Shown: positions 1 through 48,227 of the stretch, in pieces
How positions within the stretch are numbered: the first letter of the stretch is position 1
How the letters are laid out: every line of letters begins with the position of its first letter
NCBI GenBank assembly: GCA_965223505.1
Contig: CBDCWP010000014.1
Coordinates: forward strand, 1-48,227
Reading direction: 5' to 3'
Origin: Planctomycetota bacterium
GTDB lineage: Bacteria; Planctomycetota; PLA2; JAEUHO01
Length of the DNA: 48,227 nt
Notes under the pieces: model-generated
Databases searched by the model: none
What the model saw: only the letters and a program-made list of their open reading frames with translations
Told to the model about the DNA's origin: nothing
Translations under genes and position numbers: made by a program

Positions 1-225
1 CACCTCCTTGAGTCCGAGCAGCTCGTCCACGAGCATCCATGCGTCGACGTGGTCCTTGCGGACGAGCTTCTTCATCGCGTCTTTGTCTTCGGACGCGAGC
101 GCGTCCATGACGCGGCGAAGCAGCGTGCGCTTCTCGCCGTCCTTCTTCTCGTCTTCGGCATGCGCATGGACACCGAGCGCGAGAAGTAGGGCGAGAGCAG
201 CGAGGAAGAGCGCGGTGCGGGGCAT
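1..225 (-). CDS. Secreted protein of unknown function, N-terminal part only (runs off the window)
   Basis: Manual translation from ATG at 225 gives MPRTALFLAALALLLALGVHAHAEDEKK..., a Sec-type signal peptide with AHA cleavage site. Open to position 1. TAAGAT -10-like hexamer 6 nt upstream. Confidence 0.75.
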   Translation of the reverse strand, partial: MPRTALFLAALALLLALGVHAHAEDEKKDGEKRTLLRRVMDALASEDKDAMKKLVRKDHVDAWMLVDELLGLKEV

Positions 226-289
226 CGAGGGATCTTACTGCCGTTCGTCGGCGTTCGCAGTTCCGGACGGGCGTGGCTATGCTGACGAC

Positions 290-3200
290 GTGCTGACGCG
301 CGTCACCATCGGCGCGGGCCTCGTGCTCGCGTACTTCGCCCTCTGTGCGCCCGCGTGGGCGGAAGAAGAAGAGGACGCTCCGACGGAAGTGCCGGTCACG
401 GTCACCGCCGAGGTCGACGAGAGCGACCTCGAGACCCTCGGGACGTTCGAGCTCAAGCTGACGTTCATGCCGGAGGAGGACGTCGGCCGACCGTACCGGA
501 TCGAGCTGCGGCTGCTTCATCGCGGTGTGGAGCTCGTCAACCTGGATCACTCGCCGCGTGTGCCTACAGCGGAATGGCGCAAGGGCGCGTCCGTCACATA
601 CGCACTCCCGGTGCCGGTGCCGCTGAACGCCGGCCTGCCCGCGGGCGACGAGCTCGCCGTGTCGCTGCGGTTCTTCGATCCCGCGCTCGAGAAACACGTG
701 CGCTGCCGCAGCGCGTCGCGCGTCGCGCACGTCAAGGTGCCCGACTTCGGGCCCGTCGACGATCCGGCGCTACAGCAGGCCATCCTCGACCGCGCGCGCG
801 CGCTGGCCGGCGAAGGCCGCAAGGCCGACGCGTGGCGCGCGCTCGAGATGGGCATTCGCCGCGCGGTCGAGGACGCGACCAAGTACCGCTTCCGCGACGA
901 GATCACGTCGATGGGGCACTTCGCGCCCACCCCGCTGAGCTTGCTCGAGCAGCAGATCGTCGAACAGCGCGTGGAAGCGGAGCGCCGCCGCTACCTGCGT
1001 TTGATGGCGGGCCGCTACTTCGACCGCGGCAAGCTCTTCGCCGCCCTGCGCATTCTCGAGTTCGTCGGCGGCAAGGTGTCCGAAGAGGCGGGCGCCGCGG
1101 TCATCGGCGCACTGGCCGAGGCCAAGCGAGCGCAGAAGGACATTCTCGACATCAAGCTGCGCATCGTCGGGAAGATCAGCGACGAGGACAAGGCCAAGGC
1201 GCAGAAGGCCATCCAGAAGCACGGACTCACGAAGGCGTTGCTCGACAAGGCGGTCTCGTGGTTCGAGGCGAAGGAGTACGCGCCGGCGCGCTGGATCTTC
1301 CGCGAGCTCAGCATCACGGGCGGCGACGGGCTCCAGACCGACGCCAAACAGAGACTCGACGCGCTCGAAGCGGCGTGGGTGGCCGACACGCCCGAGGACC
1401 AGCAGAAGCTGGTGGACGAAGCCGCGAACCACCCCGCCTTCGGTCGCGTCGCCGCGGTGCCGAGCCACAACTTCATCTACATCGGCCCGCAGATTCTCGT
1501 GCAGTCGATTCCGAACCCGTCGAAGCTGCGGTTCGATCTCTCGTTCGTCTTCCTGACGGACCTGTTCGGGCGCGTCCCCAACCCCGGCGGCGACCGCGTC
1601 ACGGTCTTCTTCAAGGAGCTGTGGGACTTCGGCGGCGGCCAGGGCGGCGGCAAGATCATCGACATCGGCAAGGCGGATCCCGACCGTCGCGGCTACCGCG
1701 TGGACACCGGCCTGCTGTATCACGAGCTCACGCACTGCATCGACGACACCAATCCCATCTTGAACGGCTTCCGCGAGGGGCTCGCCAACATGGGGGCGGC
1801 CTACAGCTTCGATGCGCTCGGCCAGCGGGGCGACACGCTGCACGCCTTCGGCGCGAACCTCGGCGCGTTCCAGAAGGACTACGTCGAACGCGACCTGCCG
1901 TACTGGCGGATCCAGAGCTACGGTCCGAGCGCGGGGTTCTTCCTGCACTTCATCGCGAAGCACTCGCGAACCGACAAGGGCAACGACTGGAAGCCGTACC
2001 GGCAGTTCTTCCGGGCGTACCGCGCCGCGCCTGTGAGGGACGGCCGCGAGCCGTACGTCGCGCGCGCGATCGTCTACTACATGATGCGCGCCTTCGGGCC
2101 CGCCGTCTTCGACGACTTCATCCGGTTCCGGTTTCCGTTGGTGCCGAGCGACCGCGAGGCCGTGAAACACGAGATGGAGGCGTTCGCGAAGGGCGACTAC
2201 GCCGTGGCGCGCGCCAAGGAGCGTTTGGAGAAGTTCCCCAACTCACCCTTGCCGCGCGATCTGTGGGCGCGGCGCATGATCTCGCTGCACAACGACGGCG
2301 GCGACGAAGACGAGGTGCGGCGCATCAGCAAGCACGAGCTCGGCATCATCCACGACTGGCGGGTGATCGGGCCCTTCTCCAGCAAGGGCGCGGATCCCAT
2401 GGCGTTCGTGTTCCCGCCGCAGTACGAGATCGACTTCGAGAAGGACTACAAGAGCGAGAACAACGTTTGCAAGTGGCGCACCGCCGGCGGGACGCCGTAT
2501 GTGAAGATCGACGCGACCGGCTGGGTGGACTTCAACTTCAACTATCAGGACAACACGGCGACGTACGCGCTGACCCACGTCACGGTACCGGACGACGTGG
2601 ACGCCGCGATTCACGTCCGCATGGACGACGACTTCGTCCTGTTCGTCAACGACGAGCTCGTCGACGGCTACCGCAACCGCGGGCAGAACGGCAGCTCGCT
2701 GGTCTGGTGGCGCGGGCCGTACAGCAAGCACGCGCCGGACGCGATGAAGCTCGCGTGCAAGCTGCGCAAGGGACGCAACAAGCTGCTCTTGAAGGTGAAG
2801 AACCGGCGCGGCAAGGCGGGCTTCGTCCTCGCGGTCGCGCGCACGGACGGGCGGGCGATCGAAGGACTGAAGGCCGACACCGAGGTTCCGGAGCCGCCAG
2901 TCGAGGTCGAGCGGCGCAAGGACCGCTGGAAGACGGTCGTGAAGCACCGGTTCACGACCAAGTCGTTCTCGTCGAAGCTCGAGACGAAGGTCGGCAAGTT
3001 CAAGGTCGTGAACCAGCTCCTGCAGGGCGAGTCGACCGACAAGGGCGTCGGGTGGCGCAAGTACACCGTGCGTCCGGGGTTCCCGAAGGACTCGCCGTCG
3101 AACCTGTTCTGGATCAAGTCGAAGTTCACCAAGGACGTCGACGACTTTCGATTGACGCTGGATCTGGCGCCGCAGGGCGATCCGAAGTTCGTGCTCACGT

Positions 3201-3568
3201 TCATGGGCGAGGGCGGCGGCGACGGGCTCTCGGGCTGGAATCTGATCGTGCACGGGAAGGGGAAGGGCCGGGTGGCCGCGCGGCTGGAGCGCTACGACAA
3301 TCTCGTCTATCAGGTGGCGCCGCTCGAGTACCGGGCCAAGCCGAAGAAAGGCAAGAAAGAGAAGAAGCCGCCGAAGGTCGAGGAGATCGTGCCGTTGATC
3401 GTGGTGTACGAGGACCAGCGGCTGAGTGTGCGACTGGGGGACGTGGACTTGTTGAAGGACGTGTCGATCACGCCGATTCCGAATCGACGGCGGATCGGGG
3501 TTTCGACATTCGGGCCCAAGCTGCGGTTTGCCGCCTTCAAGTTGGAGAAGACCAACCAGAAGCGGTAG
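290..3568 (+). CDS. Large secreted protein with gluzincin-like metallopeptidase motif and C-terminal beta-rich domains
   Basis: Within ORF 8..3568. Likely start GTG 290 gives a signal peptide (VLTRVTIGAGLVLAYFALCAPAWA|EEE). Contains LLYHELTH...FREGLA (HExxH plus downstream EG). Beta-strand-rich C-terminal half. Confidence 0.7.
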   Translation: MLTRVTIGAGLVLAYFALCAPAWAEEEEDAPTEVPVTVTAEVDESDLETLGTFELKLTFMPEEDVGRPYRIELRLLHRGVELVNLDHSPRVPTAEWRKGASVTYALPVPVPLNAGLPAGDELAVSLRFFDPALEKHVRCRSASRVAHVKVPDFGPVDDPALQQAILDRARALAGEGRKADAWRALEMGIRRAVEDATKYRFRDEITSMGHFAPTPLSLLEQQIVEQRVEAERRRYLRLMAGRYFDRGKLFAALRILEFVGGKVSEEAGAAVIGALAEAKRAQKDILDIKLRIVGKISDEDKAKAQKAIQKHGLTKALLDKAVSWFEAKEYAPARWIFRELSITGGDGLQTDAKQRLDALEAAWVADTPEDQQKLVDEAANHPAFGRVAAVPSHNFIYIGPQILVQSIPNPSKLRFDLSFVFLTDLFGRVPNPGGDRVTVFFKELWDFGGGQGGGKIIDIGKADPDRRGYRVDTGLLYHELTHCIDDTNPILNGFREGLANMGAAYSFDALGQRGDTLHAFGANLGAFQKDYVERDLPYWRIQSYGPSAGFFLHFIAKHSRTDKGNDWKPYRQFFRAYRAAPVRDGREPYVARAIVYYMMRAFGPAVFDDFIRFRFPLVPSDREAVKHEMEAFAKGDYAVARAKERLEKFPNSPLPRDLWARRMISLHNDGGDEDEVRRISKHELGIIHDWRVIGPFSSKGADPMAFVFPPQYEIDFEKDYKSENNVCKWRTAGGTPYVKIDATGWVDFNFNYQDNTATYALTHVTVPDDVDAAIHVRMDDDFVLFVNDELVDGYRNRGQNGSSLVWWRGPYSKHAPDAMKLACKLRKGRNKLLLKVKNRRGKAGFVLAVARTDGRAIEGLKADTEVPEPPVEVERRKDRWKTVVKHRFTTKSFSSKLETKVGKFKVVNQLLQGESTDKGVGWRKYTVRPGFPKDSPSNLFWIKSKFTKDVDDFRLTLDLAPQGDPKFVLTFMGEGGGDGLSGWNLIVHGKGKGRVAARLERYDNLVYQVAPLEYRAKPKKGKKEKKPPKVEEIVPLIVVYEDQRLSVRLGDVDLLKDVSITPIPNRRRIGVSTFGPKLRFAAFKLEKTNQKR

Positions 3569-3663
3569 GGGTGTGCACGCGGGGCCGCCGTTCGGCCTGC
3601 GTGGGGTCTCGCGGCGTGTACGCCGGTGGTGGCATCTCCCTGCGCTCACACGCTCTCGTTCGC

Positions 3664-3758
3664 GGGCGGGGTCGAGCCCCGCCCCTACGGAACGCAGGCG
3701 CGCACCTCATTGGGCAGCCACAAGGGCTGCCCCTACAAGCCACAAGGGCTGCCCCTAC
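3664..3758 (-). repeat. Cluster of GTAG-type REP palindromes between convergent genes
   Basis: Minus strand reads GTAG-GGGCGGGG-CTCGA-CCCCGCCC (3664-3688), GTAG-GGGCAGCC-CTTGT-GGCTGCCC (3712-3736) and a partial copy of the latter (3738-3758). Confidence 0.75.
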
Positions 3759-4834
3759 TCAGGCGGCAAGGCCGCGCAACAACCTCCGCCTCCCGCCGCG
3801 GCTTCGAGATTCCCGCCCGCGGTCTCCCCGCCCGCTTCCGCGTAGCCGACGATGCCGCCCTCGATCACCGTCAGCCCGCGCACGCCCATCGACGAGAGCG
3901 CCTGCCGCGCGTTCTCGGCGCGAATGCCGTGCGCGCACAGCATCAACCGCGGCGCCGGCGTCTCGCAGACCTCTTCGACCCGGGACAGGATCTGATCGAG
4001 CACGATGTGCCGCGAACCGGGAATGTGCGCGGCCTTCACCTCGTCGTCCGTGCGCACGTCGATGACCGTGCCCGCGCCGCCGCCCTTCACGATCGCGACG
4101 GCCTCCGCGGCGGAGATCACCGGTGGGATCGCAACGCCTTCGCGGTTCAGCTTCAGAAGCGCGGCCATGTTCGCCGGCTCTTCCGGCGGATTCGCCGTCA
4201 GGCTCGCGACGAAACGGTCGCGATCCTCGATGCGCAGCCACGGATTGTCCGCCTTCTCGCTGCCGATCGTGCTGTGCACGCGATTGTTGTAGTCGTGCCC
4301 CGGATACAGCACGGTGTCGTCCGGCAGCGTGAGCATCACGTCGTGGATGCTGTCGAAGAGCTGGCCGGCGTCGCCGCCCAGGAAGTCGGTGCGCGCGACG
4401 CCGCCGATGAACAAGGTGTCGCCCGAGAACAGTGCGCCGTCGCTGACGAGCACGAGGTGGTCCGGCGTGTGTCCCGGCGTGTGGCGCACCGTGACCGTGT
4501 GGTTTCCGAGCGCCAGCGTCTCGCCGTCGTCCGGCGTCAGCGACACGCCGGCGTGACCCGCGTCGCGGTGGGCGACGCGTTCGGCGCGCAGGGCTCCGGC
4601 GAGCGCGCCCGCGCCGGACGGGTGATCGGCGTGCGTGTGCGTGTCGACCACCCAGCGAGCGCGGAAGCCCGCCTGTTCGATGGCGGCGCTCGCGTGCGCG
4701 ACGAGATCGAGATGGGCGTCGACGACGAGCGCCTCCTTCGACGCGGGATCGCACACGAGATAGCCGCGGCAACCCTGGGGATGGAGGAACGGCGTCACCG
4801 CGAGGGCGCCGACAGTCGTCGTTTCGGGCGTCAT
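3755..4834 (-). CDS. MBL-fold persulfide dioxygenase (ETHE1-like)-rhodanese fusion
   Basis: THTHADH metal motif, TPGHT, GDTLF...ARTDF, YPGHDY. C-terminal rhodanese domain (IDVR...HIPGS, active-site loop CAHGIRA). Start 4834 (alternative 4843). Confidence 0.85.
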   Translation of the reverse strand: MTPETTTVGALAVTPFLHPQGCRGYLVCDPASKEALVVDAHLDLVAHASAAIEQAGFRARWVVDTHTHADHPSGAGALAGALRAERVAHRDAGHAGVSLTPDDGETLALGNHTVTVRHTPGHTPDHLVLVSDGALFSGDTLFIGGVARTDFLGGDAGQLFDSIHDVMLTLPDDTVLYPGHDYNNRVHSTIGSEKADNPWLRIEDRDRFVASLTANPPEEPANMAALLKLNREGVAIPPVISAAEAVAIVKGGGAGTVIDVRTDDEVKAAHIPGSRHIVLDQILSRVEEVCETPAPRLMLCAHGIRAENARQALSSMGVRGLTVIEGGIVGYAEAGGETAGGNLEAAAGGGGCCAALPPE

Positions 4835-4857
4835 GCCCGCCATGCTACCGGAACGCC

Positions 4858-6371
4858 CTAGTCGTGGCGCAGCGCCTTGACGGGATCGATGCGCGACGCG
4901 CGATATGCGGGGTACAGGCTCGCGAGCATCGCGACCACCATCGCCAGCAGCGGGCCGGCGACCGGCAGCCACGCGGGGATCTGGAACACGCCGGTCCGCA
5001 GCGGGAAGGTCGCCCGTTCGGCGATCAAGCTCGCCGCCAGGTCCTCGCCCGGGATCATCAGCAGGACCGCGAGGCCCAGGCCGAGCAGCCCGCCGAACAG
5101 CCCGATCAACGCGGCTTCGAGGAGAAAGACGGACCGCACCTGCCCGTTCGTCGCGCCGACGGCCTTCCACAGTCCGATCTCGCGCGTGCGTTCCAACACA
5201 CTCGTCACCATCGTGTTCACGATCCCCAGCGCCGCGACGATCAGCGCGATGCTCGTCAGGAACGCGATGATGATCGTGATCGCGCCGACGGTCGTTTCGA
5301 TCGTGTCCACTACGGACGCCACGCTGTAGGCGGAGTAGCCGCGTGTGCGCAGCGCGCTCTCGACGCTCTTCGCGTTCTCGGGCTGGTCGACCATCACGAG
5401 CGCGCGGCCGAAGCCCAGCTCCTGGTTGAAGCTCGACGACAGGTACATCGCGACGGCCGTCTCGTGGGGCATGAACAGGTCGACCTGCCATGCGTTGCCG
5501 TCCTCGATGACGTTGAACGGGTCGCTCGGCTCCAGCTCCCGTACGACGCCGACGATCTTCAGCTCGTACGTCGCGGGCTCGGTCTCCACGACCTCGCCGC
5601 CGCCGAACGCCTTGATGATCTTGTCGATGATCTTCGGCAGCGCCTCGCGCTCTTCGTCCGTGAAGCTGGGAAGGTCGAGGTTGCGCGCGATCGCGAGGAT
5701 GTCCGGCGGGATGCTGCCCATCGCGCCGCCCTGGATCGTCTCGAGCGTGACCGTCCGGCCGACGAGGCCGTCGAGCTCTTCGATCGTGACGTAGCCCCAC
5801 TGGTACGCCAGGTACTCGTGAACGAGCACCTCGCGCGCGTCGTGTCCGCTCAGGTACGAGCCGGCGATGAGCCGGTCCTTGCAGCGTCCGCGGCGCGTGT
5901 CGATCCCCAGCGTCGCCGCGGCGTCCTTGCCGTGCTCGCCGGCGCGGGCGTTGTAGCGCTCCACGACGATCGGCGACACCGAGACGACGTGGTCGATCTC
6001 CCGAACGCTGTCGAGCGCCGCCGCGTCGATGGTCTGTGCGCGGCGGCCGATGTAGGTGCCCGGCCGCGTCCGTGCCAACGCCGCACGGCGCATCCGATCG
6101 CGGCGCGCATCCGTCATGTCCCCGACGATCTCGACCTCCTTGTCGTCGGTGATCTGATTGCCGAACCCGGGGGAGAGGCCGATCTGGCGCAGGTTGTTCC
6201 CGCTGTCCACCGTCGAGCTGATCACGTTCGCCATGCCTTCGCCGAGCGAGATGATGAGCGTGAGCGCGAGCACGCCGATGAACACGCCCGACATCGTCAG
6301 CAGGTTGCGTCCGAGCTTGCGACGCAGACCGTCGAGCGCGAGCGCGATCATGCCGAAGCGTCCGGGGCCGC

Positions 6372-6375
<4 letters not shown>
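4858..6375 (-). CDS. ABC transporter permease, MacB/FtsX family
   Basis: N-terminal TM (LLTMSGVFIGVLALTLIISLGEG), large periplasmic domain, GIVNTMVTSVLERTREIGLWKAVGA motif, C-terminal ASLYPAYRASRIDPVKALR. GTG 6375 overlaps the ATPase stop (alternative ATG 6351). Confidence 0.9.
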
Positions 6376-7073
<698 letters not shown>

Positions 7074-7140
7074 GGGAGCGAGATTCTAGGTCCTGGGGGA
7101 GGGCGGGCAGAGGCGGGGCCGCGAGTATCCTCGATCGTCC

Positions 7141-7557
7141 ATGTTCCAGCACGAGCTCGTCATCCGCCTGCGCCACACCGACGCCGCGGGCGTGATGTTC
7201 TTCGCGCGGATCTTCGATGTCGCGCACGAGGCGTACGAGGCCATGCTGGAGTCGATCGGCCATCCGATCCCGGCGGAGCTCTCGCGCGCGTTGCACGTGA
7301 TTCCGATCGTGCGTGCGGAGGCCGACTATCGGACGGCGTTGCGCATGGGGGACCGGGTGCGCGTGGACGTGATCGTCGAGAAGGTCGGGAGCCGTTCGTT
7401 CACGTTGAGATACGTGCTGTCGAAGTCGCACGGCAACGTCGCTGGCGAGGTGAAGACCGTTCACGTGGTCGTGAGTTCGGAGACGGGCAAGGCGGTCGCG
7501 ATGCCCGATGACTTCCGCGGCGCCCTGCTCGGGCTGGGCGGCACGAAGTCCGAGTAG
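7141..7557 (+). CDS. Hotdog-fold acyl-CoA thioesterase (4HBT family), probable 1,4-dihydroxy-2-naphthoyl-CoA hydrolase
   Basis: TDAAGVMFFA motif of 4HBT-I thioesterases. Lies directly convergent on the men operon. Confidence 0.75.
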   Translation: MFQHELVIRLRHTDAAGVMFFARIFDVAHEAYEAMLESIGHPIPAELSRALHVIPIVRAEADYRTALRMGDRVRVDVIVEKVGSRSFTLRYVLSKSHGNVAGEVKTVHVVVSSETGKAVAMPDDFRGALLGLGGTKSE

Positions 7558-7563
7558 GGGCCG

Positions 7564-8913
7564 TCACAATCCCGTCAACCGGTCGCGATCCTCGACGAGC
7601 GCTTCCAGATGCCGCGCTTCGACGTCGCCGTCCGGCATGCGCCAGAAACGATCCGGCACCTTGAACCCCGGGACGTGCTCGCGCAGCTGGGACCGCAGCT
7701 CATCCGCCGAAACCGGCTCGTCGAGCCGCACGAACGCTTCCGGGCGCTGCCCGTACTGCGCGTTCGGCACCGACACCACGATCGCCCGTTCGACCGACGG
7801 CAACGACTCCAACGCAGACTCGATCTCCTCGGGATGGACGTTCTCGCCCCCCGAGACGAACATCCGGTCGCGGCGGCCCTGGACGAACAACACGCCGCGA
7901 TCGTCCACGTAGCCCATGTCGCCGGTGCCGAACATGCCGTCCGGATCGCGCGGATCGACGAGTCCCTCGTCCGACACGTAACCCGCGAACAACGTCGGCC
8001 CGCCGACCCGCACCTCGCCGTCGGCGGCGATCTCCATCGCGCGGTCTGCGAGCGCAGTCCCCGCCGCGTCCGGTGATCGAACGACCTCTGGATCGGAGCT
8101 CGCCGCCACCATCGCCGTGGTCTCCGTCGATCCGTAGCTCACGAACAGCGGCACGCCGTCGTCGCGCAACGCCCGCAGATCTTGCGGAATCGCGCTGCCG
8201 CCCAGCAGCACGCACTTCAGACGCCGCAGACCATCCGCGCCCGCGTCGTCCACGAAACGCGCGAGCTGGGTCGTCACGGCCGACATGTGCGTCGGCCGCA
8301 GCGTTTCGAGCGCGTCGCCGGTCAGCCCCGAAGACGGAGCGGCGACGACGCCGTCCGTGACCGCCGCGCGAACCAGGATGCTCAGCCCGCCGACGTGAAA
8401 GAGCGGAAGCGAGAGCAACCACGTGTCGCCGGGCTCGAAGTCGACGGCCGCGCGCGCGGTCTCGGCCGCGACGATGTGGTTTTCGAGTGTGTGCGCCGCG
8501 ATCTTCGGCCGCCCGCTCGACCCGGACGTTCTAAGCAGTGTCGCGATCCCGGGCAGCTCGAAGCGCCGGCCGACGGCGGCGACCGCGACGTCGTCCGTCG
8601 TGCCGACGAGCTGCGCACACGCACGCGCGTCGGCGAGCACCCGCTGGACGACCGCCTCCGGCTCGCGATGGCTGATCGGGAACGCGATCGCGCCGAGTGT
8701 CCAGATGCCGAAGAACGCGCACAGCATGTCCTCGACAGAGAGCCCGCGCAGCGCGACGACGTCGCCTGCCTGGATGCCGCGGCTGCTCAACCGACCGGCG
8801 ATGTCGTCGGCGCGCTGCCGAAGCTCGCTGCCCGAGCGCGTCGAGCCGTCCTCGAACCGAAGGAACGTCGCGTCCCCGCGCCGGGAAAGCGCTTCGACGA
8901 GCCGGTCTCGCAT
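7564..8913 (-). CDS. menE: o-succinylbenzoate-CoA ligase
   Basis: TSGSSGRPK AMP-binding motif, WLLSLPLFHVGG, YGSTET, TGDMG, SGGENVHPEEIE. ATG 8913 overlaps the menC stop. Confidence 0.9.
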   Translation of the reverse strand: MRDRLVEALSRRGDATFLRFEDGSTRSGSELRQRADDIAGRLSSRGIQAGDVVALRGLSVEDMLCAFFGIWTLGAIAFPISHREPEAVVQRVLADARACAQLVGTTDDVAVAAVGRRFELPGIATLLRTSGSSGRPKIAAHTLENHIVAAETARAAVDFEPGDTWLLSLPLFHVGGLSILVRAAVTDGVVAAPSSGLTGDALETLRPTHMSAVTTQLARFVDDAGADGLRRLKCVLLGGSAIPQDLRALRDDGVPLFVSYGSTETTAMVAASSDPEVVRSPDAAGTALADRAMEIAADGEVRVGGPTLFAGYVSDEGLVDPRDPDGMFGTGDMGYVDDRGVLFVQGRRDRMFVSGGENVHPEEIESALESLPSVERAIVVSVPNAQYGQRPEAFVRLDEPVSADELRSQLREHVPGFKVPDRFWRMPDGDVEARHLEALVEDRDRLTGL

Positions 8914-10004
8914 CACACGCCGGCCTTGGCCCAACCCGCGGCCTGGAGGAACATCTCCCCGGGCTTGCCGCACCAGTTGTCGATCCCCACGTGTCCCTGG
9001 CTCGAGTCGAACGGCACGTCGAGCAGGTCCGTGGCGAGCACGATGTCGGTGCCGAGCCCCACGGGCACGGCCTCGTCCATGCCCGCCGCGGCGGCCGCCG
9101 CCCACTGCGCCTGCATCCACAACCCCAGCCCGGTCTCGAGGCAGCTGCTGACGACGAACGACACGCCGGCCGCGTCGGCCTCCTTGGCCTTCGCTTCGAG
9201 CGCCCGACGTCCGCCGTGCACCGACGGCTTGTAGATCCACGCGTCGACGCAGTCGATGCCGCGCATGTTCGGGCCACCGAGGCTCTCATCGAGCGCGATC
9301 GAATGTCCCGTTCGGTCCTGCAGCGCCGCGAGATCGTTCACGTTCTCCAGCGGCTCCTCCAGGTACTCGACGCGCTCCGGATCGAGCTCGCCGAACAACG
9401 CGAGCGCCGACGCCAGGTCCAACCCGCGATTGGCGTCGAGGCGCAACCGCACCGACTTCGGCAGCGTCCCGGCGAACAACTTCAGCATCTCGCGATCCTG
9501 CTCGAGCGGCTGTCGCGCGACCTTGATCTTCACGCTCGGGTACTTGCGGTAGATCTCGTGCTCCAGAACGGCCTTCGCGTCGTCGACCGATCCAGAGAAG
9601 AACCCATTGACGTGCAGCGACGTCGGCGCGTCGCGCCCGTTCAGGCGCGCGGGCACGGTCTTCTCCTTGGTCGCCCGCAGGCCGTCCCAGGCGGACTCCA
9701 GTGCGAACACCAGCGTCGGCGGCAGATCGGAGAGCCCATCGAACAACTGCTCGGGGGCGTCGAGCGTTTGCCCGGCGATCCGTTCCGCGACGTCCTTGAG
9801 ACGCATCTGCACCTCGTCGCGCGACTCCTGGTGCAGGCCCAGCAGGGGAACGGCCTCGCCGTACCCTTCGTCGCCGTCCTCGTCGAGCAAGCGCACGACG
9901 ATGCCCTCGCGCTCGTGGATCTCGTGTCCGCCAACGGTCGCCACTCCGCGTAGCGGCAACGCATACGGCATGACGCCGAGCTCTCGAATGGTCAGCGTGC
10001 TCAT
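8913..10004 (-). CDS. menC: o-succinylbenzoate synthase (enolase superfamily)
   Basis: GYGEAVPL, KIKV, RLDANR, YLEEP, ALDESL, KPS, SSCLETGLG motifs. Operon context; ATGA overlap with menA. Confidence 0.9.
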   Translation of the reverse strand: MSTLTIRELGVMPYALPLRGVATVGGHEIHEREGIVVRLLDEDGDEGYGEAVPLLGLHQESRDEVQMRLKDVAERIAGQTLDAPEQLFDGLSDLPPTLVFALESAWDGLRATKEKTVPARLNGRDAPTSLHVNGFFSGSVDDAKAVLEHEIYRKYPSVKIKVARQPLEQDREMLKLFAGTLPKSVRLRLDANRGLDLASALALFGELDPERVEYLEEPLENVNDLAALQDRTGHSIALDESLGGPNMRGIDCVDAWIYKPSVHGGRRALEAKAKEADAAGVSFVVSSCLETGLGLWMQAQWAAAAAAGMDEAVPVGLGTDIVLATDLLDVPFDSSQGHVGIDNWCGKPGEMFLQAAGWAKAGV

Positions 10005-10894
10005 AGGGCCCTCAGGATTCCGAAGAATGCGATCGCGTACACCATCAGCATTCCTCCCGTTGTCTGCAGCGGCTTCAGCAGGCGGTCGCCCGGCTGCGCC
10101 CGAATGACCTCGCGCACGGAACCGTAGAGCGCCGCGCAAATCAGTGCCGGGACGAGCCAACCTATCAGATCAAGGCCCGTCGTGGCGGCCAGGACGACCA
10201 CCGGAATCAGGCAGCCGAGAACGACGCACGCTGTGTAGAGCGCCTTCGCGAAGCTCGCGCCCAGGCGCACGGCCAGCGTGCGCTTGCCCGCCTCGCGGTC
10301 GGTCTCGACATCCCGCAGGTTGTTCACCGTCAGCAATGCCACCGAGAAGAACCCCGGACCCAGCCCGATCAAGGCGGCTGCGGGGCTGAGCTCGAGCGTC
10401 TGCACGTAGTGCGTGCCCGCGACCGCGACGGGACCGAAGAAGATCAGCACGGCGACGTCCGCCAGGCCGATGTAGCCCAGCGGCGCCGGGCCGCCCGTGT
10501 AGGTGACGCCCAAGAGGATCGCGCAGAGCCCGATGACGGCGACCGGCCACCCCGCGCGAAGCACGAGGTAGACGCCGATGCAGAACGCGATCGAGAACGC
10601 GTACAGGAACGCGTTGCGCATCGCCGTCGGCGCAACCAGGCCGGCCTGGGTCGCCCGCGTCGGTCCCAGGCGTTCCTCGGTGTCCGCGCCCTTCAGGAAG
10701 TCGAAGTAGTCGTTCGCGTAGTTGGTCCCGATCTGGATGAAGACCGCGCCCAGCAAGGCCGCCGCCGCGGCCAACGCGTGGAAGCCCTCGTCTCGAAGCG
10801 CCAAGGCCGTGCCCATGACGACGGGTGCGATGGCCGCCGCCCACGTCTTGGGCCGCGACGCGGCGAACCAGACACGAAGGGCGGGCGCGCTCAC
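10001..10894 (-). CDS. menA: 1,4-dihydroxy-2-naphthoate polyprenyltransferase
   Basis: ASRPKT, QIGTNYANDYFDFLKGAD, NNLRDVETDREAGKRTLAVRLG, multiple TM segments. GTG 10894 overlaps the menB stop. Confidence 0.92.
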   Translation of the reverse strand: MSAPALRVWFAASRPKTWAAAIAPVVMGTALALRDEGFHALAAAAALLGAVFIQIGTNYANDYFDFLKGADTEERLGPTRATQAGLVAPTAMRNAFLYAFSIAFCIGVYLVLRAGWPVAVIGLCAILLGVTYTGGPAPLGYIGLADVAVLIFFGPVAVAGTHYVQTLELSPAAALIGLGPGFFSVALLTVNNLRDVETDREAGKRTLAVRLGASFAKALYTACVVLGCLIPVVVLAATTGLDLIGWLVPALICAALYGSVREVIRAQPGDRLLKPLQTTGGMLMVYAIAFFGILRAL

Positions 10895-11715
10895 TACGGT
10901 CGCTTGGGGAACTTGCCGAAGTCCGGCTTGCGCTTCTCGAGGAACGCGTCGCGTCCTTCCTGGCCTTCTTCCGTCATGTAGAAGAGCAGTGTCGCGTTGC
11001 CCGCCAGCTCCTGCAGGCCCGCCTGGCCGTCGCAGTCGGCGTTCAGGCCGGCTTTCAGGCAACGGATCGCGAGCGGCGAGTTGGCCAGGATCTCCTTGCA
11101 CCACTGGACCGTCTCTTCTTCGAGCTTCTCGTACGGGACGACCGTGTTGACCAGCCCCATGTCGAGCGCCTGCTGCGCGTCGTATTGGCGGCAGAGGAAC
11201 CAGATCTCGCGCGCCTTCTTCTGTCCCACGAGTCGCGCCATGTAGCTCGCGCCGTATCCGCCGTCGAACGAGCCCACGCGCGGGCCCGTCTGGCCGAAGC
11301 GCGCGTTGTCGGCGGCGATGGTGAGATCGCACATCATGTGTAGGACGTGTCCGCCGCCGATGGCGTAGCCCGCGACCATCGCGATCACCGGCTTGGGGCA
11401 GCGCCGGATCTCGCGCTGCAGGTCCAGCACGTTGAGGCGGTGAATGCCCTGCTTGTCCTTGTAGCCGGCGTCGCCGCGAATGCGCTGGTCGCCCCCGGCG
11501 CAGAAGGCGTCCTTGCCCTGGCCCGTGAAGATGATGACGCCGATCGTCTCGTCGTCGCGCGCGTCGTCCAGCGCGGCCCGCATCTCCATCACGGTGGTCG
11601 GCCGGAAGCTGTTGCGCACCTCCGGACGGTCGATGGTGATCTTGGCGATGCCGTCCCACTTCTCGTAGCGGATGTCGTCGTAGTCGCCCGCCGGCTCCCA
11701 CGGGAAGTTGGCCAT
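10894..11715 (-). CDS. menB: 1,4-dihydroxy-2-naphthoyl-CoA synthase
   Basis: Crotonase-fold MenB signatures [62 protein letters not shown]. Confidence 0.97.
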
Positions 11716-11788
11716 CGAGGTCTCCTCGGGCCGGGCAGCTCCGGCCGACGCACAGTTTCTGGGGTCGGCGGCATTCGGCCCAGGGAAG

Positions 11789-12580
11789 TCAGGGTGCGTC
11801 CAGGAACGACCGCACGCAGCGCGTGAACGCCTCCGGCTGCTCGAGATGCACGGCGTGGCCGGCCTGGGTGATGACGACCGCTTCCGCGCCGGGGCACGCG
11901 GCGAGCGCCGAGCGGTTCATGTGCATGTACTTCGCGTCCTCGGCGCCGGCCACGAGCATCAGGGGGTCCTCGCGACGGCCGAGCGCGCGCCAGTACGACG
12001 GCTGCTCGCCCAGACCGAGGCAGCGGAGCGCGCGGCTCAATCGCTCCGGATCGCCATGCAGCCGCCGCGCCAGGACCCGCGGAAACTCGTCGCTCGAACG
12101 CAGCCCGTCGAAGAGCGGCTGCGCGTACCAGTCCTCGAGGAACGCATCGAACGGCTCCGCTGCCAGCCGGTCCGCGATCACCGCGTCGCTGACTCTGCGG
12201 CGCGCGCGATCCTCCTCGTCCTCCAGGCCCGGGTTCGCGCCGAGGATCACCGCGCGGCGGATGCGGTCACCGGCCGTCGCCAGCATGCCGAACGCGATCC
12301 GACCGCCCATCGAGTACCCGAGGAGGTCGAAGGGGCCTTCGATCGAACGACCGATCCACTCGAGGACGAGCTCGCAGGTCGCTTCGAACACCGGCGCCGT
12401 CGCAGGCAGCGGCGCCGGCGACGCGCCGTGGCCCGGAAGGTCGAACGCGATGCATCGGCGCTCCCTGCCCAGGCGATCGAAGAGGTCGCCGAAGTCCTCG
12501 GCGCATCCGAGAAAGCCGTGCAGACAAACGAGCGGTGCTCCCTCGCCGGCGCCCACGTCGACGAGGCCCGGCACTCTCAC
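11789..12580 (-). CDS. menH: SHCHC synthase (alpha/beta hydrolase)
   Basis: [40 protein letters not shown]. Lies between menD and menB. Confidence 0.9.
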
Positions 12581-14286
12581 GCTCGAAGTGCTCCTTCGAT
12601 GGCCTGCTCGAGTGCCTGGTGCTGCCTGACGTTGTCGTCGAGGCTCGAGGTCACCTCGATCAGCGCCCGGTCGGGCAGCGCGACGGCGATGCGGTACGCG
12701 TCCTTGAACCCATCACGATCGTGGACGCGGAAGTAGCGCATGCCGAACATCGATGCGGCACCCTCGAAATTGAGGTCGTGCGGCGTATCGAAGTACGGAC
12801 TGAAGATGTCCTCGTGGCGGGCGATTGGCAAGAACGAGAAGATGCTTCCGCCGCCGTTGTTGCACACCACGATCGTCAGCGGCTGCTCCAGATACTGCAG
12901 ACAGCCCAGCGCGTTGATGTCGTGAAGGAGTGCGAGATCGCCGATCAGGAGCGTGGTCGGCGCGCCGAGCCCCTCGGCGAAGCCGGCAGCCGTCGAGACG
13001 ACGCCGTCGATGCCGCTGGCGCCGCGGTTGGCGTCCACCGGGAGGTTCGGGCCGTCCCACGCTGCGAAGTGCTGCACGTCGCGAATCGGCATGCTGCTCG
13101 ACAGGAAGAGCCCGTGCTCCTCGCGCATGTGCTTGCTCAGCCAACGCGCGACGAACGGTTCGCTCAGCCCGATTCCTCTGTCGAGCGCGTTCGCGAGAAT
13201 CGCGTCCACGCGTGCGCTTCGTTCGCGCAGCGCTTCGAGATCGACGCCGTCGGCGGCATCGACGCCTTCGGCCACCGCGGCGCACCATGTCGCGGGATCG
13301 GCGACGATCGCGTCCGTGATCGTGTGCCCGGGATCCAACGCCGCGCTGTGCGCGTCGACGAGGATGTAGGTCTTCTGCTTGTCCGCGTCGAGGTGTTGCT
13401 GCAAGCGCTTCGACGTGAGCCGGTGGCCGAGCTGGATCACGGTGTCGGGCGCGTAGGCGCCGACGAGGCGATCCATGTGCGCGACGTAGTTGGGCGACAC
13501 GTTGCCAAGCCGTCCGCCGGACCGAATGTCCGCCGTCCACGGCCAGCCGAGCGACGCTGCGAGCGACGCGGCGGCCGCCACGGTCCGCTCTCGGTCTGCG
13601 AGCGGGATGGCGCCGACGATCAGCAGGCCCCTTCCGCCAGGTCGGTGCGGGTCCGCACCCCTGGGTTCGAGCGCGGCTTCACAGGCTTGGGTTGCGCGAG
13701 TCTCGAGGCAGGCCGGATCCCACGCGGCTTCGGTCGGGGCAAGCGGCTCGCGAAACGGGCAGTTGACGTGCACCGGGCCTGCGACGTGTCCGGCCCGGGC
13801 GCCGAGCGCGCTCTCGTACGCGCGTTTCGCGGCGCTCTCGACCGTGGCGGCCGGCACCGTGTCGTCGGGAACGGGCAGGTCGATCGCCCAGCGCGTGTAG
13901 CCGCCGAAGATCCCCGGCTGGTCGATCGCCTGATTTGCGCCGCAGTCCAGCAGCTCCGGCGGGCGATCGGCGGTAAGGACGATCAGAGGGACGAAATCCA
14001 TCGAGGCTTCGACCACCGCCGGCAGGAGATTCGCGACCGCGGTGCCCGACGTCGTGATGACGGCGGCCGGTTGTCCGCTCCCGCGCGCGATTCCCAGCGC
14101 GTGAAACGCGGCGCCGCGCTCGTCGATGCGGATGCGCACGTCCGCGTCGTCGTTCAGCGCCGCGGCGCGCACCAACGGCGAGGAGCGCGAACCCGGCGCG
14201 ATGACCCAGCGGCGTACGCCGAGTGCGACGAGCCGATCGACGAGCAGCCGGCCCCAGAGCGCTTGGATGTTCGGTTCATCCTTCAC
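12577..14286 (-). CDS. menD: SEPHCHC synthase (TPP-dependent)
   Basis: IAPGSRSSPL, IDERGAAF, TSGTAVANL, TADRPPEL, NRGASGIDG, GDLALLHD, NNGGGSIF. Confidence 0.95.
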   Translation of the reverse strand: MKDEPNIQALWGRLLVDRLVALGVRRWVIAPGSRSSPLVRAAALNDDADVRIRIDERGAAFHALGIARGSGQPAAVITTSGTAVANLLPAVVEASMDFVPLIVLTADRPPELLDCGANQAIDQPGIFGGYTRWAIDLPVPDDTVPAATVESAAKRAYESALGARAGHVAGPVHVNCPFREPLAPTEAAWDPACLETRATQACEAALEPRGADPHRPGGRGLLIVGAIPLADRERTVAAAASLAASLGWPWTADIRSGGRLGNVSPNYVAHMDRLVGAYAPDTVIQLGHRLTSKRLQQHLDADKQKTYILVDAHSAALDPGHTITDAIVADPATWCAAVAEGVDAADGVDLEALRERSARVDAILANALDRGIGLSEPFVARWLSKHMREEHGLFLSSSMPIRDVQHFAAWDGPNLPVDANRGASGIDGVVSTAAGFAEGLGAPTTLLIGDLALLHDINALGCLQYLEQPLTIVVCNNGGGSIFSFLPIARHEDIFSPYFDTPHDLNFEGAASMFGMRYFRVHDRDGFKDAYRIAVALPDRALIEVTSSLDDNVRQHQALEQAIEGALRA

Positions 14287-14289
14287 GCG

Positions 14290-15555
14290 TCATCCTTCGG
14301 AGGGGGCTCTCAAGATCTCGTCCAACGCACGCATCTTCCCCGCGGTCTCCTGCCATTCCATCCCCGGATCAGAGCCCTGTACGATGCCCGCGCCGGCGTA
14401 GATGCGCACGTGGTTTCCTTGAATCCGCGCGCTGCGTATGCCCACCGCGACCGTCGAGTCGTCGGGCGACAGCAGGCCGACCGGCCCGCTGAACATCCAG
14501 CGCTCGAACGGCTCCAGGCGGCGAATCGTCTTCCGCGCCTCGTCCACGGGAACGCCGCACACGGCCGGCGTCGGGTGGAGCGCCCGAAGCACCTGGGAAT
14601 CGCCGACCTCGCGCCGCAGCTGTCCGCGAATGCGCGTGTGGAGATGCAGGAGATGGGGCAGCACGCGAATGCTCGGCCCGTCGACCACGAGCTCGCCGTC
14701 GATCAGCGCATCGAGCGACGTGCGGATGTGGTCCGCGACGAACGCGTGCTCTCTGCGGTCCTTCTTGCTCTCGGACAGCTCCGTCGCCAAGCGCGCGTCT
14801 TCGGCCGCGTCCGCGCCTCGCGGGCGCGTGCCGGCGAGCGCTTCGCTCTCGATCTCGCCTCCCCGGCGGCGGAACAACAGCTCCGGCGTCGCGCCGAGGA
14901 CGGCGTTGCCGGCGGCGAACTGGAACGTGAAGTGAAACATCTCGGTTTGCCGCTTTGCCAGCTGCTCCGTGATGGCGAACGGATCGGGCCGCTGCTCGAA
15001 CGTGAATACGCGCGAGCGCGTGAGCACGCACTTCGAGAGCGCGTCCGCTTCGATCGCATCGAGGATCTCGGCGACGGCGGCATCCCACGCGCTGCGTGAC
15101 GGGTGGTCGTCCACGTCGTCCGTTCGCTCGACCGGCGCCTCTGCCGCCGGCGGCCCGAGGGACGACAGCACGTGGTGTACGCGCGAGGCCGGCACTTCGT
15201 CTTCAGCGTGAACGCGAAGTACGTGGTCGTCCTCGTCGCGACGAAGCTCCACGAGCGGCGTCACCACGGTGGCCGCACCGTCGAAGCGTCCGGCGACCAG
15301 TCCGTTCCCGCCGTGGCGAACGGCGCCGAACCCGACGACGGCGGTCTCGATCTCGCGGTCGCGATCGCGCCAATAGGCGCGTTGATCGATGGACTGGCCG
15401 CGCAGCCACGGAAGCAACGGTGTTGCAGGAATCGCCACTTCGATCCGTGTGGCTTCCCGGACATCGGAGAGCGATGCGAGGAGCGCCGCGTACGCCTCGT
15501 CCAGAGTGGTGGCGTCTTCGAGCCGAACCACGGGGATCGTTCGGTACTTGGGCAA
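14290..15555 (-). CDS. menF: Isochorismate synthase
   Basis: Chorismate-binding motifs GATPELL, EALAGT, KDRREH, LHPTPAVCG, YAGAGIVQGS. First gene of the men operon; TTG start. Confidence 0.9.
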   Translation of the reverse strand: MPKYRTIPVVRLEDATTLDEAYAALLASLSDVREATRIEVAIPATPLLPWLRGQSIDQRAYWRDRDREIETAVVGFGAVRHGGNGLVAGRFDGAATVVTPLVELRRDEDDHVLRVHAEDEVPASRVHHVLSSLGPPAAEAPVERTDDVDDHPSRSAWDAAVAEILDAIEADALSKCVLTRSRVFTFEQRPDPFAITEQLAKRQTEMFHFTFQFAAGNAVLGATPELLFRRRGGEIESEALAGTRPRGADAAEDARLATELSESKKDRREHAFVADHIRTSLDALIDGELVVDGPSIRVLPHLLHLHTRIRGQLRREVGDSQVLRALHPTPAVCGVPVDEARKTIRRLEPFERWMFSGPVGLLSPDDSTVAVGIRSARIQGNHVRIYAGAGIVQGSDPGMEWQETAGKMRALDEILRAPSEG

Positions 15556-15613
15556 GGCGCGCAGATTCTACGGGGCCGTGCATCGGCCCGCGCGTTCGTG
15601 GCATCCTGTCGGC

Positions 15614-17242
15614 ATGCGAAGGGCCGGGCTCTGGATCGTCGTCGCTGCCCTGGTCGCGGGCGGGGTCTTCGTGTGGACGCCGTGGTCGTCCGGCGACCGG
15701 ACCGAGCTGCGGGAATTCACGAAGGCGGCGCCGGCGACGCGCGCGCCGAGCTCGCCGGTCGCGGCGACGACCTCGGAGATCCACCGGGCGGAGTCTTTGC
15801 CCCCACCCGAGACCATGCCCGGTGCGCGACCGTACGATCCGACGCCGATCGAGGGCTTCACGGAGACGCTCGTTGGGCGGGTCCTCGGCCCGAGCGGCGA
15901 GGGCGTACCGGACGTCACGCTCACGTTTCGCCTCACCGAGCCGAGGGATCACCGCGTGCCGGTGGGCAAGCGCGCGCCCGGCAAGAAGCGCGGTGGTCTG
16001 GTACGCACGGACGGTGCCGGGCGGTTCGAGGTCCCCGACGTCAACTTGATGGGCGGGATCGCGGAGGTCTGGTTTCGACGCGTGCCACGAGACTACGTCC
16101 TGCCCGTCAAGAAGCGCTTCCCGTTGAGCGGCGGCGCGGTGGAGCTCGTTCTCGAACACAGCGAGTTCATCGAGGGCATCGTGGTGCCGGACCCCGAGCG
16201 AGGCATGCCGACGTACTGCGTCGTCAACGCGCACTGGCACGACGCCGTCGGTCGCAGCCATGCGAGTGCGAAGGCCGACGCGAGCGGCCGGTTCTCGATC
16301 GGCAGCATTCCACCGGGTGCAACGGCGACGCTGGTCGCGTACGTCTCGTACGCGCGAAAAGAGGAGATTTCGGTACGACTGGACGACGGAACGGTGCATG
16401 TGTTCGGCGAGCGACCCGTCCGGAGTGGACCACCCGTCGCGACGGTTCGCGGCGTCGAGGCCGGGAACCGCTCCGTCGAGATCCGTCTGGGCGAGCAGCA
16501 ACGCGTCAAGCTCGTCGCGCTGACCCGCGCCGGGACGCCGCTCGTCCGCGCACGGATCGAGATCGAACCGCACGACGCGTCGGTGCCCAACCGGGTCGCG
16601 ATCACCGACGCGCAAGGTCGTGCCGAGATCGAGGGGCTGCCCGACGGTTCGTATTCCGCGATGCCGCTGACGAGCTCGCGTTGGGGGCCGCTCGACTTCG
16701 AGGTCGAGAACGGGAAGGTGGAGCTGGTCTTCTCCGTCATGACGAAGAAGTCACTCGTCGGACACGTGATCGGCAGCGGCGACGTCGGCGGGTTTCGGGT
16801 CGCCGCGAAGCCGAGCGACGGCGGCGCGGCGCTCATCGCCTTGACCGACGACGACGGGCGCTTCGAGCTCGAGCTCGACGATGGCGTGCCTCACGACTTG
16901 AACGTCGAGCGGTTCGGGGACGAGCGCTGCGCGCATCGGACAGGCGTCGTGGCGTCGGACGACGCGCTCACGATTCGTCTCGAACGCGGCGGGTCGATCC
17001 GCGGGCAGCTGCTCGACGTCGACGGAAAGCCGGTCGACCGTGAGGGCTGGGCGCACGCCTTCAACGAGGACGTGTTCGTAGCCGCGTCGATCCTGTCCAA
17101 GGGCCGCTTCACGCTGTACGGCCTGCCACCCGGTCGTTACACCGTGCGTGCGGGTGGCGGCGGATCTTCCTTCCATGCGGAACGGAAGGAGGTCCTGTCC
17201 GGCACCGAGGATCTCGTGCTGCGGATTCCCGAGCGGCGCTAG
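15614..17242 (+). CDS. Membrane-anchored/secreted protein with carboxypeptidase-regulatory-like (Cna-B-like) beta-sandwich repeats
   Basis: Start ATG 15614 gives an N-terminal TM (MRRAGLWIVVAALVAGGVFVW). Repeated TDxxGRF/GLPPGRY motifs. Confidence 0.75.
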   Translation: MRRAGLWIVVAALVAGGVFVWTPWSSGDRTELREFTKAAPATRAPSSPVAATTSEIHRAESLPPPETMPGARPYDPTPIEGFTETLVGRVLGPSGEGVPDVTLTFRLTEPRDHRVPVGKRAPGKKRGGLVRTDGAGRFEVPDVNLMGGIAEVWFRRVPRDYVLPVKKRFPLSGGAVELVLEHSEFIEGIVVPDPERGMPTYCVVNAHWHDAVGRSHASAKADASGRFSIGSIPPGATATLVAYVSYARKEEISVRLDDGTVHVFGERPVRSGPPVATVRGVEAGNRSVEIRLGEQQRVKLVALTRAGTPLVRARIEIEPHDASVPNRVAITDAQGRAEIEGLPDGSYSAMPLTSSRWGPLDFEVENGKVELVFSVMTKKSLVGHVIGSGDVGGFRVAAKPSDGGAALIALTDDDGRFELELDDGVPHDLNVERFGDERCAHRTGVVASDDALTIRLERGGSIRGQLLDVDGKPVDREGWAHAFNEDVFVAASILSKGRFTLYGLPPGRYTVRAGGGGSSFHAERKEVLSGTEDLVLRIPERR

Positions 17243-17251
17243 CTGCTTCGA

Positions 17252-18384
17252 TCAGCGTATGAGGAACCAGAGTTGCGGTCCGACGCCGGTGTTCGCGGGT
17301 CCGCAGAACACCGCGACATCGCCCGACTGCGATACGCCCCCACGGTAGTTCTGGGGTCCGCCTCCTTCGACCAACAGCCGGCCGTCGGGGAGGACCGCGT
17401 AGTCCAAGCCGACCGACGTGAAAACCGGAACGGTGAGCATCCCGTCGATGTTCTGCAGCACGGGGGAGAGCTCCAGGATTCCCGGCGACGTCGTCTTCGC
17501 GTTCGTGATCATCGAGAACCACGTCGGGGGCGCCGTACCGAAGGCTGCAATCAACGCCGACGCATACGTTCCCGACAACGTCGCGTTCGAAGCCCCGACC
17601 GCGGCCTTGACGAGAACGACCAGGATCGGCGCTTGGCCGGCGGCGCCGCCGCCCAGCACGACGAGGTCGCCGTTGGCGACAATCGAGCCTTCCAACGTGA
17701 ACGGTACGTCCAACGAGAAGCTGCCCGTGACGGTACCGTCGGCGGCAACGTTGTACGTGATCGGTCCCGTGTCGATGCCGCCGATGACGCCGCCGATGTT
17801 GCTCTCCGTCGTCGCGGTGCCGCCGCCAATGCCGTCGAACGACGCGCTGCCGAAGAAGGTCGCCGCCTGCGTCCGTGACCTCGTAGTAGAAGAACGCGCA
17901 CAGGTGGTATTGCCCCTGGAGGCTCGCGTTGCTGTGGGTGCCCTGTTGTCGCCCCATGATCATGAGATCGGTGGGACCGAGCACGGAGCAGCCGAACGCC
18001 AGGGAGCCGTCGGCGGAGATGGCGCCCAGCATGGTCACCACGCCGCCGCTCGTCGGCAGGAACTTGAGCACGCGGTCGGCGTCGATGTGGTAGTCGAACA
18101 GGGTCGTCGGGAACGGGCCGTTGATCGCGCCGTTGCTGTTGGACGTCACAGATCCCGGCGCCAAGAACGCGCCGGCGCCGTCACCGATCCAGGTGCCCCA
18201 CCGGGCGGTGCCCAGGAGTTGGTTGCCGCCGAACGACGTCGAGTAGTAGGTGCCTGTGAGCAGCGTGAGCGGATCCACCGGCGAGCCCGCGGGACGCCGA
18301 CGGGGCGTTGCCACCGCCGCCGCAGGCGCCCATGAGGGGGAGCGCGCCGAGCACGAGGATCGTCAGCAGGCTTCGCATTCGCAT
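17252..18384 (-). CDS. Lipoprotein with three internal beta-rich repeats, split by two frameshifts (~18300 and ~17875)
   Basis: Lipobox LMGA-CGGGG in ORF 18181..18384 (AGGAG RBS). Continues in the frame of 17109..18314, then in the frame ending at 17252. Repeats LTGTY / SNASLQGQY / SNATLSGTY link the three pieces. Confidence 0.65.
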
Positions 18385-18471
18385 GGTCCGTGCTCCTGGG
18401 AGGTTCCTCTCTCCCAGGCGTCAGGCGCTCACGTCGCGTGCCATTGCAACGCCGCGTCTCGATGGCGAAGC

Positions 18472-18497
18472 GAAGCCGCCCCCGAAGGGGCGGCTTC
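18472..18497 (-). terminator. Hairpin downstream of the slipin gene (11-bp stem, cUUCGg loop)
   Basis: Minus strand GAAGCCGCCCC-TTCG-GGGGCGGCTTC, 13 nt after the slipin stop. U-tract weak. Confidence 0.6.
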
Positions 18498-18510
18498 CGA
18501 GCGGTCCGGG

Positions 18511-19650
18511 TCACTCCGTGCCGTCGGCTTCCTGGACGAGACCGCGAACCTGCTTGATCAGGTCGCCCTGACCGAACACGAAGCTCGTCTTCGCACCGGC
18601 CAGCACTTCCTGCAGGAGCTCCAGCTCCTTCATGCGAGCGAGCACCGGGTTGTCCGCCAGCAGCTTGGCCGTGTTGGCCTGGCTACGCGCGGCCGCCGTC
18701 TCCTCGCGACGACGAATCAGGTTGGCCTCGGCCGCCTTCTGGGCCGTGATCACCTGGTTCAGGATCGTCTTCATGTCGCCCGGCAGGACGATGTCGCGCA
18801 GACCCACGCTGCGGACCGTGACGCCGAACGTCGCGGCGCGCTCGGCCAGGGCCTCACGCACCGTCGCGCCGACGGCTTCCTTGTCCGTCAGCAGGCCGTC
18901 CAGCGCGCGCGTACCCACGGCCGCCCGCAGTGCGAGCTGCGCGTCGCGGTACAGCGCCTGCTCCGCGTCGTTCGTCGCCTCGACGGACTTGACCGGGTCG
19001 TCGATCTGGTACGTCACGACGAGGTTCATGCGCAGCGTGACCTTGTCACGCGTCATGATCTCCTGGCCGGCGACGTCGAGCGTCTGCTCACGACGATCGA
19101 GCTCACGCGTCACGATGCGACCCGTCTGCTTCCAGTACGCGTAGCGACCGTGCAGCAGGCGCGTGACGAGCTCGTTGTCGCGGTAGACCAGGACCTCGGC
19201 GTACGGGTTCACGTTGACCGTTCCCAGGAACTCGCCGTAGCCCGGGTGTGCCAGGACGACCTCGAGCTGCTCGTGCTCGAAGCGGAAGCCCTCGATGTCG
19301 AAGACCTCGATCTTCACGTCGTACGGCTCCTTCCAGAACGCGTACAGGCCCGGGCCCAGGATCTGGAACAGACGGCCGTCACGCCAGACGAGTGCACGCT
19401 GCGTATCACGCAGGTCCACGACGTGCAGCGCGTCCGCCAGCGCCGGGTCCTTCACCAGGACCCGCAGCCACGGGTGAACGAGCGCCGTATCGAGCGTGTT
19501 CACGACGTAGACGAGGACCCTGCGGACGTTCAGCGGAAACGCCGGCAGCCAGTGCGTACCCGGCTGCAGGAGCTTGCGGAAGTCACCGCGCTGGAACATG
19601 AGGCCGCGCTGGTGCTTGAGGACGTGCTTGCGCTCGAGAAACAGGGCCAT
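18511..19650 (-). CDS. Slipin family SPFH/band-7 protein
   Basis: N-terminal LLxPGxHW/LGPGLYAFW repeats, GQEIMTRDKVTLRMN, QLALRAAVGTRALD, EANLIRRREETAAARSQANTAKL. Strong RBS AAAGGAGG upstream of ATG 19650. Confidence 0.9.
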   Translation of the reverse strand: MALFLERKHVLKHQRGLMFQRGDFRKLLQPGTHWLPAFPLNVRRVLVYVVNTLDTALVHPWLRVLVKDPALADALHVVDLRDTQRALVWRDGRLFQILGPGLYAFWKEPYDVKIEVFDIEGFRFEHEQLEVVLAHPGYGEFLGTVNVNPYAEVLVYRDNELVTRLLHGRYAYWKQTGRIVTRELDRREQTLDVAGQEIMTRDKVTLRMNLVVTYQIDDPVKSVEATNDAEQALYRDAQLALRAAVGTRALDGLLTDKEAVGATVREALAERAATFGVTVRSVGLRDIVLPGDMKTILNQVITAQKAAEANLIRRREETAAARSQANTAKLLADNPVLARMKELELLQEVLAGAKTSFVFGQGDLIKQVRGLVQEADGTE

Positions 19651-19730
19651 GGAGCACCTCCTTTCGAATCGTGGGTCCATGGGGGTCGTGGATGGCGGAC
19701 CGGAACCGCTCCGGTGCGCGAAGGGAAAGT

Positions 19731-20017
19731 GCGGGTTGCGAGGCCACCGGCTGGTCGGCCCCTGCGGCCCGGCGGACACGAAGTTCGAGGTTCGGTCCAT
19801 CGTCTGGATCGAACAGGTCCGCCGGGCCGCACCGCGTGGACGGCGCGCCGAGTCCCGCCTTCAGTGGGGACGGGTGGACGGCGCGTCGCAGGCGATGGGT
19901 GGTGAACCGGTATCCCTTCGTGTTCGAAGCCGTTTGGCAGGTGTCACGCCGATGTCGGCCGTCGAAACGGCGTTCAAGGGCGGGACGGGACGACGAGCGG
20001 CGCTACTCGCAACCCGC
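19731..20017 (-). ncRNA. Putative large structured non-coding RNA / leader upstream of slipin
   Basis: Nested perfect complementarities: 19731-19742 with 20006-20017 (12 bp), 19763-19777 with 19817-19831 (15 bp), 19852-19859 with 19979-19986 (8 bp), GCCGTTT/AAACGGC within 19929-19971. No credible ORF. Confidence 0.55.
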
Positions 20018-20039
20018 GTTGTCGGATGGCGCCCTTGCG

Positions 20040-20112
20040 GGCGAAGGCAGGACTCGAACCTGCAACCTCTCGATCCACCATCGTGTGCTCTAACCAGTTG
20101 AGCTACATAGGA
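20040..20112 (-). ncRNA. tRNA-like element 2 (D, anticodon and T arms present; no acceptor stem; GTG at the anticodon position)
   Basis: TA-GCTC-AACTGGTTA-GAGC-A-CACGA-TGGTGGA-TCGAG-AGGTT-GCAGG-TTCGAGT-CCTGC with canonical spacing. G at position 33. Positions 1-7 (TCCTATG) do not pair with 66-72 (CTTCGCC). Confidence 0.75.
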
Positions 20113-20181
20113 GAGAATGACGGGAGTCGAACCCGTGCTTCACGGCTCAGGCCGTGCGCTCTGCCACTGAGCTACATTCCC
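20113..20181 (-). ncRNA. tRNA-like element 1 (full cloverleaf, aberrant 6-nt anticodon loop, no encoded CCA)
   Basis: GGGAATG/CATTCTC acceptor stem, GCTC-AGTGGCA-GAGC D arm, CACGG-CCTGAG-CCGTG anticodon arm, ACGGG-TTCGACT-CCCGT T arm. Confidence 0.8.
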
Positions 20182-20667
20182 GGTAGTGGCCTCGCTTTCA
20201 TGCGAGTCACGACGCTGACGCTTCCGATGCTGTCGTCGGAACACTCGCAGTCGATACCGGAACGGCAGACTGTGGGCGCCGGCAGCACGCCAACGCGAAC
20301 TTCTACGCTCAGCGAATGCGTCCAGGCAATCGCTGTCGAGCGCTTGACGATGCGGCGACGGGTCGCAGCGGGTTCGCCGTGCGTGTGGGGTATGAGCGGC
20401 GTTTTGATGATTGCCTCACTGCGTTGCCTCCATCGCGCGGCCGCACGAGCCGGGCGCTGACTTTCGTCTAGGTCGCGAAACGGAACACCGGACATCGAAA
20501 CAACGGGACAGCGCTCCGCAGCGACGAGGAACAGACGAAGAGAACGACGAACGGGTTCCGCGGTTCGCGAGGTTTTTCTCGTCAGGAGGCGTAACCCGTC
20601 GTCCCGCCGAGGCGATGTTGGTCTGGGGGGCCCGCCGAGGGCGCTTGCGATCGCGATGCGTTCGCGC

Positions 20668-23092
20668 CTAGCCCGACGGACGCAGGTGCACGGTCTTCTC
20701 GACGTCGATCTCCTTCGGATCCAGATCGACCTGCTCCTCGTGCGTCTCGTACCCATCCGCGCTGATACGCAGGATGCGCTTGCCCGACGGCGCCGGCATC
20801 AGATACTCGCCGCCCTCCCTCGAACCGGGCCATGTCGACGCCGTCGAGCCTGAGCACCTCGATCTTGCATCGCTCGATCGGCTTGTCCGTCCCCAGCTCC
20901 TTCAGCAAGACCGTGAGATGGATGTCGACCGTGTCGGGGCTGATGCGCTTCAGCGCGACCTCCTGCTCGAACACGCCGTCGACCGGCTTCACCTCGACAT
21001 CCACCTCGATCGTCTCGTGATCGAGTCCCTCGACCACGAGCGTGTAGCGCCCGGCCTCCGCGATGCCGCCGTAGCGTTGCTTCTCCCGGTCGTAAGCCAG
21101 ATACGGAGCGCGCCGCTCTTCGCCCTCAGGAGGCTTCGCGCTGCAGCGGCAACGCTTCACCGGTTCGCCCGTCGCCGCGTCCTGCACCGTCAGACGCCAG
21201 TCCACGTAGCGAACGGGCAGCTGCAGCCGCACCTCTTCCGTCGTCAGGCCCTCATCGAACTGCTTCCGCGTCGAGCCGTAATAGGGAATCTTGCCGGCCT
21301 GCACCTCGACGGATGTCGTCCGCAAGTCCTCGGCGAGCTTCTCGAAGACGAATCGACCGTCGTCGTCCGAACGCGTCGAACGCAGCGTCATCTTGCGCTT
21401 GTTCGAGTTGAGGTACACGTACGCCTGCGGGACGATCTCACCCTCGGGGCCCACCACCACGCCTCGAAGCGTAACCGTTCCTTGTTCCTTGTAGTCGAGC
21501 GCGAAGTCGAGCTCCGTACGGCCCTGCGGCTTGACGACGACCGTCTTCGGCGGCGCTTCGTAGCTCCATAAGCTGACGCTGATCGTCTGCTCGCCCGCAG
21601 GGAGGCCCTGCAGCTCGTACGTGCCGTCCTTGCTGGTGCGGATCTGGTTGTAGCCGGCGATCACGTTGACGTTTCGCGCGGGGTTGCCCTGCGGGTCGAG
21701 GACCTTGCCGTACACCGTTCCCATCTCGCCGAACGAGAACGGCAACGTCACCTGCACCTGCGCCGTCGCGTTGTCCTTCAACAACACACGCACCGAGGTC
21801 GTCGCATCCAGGCCGCCGGGTCCGTTGAGACGGTTGTTGATGTTGCCCGCCACCGCGGCCCCGCCCGACGGCAACGCCTCGGCCTCGAGCGTCCCGTTCG
21901 CCGTCGTCTTGCCGACCTTGCGGATGTCGCCGAACGAAACCCCCTTCACGCCGACGAGGTCCGGCGGCGTCAGGTACACGTCGGCGTTCGGAATCGGGTT
22001 GCCGTCCTGATCGAGCACGGTCACCAGCAGGGTCGCCTTGCCCGCCGCGGGCGGCGCCAGCCCGAACCGCGTCCAGTGACCCGTCGGGCCGCCGAAGCCG
22101 CCACCGCCCATGCGGCGTCCGGGCCTGCGCTTCGGCAGTCCGAACGGGCTGCGCCGCTGCGCCGGCTCGACCGTGTCCCAGTCGACGTCCTCGTCGCCCT
22201 TCACCGTCGTCGCGGTGTCGTCCTCGCCGCCGGTCGTCTCGGCGGCGCCCCCTCCACTCGCGTGCGCCGCCGTCTCGTCGTCGACGGCCGGACGCGTGAG
22301 CGGATCCCTCAGCGATCCGGCGCCGCCCGGCTCGAGCCCGGCGGCGTCCCCGGTGCCCTCGTCCGCCACGCTCAGGTCCTTCGCGTCGCCGCTCCCGGTG
22401 CCGCTGTCGAACAGCGACGGGCCGAACCACACGATGCCTCCGATGAACAGCGCGGCGACGGAAACGACCGCCAACGACTTCGCAGTGACCTGATTCATGA
22501 CGTTTGCTCCCAGGGTGGTCAGGGAGGATCCATCGACCAGCGGGCGCCACGCCGCCAGCGGCATGAGCGCGGTCAGCCACGCCTTGCGGCTCCCGCCGTG
22601 CGCGTCGTCGAGCCGGCGCCTGAGCACCTGCAACCCGCGCTGCAGCTGGCTCTTGACCGTGGCCACGGGCCGCTTCGTGCGCTTCGCGATCTCGCGCGGC
22701 GGCCGCGCCTCGAAGTAGCGCATCCAGATGACCGATCGGTAGGGCTCGTCCAGCGTGCGTACGGCCCGCAAGACGGTCTGCTGCTCGTCGATGCGCGCAA
22801 GCACGTCCAACGTGGACGGCGTCGCTTCCTTCTTCGCCCCGGACTGCTCGCGCGCCTCGCGGCGCGACTCGGCGCGGTGCCAGCTGCGCGCGACGTTGCG
22901 GATCGCGCCCGACAGGCACGCCTTCACGCCGCGCCGCGGCCGCACCGCGCCCTCGAGCGAGCGCAGCGCGGCCTCCTGCACGACGTCCTCGGCGCTGTCG
23001 AAGTCGCGCACGAGGCTGCGCGCCAGCCGTCGAAGCTGGCGGGCCTGGAGCGCAATCGCTTCGGCGTCGGTCTGGGACGGATCGATCGACAA
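20668..23092 (-). CDS. ECF sigma-70 factor fused via a TM helix to an extracytoplasmic carboxypeptidase-regulatory-like repeat region (frameshift near 20815)
   Basis: Sigma2 (LRRLARSLV...AEDVVQEA) and sigma4 (LDEPYRSVIWMRYFE...EIA...ATVKSQLQRG), TM (LAVVSVAALFIGGIVWF), beta-sandwich repeats. The C-terminus continues in another frame (GEYLMPAPSGKRILRISADGYE...LRPSG*, stop 20668). TTG 23092 with GGAGG upstream. Confidence 0.8.
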
Positions 23093-23147
23093 TGGACCTC
23101 CACCCTTGGGTTCCCGCAGCGGGCCGTTCGGATGCACCCAAATCCTA

Positions 23148-23368
23148 GGTCATGGGTCACTCTGACGAAGGGGCAGACCGGCGGCGGCAGTGAGGCGTCT
23201 CAAAGGACTGCTCGGTCGTGAGCGGCTTGCTGGGGCGAAGGCGCCGAGAAGCCGGCGAGGACGCCGCGTGGTCGTCCACGCAAGGACGAGAGTGGAGCGG
23301 TCGGCGAAGCGCCGTCGAGCATCCGGCAAGCCGCATGCTCGCGCGGATCTTCAAACTGACCCACTGCC
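23148..23368. mobile_element. 221-bp non-autonomous MITE with imperfect 18-bp TIRs and 8-bp target-site duplication
   Basis: Left end GGTCATGGGTCACTCTGA (23148-23165); right end reverse complement GGCAGTGGGTCAGTTTGA (23351-23368); 13/18 match. AAATCCTA at both 23140-23147 and 23369-23376. No transposase inside. Confidence 0.75.
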
Positions 23369-23431
23369 AAATCCTACGAGGTCGGGCGCGAGGGGGGCGG
23401 ATGACCCGGAGCGCGATAGACTGCGCCGCCT

Positions 23432-26400
23432 ATGCCCGAAAGCCCGACCGGACAGCCGTATCCCGAGGTCCCCGCGAAGCCCAGCTTCCCGGACATCGAG
23501 CGCGGTGTGCTCGGGTACTGGGCCGAGAACGACGTCTTCCGGCGCTCCGTCGACCAGCGCGAGGCGGGCGAGAACGGCGCGAACGAGTTCGTCTTCTACG
23601 ACGGACCGCCCTTCGCCAACGGCCTGCCCCACTACGGCCACCTGCTGACCAGCTACGCCAAGGACGTCGTCCCGCGCTACCAGACGATGAAGGGCCGCCG
23701 CGTCGAGCGCCGGTTCGGGTGGGACACCCACGGCCTGCCCGCCGAGATGGAGGCCGAGAAGGAGCTCGATGTCTCCGGCCGGCAGCAGATCAAGGCGTTC
23801 GGCATCGACAAGTTCAACGACCACTGCCGCTCGTCGGTCCTGAAGTACACGAACGAGTGGGAGCGTTACGTCACGCGCATGGCCCGCTGGGTCGACTTCC
23901 AGAACGACTACAAGACGATGGACCTCTCCTACATGGAGAGCGTCATGTGGGCCTTCAAGCAGCTCTGGGACAAGGGGCTGATCTACGAGGGCTTGCGCGT
24001 CATGCCGTACTCGTGGGCGTGCGAGACACCGCTCTCCAACTTCGAGATCCGGCTCGACGACGCCACGCGCCCGAAGCAGGATCCGGCCGTCACGGTGATG
24101 CTGTCGCTCACGCCCGAGGACGGCGATCCGGGGCCGATGAAGCTGCTCATCTGGACCACGACGCCGTGGACGCTTCCGTCCAACCTCGCCGTCGCCGTGG
24201 GGCCGGACATCGACTACGCCCTCATGCAGGAAGACGGCACGGTCTACGTCATCGGTGACGCGACGACCGGCAAGTACGAGGCGCAGCTGAAGAACGCGAC
24301 CAAGATCGGCACCATCAAAGGCAGCGCGCTCGTCGGACGCACGTATGAGCCGTTGTTCCCGTACTTCGCCGACACCGAGAACGCATTCCAGGTCCTGGGC
24401 GCCGACTTCGTCGACACCGAAGACGGCACGGGCGTCGTGCACATGGCGCCCGGCTTCGGTGAAGAGGATCAGAAGGTCTGCGAGGCCCACGGCATCCCGC
24501 TCGTCGTGCCGGTCGACGAGAGCGGACGCTTCACCGCCGACGTCTCGGACTACGAGGGACAGAACGTCTTCGACGCCAACAAGCCGATCATCAAGCGGCT
24601 CAAGGACGAAGGCGTGCTCATCAAGCACGAGACGTACGAGCACAACTACCCGCACTGTTGGCGAACCGACACGCCGATCATCTACAAGGCGCTCAGCTCC
24701 TGGTACGTGCGCGTCACCGACTTCCGCGACCGCATGGTCGAGCTGAACCAGGAGATCAACTGGATCCCCGAGCACATCCGCGACGGGCAGTTCGGCAAGT
24801 GGCTCGAAGGCGCGCGCGACTGGTCCATCAGTCGCAACCGCTTCTGGGGTACGCCCATCCCGATCTGGAAGAGCGACGATCCCGCCTACCCGCGCCTCGA
24901 CTGCTACGGCAGCCTCGAGGAGCTCGAGAGGGACTTCGGCGTCAAGCTCGACGACCTGCACCGCCCCGGCATCGATGCGCTCGTACGGCCGAACCCGGAC
25001 GATCCGACGGGCAAGAGCATGATGCGCCGGGTGCCCGAGGTGCTCGACTGCTGGTTCGAGTCGGGGTCCATGCCGTTCGCGCAGATCCACTACCCGTTCG
25101 AGAACCGGGAGTGGTTCGAGCACCACTTCCCGGCCGACTACATCGTGGAGTACGTCGCGCAGACGCGCGGCTGGTTCTACACGTTGATGGTCCTGGCGAC
25201 GGCGTTGTTCGACTGCCCGCCGTTTCGCAACTGCATCTGCCACGGCATCCTCGGCGGCGCCGACGGGCGCAAGCTCAGCAAGCGGCTGAAGAACTACCTC
25301 GATCCGGAGATCGCGTTCGACCGCTACGGTGCCGACGCGCTCCGGTGGATGCTCATGTCGTCTCCGCTGCTGCGCGGTCTCGATCTGAAGATCGAGGAGG
25401 ACGGCCGCGACATCGCCGAGGTCATCCGTCTCGTCATCAACCCCATCTGGAACGCGTACTACTTCTTCGCGCTGTACGCCAACGCCGACGGGATCGTGGC
25501 CGAGGTGCGCACCGACTCCGACGACGTGCTCGACCGCTACGTCCTGGCCAAGACCCGGGAGCTGGTCGAGAACGTCACCGAGCGGATGGACGACTACGAC
25601 TTGTCCGGCGCCAGCGCCCACGTCACCGCGTTCATCGACGCGTTGAACAACTGGTACATCCGCCGCAGCCGCGGTCGTTTCTGGGGCGCCGAGGACACCG
25701 CCGACAAGCGCAACGCCTACGACACGTTGCTCACGGTGCTGACCGTGCTCTGCCGGAGCACCGCGCCGTTGCTTCCGCTGATCTCCGAGGAGATCTACCG
25801 GGGGCTCACCGGTGACGACAGCGTGCACCTGTCCGATTGGCCGAGCCCCGACGAGCTGCCCGCCGACCCCGAGCTCGTGCGCGACATGGACCGCGTGCGC
25901 GAAGTCTGCTCCGTCGGTCACGCGATCCGGGAGGACAACGGCCGGCGCGCGCGACAGCCGCTCGCGATGCTCACGATCGTCGGTACATGGGCGGAGAACC
26001 TCGCGCCGTTCGAAGACCTGCTGCGCGCGGAGCTCAACGTCAAGGCCGTGACCTTCGAGCCGTCTCTCGAAGGTCACGGGGAGTTCGTGTTGCGCCCGAA
26101 CGGGCGCGCGCTCGGCCCGCGTCTCGGCAAGGCGATGAAGACGGTGATGGCCGCCGCGCGCGACGGCGAGTGGACCCGGAGCGACGACGGGACGATCACC
26201 GTCGCCGGCGAGACGCTCGCGCCCGACGAGTACGACCTGAAGCTCGCTCCGCACGAGAGCGAGGGCGCGCAGGCGGTCGCCACGAACGACGCGATCGTGT
26301 TGCTCGATCTCGCGCTGACGCCGGAGCTCGAGCGCGAGGGCCTCGCCCGCGACGTCGTGCGCCTCATCCAGAAGACGCGCAAGGACTTCGACTTCCAGGT

Positions 26401-26599
26401 CACCGACCGCATCGAGCTCACGTTGACGGGCAACGAGGACGTGGTCGAAGCGGTGAGGGCGCACGAGGCGTACGTCCGTGACCAGGTTCTAGCGGTCGAC
26501 GTGCAGTACGCCGCGCGCGACGCCGGTGAGGACCACAAGATGGCCGGCCGAGTGGACGGCAAACAGGTCGCCGTCGGCATCCGCGTCAGCGGCGGCTGA
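23432..26599 (+). CDS. ileS: Isoleucine-tRNA ligase, type 2 (IleRS2)
   Basis: [63 protein letters not shown]-terminal [11 protein letters not shown] domain and no C-terminal zinc finger. Confidence 0.97.
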
Positions 26600-26619
26600 G
26601 CACCCGAGAGGGGATTTCC

Positions 26620-28569
26620 ATGTCGAACGACACCATCGACACGCTCCTGCACGAGGGGCGCCGATTCCCTCCGTCCGACGCGTTCCGCGCCCAGGCCAAC
26701 GTCAACGACCCGTCGATCTACGAAGAGGCGCAGGACACCGAGACGTTCTGGGCCAAGCAGGCCGAGAGCTTCTCGTGGTTCCGCAAGTGGGACACCGTGC
26801 TCGAGTGGGACGCGCCGTTCGCGAAGTGGTTCGTCGGCGGCAAGCTCAACATCACCGTCAACTGCCTCGATCGCCACATCGACGCCGGTAGGGGCGAAAA
26901 GGTCGCGTTCCACTGGGAGGGCGAACCCGGCGACAAGCGGGTCCTCACGTACGCCGATCTCCTTGGCGAGGTCTGCAAGTTCGCCAACGTCCTGAAGTCG
27001 CTCGGCGTCGAGAAGGGCGACCGGGTCACGCTCTACATGGGCATGATCCCGGAGCTCACCATCGCCATGCTGGCGTGCGCGCGCATCGGCGCGCCGCATT
27101 CGATCGTCTTCGGCGGGTTCAGCCCGGACTCCCTGCGCGAGCGCATCAACGACTCGTCGTCGAAAGTCGTCGTCACCGCCGACGGCGGCTGGCGCCGCGG
27201 CGGCGTCGTGCCGCTCAAGGTGAACACGGACGCGGCCGTCGAAGACGCGCCGACCGTGGAGCACGTCGTCGTCGTGCGCCGCACGGGCGACGAGAGCCCC
27301 GTCTCGATGCGCGAGGGCCGCGATCACTGGTGGCACGAGCTCATGAACGGCGCCGACGAGACCTGCGAGCCGGAGGTGATGGACGCGGAAGACCTGCTGT
27401 TCATCCTGTATACGAGCGGAACCACCGGTCATCCCAAGGGCATCGCGCACACGACGGCCGGGTACATGATCGGCGCGGCGATGACGCATCGCTGGGTCTT
27501 CGACATCAAGGACAGCGACGTCTACTGGTGCACCGCGGACATCGGTTGGGTCACCGGGCACAGCTACATCGTCTACGGCCCGCTCGCCAACGGATGCACC
27601 GGCCTCATGTACGAAGGGGCGCCCGACTGGCCCGACAAAGCGCGTTTCTGGGATCTCGTCGAGCGCTACGCCGTCACGATCTTCTATACGGCGCCGACGG
27701 CCATCCGCGCCTTCATGCGCTGGGGCGACGAATACCCGGACGGCAAGGACCTGTCGTCGCTACGGCTGCTCGGTACGGTCGGCGAGCCCATCAATCCCGA
27801 GGCGTGGATGTGGTACCACCGGCACATCGGCGGCGAGCGGTGTCCCATCGTCGACACCTGGTGGCAGACCGAAACCGGCTCGATCATGATCAGTCCGCTG
27901 CCGGGCATCACGACGACCAAGCCGGGCTCGGCGACCTTCGCGTTGCCGGGCATCGAGGCGGACGTGGTCGACGACGACGGCAACAGCGTGCCGCCGGGCG
28001 GTGGCGGCTACATCGTGCTTCGCAAGCCGTGGCCTTCGATGCTGCGGACGATCTACGGCAACGACGAACGCTACAAGGACGTCTACTGGTCCAAGTTCGA
28101 GGGCCTGTACTTTGCGGGCGACGGCTGCAAGAAGGACGACGAAGGCTACCTTTGGCTGCTCGGCCGCGTCGACGACATCATGCTCGTCTCCGGGCACAAT
28201 ATCAGCACGATGGAGGTCGAGTCCGCGCTGGTCGATCACGCGGATGTCGCAGAGGCGGCGGTCGTCGGCCGCACACACGAGGTGAAGGGGCAGGCGATCG
28301 CCGCGTTCGTCACGCTGCGCAAAGGCGTCGAGGGCGACCGCGCCAAGCACGACGAAATTCGCGAGCACGCAGCGTCCAAGATCGGGGCGCTCGGCCGTCC
28401 CGAGGAGCTCTACTTCACCGCGGAGCTTCCCAAGACCCGGAGCGGGAAGATCATGCGCCGGCTCTTGCGCGACATCGCGGAGGGACGCGCACTCGGAGAC
28501 ACCACGACCCTCGCCGATCCGAGTGTCGTCGCGGCGCTACGGGACAAGTACGAACAGGAAGAGGGATAG
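26620..28569 (+). CDS. acs: Acetyl-coenzyme A synthetase
   Basis: [69 protein letters not shown]. Confidence 0.96.
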
Positions 28570-28575
28570 CCGGCG

Positions 28576-29031
28576 CTCGCGGAGGACGACGTCGTGAACC
28601 AGGAGGTCGCGACACGCGTGCTCGAGCGCATGGGGTTGCGCGCCGACGTGGCGTCGGACGGTCTCGAGGTCATCGAGGCGCTGAACCGGCAGAGCGACGA
28701 CGTCGTCCTGATGGACGTGCAGATGCCTGAGATGGACGGGCTCGAGGCCGCACGGCGCATCGACGAGATGCTGCCCCGGGCGTCCCAGCCGTACGCCATC
28801 GCGATGACGGCCAACGCCATGCCGGGCGATCGCGAGCGGTCCCTGGAGGCGGGCACGCAGGACGACGTCGCCAAGCCCGTGCAGCAGGACCGCCTGGCCG
28901 ACGCGCTGCGCAAGGCCGCCCGGGCCCGCGCCGGCGGTCACGAGGTTCTCGAACGGACCGCGGAACCCGAACGCCGACCCCGACCCTCTGCACCGGGCTG
29001 GGGAGCCGTCCGCAGAGCGCGTATCGTGTGA
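28576..29031 (+). pseudogene. Truncated receiver (REC) domain of hybrid-histidine-kinase type
   Basis: LAEDDVVNQEVA...VLMDVQMPEMDGLEA...AMTANAMPGDRE...VAKP. The first beta strand is cut off by the acs 3' end and no start codon precedes LAED. Confidence 0.6.
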
Positions 29032-29063
29032 TCCCCGCCAAGCGGCGGGTCGGAGGTCAGGCC

Positions 29064-30059
29064 ATGCGAGTGGCAGTCACGGGCGGCACGGGTTTCATCG
29101 GGAAGCGGTTGGTTCCGCTGCTTCAGGAGAACGGGCACGAGGTCGTCGCGCTCGTGCGCGACGAGGAGCGCGCGGCCGACGCGCTGCCGGGCGCGGACGT
29201 GTTCGAGTACGACCCCTTCGACGTCGAGTCCGTTCGCGCCGGCATCGAAGGCTGCGACGCCGTCGTCAATCTCGCCGGCGACAACGTGTTCGGCAGCGCG
29301 GACGAGAACGTGATGACGCGCCGCTGGAGCAAGAGCAAGAGGGCGAAGATCCGCGACAGCCGCGTCGTCACGACACGCACGCTCGTCGAGGCCATGGAGG
29401 CGCTGGGCAGCGCGTGTCCGAAGACGCTCCTGTCGGGCTCGGCGATCGGCTACTACGGCCCGCGTCCCGCGGACAGGCCCTGCCTCGAGGACGAGTTCGA
29501 TGCGACGAACTTCGCGCCGCGCGACTTCCTCGCCGGCGTCTGTCGCGAGTGGGAAGCGGCGGCCAGGAACGCCAAGGTGCTGGGCGTGCGCGTCGTGCTG
29601 CTGCGCACCGGCGTCGTGCTCGGCCGAGGCGAGGGCGCGCTCAAGACGATGGAGGGGCCGTTCAAGAAGGGCGTCGGCGGCCCGGTCGGCTCCGGCGAGC
29701 AGATGATGTCGTGGATCCACGTCGTCGACTGCGCTCGCATGATGGTGTTTGCGCTCGAGAACGACGCCGTACGCGGCCCCCTCAACGTGACGGCGCCGAA
29801 TCCCGTCTCGAACAAGCAATTCGCGAAAGCGCTCGGCAGCGCGATGGGGAAGCCCGCCGTCCTGCCGATGCCGGGCTTCATGCTGCGGATCGTTCTCGGT
29901 GGCGTGGCGGAGGTCGTGACCCAGGGACAGAACGTGCCGCCGAAGAAGGCGAGCGAGCTGGGCTTCCGGTTCCAATACCCGACGTTGGGGCAGGCGCTCG
30001 GTGCCGAGTACGGCGCCGAATCGACGTCGGACCGGCCGTCGCTCCCCGTCTGGAACTAG
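29064..30059 (+). CDS. TIGR01777-family (YfcH-like) NAD-dependent epimerase/oxidoreductase
   Basis: VTGGTGFIG, VVNLAG, SAIGYYG, FLAGVCREWE, LRTGVVLG, GSGEQMMSWIH, GPLNVTAPNPV. GGAGG RBS upstream of ATG 29064. Confidence 0.9.
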   Translation: MRVAVTGGTGFIGKRLVPLLQENGHEVVALVRDEERAADALPGADVFEYDPFDVESVRAGIEGCDAVVNLAGDNVFGSADENVMTRRWSKSKRAKIRDSRVVTTRTLVEAMEALGSACPKTLLSGSAIGYYGPRPADRPCLEDEFDATNFAPRDFLAGVCREWEAAARNAKVLGVRVVLLRTGVVLGRGEGALKTMEGPFKKGVGGPVGSGEQMMSWIHVVDCARMMVFALENDAVRGPLNVTAPNPVSNKQFAKALGSAMGKPAVLPMPGFMLRIVLGGVAEVVTQGQNVPPKKASELGFRFQYPTLGQALGAEYGAESTSDRPSLPVWN

Positions 30060-30066
30060 CCCGCGC

Positions 30067-30789
30067 CTACCGCGATTCCGGCGGCGTGGGGTTGGCGCGC
30101 AGCATTCCGAGGCCGACGCACGCCAGCACCGCCGAGGCGACGGCATACGGCAGCCAGGGTTCGCCCGGGTCGCGCAGCACGAAGCGCATGTAGCCGTACA
30201 GCACCCAGACGTTGATCGACAGGAAGACGAAGACCTTGCCGCCTGCGCGCCCCGACTCGGGACGCAGCTCGTCGGCGTCCGCTTCGTCGACGAGCCCCTG
30301 ATCGATGCGCGCCTGCATCCGCTCGGAGACGCCGTAGATGCGGTCGTGGTTCTCGGCGATCGAGCGGCGTGCGAACAGGAGCGCGACGACGTTGAGCGGA
30401 ATCCCGCCGAACGCGAGCACGAGATGCACCCAGGAAGGCGTCGAGCCCATGTCGCCGCCGCCCGCCAGGATCACCGCGGCCACGGCGAGCAGCATGGCGC
30501 AGACCAGCAAGGGGAACGTCGGTCCCTTGATCCACTTGGTGCGCAACGGCTTCGTGTCTTCGATGCCGGCGGTGGGACCGCTCTGCTGGATCCACTTCAT
30601 GGTGCCGATGAAGTGCGCCACGAGGATCGAGTGGACGAGGCAGCAGAACACAGCGGCGAACAGCGCCAGCACCTGATACGTGCGCATGTCGACGATTTCA
30701 CTGCCGGCCGACCGCAACGCGCCCAACACGGCGAAGGCCGTGAGCACGATCAGGTTCCAGACCGCCAGTCCGGTGTAGATGCCGCCCAT
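30067..30789 (-). CDS. Integral membrane protein of unknown function (~6 TM)
   Basis: Alternating hydrophobic segments; fills the intergenic space. Confidence 0.75.
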   Translation of the reverse strand: MGGIYTGLAVWNLIVLTAFAVLGALRSAGSEIVDMRTYQVLALFAAVFCCLVHSILVAHFIGTMKWIQQSGPTAGIEDTKPLRTKWIKGPTFPLLVCAMLLAVAAVILAGGGDMGSTPSWVHLVLAFGGIPLNVVALLFARRSIAENHDRIYGVSERMQARIDQGLVDEADADELRPESGRAGGKVFVFLSINVWVLYGYMRFVLRDPGEPWLPYAVASAVLACVGLGMLRANPTPPESR

Positions 30790-30820
30790 CGCGGTGTTGT
30801 ACCCCTGCGGTGGTGGCGTG

Positions 30821-31693
30821 CTACTTCAGGTCGTCGCGCATGCGTTGCGCGCGCTCGGGCGTCACGACCTCGAGCGCCTCCGCGGCCTTGATGAGGTCGA
30901 GCTTCTCGTCCACATTCGGATCGAAGTTTCCCTCGCGGTTGTGGATCCGCTCCCACGTCGCGCGCAGCTCCTCGCGCGGCATCACGCCCGCGCGGAAGAG
31001 CTCCTCGGCGAGATGCAGACGCGTTCGGTACCGCATCGGACTTCGCCGCCGCGGGAGGATGGCGTGTTGCCGCTTCGCCTTGCGCAGCCGCAGGGCGTAC
31101 CAGTAGTCGGTGAAAGGCTGCGCGGTCGCGCTGTGCAGGGGGATCTTCGCTTCCATGAGCGAGAAGCCCTCGCGGTAGCACTCGGCGATGACGCGGTCGG
31201 CCCCGCCCTTGGGGTCGCGGATGATCAAGCGACCGCCGTCGCGGAGTGCCGCGTGGATGCCCGCCAGGAACCCGACGAGCGCGTCGCGTTCGACGAAGTC
31301 GATGACGTTGTTCAAGAACACCACGTCCAGGCCGTTGACCGGCAGTCTCGGGTCGTCCGCGACCGATGTGATGATCTCCACGTTGTCGATGCCATAGGCT
31401 CGCTTGCGCTTGCGCACCTCTTTCAGCACCTCGCGGTCGATGTCGACGGCGTAGACCTTCCCGTGCTCGCCGACGGCGCGCGCCAGCTCGAAGGTCCAGC
31501 GGCCGGTGCCGCAACCGAGGTCGGCGATCACCTCGCCGTTGCGCGGAGCGATGAGTCCGATGACGTCTTCCTTGGGGTCGGGCTTCTGCGGTGGTTTCTC
31601 GTCGGCGCGCGTCGAGCGCGGGACCAGGTGCGCGAGGGCCGGCAACGCAATCAGCGTGAGCATCAAGATCACGCGGCTTCTGGATCGCAGCAT
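30821..31693 (-). CDS. Class I SAM-dependent methyltransferase with N-terminal signal/anchor
   Basis: IADLGCGTG, VYAVDID, LRDGGRLII. AGGAG RBS before ATG 31693; hydrophobic N-terminus. Confidence 0.8.
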   Translation of the reverse strand: MLRSRSRVILMLTLIALPALAHLVPRSTRADEKPPQKPDPKEDVIGLIAPRNGEVIADLGCGTGRWTFELARAVGEHGKVYAVDIDREVLKEVRKRKRAYGIDNVEIITSVADDPRLPVNGLDVVFLNNVIDFVERDALVGFLAGIHAALRDGGRLIIRDPKGGADRVIAECYREGFSLMEAKIPLHSATAQPFTDYWYALRLRKAKRQHAILPRRRSPMRYRTRLHLAEELFRAGVMPREELRATWERIHNREGNFDPNVDEKLDLIKAAEALEVVTPERAQRMRDDLK

Positions 31694-31750
31694 GGGCGGG
31701 TCTCCTGAGAGAATAGCGTAGCCCGGCGTCGCGGGAGATACGATCGGCCC

Positions 31751-31840
31751 ATGGGCATGCTCGCGCGCCGTGTCGTCGTCACGCTGATCCTGGCCGCGCT
31801 CGCGCTCGGCGCGTGGGCCATGGTTCGCTACGTGATCTAG
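31751..31840 (+). CDS. Putative 29-aa single-TM small protein
   Basis: MGMLARRVVVTLILAALALGAWAMVRYVI*. GC3-rich codons; TACGAT hexamer 6 nt upstream of the ATG. Confidence 0.5.
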   Translation: MGMLARRVVVTLILAALALGAWAMVRYVI

Positions 31841-31847
31841 AGCGCCA

Positions 31848-32555
31848 CTAGCCCCAGGTCTCGCGACGCAAAGCGGTCTCCGGCACGCCGAGCTTCTTGG
31901 CGCGTTCGAGCATGGCGTCGACGAACGCGGTCGGTCCACAGGCGTACACGACCGTTTCGTCGGGATGCGGCAGGCTCTCCTTCAGGACGATCTCGTTGAT
32001 CCGCTCGCGCGCGCCGTCCCATTCGCTGTCTGCGTCGCCCGTCACCGTCGGACGGTAGGTGAACCAATCGGCCGCGTCCGACACCGCCTGCAGCTCCTCA
32101 CGAAACAACAGATCATCGACGGATCGCGCGCTCTGAAGGAGACAGCAGGGACCGTCGTGACCGGTGGCCATGAGGTGCTGGACGTACGCCCGAAAGGGTG
32201 TGACGCCCGAGCCGGCCGCGATCAGCATGAGCCGCCGGCCGCTTTCGACATCGAGGACGAACTGCCCGGCCGGCGCGGTCACGCGGAGCCGCTTGCCCTG
32301 TTCGTAGCCGTGAAGCTGGTTACCGCAGCGCCCCGCGTTCCGGACGGTGATCTCGAACGTCCCGTCCTCGCGCGGCGCGCTCGAGATCGTGAATCCGCAC
32401 GGCGCGCCGTCCGGCGCGTCCGGATCCGTGACGAGGACGTACTGCCCGGGTCGATGCGCGAACGATTCGTCCGGCTCGACCAACGACAGCAGGAACGTGC
32501 GGTCTTTCGGCGTCTCGTCCACGATTCGCGCGACCTCGACTTCGTACGTGTCCAT
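31848..32555 (-). CDS. FAD/NAD(P)-binding oxidoreductase, ferredoxin-NADP reductase-like
   Basis: PGQYV, FTISSAP, PAGQF, IAAGSGVTPF, VYACGP, terminal ETW. Confidence 0.85.
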   Translation of the reverse strand: MDTYEVEVARIVDETPKDRTFLLSLVEPDESFAHRPGQYVLVTDPDAPDGAPCGFTISSAPREDGTFEITVRNAGRCGNQLHGYEQGKRLRVTAPAGQFVLDVESGRRLMLIAAGSGVTPFRAYVQHLMATGHDGPCCLLQSARSVDDLLFREELQAVSDAADWFTYRPTVTGDADSEWDGARERINEIVLKESLPHPDETVVYACGPTAFVDAMLERAKKLGVPETALRRETWG

Positions 32556-32611
32556 GACCGCACTGTCTACCACGGTCGCGGTTCGCACGCAGCCTGCGGT
32601 ATGCTGAGGCC

Positions 32612-33163
32612 ATGCCGAAGCTGGTGATCAAAGGCGGTCCGGGGGTCGGACGCGACTTCATGCTCGGCGCCGGCGCCTGCGTGGTCGGGCGCGACCCGGG
32701 CGTCGACTTCACGCTCGAAGACAACGTCGTCTCGCGACGCCACTTCCGGGTCGTTCAAGAGCAAGGCGCGTACTGGGTCGAGGACCTCGGCTCCACCAAC
32801 GGCACGCTCGTGAACGGGAGGCGGATGGAGCGCATCCAGCTCGTCGACGGGGATGTGATCTCCGTCGGCGGAACACAGGTCGCGTTCGTTCAGAAAGACC
32901 TGCTGGCGGCCGCCGGTGGAACCGCGCCCGCCAAGCCCGGCCTCAACGCGCCGGTCTCTCGCCGACAGCGCAAGCGCGGGGCGGAGACCCAGCGAAGTCA
33001 GAAGCCGGCGAAGCCCGCCGTCGCGCCGCGCGCCGTGACGCCGAAGAAGCCGGCGAAGCCCGCCAAGCCTGCGCGTCCGGCCAAGCCGCCTGCACAACCG
33101 TCCGAACCGCCGGAAAAGGGCGGCATCCAGGCGCCCGTTCCGCGGCGTCGTCGCGGACGGTAG
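32612..33163 (+). CDS. FHA-domain protein with Pro/Lys-rich tail
   Basis: VGR, VSRRH, DLGSTNGTLVNG, L.DGD.I FHA motifs; KPAKP repeats at the C-terminus. Confidence 0.88.
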   Translation: MPKLVIKGGPGVGRDFMLGAGACVVGRDPGVDFTLEDNVVSRRHFRVVQEQGAYWVEDLGSTNGTLVNGRRMERIQLVDGDVISVGGTQVAFVQKDLLAAAGGTAPAKPGLNAPVSRRQRKRGAETQRSQKPAKPAVAPRAVTPKKPAKPAKPARPAKPPAQPSEPPEKGGIQAPVPRRRRGR

Positions 33164-33223
33164 GTCACGCGCTGAGTCGCTCTCCCTTGCCGGGGTACCT
33201 TCACGCCCCCGAGGGAGGACGCC

Positions 33224-34393
33224 ATGAGTGTCACGTATCGCGGTCCCGACTTCTACGCGATGGACGGTCTTCTGAGTGAAGAGGAGATCCTGATTCGCGA
33301 CACCGTGCGCGACTGGGTCAGCGAGCGCTTCATGCCGGTCGTCGCGGAGGCGTACCGCGAGGGACGCTTCCCAACGGACTTGATCCCCGAGCTGGCCGAG
33401 ATGGGCGTGCTCGGCGGCAACCTCGACTATCCCGAGTTTCCCGGTCTCAACAGCGTGGCCTATGGGCTCGTGATGCAGGAGCTCGAACGCGGCGACTCCG
33501 GACTGCGTTCGTTCGTCAGCGTGCAAGGCGCGTTGGTGATGTTCCCCATCTGGCGCTACGGCTCCGACGAGCAGAAGGCCCGCTGGCTTCCGGCCATGCA
33601 TGCCGGCGAGGCCATCGGCTGTTTCGGGCTCACCGAGCCCGACCACGGCAGCGATCCCGGCGGCATGGAGACGAAGGCGAAGCAGGACGGCGACGGCTAT
33701 GTCCTGAACGGCGCCAAGATGTGGATCACCAACGGCAACCTGGCGGACGTGGCGCTCGTCTGGGCGAAGCTGGACGGAGAGATCCGCGGGTTCCTGGTCG
33801 AGAAGGGGGTGCCCGGCTTCGAGGCGCGCGAGCAGCGCGCGAAGCACAGCTTGCGCGCGTCCGTCACGAGCGAGCTCATCCTGCAGGACGTGAAGGTCGG
33901 TCCCGAGTCGTTGCTGCCCGGCGCGAAGGGGCTCGGCGGCCCGCTCAGCTGTCTGAACCAGGCGCGGTACGGTATCGCCTGGGGCGCGGTGGGCGCCGCG
34001 ATGGCGTGCTTCGACGAGGTGCGCAACTACGGTCTGACGCGCGAGCAGTTCGACAGGCCGATCGCCTCGTTCCAGCTCTACCAGGCGAAGCTTGCGCACA
34101 TGCTGACCGAGATCACGAAGGCGCAGCTGATGAACCTGCAGCTCGGCCGCCTGAAGGACGCCGGCAAGGCGACGCCGCAGCAGGTCAGCATGGCGAAGCG
34201 CAACTGCTGCTATCACGCGCTGGAGGCGGCGCGGGAAGCGCGCGACATGCTGGGCGCGAACGGCATCACCGACGAGTACCAGTCGATGCGGCACATGTGC
34301 AACCTGGAGAGCGTGAAGACCTACGAGGGCACGCACGACATCCACACGTTGATCCTGGGCCGCGAGATCACGGGCATCAGCGCCTTCAACTAG
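33224..34393 (+). CDS. gcdH: Acyl-CoA dehydrogenase, glutaryl-CoA dehydrogenase type
   Basis: ELERGDSGLRS, GCFGLTEPDHGSDPG, LRASVT, CLNQARYGIAWG, RHMCNLESVKTYEGTHDIH. Confidence 0.85.
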   Translation: MSVTYRGPDFYAMDGLLSEEEILIRDTVRDWVSERFMPVVAEAYREGRFPTDLIPELAEMGVLGGNLDYPEFPGLNSVAYGLVMQELERGDSGLRSFVSVQGALVMFPIWRYGSDEQKARWLPAMHAGEAIGCFGLTEPDHGSDPGGMETKAKQDGDGYVLNGAKMWITNGNLADVALVWAKLDGEIRGFLVEKGVPGFEAREQRAKHSLRASVTSELILQDVKVGPESLLPGAKGLGGPLSCLNQARYGIAWGAVGAAMACFDEVRNYGLTREQFDRPIASFQLYQAKLAHMLTEITKAQLMNLQLGRLKDAGKATPQQVSMAKRNCCYHALEAAREARDMLGANGITDEYQSMRHMCNLESVKTYEGTHDIHTLILGREITGISAFN

Positions 34394-34501
34394 CCGGGAG
34401 GGGTGAGCAGGCCTCCGTCAGTCCGCATCTCGGACCGTTTCCCGCCACCGCTTCCGGCCGTGGGAAGATGAGCGCCCACGACCCGTTTCTCTTTCCAGCC
34501 C

Positions 34502-35296
34502 ATGAAGAACGTCCTGCCTCTCGCCCTGCTGCTCATCGCGATCGCGATCGCGTTGTTCATCTTCCTGGGGCAGGAGGAGCCGGACGACTTCGATGCCGCG
34601 CCCACGACCTCGGCTCCTACGGCCCCCGCGCCGCGCGAGCTGAGCGGCCTGGAGGGGCGCGCCCCCGACAAGCCGGTCGAGGTGCGGGACAACTCCCACC
34701 TCATGAAGCGCCACAAGACGCGCTATGGGAGCCTCGAGATCCTGCCGATCGGTCCCGACGGCAACACGATTCCGCCGGACGGTCTCACGGTGCACGTCGA
34801 GCCGCTCGGGCGCAGCCATCGCATCGGCCGTCCGCTCGGACTGCGCGACATGGAGACGCATCTCTGGACGTACCGCAAGATCCCGATCGGCGACGTGAAG
34901 ATCCGCGTCTTCGGAGACTTCGTGATCCCGATGGAGGACAGCACGAAGGTGCGCGAGGGCATCCGCACGCACAAGAAGGTGTTCGTCGAGCTCGCCGGCT
35001 CGATCAAGTACGACGTCAAGCTGTACGACGGAACGTATCCAGAGAGGGTCACGCTCACGCTGCTGAACATGCAGGGCAAGCCCGTCGCCGCGACGTATCA
35101 GGTGCGCACCCGCGAGCACATGACCAGTCCCAAGGTCACGGCCTCGATCACCCAGAAGCCGTTCGGCTACATCTTCGGTGTTCGCCCCGGCACCTACCAG
35201 CTGCGGGTCACGAGTCCGGAGGACGAGACGGAGACGGTGACCGTCGACGTCGAGCGGCAGGAGCAAACCGTCGTCGAGCTCGAGGTGCGCCGCTGA
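34502..35296 (+). CDS. Membrane-anchored hypothetical protein with C-terminal beta-sandwich (PGTYQL) domain
   Basis: N-terminal TM (LPLALLLIAIAIALFIFL); beta-rich remainder. Confidence 0.7.
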   Translation: MKNVLPLALLLIAIAIALFIFLGQEEPDDFDAAPTTSAPTAPAPRELSGLEGRAPDKPVEVRDNSHLMKRHKTRYGSLEILPIGPDGNTIPPDGLTVHVEPLGRSHRIGRPLGLRDMETHLWTYRKIPIGDVKIRVFGDFVIPMEDSTKVREGIRTHKKVFVELAGSIKYDVKLYDGTYPERVTLTLLNMQGKPVAATYQVRTREHMTSPKVTASITQKPFGYIFGVRPGTYQLRVTSPEDETETVTVDVERQEQTVVELEVRR

Positions 35297-35344
35297 GCGC
35301 AGGCTGAATCACGTGCGCGACTGCTGCGCACCGAGCGGCGCCGC

Positions 35345-35761
35345 CTACTCGTCGATCGACTTGACGAGCGACGTGAGAAACCACTCGACCTGTCCTTCGC
35401 CGAGCCCCGTGCGCGCGAGCACCGACTCGATCAGCGCCTGCACGCGCTCGGCGCGGCGCGCCATCAACGCGTCGCGCAGCGTCTCGCCCTCCGGCGTCAA
35501 CGCCACCATGCGGCGCCGCCGATCGCGACGTCCCGCCCGGCGCAACACGAGTCCGTCTGCCACCGCGCGATCCACGAAGCGCGTCGCCGTTGACGGATCC
35601 CGCCCCAGCTTGCGCGCCATCTCGCCCATCGGCAGACCGGGGCCCGGTTCGACCGCGACGAGCACGCGCGCCGTCGCTTCGGTGCGTCCCAGGTGCTTCG
35701 CGTCCTCCCGCAGGCCGAGCGCGAGTCGGATCTCCAGCTCGTGCAGCAGGGCGGCCGTCAT
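35345..35761 (-). CDS. MarR-family transcriptional regulator
   Basis: Winged HTH: MGEMARKLGRDPSTATRFVDR...GLV.R...DRRRRMVALTPEG. Confidence 0.85.
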   Translation of the reverse strand: MTAALLHELEIRLALGLREDAKHLGRTEATARVLVAVEPGPGLPMGEMARKLGRDPSTATRFVDRAVADGLVLRRAGRRDRRRRMVALTPEGETLRDALMARRAERVQALIESVLARTGLGEGQVEWFLTSLVKSIDE

Positions 35762-35790
35762 GCTTGCATCCTACAAGCAGCAACCCCGCT

Positions 35791-38700
35791 CTAGCCTCCG
35801 CCGACCGGCTCCACGGCGCGCACGATCAGACGGCAGCCGATCGTCGACGATACCTGATCCGGGGCCTGCGAGCTGCGCCAGTCGATGCGGTCCGCCGGTT
35901 CGTCCTGCGAGCTCCAGTCGCGGCCCTTCAGCGTGAAACGGCCCTCGCGCTCGTTCCAGTCCGCCGTCCACTCCGACATGGAGCCGCTCAGGTCGCGGAC
36001 CCCGAACACGCTCTCGTCCTCGGCGAAGAGACCCACGGGCTCCGGCGCCGGGTTCTGCGACCTGGAGCGGGTGCCCTTGAAGTACAGCCACTCCCGCTCG
36101 TCGCCGTACACGAACGTGCGCGTGTCGCCGCCGCGCGCCATGCGCAGCCACTCGAGCTCGGTCGGCAGCGTGAAACGCAGTGCGAAGACGACGGGCGCGG
36201 CGTTCGATGACGACCGCTCCACCCGCACGTCCGCCAGCATGCCGCCCGACGCCGCGACCTGCCTCGCGTGCTCCCGCGACCGTTCCGTTCGCCACCGCAG
36301 GTAGCCCCACCCGATCGTGCGTGATTCGTTCAACGCCGAGACGAGCGCCTGGAACTGATCGTCGTGCGGTCTCTCTTCTCCCTCGATGAGCTCCGGATAC
36401 CCCACGAAGTCGTACAGGTTCAGGTATGCGGCCGGATGCTCGGGGTTGTCCATGGGGTAGTAGTACGCGGGCACGTTCGATCCGGTGCGCGGTTGGTGGC
36501 GAACCGGCAGCGCGCGACCGCCGTAGCGCGGGACGAAGCGAAGTCCGGTGACGCGGTGCTCATCGATGGCTTTCAACGTGCGCGGATCGTTCAGGAACTC
36601 CCAGTACTCGGCGTACGTCACCTCGAACTTCGCCGCCATGAAACGGCCCACGTCGTGCCAGCCCCCTGCGCGCTCGCCACCCGGCGCACGCAGAAACGTC
36701 CGCCCGGCCGGAATGCCGATGAACCCGGCGGGGAGCGCGTCCGATGGGGTGAGTGCGTCGACGACGAGGTCGCGCGGCGTGTCGGGGCCGACCTCGAACG
36801 ACAGGCGCTGATCGACGAACCCCGGCTGCCGCACCAGCAGCAGATAACGACCCGGTGCGAGCGTCAGCTCGTCAGCCGACGAGAGCCGGTTGTCCGGCGA
36901 CGTGACGAGCGGATAGACGGTTTCGGAGAGGCGCTCCTCGTACCGCGCGCGGCGCATCGGGCCCGCCATCGTTCCCACGTAGCCTTGGCTGCTCTCCATG
37001 GGCGGCATGACGGACGGAATGTCCGGGGCCACCGGCCGGCGGCCCTCTCCCTCGAGTCTTCGTTCGACCGCGTCCCGGAACGCGCGCGGAACTTCGCCGA
37101 GTCCGCGCTCGGGATGGTACGGAAGCGGCAGCAGCCGCGAGCCGCCGCGCTCGATCGCGTCGGCTTCACGCACGTATTGGAAGAGCCAGACCGCGCGATG
37201 CGCGCTCTGCGGTTCCGGCAACGCGATGTGCACCGTCTGTGAGCCGGCCAGCTCGGCCCGGTACGGCGCCGGATCCAGCCGCTCGACCGTAAGCCGATGC
37301 ATGGCCGCGGCCTCGGTGTCCCCGCGATCTCGCGCGCGGCGCCACTCTTCCATGTGCCATCGCGCGGCGCCCGCGTAGATGCGGTCACGCACCGCGCGGC
37401 CGCGACGTCCGGCCGCTTCGAAGCCCGCATCGATCAGCGATCGCGACACGGCGAGCATCGACGAAACTTCCGCGCGCAGGCGCGCCAGCGTCTCGCGTTG
37501 CCTCGGGATCCGTACGCGCGCGCGATACGCCGGCTCGCGCATCCACCAGGGCTCGGAGCCGCGCGCGACGTCCGCGCCGAGCCCGACGCCGCCCTCCGCA
37601 TCCTTGCCCTTGGCCGCCTGGGCTTCCAACCGCGCAAGCTCCTCGAGGCCGCGGCGGACCTCGGCCATCACGCCTTCCGCTTGCTCGAACGTGTCGGCGG
37701 CGCTCTGCACGCGGCGGGCGACCCGCGCCTGCTCGCGTCCCTCGCGCGGCGCCGCCGCGTCCGGTTCCAACGCGATCCAGTCGGCGAAGTGGTTCTCGGC
37801 CTCCTGGTACCGGCCTTCGGCCAGGGCCTGCCGCGCCTCCCGGCGCACCTCGTCGACGCGCTCGCGCTGCACCCGTTGCACCCAGAGCAAGGCGACCAGG
37901 CCCGCGACCACGACGAAGAACGCTGCGGCCACCGCCGTCGCGCGCGCGGGTCGCCGCTTGGCCCAGCCCTTGAGCTTGCGCAGCGAGCTCGGCGGCCGCG
38001 CGGCAATCGCCTGCTCGCGCAACCAATGGGTCAGGTCCTCCGCCAGATCGGCGCAGCTCGCATAGCGGTCCTTCGGGCTCTTCTCGATGCACTTGAAGCA
38101 GATCGTCTCGAGGTCGCGGTCGACGCGGGGGTCGAGGCGCGACGGCGCGACGGGCCGCTCCTCCGCGACGAACCGTGCGAGCGACGCCAGGTCGTCCGCC
38201 GGAAACGGCAGGTGTCCCGTGAGGCACTCGTAGAGCACGACGCCGAGCGACCACTGGTCGGAGTGAGGTCCGACCTCGGACGCGATGCTGCCGAACTGCT
38301 CCGGCGACATGTAGCCGGGGGTCCCGATCAACATGCCCGACACGGACAGGCTGTCGCCCGCCATACGGTCGGCGGCCAGCCCGAAGTCGGCGAGCATCGG
38401 ACGCTCCACCTCGAACTGGGACTCGTCGGGGTTCGCCGCCAGCACCCACGAGCTGCGGATGCGCTTGCTCTCGATGTCGCGCTCGTGATCGGGCACCGGC
38501 TGGCGCAGCAGCAGGATGTTGCCGGGCTTGACGTCGCGATGCACGACGCCGGCCTTGTGCGCCGCGTCGAGTGCCAGCGCCACCTGCCGGATGATGCGCG
38601 CGGCGCGCGCGCGCCGGATGCGGCCCGTGCCGGTGCCGTGCAGGAGCTTGTCGAGCGACGGGCCCTCGACGCACTCCATCGCGCACCAGAGGTGACCGTT

Positions 38701-38943
38701 GGTCTCGCCGGACGAGAGGATCGGAACGATGCCGGGGTGCCGCAGCCGTGCCGCGGCGCGAACCTCGCGGTCGAACCGGCGGCGCACCTGCTCGTCGCGC
38801 GCGAAGTCCCGGCGCAGGACCTTCAGCGCGACGTCGCGCCCCAGCTTGTCTTCGTGGGCGAGATAGACGATGCCCATCGCGCCGCGGCCCAGCTCGCGTC
38901 GAATCGTGAACCCCGGGACGCTGATCGTCTCGTTGCCTTCCAT
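35791..38943 (-). CDS. Hanks-type Ser/Thr kinase - TM - helical region - SUMF1/FGE-like domain fusion
   Basis: LGRGAMGIV, VALK, HRDVKPGN, DFG, GTPGYMSPEQ, SDQWSLG; TM segment; KFEVTYAEY, LPTELEW, DLSGSMSEWT, IGCRL. Confidence 0.9.
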   Translation of the reverse strand: MEGNETISVPGFTIRRELGRGAMGIVYLAHEDKLGRDVALKVLRRDFARDEQVRRRFDREVRAAARLRHPGIVPILSSGETNGHLWCAMECVEGPSLDKLLHGTGTGRIRRARAARIIRQVALALDAAHKAGVVHRDVKPGNILLLRQPVPDHERDIESKRIRSSWVLAANPDESQFEVERPMLADFGLAADRMAGDSLSVSGMLIGTPGYMSPEQFGSIASEVGPHSDQWSLGVVLYECLTGHLPFPADDLASLARFVAEERPVAPSRLDPRVDRDLETICFKCIEKSPKDRYASCADLAEDLTHWLREQAIAARPPSSLRKLKGWAKRRPARATAVAAAFFVVVAGLVALLWVQRVQRERVDEVRREARQALAEGRYQEAENHFADWIALEPDAAAPREGREQARVARRVQSAADTFEQAEGVMAEVRRGLEELARLEAQAAKGKDAEGGVGLGADVARGSEPWWMREPAYRARVRIPRQRETLARLRAEVSSMLAVSRSLIDAGFEAAGRRGRAVRDRIYAGAARWHMEEWRRARDRGDTEAAAMHRLTVERLDPAPYRAELAGSQTVHIALPEPQSAHRAVWLFQYVREADAIERGGSRLLPLPYHPERGLGEVPRAFRDAVERRLEGEGRRPVAPDIPSVMPPMESSQGYVGTMAGPMRRARYEERLSETVYPLVTSPDNRLSSADELTLAPGRYLLLVRQPGFVDQRLSFEVGPDTPRDLVVDALTPSDALPAGFIGIPAGRTFLRAPGGERAGGWHDVGRFMAAKFEVTYAEYWEFLNDPRTLKAIDEHRVTGLRFVPRYGGRALPVRHQPRTGSNVPAYYYPMDNPEHPAAYLNLYDFVGYPELIEGEERPHDDQFQALVSALNESRTIGWGYLRWRTERSREHARQVAASGGMLADVRVERSSSNAAPVVFALRFTLPTELEWLRMARGGDTRTFVYGDEREWLYFKGTRSRSQNPAPEPVGLFAEDESVFGVRDLSGSMSEWTADWNEREGRFTLKGRDWSSQDEPADRIDWRSSQAPDQVSSTIGCRLIVRAVEPVGGG

Positions 38944-38970
38944 CCGGCGCTCAGTGTAGTCATCGGGGAC

Positions 38971-40749
38971 TTACAATCCGCCGTCGGCCCGCGCTTGGAG
39001 TTCGTACATACGACGGTACAGGCCGTCCTTGCGAAGCAGCGTGGCGTGATCGCCCCGTTCGGCGACCTCGCCGCGCTTCAAGACCAGGATCTCGTTCGCC
39101 GCCTTGATCGTCGACAGCCGGTGGGCCACCACGATCGTCGTTCGGTCCTGCCGCATCGTCTCGAGCGCGTCTTGAATCAACCGCTCGGTCTCGGTGTCGA
39201 TCGACGACGTCGCCTCATCGAGCACCAGGACGGCGGGATCGTGGACCAGCGCCCGGGCGAACGCGATGAGCTGCCGCTCGCCGACGGAGAAATTCGCCCC
39301 GCGCTCCTCGACCGACGAATCGAGCCCCTTCGGGAGTCGCGCGACGACATGGTCGGCGTGAACGGCCCGCACCGCCTCCTCGACCTGCTCGCGGGTGATG
39401 CGCTCGTCGAAGAGCCGGATGTTGTCGAGCACCGAGCCGCGGAAGAGGAACACGTCCTGCAGGACCACCGCGATGCACGCCCGCAGCGAGCGGTGTTCGT
39501 AGTCGCGCACGTCGCGGCCGTCGACGGCGACCTCGCCGCGCTGCACGTCGTAGAACCGGCTGATGAGATTGAGCACGCTCGTCTTGCCGGCGCCCGTGGG
39601 CCCGACGAGGGCCAACGTGGACCCGGCCGGCGCGTCGAACGAGACGCCCCGCAGCACCGACTCGTTCTCGACGTACGCGAAGTGCACGTCGCGGAAGGTC
39701 ACGCGGCCCTGGACGTCGGTTGCCGCGCCTGCGCCGGGCGCGTCCTCGATCTCGGGCTCGGTGTCGAGTACGGCGAAGAGGCGCTCGCCGGAGACCATGG
39801 CCTGCAAGAGCATGTTGAGGTTGTCGGCCAGGGTTCGAATCGGCTCGAAGAAGCGGTCGATCAACATGAAGAAGGCGAACGTGTTGCCTAGCGTGAAGGT
39901 GCCGTCGAGCACCTGGTTCGCCCCGAAGTACACGACCAGCGTGATCGCCAGGCGCGACAAGATGTTCACGGCCGGAAAGAACAACGCGAAGTTGCGTACG
40001 GTCGCCAGATGCGCGCCCCGCAGTCGTTCGACGTGGTCGTTGAAGACGTCCTTGGCGTGCTCGTGACGCCGGAAGAGGCGCGTGACCTCGACGCCGCTCA
40101 CCGCCTCGGTCGTGAAGGCGTTGGTACTCGCCACCTCCTTGCGAACGCGCCGGAAGTCGCGGCGGCTGAAGCGCATGAACAACGCCGTCGCGATGGCCAG
40201 CAGCGGGACCACGATCATGACGACCGACGCGAGCTTGACGTCGATGTAGAAGAGGAACGACAGGATCAACAGCAGCTTGAGCACGTCGTGGAAGAACGCC
40301 GCCACGCCCGACGTGAAGAACTCCTCGATTGCCTCGACGTCGTTGGTCACGCGGGTCGTCAGGACGCCGACCGGGTTGCGGTCGAAGAACCGTAGGCTCA
40401 TGCGCTGGATGTGCTCGAACACGTCGAGCCGCAGGCTCATGCCGATGAGCCGTCCCGCCCGCACCGAGATCACGGCGCGCGCGCAGCGCATCGACGTGCC
40501 GAGGAGGATCACGCCGAAGAACAGCACCGCGTAGATCGTCAGCCCGTCCGCGTCGCGCGCCTCGATGGGTTCGTCGACCGCCTTGCGCACGATCGCCGGA
40601 CCAAGAAGGTCGATGCCGGCCGAGGCGATCATCGTGACGACGCTCAGTGCGACGAGCCCGCGGTGGCGGCCGACGTAGGCCAGCAGACGCCAGAGGGTGC
40701 GACGTCCGTTGCCGCGCGAGCGATGGGGGGGGGAGGCGTCGGCATTCAT
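38971..40749 (-). CDS. ABC exporter, fused permease/ATPase (MdlB-like half)
   Basis: TM domain, GPTGAGKT, degenerate signature FSVGERQ, LVLDEATS, VAHRLST. ATGA overlap with the upstream half. Confidence 0.9.
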   Translation of the reverse strand: MNADASPPHRSRGNGRRTLWRLLAYVGRHRGLVALSVVTMIASAGIDLLGPAIVRKAVDEPIEARDADGLTIYAVLFFGVILLGTSMRCARAVISVRAGRLIGMSLRLDVFEHIQRMSLRFFDRNPVGVLTTRVTNDVEAIEEFFTSGVAAFFHDVLKLLLILSFLFYIDVKLASVVMIVVPLLAIATALFMRFSRRDFRRVRKEVASTNAFTTEAVSGVEVTRLFRRHEHAKDVFNDHVERLRGAHLATVRNFALFFPAVNILSRLAITLVVYFGANQVLDGTFTLGNTFAFFMLIDRFFEPIRTLADNLNMLLQAMVSGERLFAVLDTEPEIEDAPGAGAATDVQGRVTFRDVHFAYVENESVLRGVSFDAPAGSTLALVGPTGAGKTSVLNLISRFYDVQRGEVAVDGRDVRDYEHRSLRACIAVVLQDVFLFRGSVLDNIRLFDERITREQVEEAVRAVHADHVVARLPKGLDSSVEERGANFSVGERQLIAFARALVHDPAVLVLDEATSSIDTETERLIQDALETMRQDRTTIVVAHRLSTIKAANEILVLKRGEVAERGDHATLLRKDGLYRRMYELQARADGGL

Positions 40750-42519
40750 GCCAGGTCCTCCAGCTCCGCCTGCAACCGCTGCTGCGCGTAGGTGCGCGCG
40801 TACCAACCTTCGCCCTCGACCAGCGCCTCGTGCGTGCCCGCCTCGATGACGCGGCCCGCCTCCAGAACGACGATCCGGTCGGCGTGGCGCACGGTCGAGA
40901 GGCGATGTGCCACGACGATCGAGGTGCGCCGGCGCATCTCGACGACGAGCTCGGCGAGAATGCGCTCTTCCGTGTGCGTGTCGACGGCCGACAAGCAGTC
41001 GTCGAGCAGCAGCACCGGCGCGTTCACCAGCAGCGCGCGCGCGAGCGTCGTGCGTTGCTTCTGCCCGCCGGACAACGTCAGGCCGCGCTCGCCGACGACG
41101 GTGTCAAAGCCGCGCGGGAACGCCGAGATGTCCTCGTCGAGCCCCGCGAGCTTGGCCACGGCGTGCGCGCGCGCGGGCGTCAGGTCCTCGTCGATCGCGT
41201 ACGAGAGATTCGCGCGCAGCGTGTCCGAGAAGAGAAACGCGTCCTGCGGGACCGTCGCAAACGCGGCCCGCAGCTCGTCGAGCGGAATGGCGGTGACGTC
41301 GATGTCATCGAGCCGGATCGACCCCGGCGGCGGCTCGTAGCTCCGCGTGAGCAGCCCCAGCAACGTGCTCTTGCCGCTGCCGACGGGGCCGACGAGCGCG
41401 AGCGTGCCGCCGGCGGGCACGGTGAAGCTCACGTCGTCCAACGCCGGATGCGCGGCGCCCTCGTAGGCGAACGTCAGATTCGACACGTCGATGCGTCCGG
41501 CGAAGGCGTCGGGCAGCGCCGCCGGCTCGTCCAGGACGTCGCGCTCGCGGGGAGCGTCCATGATCTCGTCGATGCGCTGGATCGCGGCGGCCGAGCGCTG
41601 AAGCGCCGAGACGACCCAGCCGACGCTGATCATCGGCCAGATGAGCAACGTGATGTACGCCTGGAAGCTCACGAGGTAGCCGAGCTCCAGCTCCCCGGCG
41701 ATCACGAGACGTCCGCCGTACCACAGCACCGCGAGCTCCGCGAGTCCGCCCAGGGCGAACAGCCCGCCGATCAGCAACGCGCGGTACTTCGCCAAACCGA
41801 GCGTTTCGGCAACGAGCGCTGCGTTCGCCTTCCGAAACGCCTCGAGCTCCACGTTCTCCGTGGCGTACGCCCGGACGACGCGGGCGCCGGAGAAGCTCTC
41901 CTGTGCGCGCGCCGACAAGTCGCCCCAGGCGGTCTTGCACCGCGCGGGTTCGACGCATGACACCCGGCGCGAGAACGCGCACGAGCCCCATGATCGCGAG
42001 CAACGGCACCAGGGCGAGCAGCGTGATCTCGCCCGACAGCGTCCACATCGAGACGACCGCCATGGGGAACAGGACGAGCGTGCTGCCGAGGTACATGAGC
42101 CCGGGCCCGGCGGAGAATCGCACGGCCTCCACGTCGCTCGTCAGCCGCGAGATCAGGTCGCCGGTGCGGGTGCGGTCGAAGTACCCGGCCGGCAGATGCT
42201 CGATGTGATCGAACAGGTCGCGCTTGAGGTCGCGCTCGACGCCGCGGGACGCGCCGACGAGGAGCCAGCGCATGAAGAACGTGAACACGCCCGCCCCGAG
42301 GGCGATGCCCAGGAAGAGCAGGGCCTGTTGCTTGGCCGTGTCGGCCAGATCGGAGCTGCCGTTGATCGTGTCGAGGGTGTTGACGGCTTCCCCGAGCACG
42401 CGCGGCGCGTACACCATGAGCAGCCGGCTGGCGACCACGCAGAACGCGCCCCCGATGAGGGCGCCCTTGTAGCGGGGCAGGTACCGCAGAACGCGGCGGA
42501 AGGAGCTGCGTGCGAACAC
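40746..42519 (-). CDS. ABC exporter, fused permease/ATPase (MdlA-like half), frameshift near 41925
   Basis: N-terminal TM domain in ORF 41305..42621 (RTGDLISRLTSDV) joins ORF 40746..41963 (GDLSARAQESFSG...GPVGSGKST, LSGGQKQR, LLLDDCLSAVD). One extra G in a G4 run. Start approximate. Confidence 0.8.
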
Positions 42520-42688
42520 GTCCTGGGGGGCTCCGGGGCGGGGGACCGCCAGAAGGTACGGAGCGGGGCCCCGGCCGGGGTGGACTGTCCGAGGCGTGCC
42601 CGTAGGTGTGCGACCTTGCACGCCGTGCGATTCGTGCGGGTCCTACGGCGCCCGTCGTCGCCGGCGCATACGGCTGCAACTCACTTCA

Positions 42689-42744
42689 AGTCAGCGACTT
42701 ACGGGGAATTCTCCCTTCCGGTCCGCGAGCGGCATACAGCTTGC
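42689..42744 (+). promoter_or_regulatory. Putative sigma54 (-24/-12) promoter with upstream IHF-like site
   Basis: CGGCAT-ACAGC-TTGC at 42730-42744 (consensus TGGCAC-N5-TTGC). AGTCAGCGACTTA at 42689-42701 resembles WATCARNNNNTTR. Confidence 0.6.
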
Positions 42745-42755
42745 CTTAGAGGGGG

Positions 42756-42878
42756 TGCGAGTGTCGGCGAGACCAATCGACCGAGGACAACCCCCTTTTT
42801 CCGTAGCCCAAAGCCCCATCGTCGGCATTCGTTGAATGGAAGGCGAGTGAGCAACGCTCACTCGCCTCCATTTTTTCT
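42756..42878 (+). ncRNA. Candidate sigma54-dependent small RNA (~120 nt)
   Basis: Bounded by the sigma54 promoter and an intrinsic terminator. Both flanking genes are on the minus strand. Confidence 0.5.
42841..42878 (+). terminator. Rho-independent terminator
   Basis: AGGCGAGTGAGC-AAC-GCTCACTCGCCT (12-bp stem) followed by CCATTTTTTC. Confidence 0.8.
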
Positions 42879-42889
42879 TACTGGCAGCC

Positions 42890-43143
42890 CGCCGCGAAGA
42901 CAGTCGCGGCGGGTGCGCGCCGCTTCCGGTGCCAGAACGATTCCCGTGTCTGCTCGGCGCTGGATTCCGGTGACTCGCCGCGAAGACAGTCGCGGCGGGT
43001 GCGCGCCGCTTCCGGTGCCAGAACGATTCCCGTGTCTGCTCGGCGCTGGATTCCGGTGACTCGCCGCGAAGACAGTCGCGGCGGGTGCGCGCCGCTTCCG
43101 GTGCCAGAACGATGTCCGCGTCCGCTCGGCGCCTGACTCTGGC
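42890..43143. repeat. Tandem repeat, 86-bp unit x3 (third copy diverged in its 3' part)
   Basis: Units start at 42890, 42976 and 43062, each beginning with the palindrome CGCCGCGA-AGACAG-TCGCGGCG. Confidence 0.9.
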
Positions 43144-43357
43144 GCGCGTCGATCTTCGTGAGGCGACTTCGAAGGTCGTGGCCATTCGGCAGTCGCGAGC
43201 AGCCTTCATCGTTGTGGGGTGGACTGAACGCACGACCTGCAGGGGGGATAGGGCGAGGCTTGTTTGCGTAGCAAACCCGAGCCCGCAAGGGGGGCGGCGG
43301 GAGCCCCCCTTGAAGAGACTAGGCAAGGTCGGAATGCGAGTGTAGCGAGCGTTCCAA

Positions 43358-43416
43358 GCGTGCGAAGCACGCGGCGGCGCGAAGCGCCGATCCGGTCCGA
43401 GCGCGAAGCGCTCGGA
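43358..43416. repeat. Three consecutive hairpins with GCGAAGC (GAA triloop) cores
   Basis: GCGTGC-GAA-GCACGC (43358-43372), CGGCGC-GAA-GCGCCG (43375-43389), TCCGAGCGC-GAA-GCGCTCGGA (43396-43416). Confidence 0.75.
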
Positions 43417-43419
43417 TGC

Positions 43420-45692
43420 CTATTCGCCGTCGTCGTCAGGCTTCTTCGGCTCGTCCGCCGGCTTGTCTTCGCCCCTGGGCTTATCGTCGTCCGACGGCTT
43501 CTTCTCGCCATCGTCCTTATCACCACCGTCGTCCTTCTTCTCGCCCGGCTCTTCGGTGGTGCCGTCGCCCTCCTTGCCGCCACCCTCGTCGGCGGGCGCC
43601 TCGGGCATCGCGATCTCACCGCCCGATCGCCACTCGCCCTTCTCCTCGAGGCCGCCGACCTCGAACGACAACTTGCTCTTCACCGCAATGAAGATCTTCT
43701 CGTCGGCCTTCTTGCCGCCCACCGGGAAGACGAACTCGAACGCCGCCTCGTCGGCCAGCGGGTCGATCTCGAACGTAGACGCGGGCACCTCTTCCTTCTT
43801 CGTGTCGATCTTCACGATTCTCGACCGGCTTGTCCTCCGGCTCTTCCGGCGTCAGGAAGCACACGAAGTCCAGGCTGGTGTTCGCCAGTGCCAGGCGGCT
43901 GTGCCAGAACGTCAGCAGATACGTCGTCGGCGGCACCTCCCCCGGCACCACCTCGGGGGCGCGCTGGCGGCCGCGCGCCTTCGGCTTCTCGGGCTTCTCG
44001 CCCGGCGCCAGCGGCTTGCGCACCCACACGCCGGACAGCGGCACGTCGAAGTGCACGGCGCCCAGAATGATGCGCGGGTGCGGTGACTCGGCGCTGCGCT
44101 TCTCCAGGTCGCGCGTCTTGCGCCAACGGCGCGAGTTCTTGAACGCGTCCGTGTACCAGCTGTCGCCCTCGTCCCCAGAGCAGCTGCTTGTTGGGAATCA
44201 GGATGACCGCGCTCGACGGACCCAGCACGTAGACGTGGTTCTCCGCCACGGCGCCCGGCTCCGCGAAGTTCTCCGTCACGCCGCCCTGGTAGTCGTCGAC
44301 GTTCAGCATGTGCTCGCGGAGGCGATTCCCGCGCGTCGCGCGCCAGATGATCGGCTCGAGATGGTTGCGCCCGGCCTTCGGGTACCAAGCCGTGCGGAAG
44401 CCAACCCAGAAGAACTTGTTACCCGGGTAGGGGGGCGCCTTCGGACCGCCGCCGCGGAAGTTGCGCGCGGCCGCGCGCAGCACCAGCATCTCGCGGCTAC
44501 CCGCGTGACCGCCGCGAACGACCTTGATCGTCTTGCCGAGTCGCGAGTTCCAGACGCACTCGCGGTCGTAGCCCGGATAACCCACGAACCATCCCGACGT
44601 CCACTCGGCGACGTTGCCGATCATGTGCATCGCGCCGCACCACGACGCGCCGCCGTAGATGCTGTCCACGGCGACGGTGCGCGGCATGTAATTCTCGTCG
44701 ATGAAGTTGGCCGCCCAGTTGCCGCGCTTCATCTGCTCGCGCTTCTCGGTCGGGAAGTCGTTGCCCCACGGGAAGACGAACCCGTCGGGTCCGCGCGCCG
44801 CGTACTCCCACTCTTCCTCCGTCGGGATGTGTTTGCCGGCCCATTCGGCGAAGCGCTGCGCGTCGAGATAGCTCACGTCGCGGACCGGGTGGTCCCAGCG
44901 ACCTTTGGGGGGCTCGATGCCGCGCCAGTCCTCGGGGAGCTTGCGCGTGAAGAAGTTGAGCTTCAGCGTGCGCGGCAACGGCTCGAAGCGGAACTTCTCG
45001 GCCGTTGCGTCCTCGTCGATCTCGCCGTCGGCGCTCAGCACCTTCAGCGCGTCCAGCTTGGACGCGAAGGTCTCCCAGAGCAGCGCCTTGTTACCGAAGT
45101 AGAGCTGGCGCCAGTGGATGACGCGCGGGTTCTTGCGGTCCGCGAGCTTGAGGTGCAACAGTGCCGCAGCGATCTCATCGAGGTTCGCGAGGCTGCCCGA
45201 CGACGTGTCGTACACGACGGCCGCGGTGTCCTGCAAGAACCGCAGGTACTGCGCGTTCGTGACCTCGAACCGATCGATGAAGTACGGACGCAGCGGCGGT
45301 TGGAACTGCGGCGCTTCGTAGAAGAACAGCTGCGCCTCGGTCGTCGGCCGGCCGTCGGTCAGCTTGATGATGTCGCGCGGCTTCGTCCCGATCGTGGCCC
45401 TGCCGCCGGGGACGAAGACCATGCCGCCGGGGCCGGGGGGCGCGTCGGGCACGCCGGCAGGAAGCGGTCCCTCCTCCGACTCGTCTTCGGGCAGCGGGTC
45501 GGGCTCGGGTTCCGGCTCTTCTTCCTCTTCCTCCTCGGCGCCCTCTTCGCCCTCCTTGTCCTCCGCGGGCTCGTCGCCTTTCTCATCTTCCGCGGGCTTC
45601 TTCGGCGGTTCCGGTTCGTCCTCTTCGGCGGCGACCCCGAGCGGCAGCAGGAAGATGACGGCCAGGAGCAGAAGGAGATGTCGAATCAGCAT
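43420..45692 (-). CDS. Secreted SUMF1/formylglycine-generating-enzyme-fold protein, two frameshifts (~44173, ~43818)
   Basis: Signal peptide MLIRHLLLLLAVIFLLPLGVAA. GMVFVPGG, IDRFEVTNAQY, HPVRDVS, PTEEEWEYAARG, FPWGN, MIGNVAEWT, VVRGG, VGFR. Continues through ORFs 43616..44056 and 43420..43815. Confidence 0.75.
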
Positions 45693-46201
45693 CGAAGGCT
45701 CCCGTGCGGCGCTCGGCCGGCGGACAGGTGCGGCCGCGTGCGGCCGAGCGGCAAAATGTAGCACCAACGCACTCGCGCACCCTTTGCGTGCACGTGCCGG
45801 AAGTCGCGGCGGCGCACCCCGAGTTTCCTTGATTCGGGGGCGCGTGGGCGGCCTCGGTCCGGGTCCGACGGTCGCCTCCCACGGGCCGAAGGGCCCCGTC
45901 GCGCCCCTGGGCAAAGCCCCGCGGCGGGGCGCTCGACCCCCCACTCCCTTGGGGGTGATGAATCGAAAAACCGCTACAGATTGCGACTGGTTGGTTGCGT
46001 ACGGTCGGATCGGTGCAATACTCGATTTCGAGGCCGTCGCCGATCCGAGTGCCCCGGTCCGACGCCCGCTCCGCCCGCCCCATGCCGGGGACCGGGGTGT
46101 CGAGTGGGGGGGTGGGGGTGCCAGGGTGACGCGGCGCGCACCTCGCGCTTCGACGTCCGGGAAGGAAGGCGATCGAATCGGGTAGACCGGAGGAGGGTCA
46201 G

Positions 46202-46927
46202 ATGGGCAATTTCGAGAAGCTATCCGTGCTGGTGATCGTGGTCATCATCGTGATGATCCTGGTGGTCGCGCTCTACACGCTCACCGAGGATCCGGAAGAC
46301 AACCCGGCCGCGAGCTCGACCAGCTCGACGGAGTTCGAGACGGACGAGTGGCAGGAGCCGGTCGAGGACGACGTGCCGCCAGCCGGCGACGAGACGGAGA
46401 ACGACCTCGAGAAGCCCGAGGGAACCGAGCCGCCCCCGTCCGAGCCCGAGGAAGACATCGAGAAGAAGGAAACGATCGCGGACGCGAACGAGCCGGCCGA
46501 CGCCGACGACGCTGCGCTCAAGGAGTGGTGGTACACGGTCAAGAGCGGCGACACGCTCGGGCAGATCGCGATGGACCATCTCGGCTCCATGCGTCGCTAC
46601 CCGGAGATCATCCGCATGAACCCCGGCGTCACGGCGATGAACCTGCAGATCGGCCAGAAGCTCAAGATGCCCGCGAAGGGTGCGAAGAAGGCGGCCGGTC
46701 CCGAGTTCCGCCCGCTCGGCGGCGCCAAGGCCGTCGCCACCGGCGGCGCGGGCGGGCCCACGCCCGGCACGCATTACGTGACCAAGAGCGGTGATCAGCT
46801 GCAGCGGATCTCGAAGCTCGCGTACGGCACGATCGAGCGTTGGCCGGAGATCTACGCCAAGAACCTCGCGAAGATCGACAACCCGGACATCATCCCGGCC
46901 GGCATTCGGATCTTCCTGCCCGAGTAA
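46202..46927 (+). CDS. Membrane-anchored protein with two LysM domains
   Basis: N-terminal TM, acidic linker, YTVKSGDTLGQIA...LQIGQKL and YVTKSGDQL...NPDIIPAG. GGAGG RBS. Confidence 0.9.
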   Translation: MGNFEKLSVLVIVVIIVMILVVALYTLTEDPEDNPAASSTSSTEFETDEWQEPVEDDVPPAGDETENDLEKPEGTEPPPSEPEEDIEKKETIADANEPADADDAALKEWWYTVKSGDTLGQIAMDHLGSMRRYPEIIRMNPGVTAMNLQIGQKLKMPAKGAKKAAGPEFRPLGGAKAVATGGAGGPTPGTHYVTKSGDQLQRISKLAYGTIERWPEIYAKNLAKIDNPDIIPAGIRIFLPE

Positions 46928-46964
46928 CGCCGCGGGCACCGACGCTGACGTTTTCGAACAACCC

Positions 46965-46997
46965 GAAGGGCGCGGCATCGACGATGCCGCGCCCTTC
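46965..46997. terminator. Perfect 16-bp inverted repeat after the LysM gene
   Basis: GAAGGGCGCGGCATCG-A-CGATGCCGCGCCCTTC followed by TT. Confidence 0.65.
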
Positions 46998-47026
46998 TTG
47001 CGTCGGCGGCCGCGTAGGATCTGCGC

Positions 47027-48031
47027 GTGACGTTGGATGACATCCAGGCCGGTCGCGGCGGCGCCGTGGCGAGCCTCGCGCGCGCGGGGCTCTGGGTTTG
47101 CTCGGGCGCGTGGGCGGTGACCCAGGCGCTGAAGTCGTTCGCGTACCGCGTCGGCCTTCGGCGCGCGCGTCGGGTCGAACGACCGGTCGTCTCCGTCGGC
47201 AACCTCGCGGTGGGCGGCACCGGCAAGACGCCGTTCGTCATCTGGCTCGCACGCCGGTTGACGGAAGACGGTCGCGCGGTCGGCATTCTGGCGCGCGGCT
47301 ACGGGGACGTCGTCGCCGACGGACTGAACGACGAGGGCCTGGAGATTCGTCGCGCGCTCGGCGCCGAGGTCGCGCAGGTTCAGGATCCCGACCGGGTCGT
47401 CGGCGCCGCCACGTTGCTGGCGAAGGCGCCCGAGACGGACGTCCTTCTGCTCGACGACGGCTTCCAGCACCGTCGGATCGGTCGGAGCCTCGACATCGTG
47501 CTGATCGACGCCACCTGTCCGTTCGGCTACGGCCATCTGCTGCCGCGGGGCCGTCTGCGCGAGCGTCCCGCGGCGCTCGCGCGAGCGGGCGCGGTCGTGA
47601 TCACGCGCAGTGATGCCGTCGACGAGGCCGCGCTGCGGCGCATCGAGGCCGAGATCCGGAAACACTGCCAGGCGCCCGTTGCGCGGGCCGCGCTCGAGAT
47701 CGTCGGCGACGCGTCCGAGCTCGCGGGCCGAGCGGTCTTCTCCTGCTCCGGCATCGGAAACCCAGCGGCGTTTCGCAAGACGCTCGAGGGCCTCGGCGCG
47801 CGCGTCGTCGGCGAGCGCGCCTTCGCGGACCACCGCGTTCCGCCGCCGGCCGATTGGCCCGATCTGGTCCGCGCGGCACAGACGGCGGGCGCCGAGCGTG
47901 TCGTCATCACCCGCAAGGACGCCGTCAAGCTCGACCCGCTGCCGCAAGGGGTCGCGGTGCTGGACGTCGAGATGCGGATCGTCGCGGGCGAGGACGCGTT
48001 GTGGGACGCGGTCAGGGCAGCATGCTCTTAG
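47027..48031 (+). CDS. lpxK: Tetraacyldisaccharide 4'-kinase
   Basis: VVSVGNLAVGGTGKTP, ILARGYG, LLDDGFQH, LLPRGRLRE, GIGNP, FADH, ITRKDAVK. Confidence 0.95.
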   Translation: MTLDDIQAGRGGAVASLARAGLWVCSGAWAVTQALKSFAYRVGLRRARRVERPVVSVGNLAVGGTGKTPFVIWLARRLTEDGRAVGILARGYGDVVADGLNDEGLEIRRALGAEVAQVQDPDRVVGAATLLAKAPETDVLLLDDGFQHRRIGRSLDIVLIDATCPFGYGHLLPRGRLRERPAALARAGAVVITRSDAVDEAALRRIEAEIRKHCQAPVARAALEIVGDASELAGRAVFSCSGIGNPAAFRKTLEGLGARVVGERAFADHRVPPPADWPDLVRAAQTAGAERVVITRKDAVKLDPLPQGVAVLDVEMRIVAGEDALWDAVRAACS

Positions 48032-48227
48032 GGTTCGACAGCTTCTCCGGCAGGTAGGTGTCCATCACGAAGTTGAGGTTGAACTTCGCGAAGGCCTGCT
48101 GCTCCGCGCGCACGCCCATCTTCACCTGCTGCTCGAGCGCCTTCGACCACGGACGGTGCGCCAGGAAGAACGGGTCGTTCTTCAACGCAGACTTCGCACG
48201 CTTCACGTCGACCTCCTTGAGAGGATG
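48012..48227 (-). CDS. C-terminal fragment of a protein entering from beyond the window
   Basis: Open frame from the window end (HPLKEVDVKRAKSALKNDPFF...) to the stop at 48012; GC3-rich codons. Confidence 0.6.
   Translation of the reverse strand, partial: HPLKEVDVKRAKSALKNDPFFLAHRPWSKALEQQVKMGVRAEQQAFAKFNLNFVMDTYLPEKLSNPKSMLP

What the first reader, a model, noticed from the sequence alone, without database searches (positions are those of the whole stretch)
19731..20017. ~290-nt multi-helix RNA domain in the slipin leader
A perfect 12-bp helix closes the domain (19731-19742/20006-20017). It encloses a perfect 15-bp helix, an 8-bp long-range helix and further stems. A 12-nt direct repeat GTGGACGGCGCG (19836-19847, 19874-19885) could allow alternative pairing or tandem protein binding. 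It resembles no riboswitch or ribozyme I recognise.
Basis: seen in the sequence. Interest (0 to 1): 0.7.

Follow-up and report, generated by a model that had tools for sequence, protein, structure and literature searches.

The report
Ornate tRNA-linked RNA before SPFH gene
The flagged stretch is a real, evolutionarily conserved folded RNA domain, the body of a roughly 600-base RNA that carries tRNA look-alikes and always sits in front of a stomatin-like (SPFH) gene, a pairing that has been predicted before but never characterised.

Summary
The helices are real and lie on the minus strand, the strand of the SPFH ("slipin") gene. Folding beats shuffles (z -6.2). The domain (20017-19731) belongs to a larger RNA: a 5' hairpin element (20309-20202), two abutting tRNA-like modules (20181-20044), a GCAA hairpin, the closed domain, then a linker, the ribosome-binding site and the SPFH start.

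The same layout recurs upstream of SPFH orthologues across Phycisphaerae. Covariation is strong: 87.7% of cells paired against about 40% in slid controls, and 50 of 60 pairs change on both sides. A model built without the window still finds it (42.8 bits, E 3.6e-7).

The perfect 15-bp helix and the direct repeat are not shared by the two same-family relatives that could be compared. The 15-bp helix competes with the conserved arm.

No Rfam family matches. The protein is a full-length homologue of the Band-7 proteins that follow tRNA-like RNAs in RtcR/RlaP RNA-repair loci of Burkholderia and E. coli. I therefore read this as an elaborate variant of the predicted "b7a-tRNA"/Band-7 pair, here set in tRNA gene arrays. 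The function is inferred: most likely an RNA partner or leader of the SPFH protein.

The parts
20202..20309 (-). 5' hairpin element of the RNA. It has an outer helix, a conserved GGCGGCGC segment, an inner hairpin and a GUGUUCCG motif.
   Evidence: Model R2 scores it at 54.6 bits (the window was in the seed). On alignment A5, 83.5% of cells pair, against 72.7% shuffled and 30-47% slid. In the outer helix, 8 of 9 pairs change on both sides.
20110..20181 (-). tRNA-like module 1. It has a 7-bp acceptor stem, a D arm and a T arm, but a 6-nt anticodon loop.
   Evidence: ARAGORN reports 'tRNA-???' with a two-base anticodon. Rfam tRNA scores 57.4 bits.
20044..20108 (-). tRNA-like module 2. It abuts module 1 and its acceptor stem is cut down to about 3 bp.
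   Evidence: Rfam tRNA scores 35.3 bits over model positions 5-66 only. ARAGORN does not call it. The equivalent modules in relatives carry different anticodons.
20030..20043 (-). Small hairpin with a GCAA loop, directly after module 2.
   Evidence: Read from the sequence. A GCAA-loop hairpin stands at the same place after the tRNA-like module in Burkholderia locus L162.
19731..20017 (-). The flagged domain, closed by helix P1 (20017-20006 pairs with 19742-19731).
   Evidence: Fold z -6.16. In alignment A2, P1 is 96.6% paired and 11 of 12 pairs change on both sides. The domain ends were set by a best-helix search, which flatters P1.
19760..19942 (-). The conserved long arm of the domain. Helix P3 is 19941-19938 / 19764-19761, P4 is 19932-19929 / 19773-19770, P5 is 19923-19916 / 19783-19776 and P7 is 19908-19904 / 19793-19789. 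The arm ends in a variable tip.
   Evidence: The leave-one-out model R3 scores it at 42.8 bits, E 3.6e-7. Model R1 scores it at 72.3 bits with the window in the seed.
19909..19915 (-). Conserved GGAUACC segment between P5 and P7. It faces the near-invariant C..CAA(G) segment on the 3' side (CUCGAA in the window).
   Evidence: These columns are nearly invariant in A2 and A3. An exact GGATACC occurs in 35 of 78 loci.
19763..19831 (-). The perfect 15-bp helix (19831-19817 pairs with 19777-19763). It is an alternative pairing seen only in the window. Its 3' arm overlaps the 3' strands of P3 and P4.
   Evidence: Its pairing probability is about 1.0, against 1e-7 for P5. Only 3 of 27 consensus arm pairs are in the window's minimum-energy fold, whereas 35 of 52 family members keep at least 80% of theirs.
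19833..19888 (-). The two copies of the direct repeat, with the hairpin they form in the variable tip of the arm.
   Evidence: (D1, I8) and the fold. The region is gappy and unconserved in A2 and A3.
19662..19730 (-). Linker between P1 and the ribosome-binding site. It starts with a pyrimidine-rich tract (19730-19718).
   Evidence: My duplex test gives no support for an anti-Shine-Dalgarno role.
19648..19661 (-). Shine-Dalgarno GGAGG (19661-19657) and the ATG start (19650-19648).
   Evidence: Read from the sequence. The translation aligns from its first residues with 8 orthologues.
18511..19650 (-). SPFH/Band-7 (stomatin-type, 'slipin') gene of 379 aa. No membrane helix is predicted.
   Evidence: Pfam Band_7 at 1.8e-27. 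Matches to solved stomatin structures. AlphaFold2 model with mean pLDDT 80. The highest 19-residue Kyte-Doolittle hydropathy is 1.05.

Best explanation
The 287-nt stretch is the 3' body of a large structured RNA of about 580 nt (window 20309 to 19731, minus strand).

Layout. The RNA consists of a 5' hairpin element, two non-decoding tRNA-like modules, a small GCAA hairpin, and a junction domain closed by helix P1. That domain carries a long irregular arm (P3-P4-P5, a GGAUACC / CUCAAG internal loop, P7-P8). The RNA lies in one transcription unit with, and directly upstream of, a soluble stomatin-type SPFH protein.

What it is. It is the Phycisphaerae form of the predicted band-7-associated tRNA-like RNA (b7a-tRNA) that accompanies this SPFH subfamily in RtcB/RtcR/RlaP RNA-repair loci of other phyla.

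Mechanism I commit to (inferred, not shown):
1. The RNA is made as the 5' part of the SPFH transcript. In many relatives that transcript reads out of, or lies inside, a tRNA gene array.
2. It is trimmed by tRNA-processing enzymes at the tRNA-like modules and cut in the A/U- or pyrimidine-rich linker after P1.
3. The folded RNA then acts as the cognate RNA partner of the SPFH protein. It presents tRNA mimics on a rigid scaffold, as Y RNA does for Ro, for tRNA/RNA surveillance or repair.

The window's own copy. It carries a 15-bp helix that competes with the conserved arm. It may therefore switch between two folds, or be a drifting copy.
For: SHOWN
- Fold. z -6.16 on the minus strand.
- Layout in the family. 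The same layout stands upstream of all 8 SPFH orthologues found in the taxonomic family.
- Layout more widely. A T-arm motif lies 300-700 nt upstream of the SPFH start in 72 of 78 non-duplicate loci.
- Whole-domain covariation (A2, 20 sequences). 87.7% of cells pair, against 72.2% shuffled and 38-42% slid. 50 of 60 pairs change on both sides. The covariation score is 0.487, against 0.219 shuffled and 0.08-0.14 slid.
- Arm model R1. It hits 52 of 83 loci, 35 of them not in the seed. On that alignment 89.7% of cells pair and 34 of 35 pairs change on both sides; the alignment is fitted to the model.
- Leave-one-out model R3. It finds the window at 42.8 bits, E 3.6e-7. The next best hit is 14.3 bits.
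- Copy number and position. There is one copy per genome, always just upstream of the SPFH gene on the same strand.
- 5' element. It is conserved and covaries.
- tRNA-like modules. Each RNA has 1-3 of them. Their anticodons differ between orthologous loci, some loops are irregular and some acceptor stems are truncated.
- Protein homology. P0001 is 36-38% identical over 97-98% of its length to E. coli, Citrobacter and Burkholderia proteins.
- Those homologues' loci. Each shows a sigma-54-type motif, tRNA-like or T-arm modules and a leader ahead of the SPFH gene. Burkholderia has RtcR divergent upstream; E. coli has RlaP downstream.
- Distant homologues. All 10 homologues at 35-41% identity that have at least 600 nt upstream carry T-arm modules 290-460 nt before the start.
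- Literature. A passage of bioRxiv 10.1101/312249 describes the predicted b7a-tRNA next to a Band-7 protein and RtcB, and says it has not been validated by experiment.

INFERRED
- Processing of the RNA, binding by the SPFH protein, and a role in RNA repair or surveillance.
Against: - No expression data could be obtained, so a separate, processed RNA is not shown (one search lists no RNA run).
- The window has no RNA-repair gene next to the module. In the 92%-complete genome, RtcB lies on another contig, and RlaP, RtcR and Ro/TROVE were not found.
- No sigma-54 motif lies near the RNA.
- RNA-level homology to the proteobacterial leaders is not established. R1 finds nothing in L161 or L162 (best E 0.22, filters off). 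R2 gives only a partial hit at E 0.059 in E. coli.
- The RNA is always fused to the 5' side of the gene and is followed by a strong, conserved ribosome-binding site. That equally fits a purely cis-acting leader.
- The N-terminal half of the protein is only mildly basic (pI about 9 in 8 of 9 orthologues), so RNA binding is not evident from composition.
- In the window's own copy, the thermodynamic model prefers the fold with the non-family 15-bp helix by 14.5 kcal/mol.
Confidence: 0.5

Rival explanations
1. It is a purely cis-acting leader, either riboswitch-like or bound by a protein or a tRNA. The folded domain senses a ligand, a protein (possibly the SPFH protein itself) or the state of tRNA processing. 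It then sets translation or stability of the SPFH mRNA, without ever acting as a separate RNA.
For: - It is always directly upstream of the SPFH gene and on the same strand, with one copy per genome.
- A strong GGAGG-type ribosome-binding site is conserved downstream.
- Near-invariant unpaired nucleotides sit in an internal loop (GGAUACC / CUCAAG), as in ligand or protein pockets.
- In the window, two mutually exclusive folds exist.
Against: - No expression platform was found. There is no intrinsic terminator.
- The tract after P1 pairs with the ribosome-binding site less well than control windows do (mean -8.7 against -10.8 kcal/mol, median rank 0.79).
- The distance from P1 to the start codon varies from 39 to 247 nt.
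- In 35 of 52 members a single fold dominates, so there is no general two-state design.
- At about 600 nt with tRNA mimics, it is far larger than known riboswitches (my own knowledge).
Confidence: 0.3
2. It is a processing and insulation element of tRNA-array transcripts. The pseudo-tRNAs act as RNase P / RNase Z handles that cut the SPFH mRNA free from neighbouring tRNAs. The closed domain merely protects the new 5' end from decay.
For: - In many relatives the module lies inside tRNA gene arrays, with genuine tRNAs on the same strand upstream and downstream.
- The tRNA-like modules keep the acceptor-stem, D-arm and T-arm features that processing enzymes read, while the anticodon is free to vary.
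Against: - A stabiliser would not need about 60 covarying pairs, near-invariant loop nucleotides and a separate conserved 5' hairpin element.
- The same RNA-plus-SPFH pairing occurs behind sigma-54 promoters with no tRNA array in Burkholderia and E. coli.
- The window itself has no genuine tRNA nearby.
Confidence: 0.12
3. In this genome the copy is a decaying relic. The family RNA is real, but the window's version has drifted: it has a 15-bp competing helix and an irregular anticodon loop, and it no longer folds or works like its relatives.
For: - The window is the extreme outlier. Only 3 of 27 consensus arm pairs are in its minimum-energy fold.
- The family fold costs 14.5 kcal/mol more than that minimum-energy fold.
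Against: - All family helices (P1, P3, P4, P5, P7) can still form, with compensatory changes.
- The GGAUACC segment is intact.
- The SPFH reading frame is open and conserved.
- A perfect 15-nt complement to a conserved strand is unlikely to arise by drift; my rough estimate of the chance expectation is below 1e-3.
Confidence: 0.06

Closest known systems
b7a-tRNA (band-7-associated tRNA-like RNA) with its Band-7/SPFH protein in RtcB/RtcR RNA-repair operons. It was predicted by Burroughs & Aravind 2016 (paper not held; I saw only the passage in bioRxiv 10.1101/312249).
   Same: - A tRNA-like RNA stands directly upstream of, and co-oriented with, a Band-7 gene.
- The protein here is a full-length homologue (36-38% identity) of the E. 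coli and Burkholderia proteins in such loci.
- Those loci also have 1-2 T-arm modules followed by a leader of about 180-260 nt before the SPFH start.
   Different: - No RtcB, RtcR, RlaP or sigma-54 promoter lies at the locus here.
- Relatives of the window sit in tRNA arrays.
- The RNA here is far larger than 'a tRNA-like molecule', with a 5' hairpin element and a covarying domain of about 290 nt. I found neither described in the text I could read.
- RNA-level homology to the proteobacterial leaders is not shown.
Bacterial Y RNA (YrlA) with Ro/Rsr
   Same: A non-coding RNA with a tRNA-mimic module is encoded next to its scaffold protein and is linked by context to RtcB repair (passage in 10.1101/312249).
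   Different: - The Rfam YrlA match reaches only 29.1 bits against a gathering score of 69.
- That match merely spans the T arm of module 1 and the D arm of module 2. The same artefact appears between genuine tandem tRNAs.
- No TROVE gene was found in the genome.
GOLLD and ROOL (large ornate RNAs near tRNA islands)
   Same: These are large, multi-helix RNAs that often lie near tRNA islands. GOLLD sometimes carries covalently linked tRNAs (passages of PMC12286853).
   Different: - There is no Rfam match to either.
- Both are phage or prophage RNAs with no obligatory protein gene.
- This RNA is chromosomal and strictly tied to an SPFH gene.
Vault RNA with major vault protein
   Same: - A small RNA is paired with a cage-forming protein built of beta-repeat domains, an SPFH-like shoulder and a long helix.
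- The model of P0001 aligns to rabbit MVP over residues 8-342 (Z 12.5, 231 residues aligned, rmsd 7.2). MVP is the only listed family whose alignment also covers the N-terminal repeats.
   Different: - No Pfam Vault or MVP family matches P0001.
- The likeness is structural only and middling.
- Vault RNAs are about 100 nt and are not tRNA-like (my own knowledge).

Membership tests
b7a-tRNA / Band-7 pair | A tRNA-like module immediately upstream of, and co-oriented with, a Band-7/SPFH gene | tested here: met
   Two tRNA-like modules lie at 20181-20044 on the minus strand. The Band_7 protein starts at 19650 on the same strand.
b7a-tRNA / Band-7 pair | The Band-7 protein belongs to the subfamily found in RNA-repair loci | tested here: met
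   P0001 shows 36-38% identity over 97-98% of its length to the E. coli and Burkholderia proteins. Their loci carry RlaP or RtcR together with tRNA-like leaders.
b7a-tRNA / Band-7 pair | Linked RNA-repair genes (RtcB, RtcR, RlaP) and a sigma-54 promoter at the locus | tested here: not met
   The neighbours are menaquinone genes, an ECF-sigma fusion and IleRS. RtcB lies on contig C4. RlaP and RtcR were not found in the 92%-complete genome. No sigma-54 motif lies near the RNA.
b7a-tRNA / Band-7 pair | RNA sequence and structure homologous to the leaders of proteobacterial Band-7 genes | tested here: inconclusive
   R2 gives a partial hit in E. coli L161 (17.5 bits, E 0.059). R1 gives no hit (best E 0.22). 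By eye, a shared GUGUUCC motif lies before the T arm.
Genuine decoding tRNA | A 7-nt anticodon loop, a full 7-bp acceptor stem, and an anticodon conserved among orthologous genes | tested here: not met
   Module 1 has a 6-nt loop. Module 2 matches tRNA model positions 5-66 only. The anticodons differ at orthologous positions.
YrlA (Y RNA-like, RF02553) | Reaches the Rfam gathering score, with an adjacent Ro/TROVE gene | tested here: not met
   The match scores 29.1 bits against a gathering score of 69. No TROVE match was found in the genome.
GOLLD / ROOL / OLE / other Rfam families | A match to the family's covariance model | tested here: not met
   Only tRNA reaches the gathering score in the window. 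Nothing credible appears at E up to 10 in 19500-20400. In 10 typical loci, the only matches at E up to 0.1 outside the tRNA genes and tRNA-like modules are three weak YrlA artefacts at T-arm/D-arm junctions.
Riboswitch | A conserved aptamer coupled to an expression platform (a terminator, or sequestration of the ribosome-binding site) | tested here: inconclusive
   No terminator was found. The anti-Shine-Dalgarno test was negative. Conserved loop nucleotides do exist. Ligand binding cannot be tested with these tools.
MITE / repeat element | Several copies in the genome, bounded by terminal inverted repeats | tested here: not met
   It is a single copy in the own genome.

The most novel reading that the evidence does not exclude
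The RNA and its SPFH protein form a bacterial ribonucleoprotein cage. The protein is soluble and built like a miniature major vault protein: three beta repeats, an SPFH shoulder and a long helix. It would assemble into a ring or cage that holds this ornate RNA. The RNA's covalently linked tRNA mimics would bait or guide tRNA-damaging and tRNA-repairing enzymes. That would tie together the vault, Ro-Y RNA and SPFH-cage themes and explain why the module sits in tRNA arrays. In the window's lineage, the 15-bp helix would act as a fold switch that hides or exposes the conserved arm.
Probability: 0.15. Interest if true: 0.9.

Novelty: new variant of a known kind. Interest (0 to 1): 0.66.

Why it matters
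The pairing of a Band-7 protein with a tRNA-like RNA has so far been only a comparative-genomics prediction. The one passage I could read (10.1101/312249) says it has not been validated by experiment, and Rfam 15 has no model for it.

This work adds three things:
- In Phycisphaerae the RNA is not a lone tRNA mimic. It is a large multi-domain RNA with about 85 covarying base pairs (60 in the domain, 25 in the 5' element).
- The RNA-protein pair has left the RtcB operon and settled in tRNA gene arrays.
- The protein partner lacks a membrane anchor and has a vault-like build.

The alignments and covariance models made here give a concrete structural model, usable for an Rfam entry. They also give a tractable two-part system (one RNA, one protein) for testing what SPFH proteins do with RNA.

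Tried and rejected
- Repeat or MITE reading. Rejected: one copy in the genome.
- Known RNA families. Only tRNA reaches the gathering score. The YrlA sub-threshold hits are junction artefacts of tandem T arm plus D arm.
- Anti-Shine-Dalgarno role of the pyrimidine tract after P1. Rejected by a duplex test on 49 loci: mean -8.7 kcal/mol against -10.8 for control windows of the same domain, median rank 0.79.
- Promoter and terminator scans of 19500-20700. None found. No sigma-54 consensus lies near the RNA (3 matches elsewhere in the window, fewer than in shuffles).
- Expression. No RNA holder is listed among the public runs. I did not lay reads, because contigs cannot show RNA ends.
- Close relatives to test the 15-bp helix. 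None exist: the best metagenome relative is 64% identical in protein, and no genome of the same genus is held.
- Whole-domain covariance model.
- R1 on the proteobacterial loci L161 and L162, and on the 35-41%-identity metagenome loci. No hit.
- P1-type closing helices in distant loci. They are suggestive by eye in L143, L148 and L154 but not significant against shuffles one sequence at a time (6-12 of 100 shuffles as good).
- Coding reading. The overlapping plus-strand ORFs and the 50-codon upstream extension of the SPFH frame have no Pfam match.
- Phylum-wide sample. Only 3 of 151 genomes matched R1, under stricter filters and with few candidates scored, so that figure understates the spread.
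- Burroughs & Aravind 2016 (PMC5062991) is not held. What that paper says beyond the quoted passage is recalled, not seen.
Full report
1. THE OBSERVATION

The window region 19300-20500 holds an SPFH gene on the minus strand. Its ATG is at 19650-19648, preceded by GGAGG at 19661-19657. Its product is a Band_7 protein (Pfam 1.8e-27).

- The 12-bp closing helix appears in both folds and in my helix scan.
- The perfect 15-bp helix, the 18-nt direct repeat with its 12-nt core, and the long-range helix are listed (I1, D1, I7).

The 287-nt stretch folds at -154.3 kcal/mol on the minus strand, against -124.5 +/- 4.8 for 200 dinucleotide shuffles (z -6.16, none as good). The plus strand gives z -5.03. 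The own genome holds no second copy, so this is not a repeat element.

2. WHAT SURROUNDS IT

Directly upstream on the minus strand lie two abutting tRNA-like modules.
- Module 1 (20181-20110) scores 57.4 bits with Rfam tRNA. ARAGORN gives it a two-base "anticodon", meaning a 6-nt loop.
- Module 2 (20108-20044) scores 35.3 bits and matches model positions 5-66 only, meaning a truncated acceptor stem.

Rfam gives nothing else at the gathering score. At E up to 10 the only other notable match is YrlA at 29.1 bits against a gathering score of 69. That match simply spans the T arm of module 1 and the D arm of module 2. The same artefact appears between genuine tandem tRNAs elsewhere.

3. HOMOLOGUES

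The genome belongs to the Phycisphaerae (Planctomycetota), judging by the record titles.

Nine of the 40 genomes of the order, the window's own included, carry the SPFH gene, all in its taxonomic family (8 orthologues at 55-63% identity). All eight orthologues show the same upstream layout: tRNA-like module(s), then about 370-450 nt, then the ribosome-binding site. ARAGORN calls such modules in 6 of the 8; in the other 2 (L031, L032) they are visible only in the sequence and by T- and D-arm motifs.

A scan of one genome per species found 445 relatives of the protein, and I kept the best 80 loci. After removing 6 duplicates and 5 loci with under 700 nt upstream, 78 loci remained. Of these, 72 have a T-arm motif 300-700 nt upstream of the start. 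The 6 without one were dropped from the later alignments.

The "anticodons" at orthologous positions differ freely: Ile, Asp, Phe, Arg, Leu, Glu, Ser, Val, Tyr, His, Met, a stop anticodon, and 2- or 4-base loops. Each RNA has 1, 2 or 3 T-arm modules (20, 25 and 3 of 48 loci). These modules are therefore structural tRNA mimics, not decoding tRNAs.

In 13 of the 80 loci, three or more ARAGORN tRNA calls lie on the same strand within 1.3 kb upstream; in most of these the set includes one or two of the RNA's own tRNA-like modules. In several loci more tRNAs follow the SPFH gene. The module thus sits inside tRNA gene arrays.

4. THE CONSERVED STRUCTURE

A MAFFT alignment of the 72 leaders shows conserved blocks.

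Closing helix. A helix of 10 bp or more, with many compensatory changes, closes a domain of 220-350 nt in most loci.

Whole-domain alignment. I aligned 20 domains, including the window's (A2), choosing loci with clear closings. The domain ends were set by a best-helix search within 12 nt of the aligned columns, which flatters P1.

The RNAalifold structure of A2 was counted:

| Measure | Observed | Shuffled | Slid by 1-3 columns |
|---|---|---|---|
| Cells paired | 87.7% | 72.2% | 38-42% |
| Covariation score | 0.487 | 0.219 | 0.08-0.14 |

In addition, 50 of 60 pairs change on both sides.

Arm model. I therefore modelled the long arm alone (R1: 156 positions, 35 pairs).
- R1 hits 52 of 83 loci at E up to 0.01, 35 of them outside the seed.
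- On that alignment, which is fitted to the model, 89.7% of cells pair, against 66.7% shuffled and 30-43% slid. 34 of 35 pairs change on both sides.
- R1 finds one copy in the own genome.
- In a 151-genome sample of the phylum it finds 3 genomes, one hit each, under stricter filters. Both new hits precede an SPFH orthologue on the same strand.
- It finds 6 of 39 metagenome loci.

Leave-one-out control. Model R3, built without the window, finds window 19942-19760 on the minus strand at 42.8 bits, E 3.6e-7. The next best hit is 14.3 bits.

From:
It changes sequence as a whole relative to the family consensus.
- P3, P4 and P7 can also form.
- The near-invariant GGAUACC segment is at 19915-19909.

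The perfect 15-bp helix is different. Its 3' arm (19777-19763) overlaps the 3' strands of P4 and P3, so it excludes the conserved arm.
- In the window, the minimum-energy fold (-154.3 kcal/mol) uses the 15-bp helix. The family-compatible fold reaches -139.8.
- Across 52 members, 35 have at least 80% of the consensus arm pairs in their own minimum-energy fold. The window has 3 of 27 and is the extreme outlier. The two same-family relatives that R1 hits (L033, L035) do not share this feature.

The direct repeat lies in the variable tip of the arm and is not conserved.

6. THE RNA IS LONGER THAN THE FINDING

A conserved hairpin element lies upstream of the tRNA-like modules.
- In alignment A5 (28 sequences), 83.5% of cells pair, against 72.7% shuffled and 30-47% slid. 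In the outer helix, 8 of 9 pairs change on both sides.
- Model R2 places the element at window 20309-20202. It also finds it in 20 of the 21 searched loci in which my simple motif search had missed it (19 'no motif' loci plus L034 and L037, whose motif matches lay elsewhere); L115 was not hit.

The whole RNA therefore spans about 20309 to 19731.

7. WHAT IT IS LIKE

Earlier notes of this scan pointed me to the "b7a-tRNA", a tRNA-like RNA predicted next to Band-7 proteins in RtcB repair operons. A passage of bioRxiv 10.1101/312249 describes it and says it is unvalidated. The original 2016 paper is not held.

I tested the lead as follows.
- Protein homologues. P0001 has full-length homologues (36-38% identity, 97-98% coverage) in E. 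coli, Citrobacter and Burkholderia.
- E. coli locus. It shows a sigma-54-type motif, then a leader with a GUGUUCC motif and a T arm, then the "slipin" gene and RlaP.
- Burkholderia locus. It shows divergent RtcR, a sigma-54-type motif, a hairpin-plus-T-arm mini-module, a full tRNA-like module (Rfam 44 bits), a GCAA hairpin, and about 260 nt of GC-rich leader before the SPFH gene.
- Distant metagenome homologues. All 10 at 35-41% identity with enough upstream sequence have T-arm modules 290-460 nt before the start. Three of them show, by eye, the 5' element, a mini-module and a covarying P1-like closure. Those closures are not significant one sequence at a time.

At the RNA level the link to the proteobacterial leaders stays open. 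R1 gives no hit and R2 gives only a partial hit at E 0.059 in E. coli.

In the window's genome RtcB lies on another contig. RlaP, RtcR and TROVE were not found in the 92%-complete genome. No sigma-54 motif is near the RNA. The neighbours are unrelated genes.

8. THE PROTEIN

- The SPFH domain is stomatin-type.
- No membrane helix is predicted.
- The AlphaFold2 model (mean pLDDT 80) shows three five-stranded beta repeats, the SPFH domain and a long helix.
- Among solved structures, the listed stomatin, HflK/C and prohibitin alignments start at model residue 118 or later. Only major vault protein aligns the N-terminal repeats as well (9z4w_1: Z 12.5, 231 residues, rmsd 7.2, model 8-342 against chain 324-699). 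This is a middling structural likeness. No Pfam Vault family matches.
- Bacterial MVP homologues in print are from other phyla (abstract of 10.1101/872010).

9. MECHANISM

Shown. It is a large, conserved, strand-specific RNA structure. There is one copy per genome. It is always fused upstream of this SPFH subfamily and carries non-decoding tRNA mimics.

Inferred. It is the cognate RNA of the SPFH protein. It is processed at the tRNA-like modules and after P1, and it serves tRNA/RNA surveillance or repair, by analogy with Ro-Y RNA and with the predicted b7a system. I put this at about 0.5.

Rivals:
- A purely cis-acting leader is the main rival (0.3). I found no terminator. The tract after P1 shows no special complementarity to the ribosome-binding site. 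The spacing from P1 to the start varies from 39 to 247 nt.
- A processing or stabilising role in tRNA-array transcripts (0.12).
- A drifting copy in this genome (0.06).

No expression data could be had.

10. NOVELTY

The kind, a Band-7 protein with a tRNA-like RNA, is a known prediction. Several points are, as far as my searches reach, not in print:
- the multi-domain architecture with about 85 covarying pairs;
- the 5' element;
- the tRNA-array setting without repair genes;
- the window's competing 15-bp helix.

Those searches were made, plus Rfam 15. The 2016 paper and its supplements could not be read, so it may describe more than the passage I saw.

Noticed in passing
window 18511-19650 (-): The SPFH protein has no predicted membrane segment. 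Its model shows three N-terminal five-stranded beta repeats, an SPFH domain and a long helix. Among solved structures, only major vault protein aligns the repeats as well (Z 12.5).
   Followed up: partly
L048, L074, L089, L093, L119 (whole loci): In many Phycisphaerae relatives the RNA-plus-SPFH module is embedded in large tRNA gene arrays. L048 has more than 20 tRNA hits upstream; L089 and L093 have further tRNAs downstream. A recurring upstream set is Lys, Lys, Thr, Arg, Asn, Trp.
   Followed up: partly
L143, L148, L154 (about 560 nt upstream of the SPFH start): Distant homologues (38-41% protein identity, GC 44-50%) appear by eye to have the same parts: a 5' element, a full tRNA-like module, a hairpin-plus-T-arm mini-module, and a P1-like closure that covaries among the three, followed by a U-rich tract. 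Models R1 and R2 do not detect them.
   Followed up: partly
window 20582-23137 (-): An 851-aa protein with ECF-type sigma-70 regions 2 and 4 at its N-terminus is fused to CarboxypepD_reg and Ig-like repeats. It ends about 270 nt upstream of the RNA's 5' element, on the same strand.
   Followed up: no
window 10001-15555 (-): A run of menaquinone-type genes on the minus strand: UbiA prenyltransferase, a TPP enzyme (MenD-like) and a chorismate-binding enzyme.
   Followed up: no
L048 874-929 and 1980-2033; L074 944-1007: Sub-threshold Rfam YrlA hits (28-32 bits) arise wherever a T arm is followed by a D arm, whether of tandem tRNAs or tRNA-like modules. Such hits are not evidence of a Y RNA.
   Followed up: yes
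window 17109-18314 (-): The 401-codon ORF just downstream of the SPFH gene has no Pfam match. Its C-terminal half is arginine-rich and of low complexity. It may be a mis-framed or spurious ORF of this GC-rich genome.
   Followed up: no

Follow-up and report, generated by a model that had tools for sequence, protein, structure and literature searches.

Predictions suggest that tRNA mimics associated with RNA-repair systems, such as YrlA with Ro60 and b7a-tRNA with Band-7, occur widely. The Band-7 protein of the b7a-tRNA module is soluble and has no membrane anchor, and a cage-like role has been proposed for it by analogy with the vault particle, to which it also has an evolutionary link. The module is reportedly a prediction of Burroughs and Aravind, made in NAR in 2016, in which b7a-tRNA occurs with Band-7 in RtcB RNA-repair neighbourhoods. 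According to the description given by Wang et al. (2018; bioRxiv 10.1101/312249), RtcB in certain bacteria adjoins a Band-7 protein and the predicted tRNA-like RNA b7a-tRNA, which strongly resembles authentic tRNA and is credited there to Burroughs and Aravind (2016). In the same description, b7a-tRNA and YrlA occasionally swap partners and are interchangeable in position, the b7a-tRNA class is experimentally unvalidated, and a model is cited that traces YrlA back to dimeric transcripts of tRNAs. A further system of relevance is the trn operon of Anabaena PCC 7120, an L-array under common regulation with rtcB and an HNH gene (Santamaria-Gomez et al., 2021; PMC8421152). The accessible part of that paper makes no mention of SPFH, stomatin, prohibitin or 'band 7', and the accessible part of the TrcR paper on L-arrays makes none of SPFH, 'band 7' or stomatin. 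Three tRNA-mimic families are the subject of a 2026 preprint, which deals, in its accessible part, with other RNAs. Full-text searches returned no relevant paper coupling a tRNA-like RNA to SPFH proteins and nothing joining band-7 with RtcB, Ro60 and RNA-repair systems.

The window analysed here, a stretch of 48,227 nucleotides from a Planctomycetota bacterium (contig CBDCWP010000014.1), carries on its minus strand two tRNA-like elements, E1 and E2. Some 400 nt downstream, also on the minus strand, lies a gene for a soluble Band-7/SPFH (slipin/stomatin-like) protein of 379 residues (18511..19650; Pfam Band_7, 96 bits). As in the b7a-tRNA module, a predicted RNA resembling tRNA stands beside a Band-7 domain gene, RtcB and RtcA are found in homologous loci, and a full-length homologue of the protein is encoded in an RtcR operon. 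In contrast to the module as described by Wang et al. (2018), there are two abutting units and not one, RtcB is not adjacent, the carriers are Planctomycetota, the E2 acceptor is only 3 bp long, the E2 anticodon is hypervariable and the module of some relatives is embedded in long tRNA arrays. On these sequence features, the pair is best regarded as a Planctomycetota variant of the predicted b7a-tRNA/Band-7 module, one that is tandem and detached from RtcB. The module itself is already known as a prediction; new relative to that description are the tandem form, the detachment from RtcB and a freely changing E2 anticodon within a fixed loop frame and elbow.

Read along the minus strand, the locus begins with a block that is conserved in an alignment of nine relatives (20211..20286) and consists of GCCGGCG..., a variable hairpin, GTGTTCCGAC... 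and GCGTC. This block, which also directly precedes the E2 element in distant Planctomycetota loci, may be a promoter, an operator or a 5' domain of the RNA. By eye it does not fit a sigma-54 (-24/-12) promoter, and a consensus scan of 19500-20700 returned neither sigma-70-type promoters nor terminators. A leader hairpin, CTCGC-ATGAAA-GCGAG (20191..20206), lies between the block and E1; it is unique to this genome and is missing in the eight other aligned relatives. E1 (20112..20181) forms a full cloverleaf, and a spacer of 3 nt, CCT (20109..20111), connects its discriminator to E2 (20044..20108), whose tRNA-like body comprises D, anticodon and T arms. Directly 3' of E2 is a GNRA hairpin, CGCCC-GCAA-GGGCG (20030..20043), followed by a short motif conserved in the nine-relative alignment (20006..20019), which reads CGCGGGTTGCG here and CGCGG[GA]TCGG[GA]GC in relatives. 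No tRNA array is present at this locus, where only E1 and E2 were found, and PADLOC anti-phage defence models gave no matches. Logan contigs from four runs and two samples showed no differences from the assembly over 19900-20350 (in the second sample 20062-20101 is missing, and the assembly may itself derive from three of the runs); the objection that the unusual features are an assembly error, which had been raised with the initial annotation of this stretch, therefore does not apply.

E1 matches the Rfam tRNA model with 57.4 bits (E = 7e-10 in a scan of the whole window; gathering score 29), and in ARAGORN it appears as 'tRNA-???', with an anticodon of two bases and no amino acid. Its acceptor stem has 7 bp including one G-U (GGGAATG/CATTCTC), its D arm is GCTC-AGTGGCA-GAGC and its T arm is ACGGG-TTCGACT-CCCGT. 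The anticodon stem (CACGG/CCGTG) closes a loop of only 6 nt (CCTGAG), and the discriminator T is followed by CCT instead of CCA, which is encoded in 56 of the 63 assigned tRNAs of the genome (ARAGORN). E2 was overlooked by ARAGORN and matches the Rfam model with 35.3 bits (gathering score 29), the match covering just model positions 5-66. Its D arm is normal, its T arm is GCAGG-TTCGAGT-CCTGC, and its anticodon stem, with one A.A mismatch (CACGA/TCGAG), closes a 7-nt loop, TGGTGGA, with G33, the triplet GTG, G37 and A38. The acceptor is reduced to a mini-stem of three positions (ATG/CTT), of which two still pair here, and CCA is not encoded; E2, having no acceptor stem, would not be chargeable. 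The elbow nucleotides G18 G19 and T54 T55 C56 A58 are present in both elements, with a 15:48 pair that is G:C in E1 and A:T in E2. The initial annotation had described, giving no strand, two abutting, non-decoding tRNA-like elements, the first with a fully paired acceptor, D and T arms, a 6-nt loop and no CCA, the second with a GTG-G-A loop, G33 and no acceptor stem, and both with an intact elbow; this description is borne out by the tRNA-model scores and by the relatives that share the elements. The two elements have no close paralogue among the 63 assigned tRNAs, to which the only similarities are generic D- and T-arm matches of at most 23 nt. Single-sequence folding is usually uninformative for tRNAs, and the fold of 20210-20020 did not return the double cloverleaf (z = -0.45). 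RNAalifold on the 180 nt 3' of E2 in nine relatives gave only four weak pairs, from a poor alignment. By eye, no consistent complementarity was found in ten members between the E2 anticodon loop and the E1 loop, the spacer or the 3' flank.

BLAST over 41 related genomes identified one place (in genome G014) that spans both elements. A covariance model built from the window and this locus was run on 29 genomes of the family; it returned many ordinary tRNA pairs, and seven more tandem elements were accepted. A tenth member was found in a further genome (G017). The nine founding members score 118-137 bits and ordinary tandem tRNAs up to about 102 bits, a range that includes the G017 copy (95.9 bits). 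Covariance models by themselves do not tell the family from ordinary tandem tRNAs; synteny was needed in addition. In the nine-member alignment, 95.5% of 314 stem cells pair, compared with 74.5% after shuffling and 35-46% when the partners are slid, and 22 of 35 pairs show two-sided (compensatory) changes; these counts come from an alignment fitted to the very structure under test, and tRNA-derived sequences tend to pair by descent anyway. Covariation extends to all seven acceptor pairs and four of the five anticodon-stem pairs of E1, and to all five anticodon-stem pairs and three of the five T-stem pairs of E2, while both D stems are invariant. The odd features are likewise common to the members. 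The E1 'anticodon' loop measures 4-6 nt in nine of ten, with a sequence that varies among them, and the E2 loop measures 7 nt in all ten. The E2 acceptor is down to three positions (~3 bp) in ten of ten, and this mini-stem is perfectly paired in seven (GAC/GTC, GAG/CTC, GCG/CGC, ATG/CAT, GTG/CAC). Taken together, the pairing and its compensatory changes indicate that the RNA fold is under purifying selection, in agreement with the earlier suggestion of selection on shape rather than random decay.

The Band-7 gene is the next downstream gene on the same strand in nine of nine loci. The upstream genes differ in all of them (ECF-sigma fusion, sigma-54 activator, DUF4129, acyltransferase, methyltransferase, Lnb_N and LysM), and no neighbour of the window's Band-7 gene other than the RNA is shared. 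A protein search (E <= 1e-30) found an orthologue in 10 of 40 genomes of the order, namely the nine RNA-bearing genomes and G017, where the gene is closely preceded by the tenth copy of the RNA. In the nine genomes that lack Band-7, the best matches to the RNA model are ordinary tRNA pairs, for example Gly-Thr, Ile-Ala and Pro-His. In these genomes neither the RNA nor the Band-7 gene was seen without the other, while the remaining neighbours change.

The longest Band-7 open reading frame starts at 19800, but orthologues align from about residue 50 of this long frame, and translation probably begins at the Met at 19650. The protein has no hydrophobic segment (maximum 19-residue hydropathy of 1.05), and hydropathy is below 1.6 in 70 of 79 family members. 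It is stomatin-like in sequence (PH stomatin, E = 3.5e-19), and its AlphaFold model (pLDDT 87.5), which begins with beta strands, superposes well on the SPFH domain of mouse stomatin (Z of 18.6, r.m.s.d. of 1.1 for 109 residues) and less well on HflK/C, prohibitin, QmcA and erlin (Z of 13-16). The vault particle, composed of MVP and vault RNA, similarly pairs a protein with a small structured RNA, and the likeness is one of fold: residues 8-333 of the Band-7 model align with residues 324-690 of MVP (Z of 12.4, r.m.s.d. of 9.5, 222 residues aligned) and contain an MVP-like stretch of N-terminal beta repeats, an SPFH-like shoulder and a long helix. However, the Band-7 protein, seen here as a predicted model only, is much smaller than MVP, and its best matches are stomatin, HflK/C and prohibitin (Z of 15-18.6). 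Phage genomes contain just three weak partial matches to the protein.

To a scan with one genome per species, the Band-7 protein has 373 relatives; the best 80 of these are nearly all from entries titled Planctomycetota, Phycisphaerae, Phycisphaerales or Tepidisphaerales. In the best-80 loci the RNA model gave 198 matches, 197 of them on the strand of the gene. One carrier, Rohdeia mirabilis Pla163, has the gene with a weak match upstream of it (L157:3365-3498). A custom parser that required a canonical D arm placed a tRNA-like element upstream of the gene in 66 of the 75 loci whose upstream DNA extends for 700 nt or more, although in at least two loci (L132 and L151) it picked a neighbouring tRNA-Trp. 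In 12 of the 80 loci the Band-7 gene lies inside a same-strand array of 9-21 tRNAs, with the recurring order Lys, Lys, Thr, Arg, Asn, Trp, tRNA-like element before the gene and Gly, Cys, Ser, Glu, Ser, Tyr, Gln after it. An RtcB gene is found within those arrays (219-232 bits to PF01139). Within 4 kb of the Band-7 gene, RtcB occurs in 11 of the 80 loci (two of them weak matches), RtcA in six and an HNH endonuclease in seven. These relatives resemble L-arrays in having 9-21 same-strand tRNAs with RtcB and HNH inside or beside them, whereas the window, compared with the about 20 or more same-strand tRNAs of an L-array, has two degenerate elements only. RtcB is not adjacent in this genome, the sole copy being on another contig (C4), and the link to repair therefore rests on the relatives. 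Through them, the module is physically tied to spare-tRNA arrays and RtcB within one phylum.

A Citrobacter freundii replicon encodes a full-length homologue, annotated as 'slipin family protein' (36.8% identity over 96% of the query). The order there is a divergent rtcR, a leader of 448 nt, the slipin gene and a nucleotidyltransferase gene, and the slipin operon is RtcR-controlled. The leader contains a 15-nt T-arm-like hairpin, UGGG-UUCGAUU-CCCA, and has no Rfam tRNA match; among the forms compared, the Planctomycetota RNA is the most tRNA-like.

We consider it likely that E1 and E2 form a tandem RNA of the b7a-tRNA class, acting with the soluble Band-7 protein as a two-part module within RtcB/RtcA repair and spare-tRNA-array systems. 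A tRNA-shaped, non-decoding RNA would be made just upstream of, and codirectionally with, the gene for an anchor-less slipin. E1 has a full acceptor stem and is probably a tRNA-like unit amenable to processing, which RNase P and 3' processing would excise as they do a tRNA. E2, which would be neither charged nor decoding, probably serves as an L-shaped handle or decoy in which the elbow and the geometry of the anticodon loop are kept intact. This handle could be bound by a Band-7 oligomer, by tRNA-repair enzymes or by both, and might act as an adaptor or decoy for damaged tRNAs, much as a Y RNA serves Ro60. The module would then offer a concrete RNA-protein pair with which to study soluble stomatin-like proteins in tRNA damage responses.

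A serious alternative, albeit one to which we assign a low probability, is a purely cis-acting role, in which E1 and E2 belong to the long 5' UTR of the Band-7 mRNA and affect only its processing or stability, through cut sites for RNase P/Z and a folded 5' end, without any job as a free RNA; it partly overlaps with the module reading. The tRNA-like 't-elements' of plant mitochondria are an analogue of such a leader. The elements share the strand of the gene and lie at a steady distance from it (326-842 nt, median about 450, in the 66 loci), and in array loci the gene is in line with tRNAs that need processing from a common transcript. No terminator-like site was found from E2 to the gene, and the GNRA-capped hairpin after E2 (20030..20043) is not followed by a terminator-like T-run. 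The gap itself has no conserved open reading frame, with stops in every frame in the lower-GC members, and its conservation in tblastx is at the nucleotide level, with conserved nucleotide motifs. All of this would suit a leader. On the other hand, a cut site alone needs no intact D arm, anticodon arm or canonical loop frame, a 3-bp acceptor would, from what is generally known of these enzymes, make a poor substrate for RNase P/Z, and the enterobacterial equivalent lies in an RNA-repair operon, which points to a function related to tRNA.

A bolder version of the module reading, which we regard as speculative and improbable, concerns the E2 anticodon. The loop of the upstream element has 7 nt in 51 of the 66 loci, and the frame of these 51 loops is well kept (C32 in 39, U33 in 43, a purine at 37 in 50 and A38 in 46), with 27 different 'anticodon' triplets among them. 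For pairs of loci with a four-fold-site difference of 0.18-0.37, the difference is 0.5-0.81 in the triplet, 0.13-0.25 in the four loop positions that flank it, 0.12-0.20 in the T arm and 0 in the D stems. That the anticodon changes faster than four-fold sites is suggestive only, because the three lowest bins contain few close locus pairs (2, 4 and 23), four-fold divergence is compressed by GC3 bias and the parser picked tRNA-Trp in at least two loci. E2 could be a fast-evolving bait tRNA with a constant body and frame, whose anticodon tracks the host tRNAs attacked by toxins. The constant C32, U33, purine-37 and A38 would keep it substrate-like for anticodon-loop nucleases, the triplet would be free or driven to change according to the toxins met by each lineage, and cleavage of a bait held by the Band-7 oligomer would signal to, or feed, RtcB-type repair.

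It is quite unlikely that E1 and E2 are decaying relics, the last pseudogenes of a lost tRNA array with no present function. Such an origin would account for the full arrays around the same gene in relatives, for the broken decoding and charging parts and for the E1 of one relative, which is still tRNA-Val(CAC)-like and followed by CCA. Against decay, the stems are kept by compensatory change across genera between which the Band-7 protein is only 53-63% identical, the D stems are invariant and the elbow nucleotides intact, and neither element has a close paralogue among the tRNAs of the genome. The same cut in the E2 acceptor (often GAG/CTC) is moreover found even within arrays in which the 7-bp stems of the other tRNAs are perfect. 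In the 66 loci the acceptor of the upstream element is mostly short: consecutive pairs, starting next to the T stem, number three in 16 loci, four in 14, five in 11, six in seven, seven in five and fewer than three in 13. The parts of a tRNA that are needed would be the elbow and the geometry of the anticodon arm, the top of the acceptor and the identity of the anticodon being dispensable.

The initial annotation had also raised the possibility of a permuted fold of the YrlA type, in which the T arm of E1, a closed acceptor-like stem and the D arm of E2 would sit on a Ro60-binding stem. YrlA (RF02553), the partner of Ro60/Rsr, does resemble the pair in being tRNA-derived and non-decoding, with a conserved T/D elbow and RtcB-type contexts. 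At the E1/E2 junction, the order of T arm, spacer and D arm that had been noted is indeed present, but a conserved closed acceptor stem between the arms is not, nor is a conserved Ro-binding stem. The would-be outer stem pairs well in this one sequence, and the published derivation of YrlA from dimeric tRNA transcripts would fit a tandem precursor. The match to the YrlA model over 20155-20059, however, reaches only 29.1 bits against a gathering score of 69, and no TROVE/Ro60 gene was detected in the 92.47%-complete genome by a search that found TROVE in two of 14 control genomes. Across nine relatives, pairing in the three helices specific to YrlA amounts to only 62%, 53% and 40% of cells, compared with 87-100% for the cloverleaf helices, so that comparative pairing favours two separate cloverleaves, both of them intact. 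Dimeric tRNAs are false-positive matches of the YrlA model, owing to their T-arm-1/D-arm-2 arrangement, and matches were accepted only within 4 kb of Ro60 in the account of Chen et al. (2014). A YrlA identity of the pair was accordingly rejected, and we consider it very improbable. The suggestion was nevertheless close in kind, the b7a-tRNA class being the functional counterpart of YrlA in the literature. The tandem layout also bears on the proposed origin of Y RNAs from tRNA dimers, and, on a bold and improbable reading, a conserved dimeric tRNA-like RNA such as this one would be a surviving case of the dimeric-tRNA stage proposed to precede the YrlA Y RNAs. That the elements work as tRNAs in spite of their odd features, E1 for instance as a frameshift or suppressor tRNA, is barely credible: the E1 acceptor is complete, its tRNA score is good and ARAGORN assigns anticodons to the elements of some relatives, but the E1 loop has 4-6 nt of differing sequence in nine of ten members, E2 would not be charged and shows 27 triplets among 51 loci, and the pair lacks the CCA that 56 of 63 genuine tRNAs of the genome encode.

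The second unit of the module differs across the wider family. With the criterion of a T arm ending 10-18 nt before E2 position 8, a tandem partner E1 is found in only about 17 of the 66 loci, or up to 19 with two further cases that are ordinary tRNAs, so that the pair as such is lineage-specific. A T-arm-like unit, GGGG TTCGAYT CCCC, is present in 19 of the 66 loci, compared with three in a reverse-complement control; it mostly lies ~26-35 nt after the E2 T stem and often behind a GNRA hairpin. Since E1 and this unit each occur in part of the 66 loci, E2 is the universal part and the second unit varies. GNRA-capped hairpins with differing stems follow E2 in 34 of the 66 loci, compared with ten in the reverse-complement control. 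In the window, the conserved motif at 20006..20019 occupies the place of the T-arm-like unit of the distant loci and may be a decayed T-arm-like hairpin.

Among the 66 homologous Band-7 loci with an upstream tRNA-like element, 19 carry a T-arm-like sequence (GGGG TTCGAYT CCCC) behind a hairpin on the 3' side of E2, the second of the two abutting tRNA-like elements. This third unit lies approximately 26–35 nt after E2 (in L128, L130, L131, L097, L142 and other loci), and the hairpin that precedes it is often GNRA-capped. The leader is therefore a structured RNA that is larger than the E1 and E2 elements of the window.

Conservation also extends to the 5' side of the tRNA-like element, where a block at window positions 20211–20286 (minus strand) has been kept across distant Planctomycetota, including within tRNA arrays, and is found at the equivalent place in L128–L131, L144, L149, L153 and others. 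The block is laid out as …CCGGCGGCG…, followed by a variable hairpin and then by GTGTTCCGCGAC.CGGGTTC…. It could represent a promoter or operator, to which no known promoter type could be fitted at 20211–20286, or it could be a 5' domain of the RNA. Further upstream, seven of the relatives (G042, G011, G008, G001, G041, G044 and G015) share a strong hairpin (GGCCTCGGAGGC…GCCTCCGAGGCC) that is conserved 150–250 nt ahead of the RNA. In several of them a T-run follows, and the hairpin resembles a terminator serving the gene before it. In the alignment of the relatives, this hairpin is missing from the window and from the closest relative, G014.

The immediate upstream neighbour of E1 and E2 in the window is an 851-residue open reading frame on the same strand (20582–23137, minus), in which domain matches identify an ECF-type sigma factor (Sigma70_r2 and Sigma70_r4_2) fused to CarboxypepD_reg and Ig-like domains. 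Its position is taken by different genes in the relatives. In G014, the tRNA-like pair is preceded, at a distance of approximately 750 nt, by a match to domains D1–D4 of a group II intron (113 bits; L022 520–742, minus strand; computed on locus L002, with identical positions in L022).

Residues 1–185 of the Band-7 protein (18511–19650, minus strand) are predicted to form repeated β-hairpin units, each similar to the start of an SPFH domain, and this N-terminal half aligns with the repeats of the major vault protein. In the Citrobacter freundii locus L159 (NZ_CP151862.1; L159 2948–6901), the order is rtcR, a 448 nt leader, slipin and a nucleotidyltransferase. This layout adjoins lysC, and a RelE/ParE–XRE pair lies immediately past rtcR.

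Elsewhere in genome G000, a cluster of 11 tRNA genes occupies 1.1 kb (contig C40:191174–192297, minus strand), with several gaps of just 2–9 nt and some unusually short genes (69–71 nt); its gene order is unlike that of the arrays in which relatives carry the Band-7 gene. ARAGORN additionally reported two 'tRNA-???' genes with four-base anticodons, catc (C13:102042–102132) and tcgg (C21:479064–479147).
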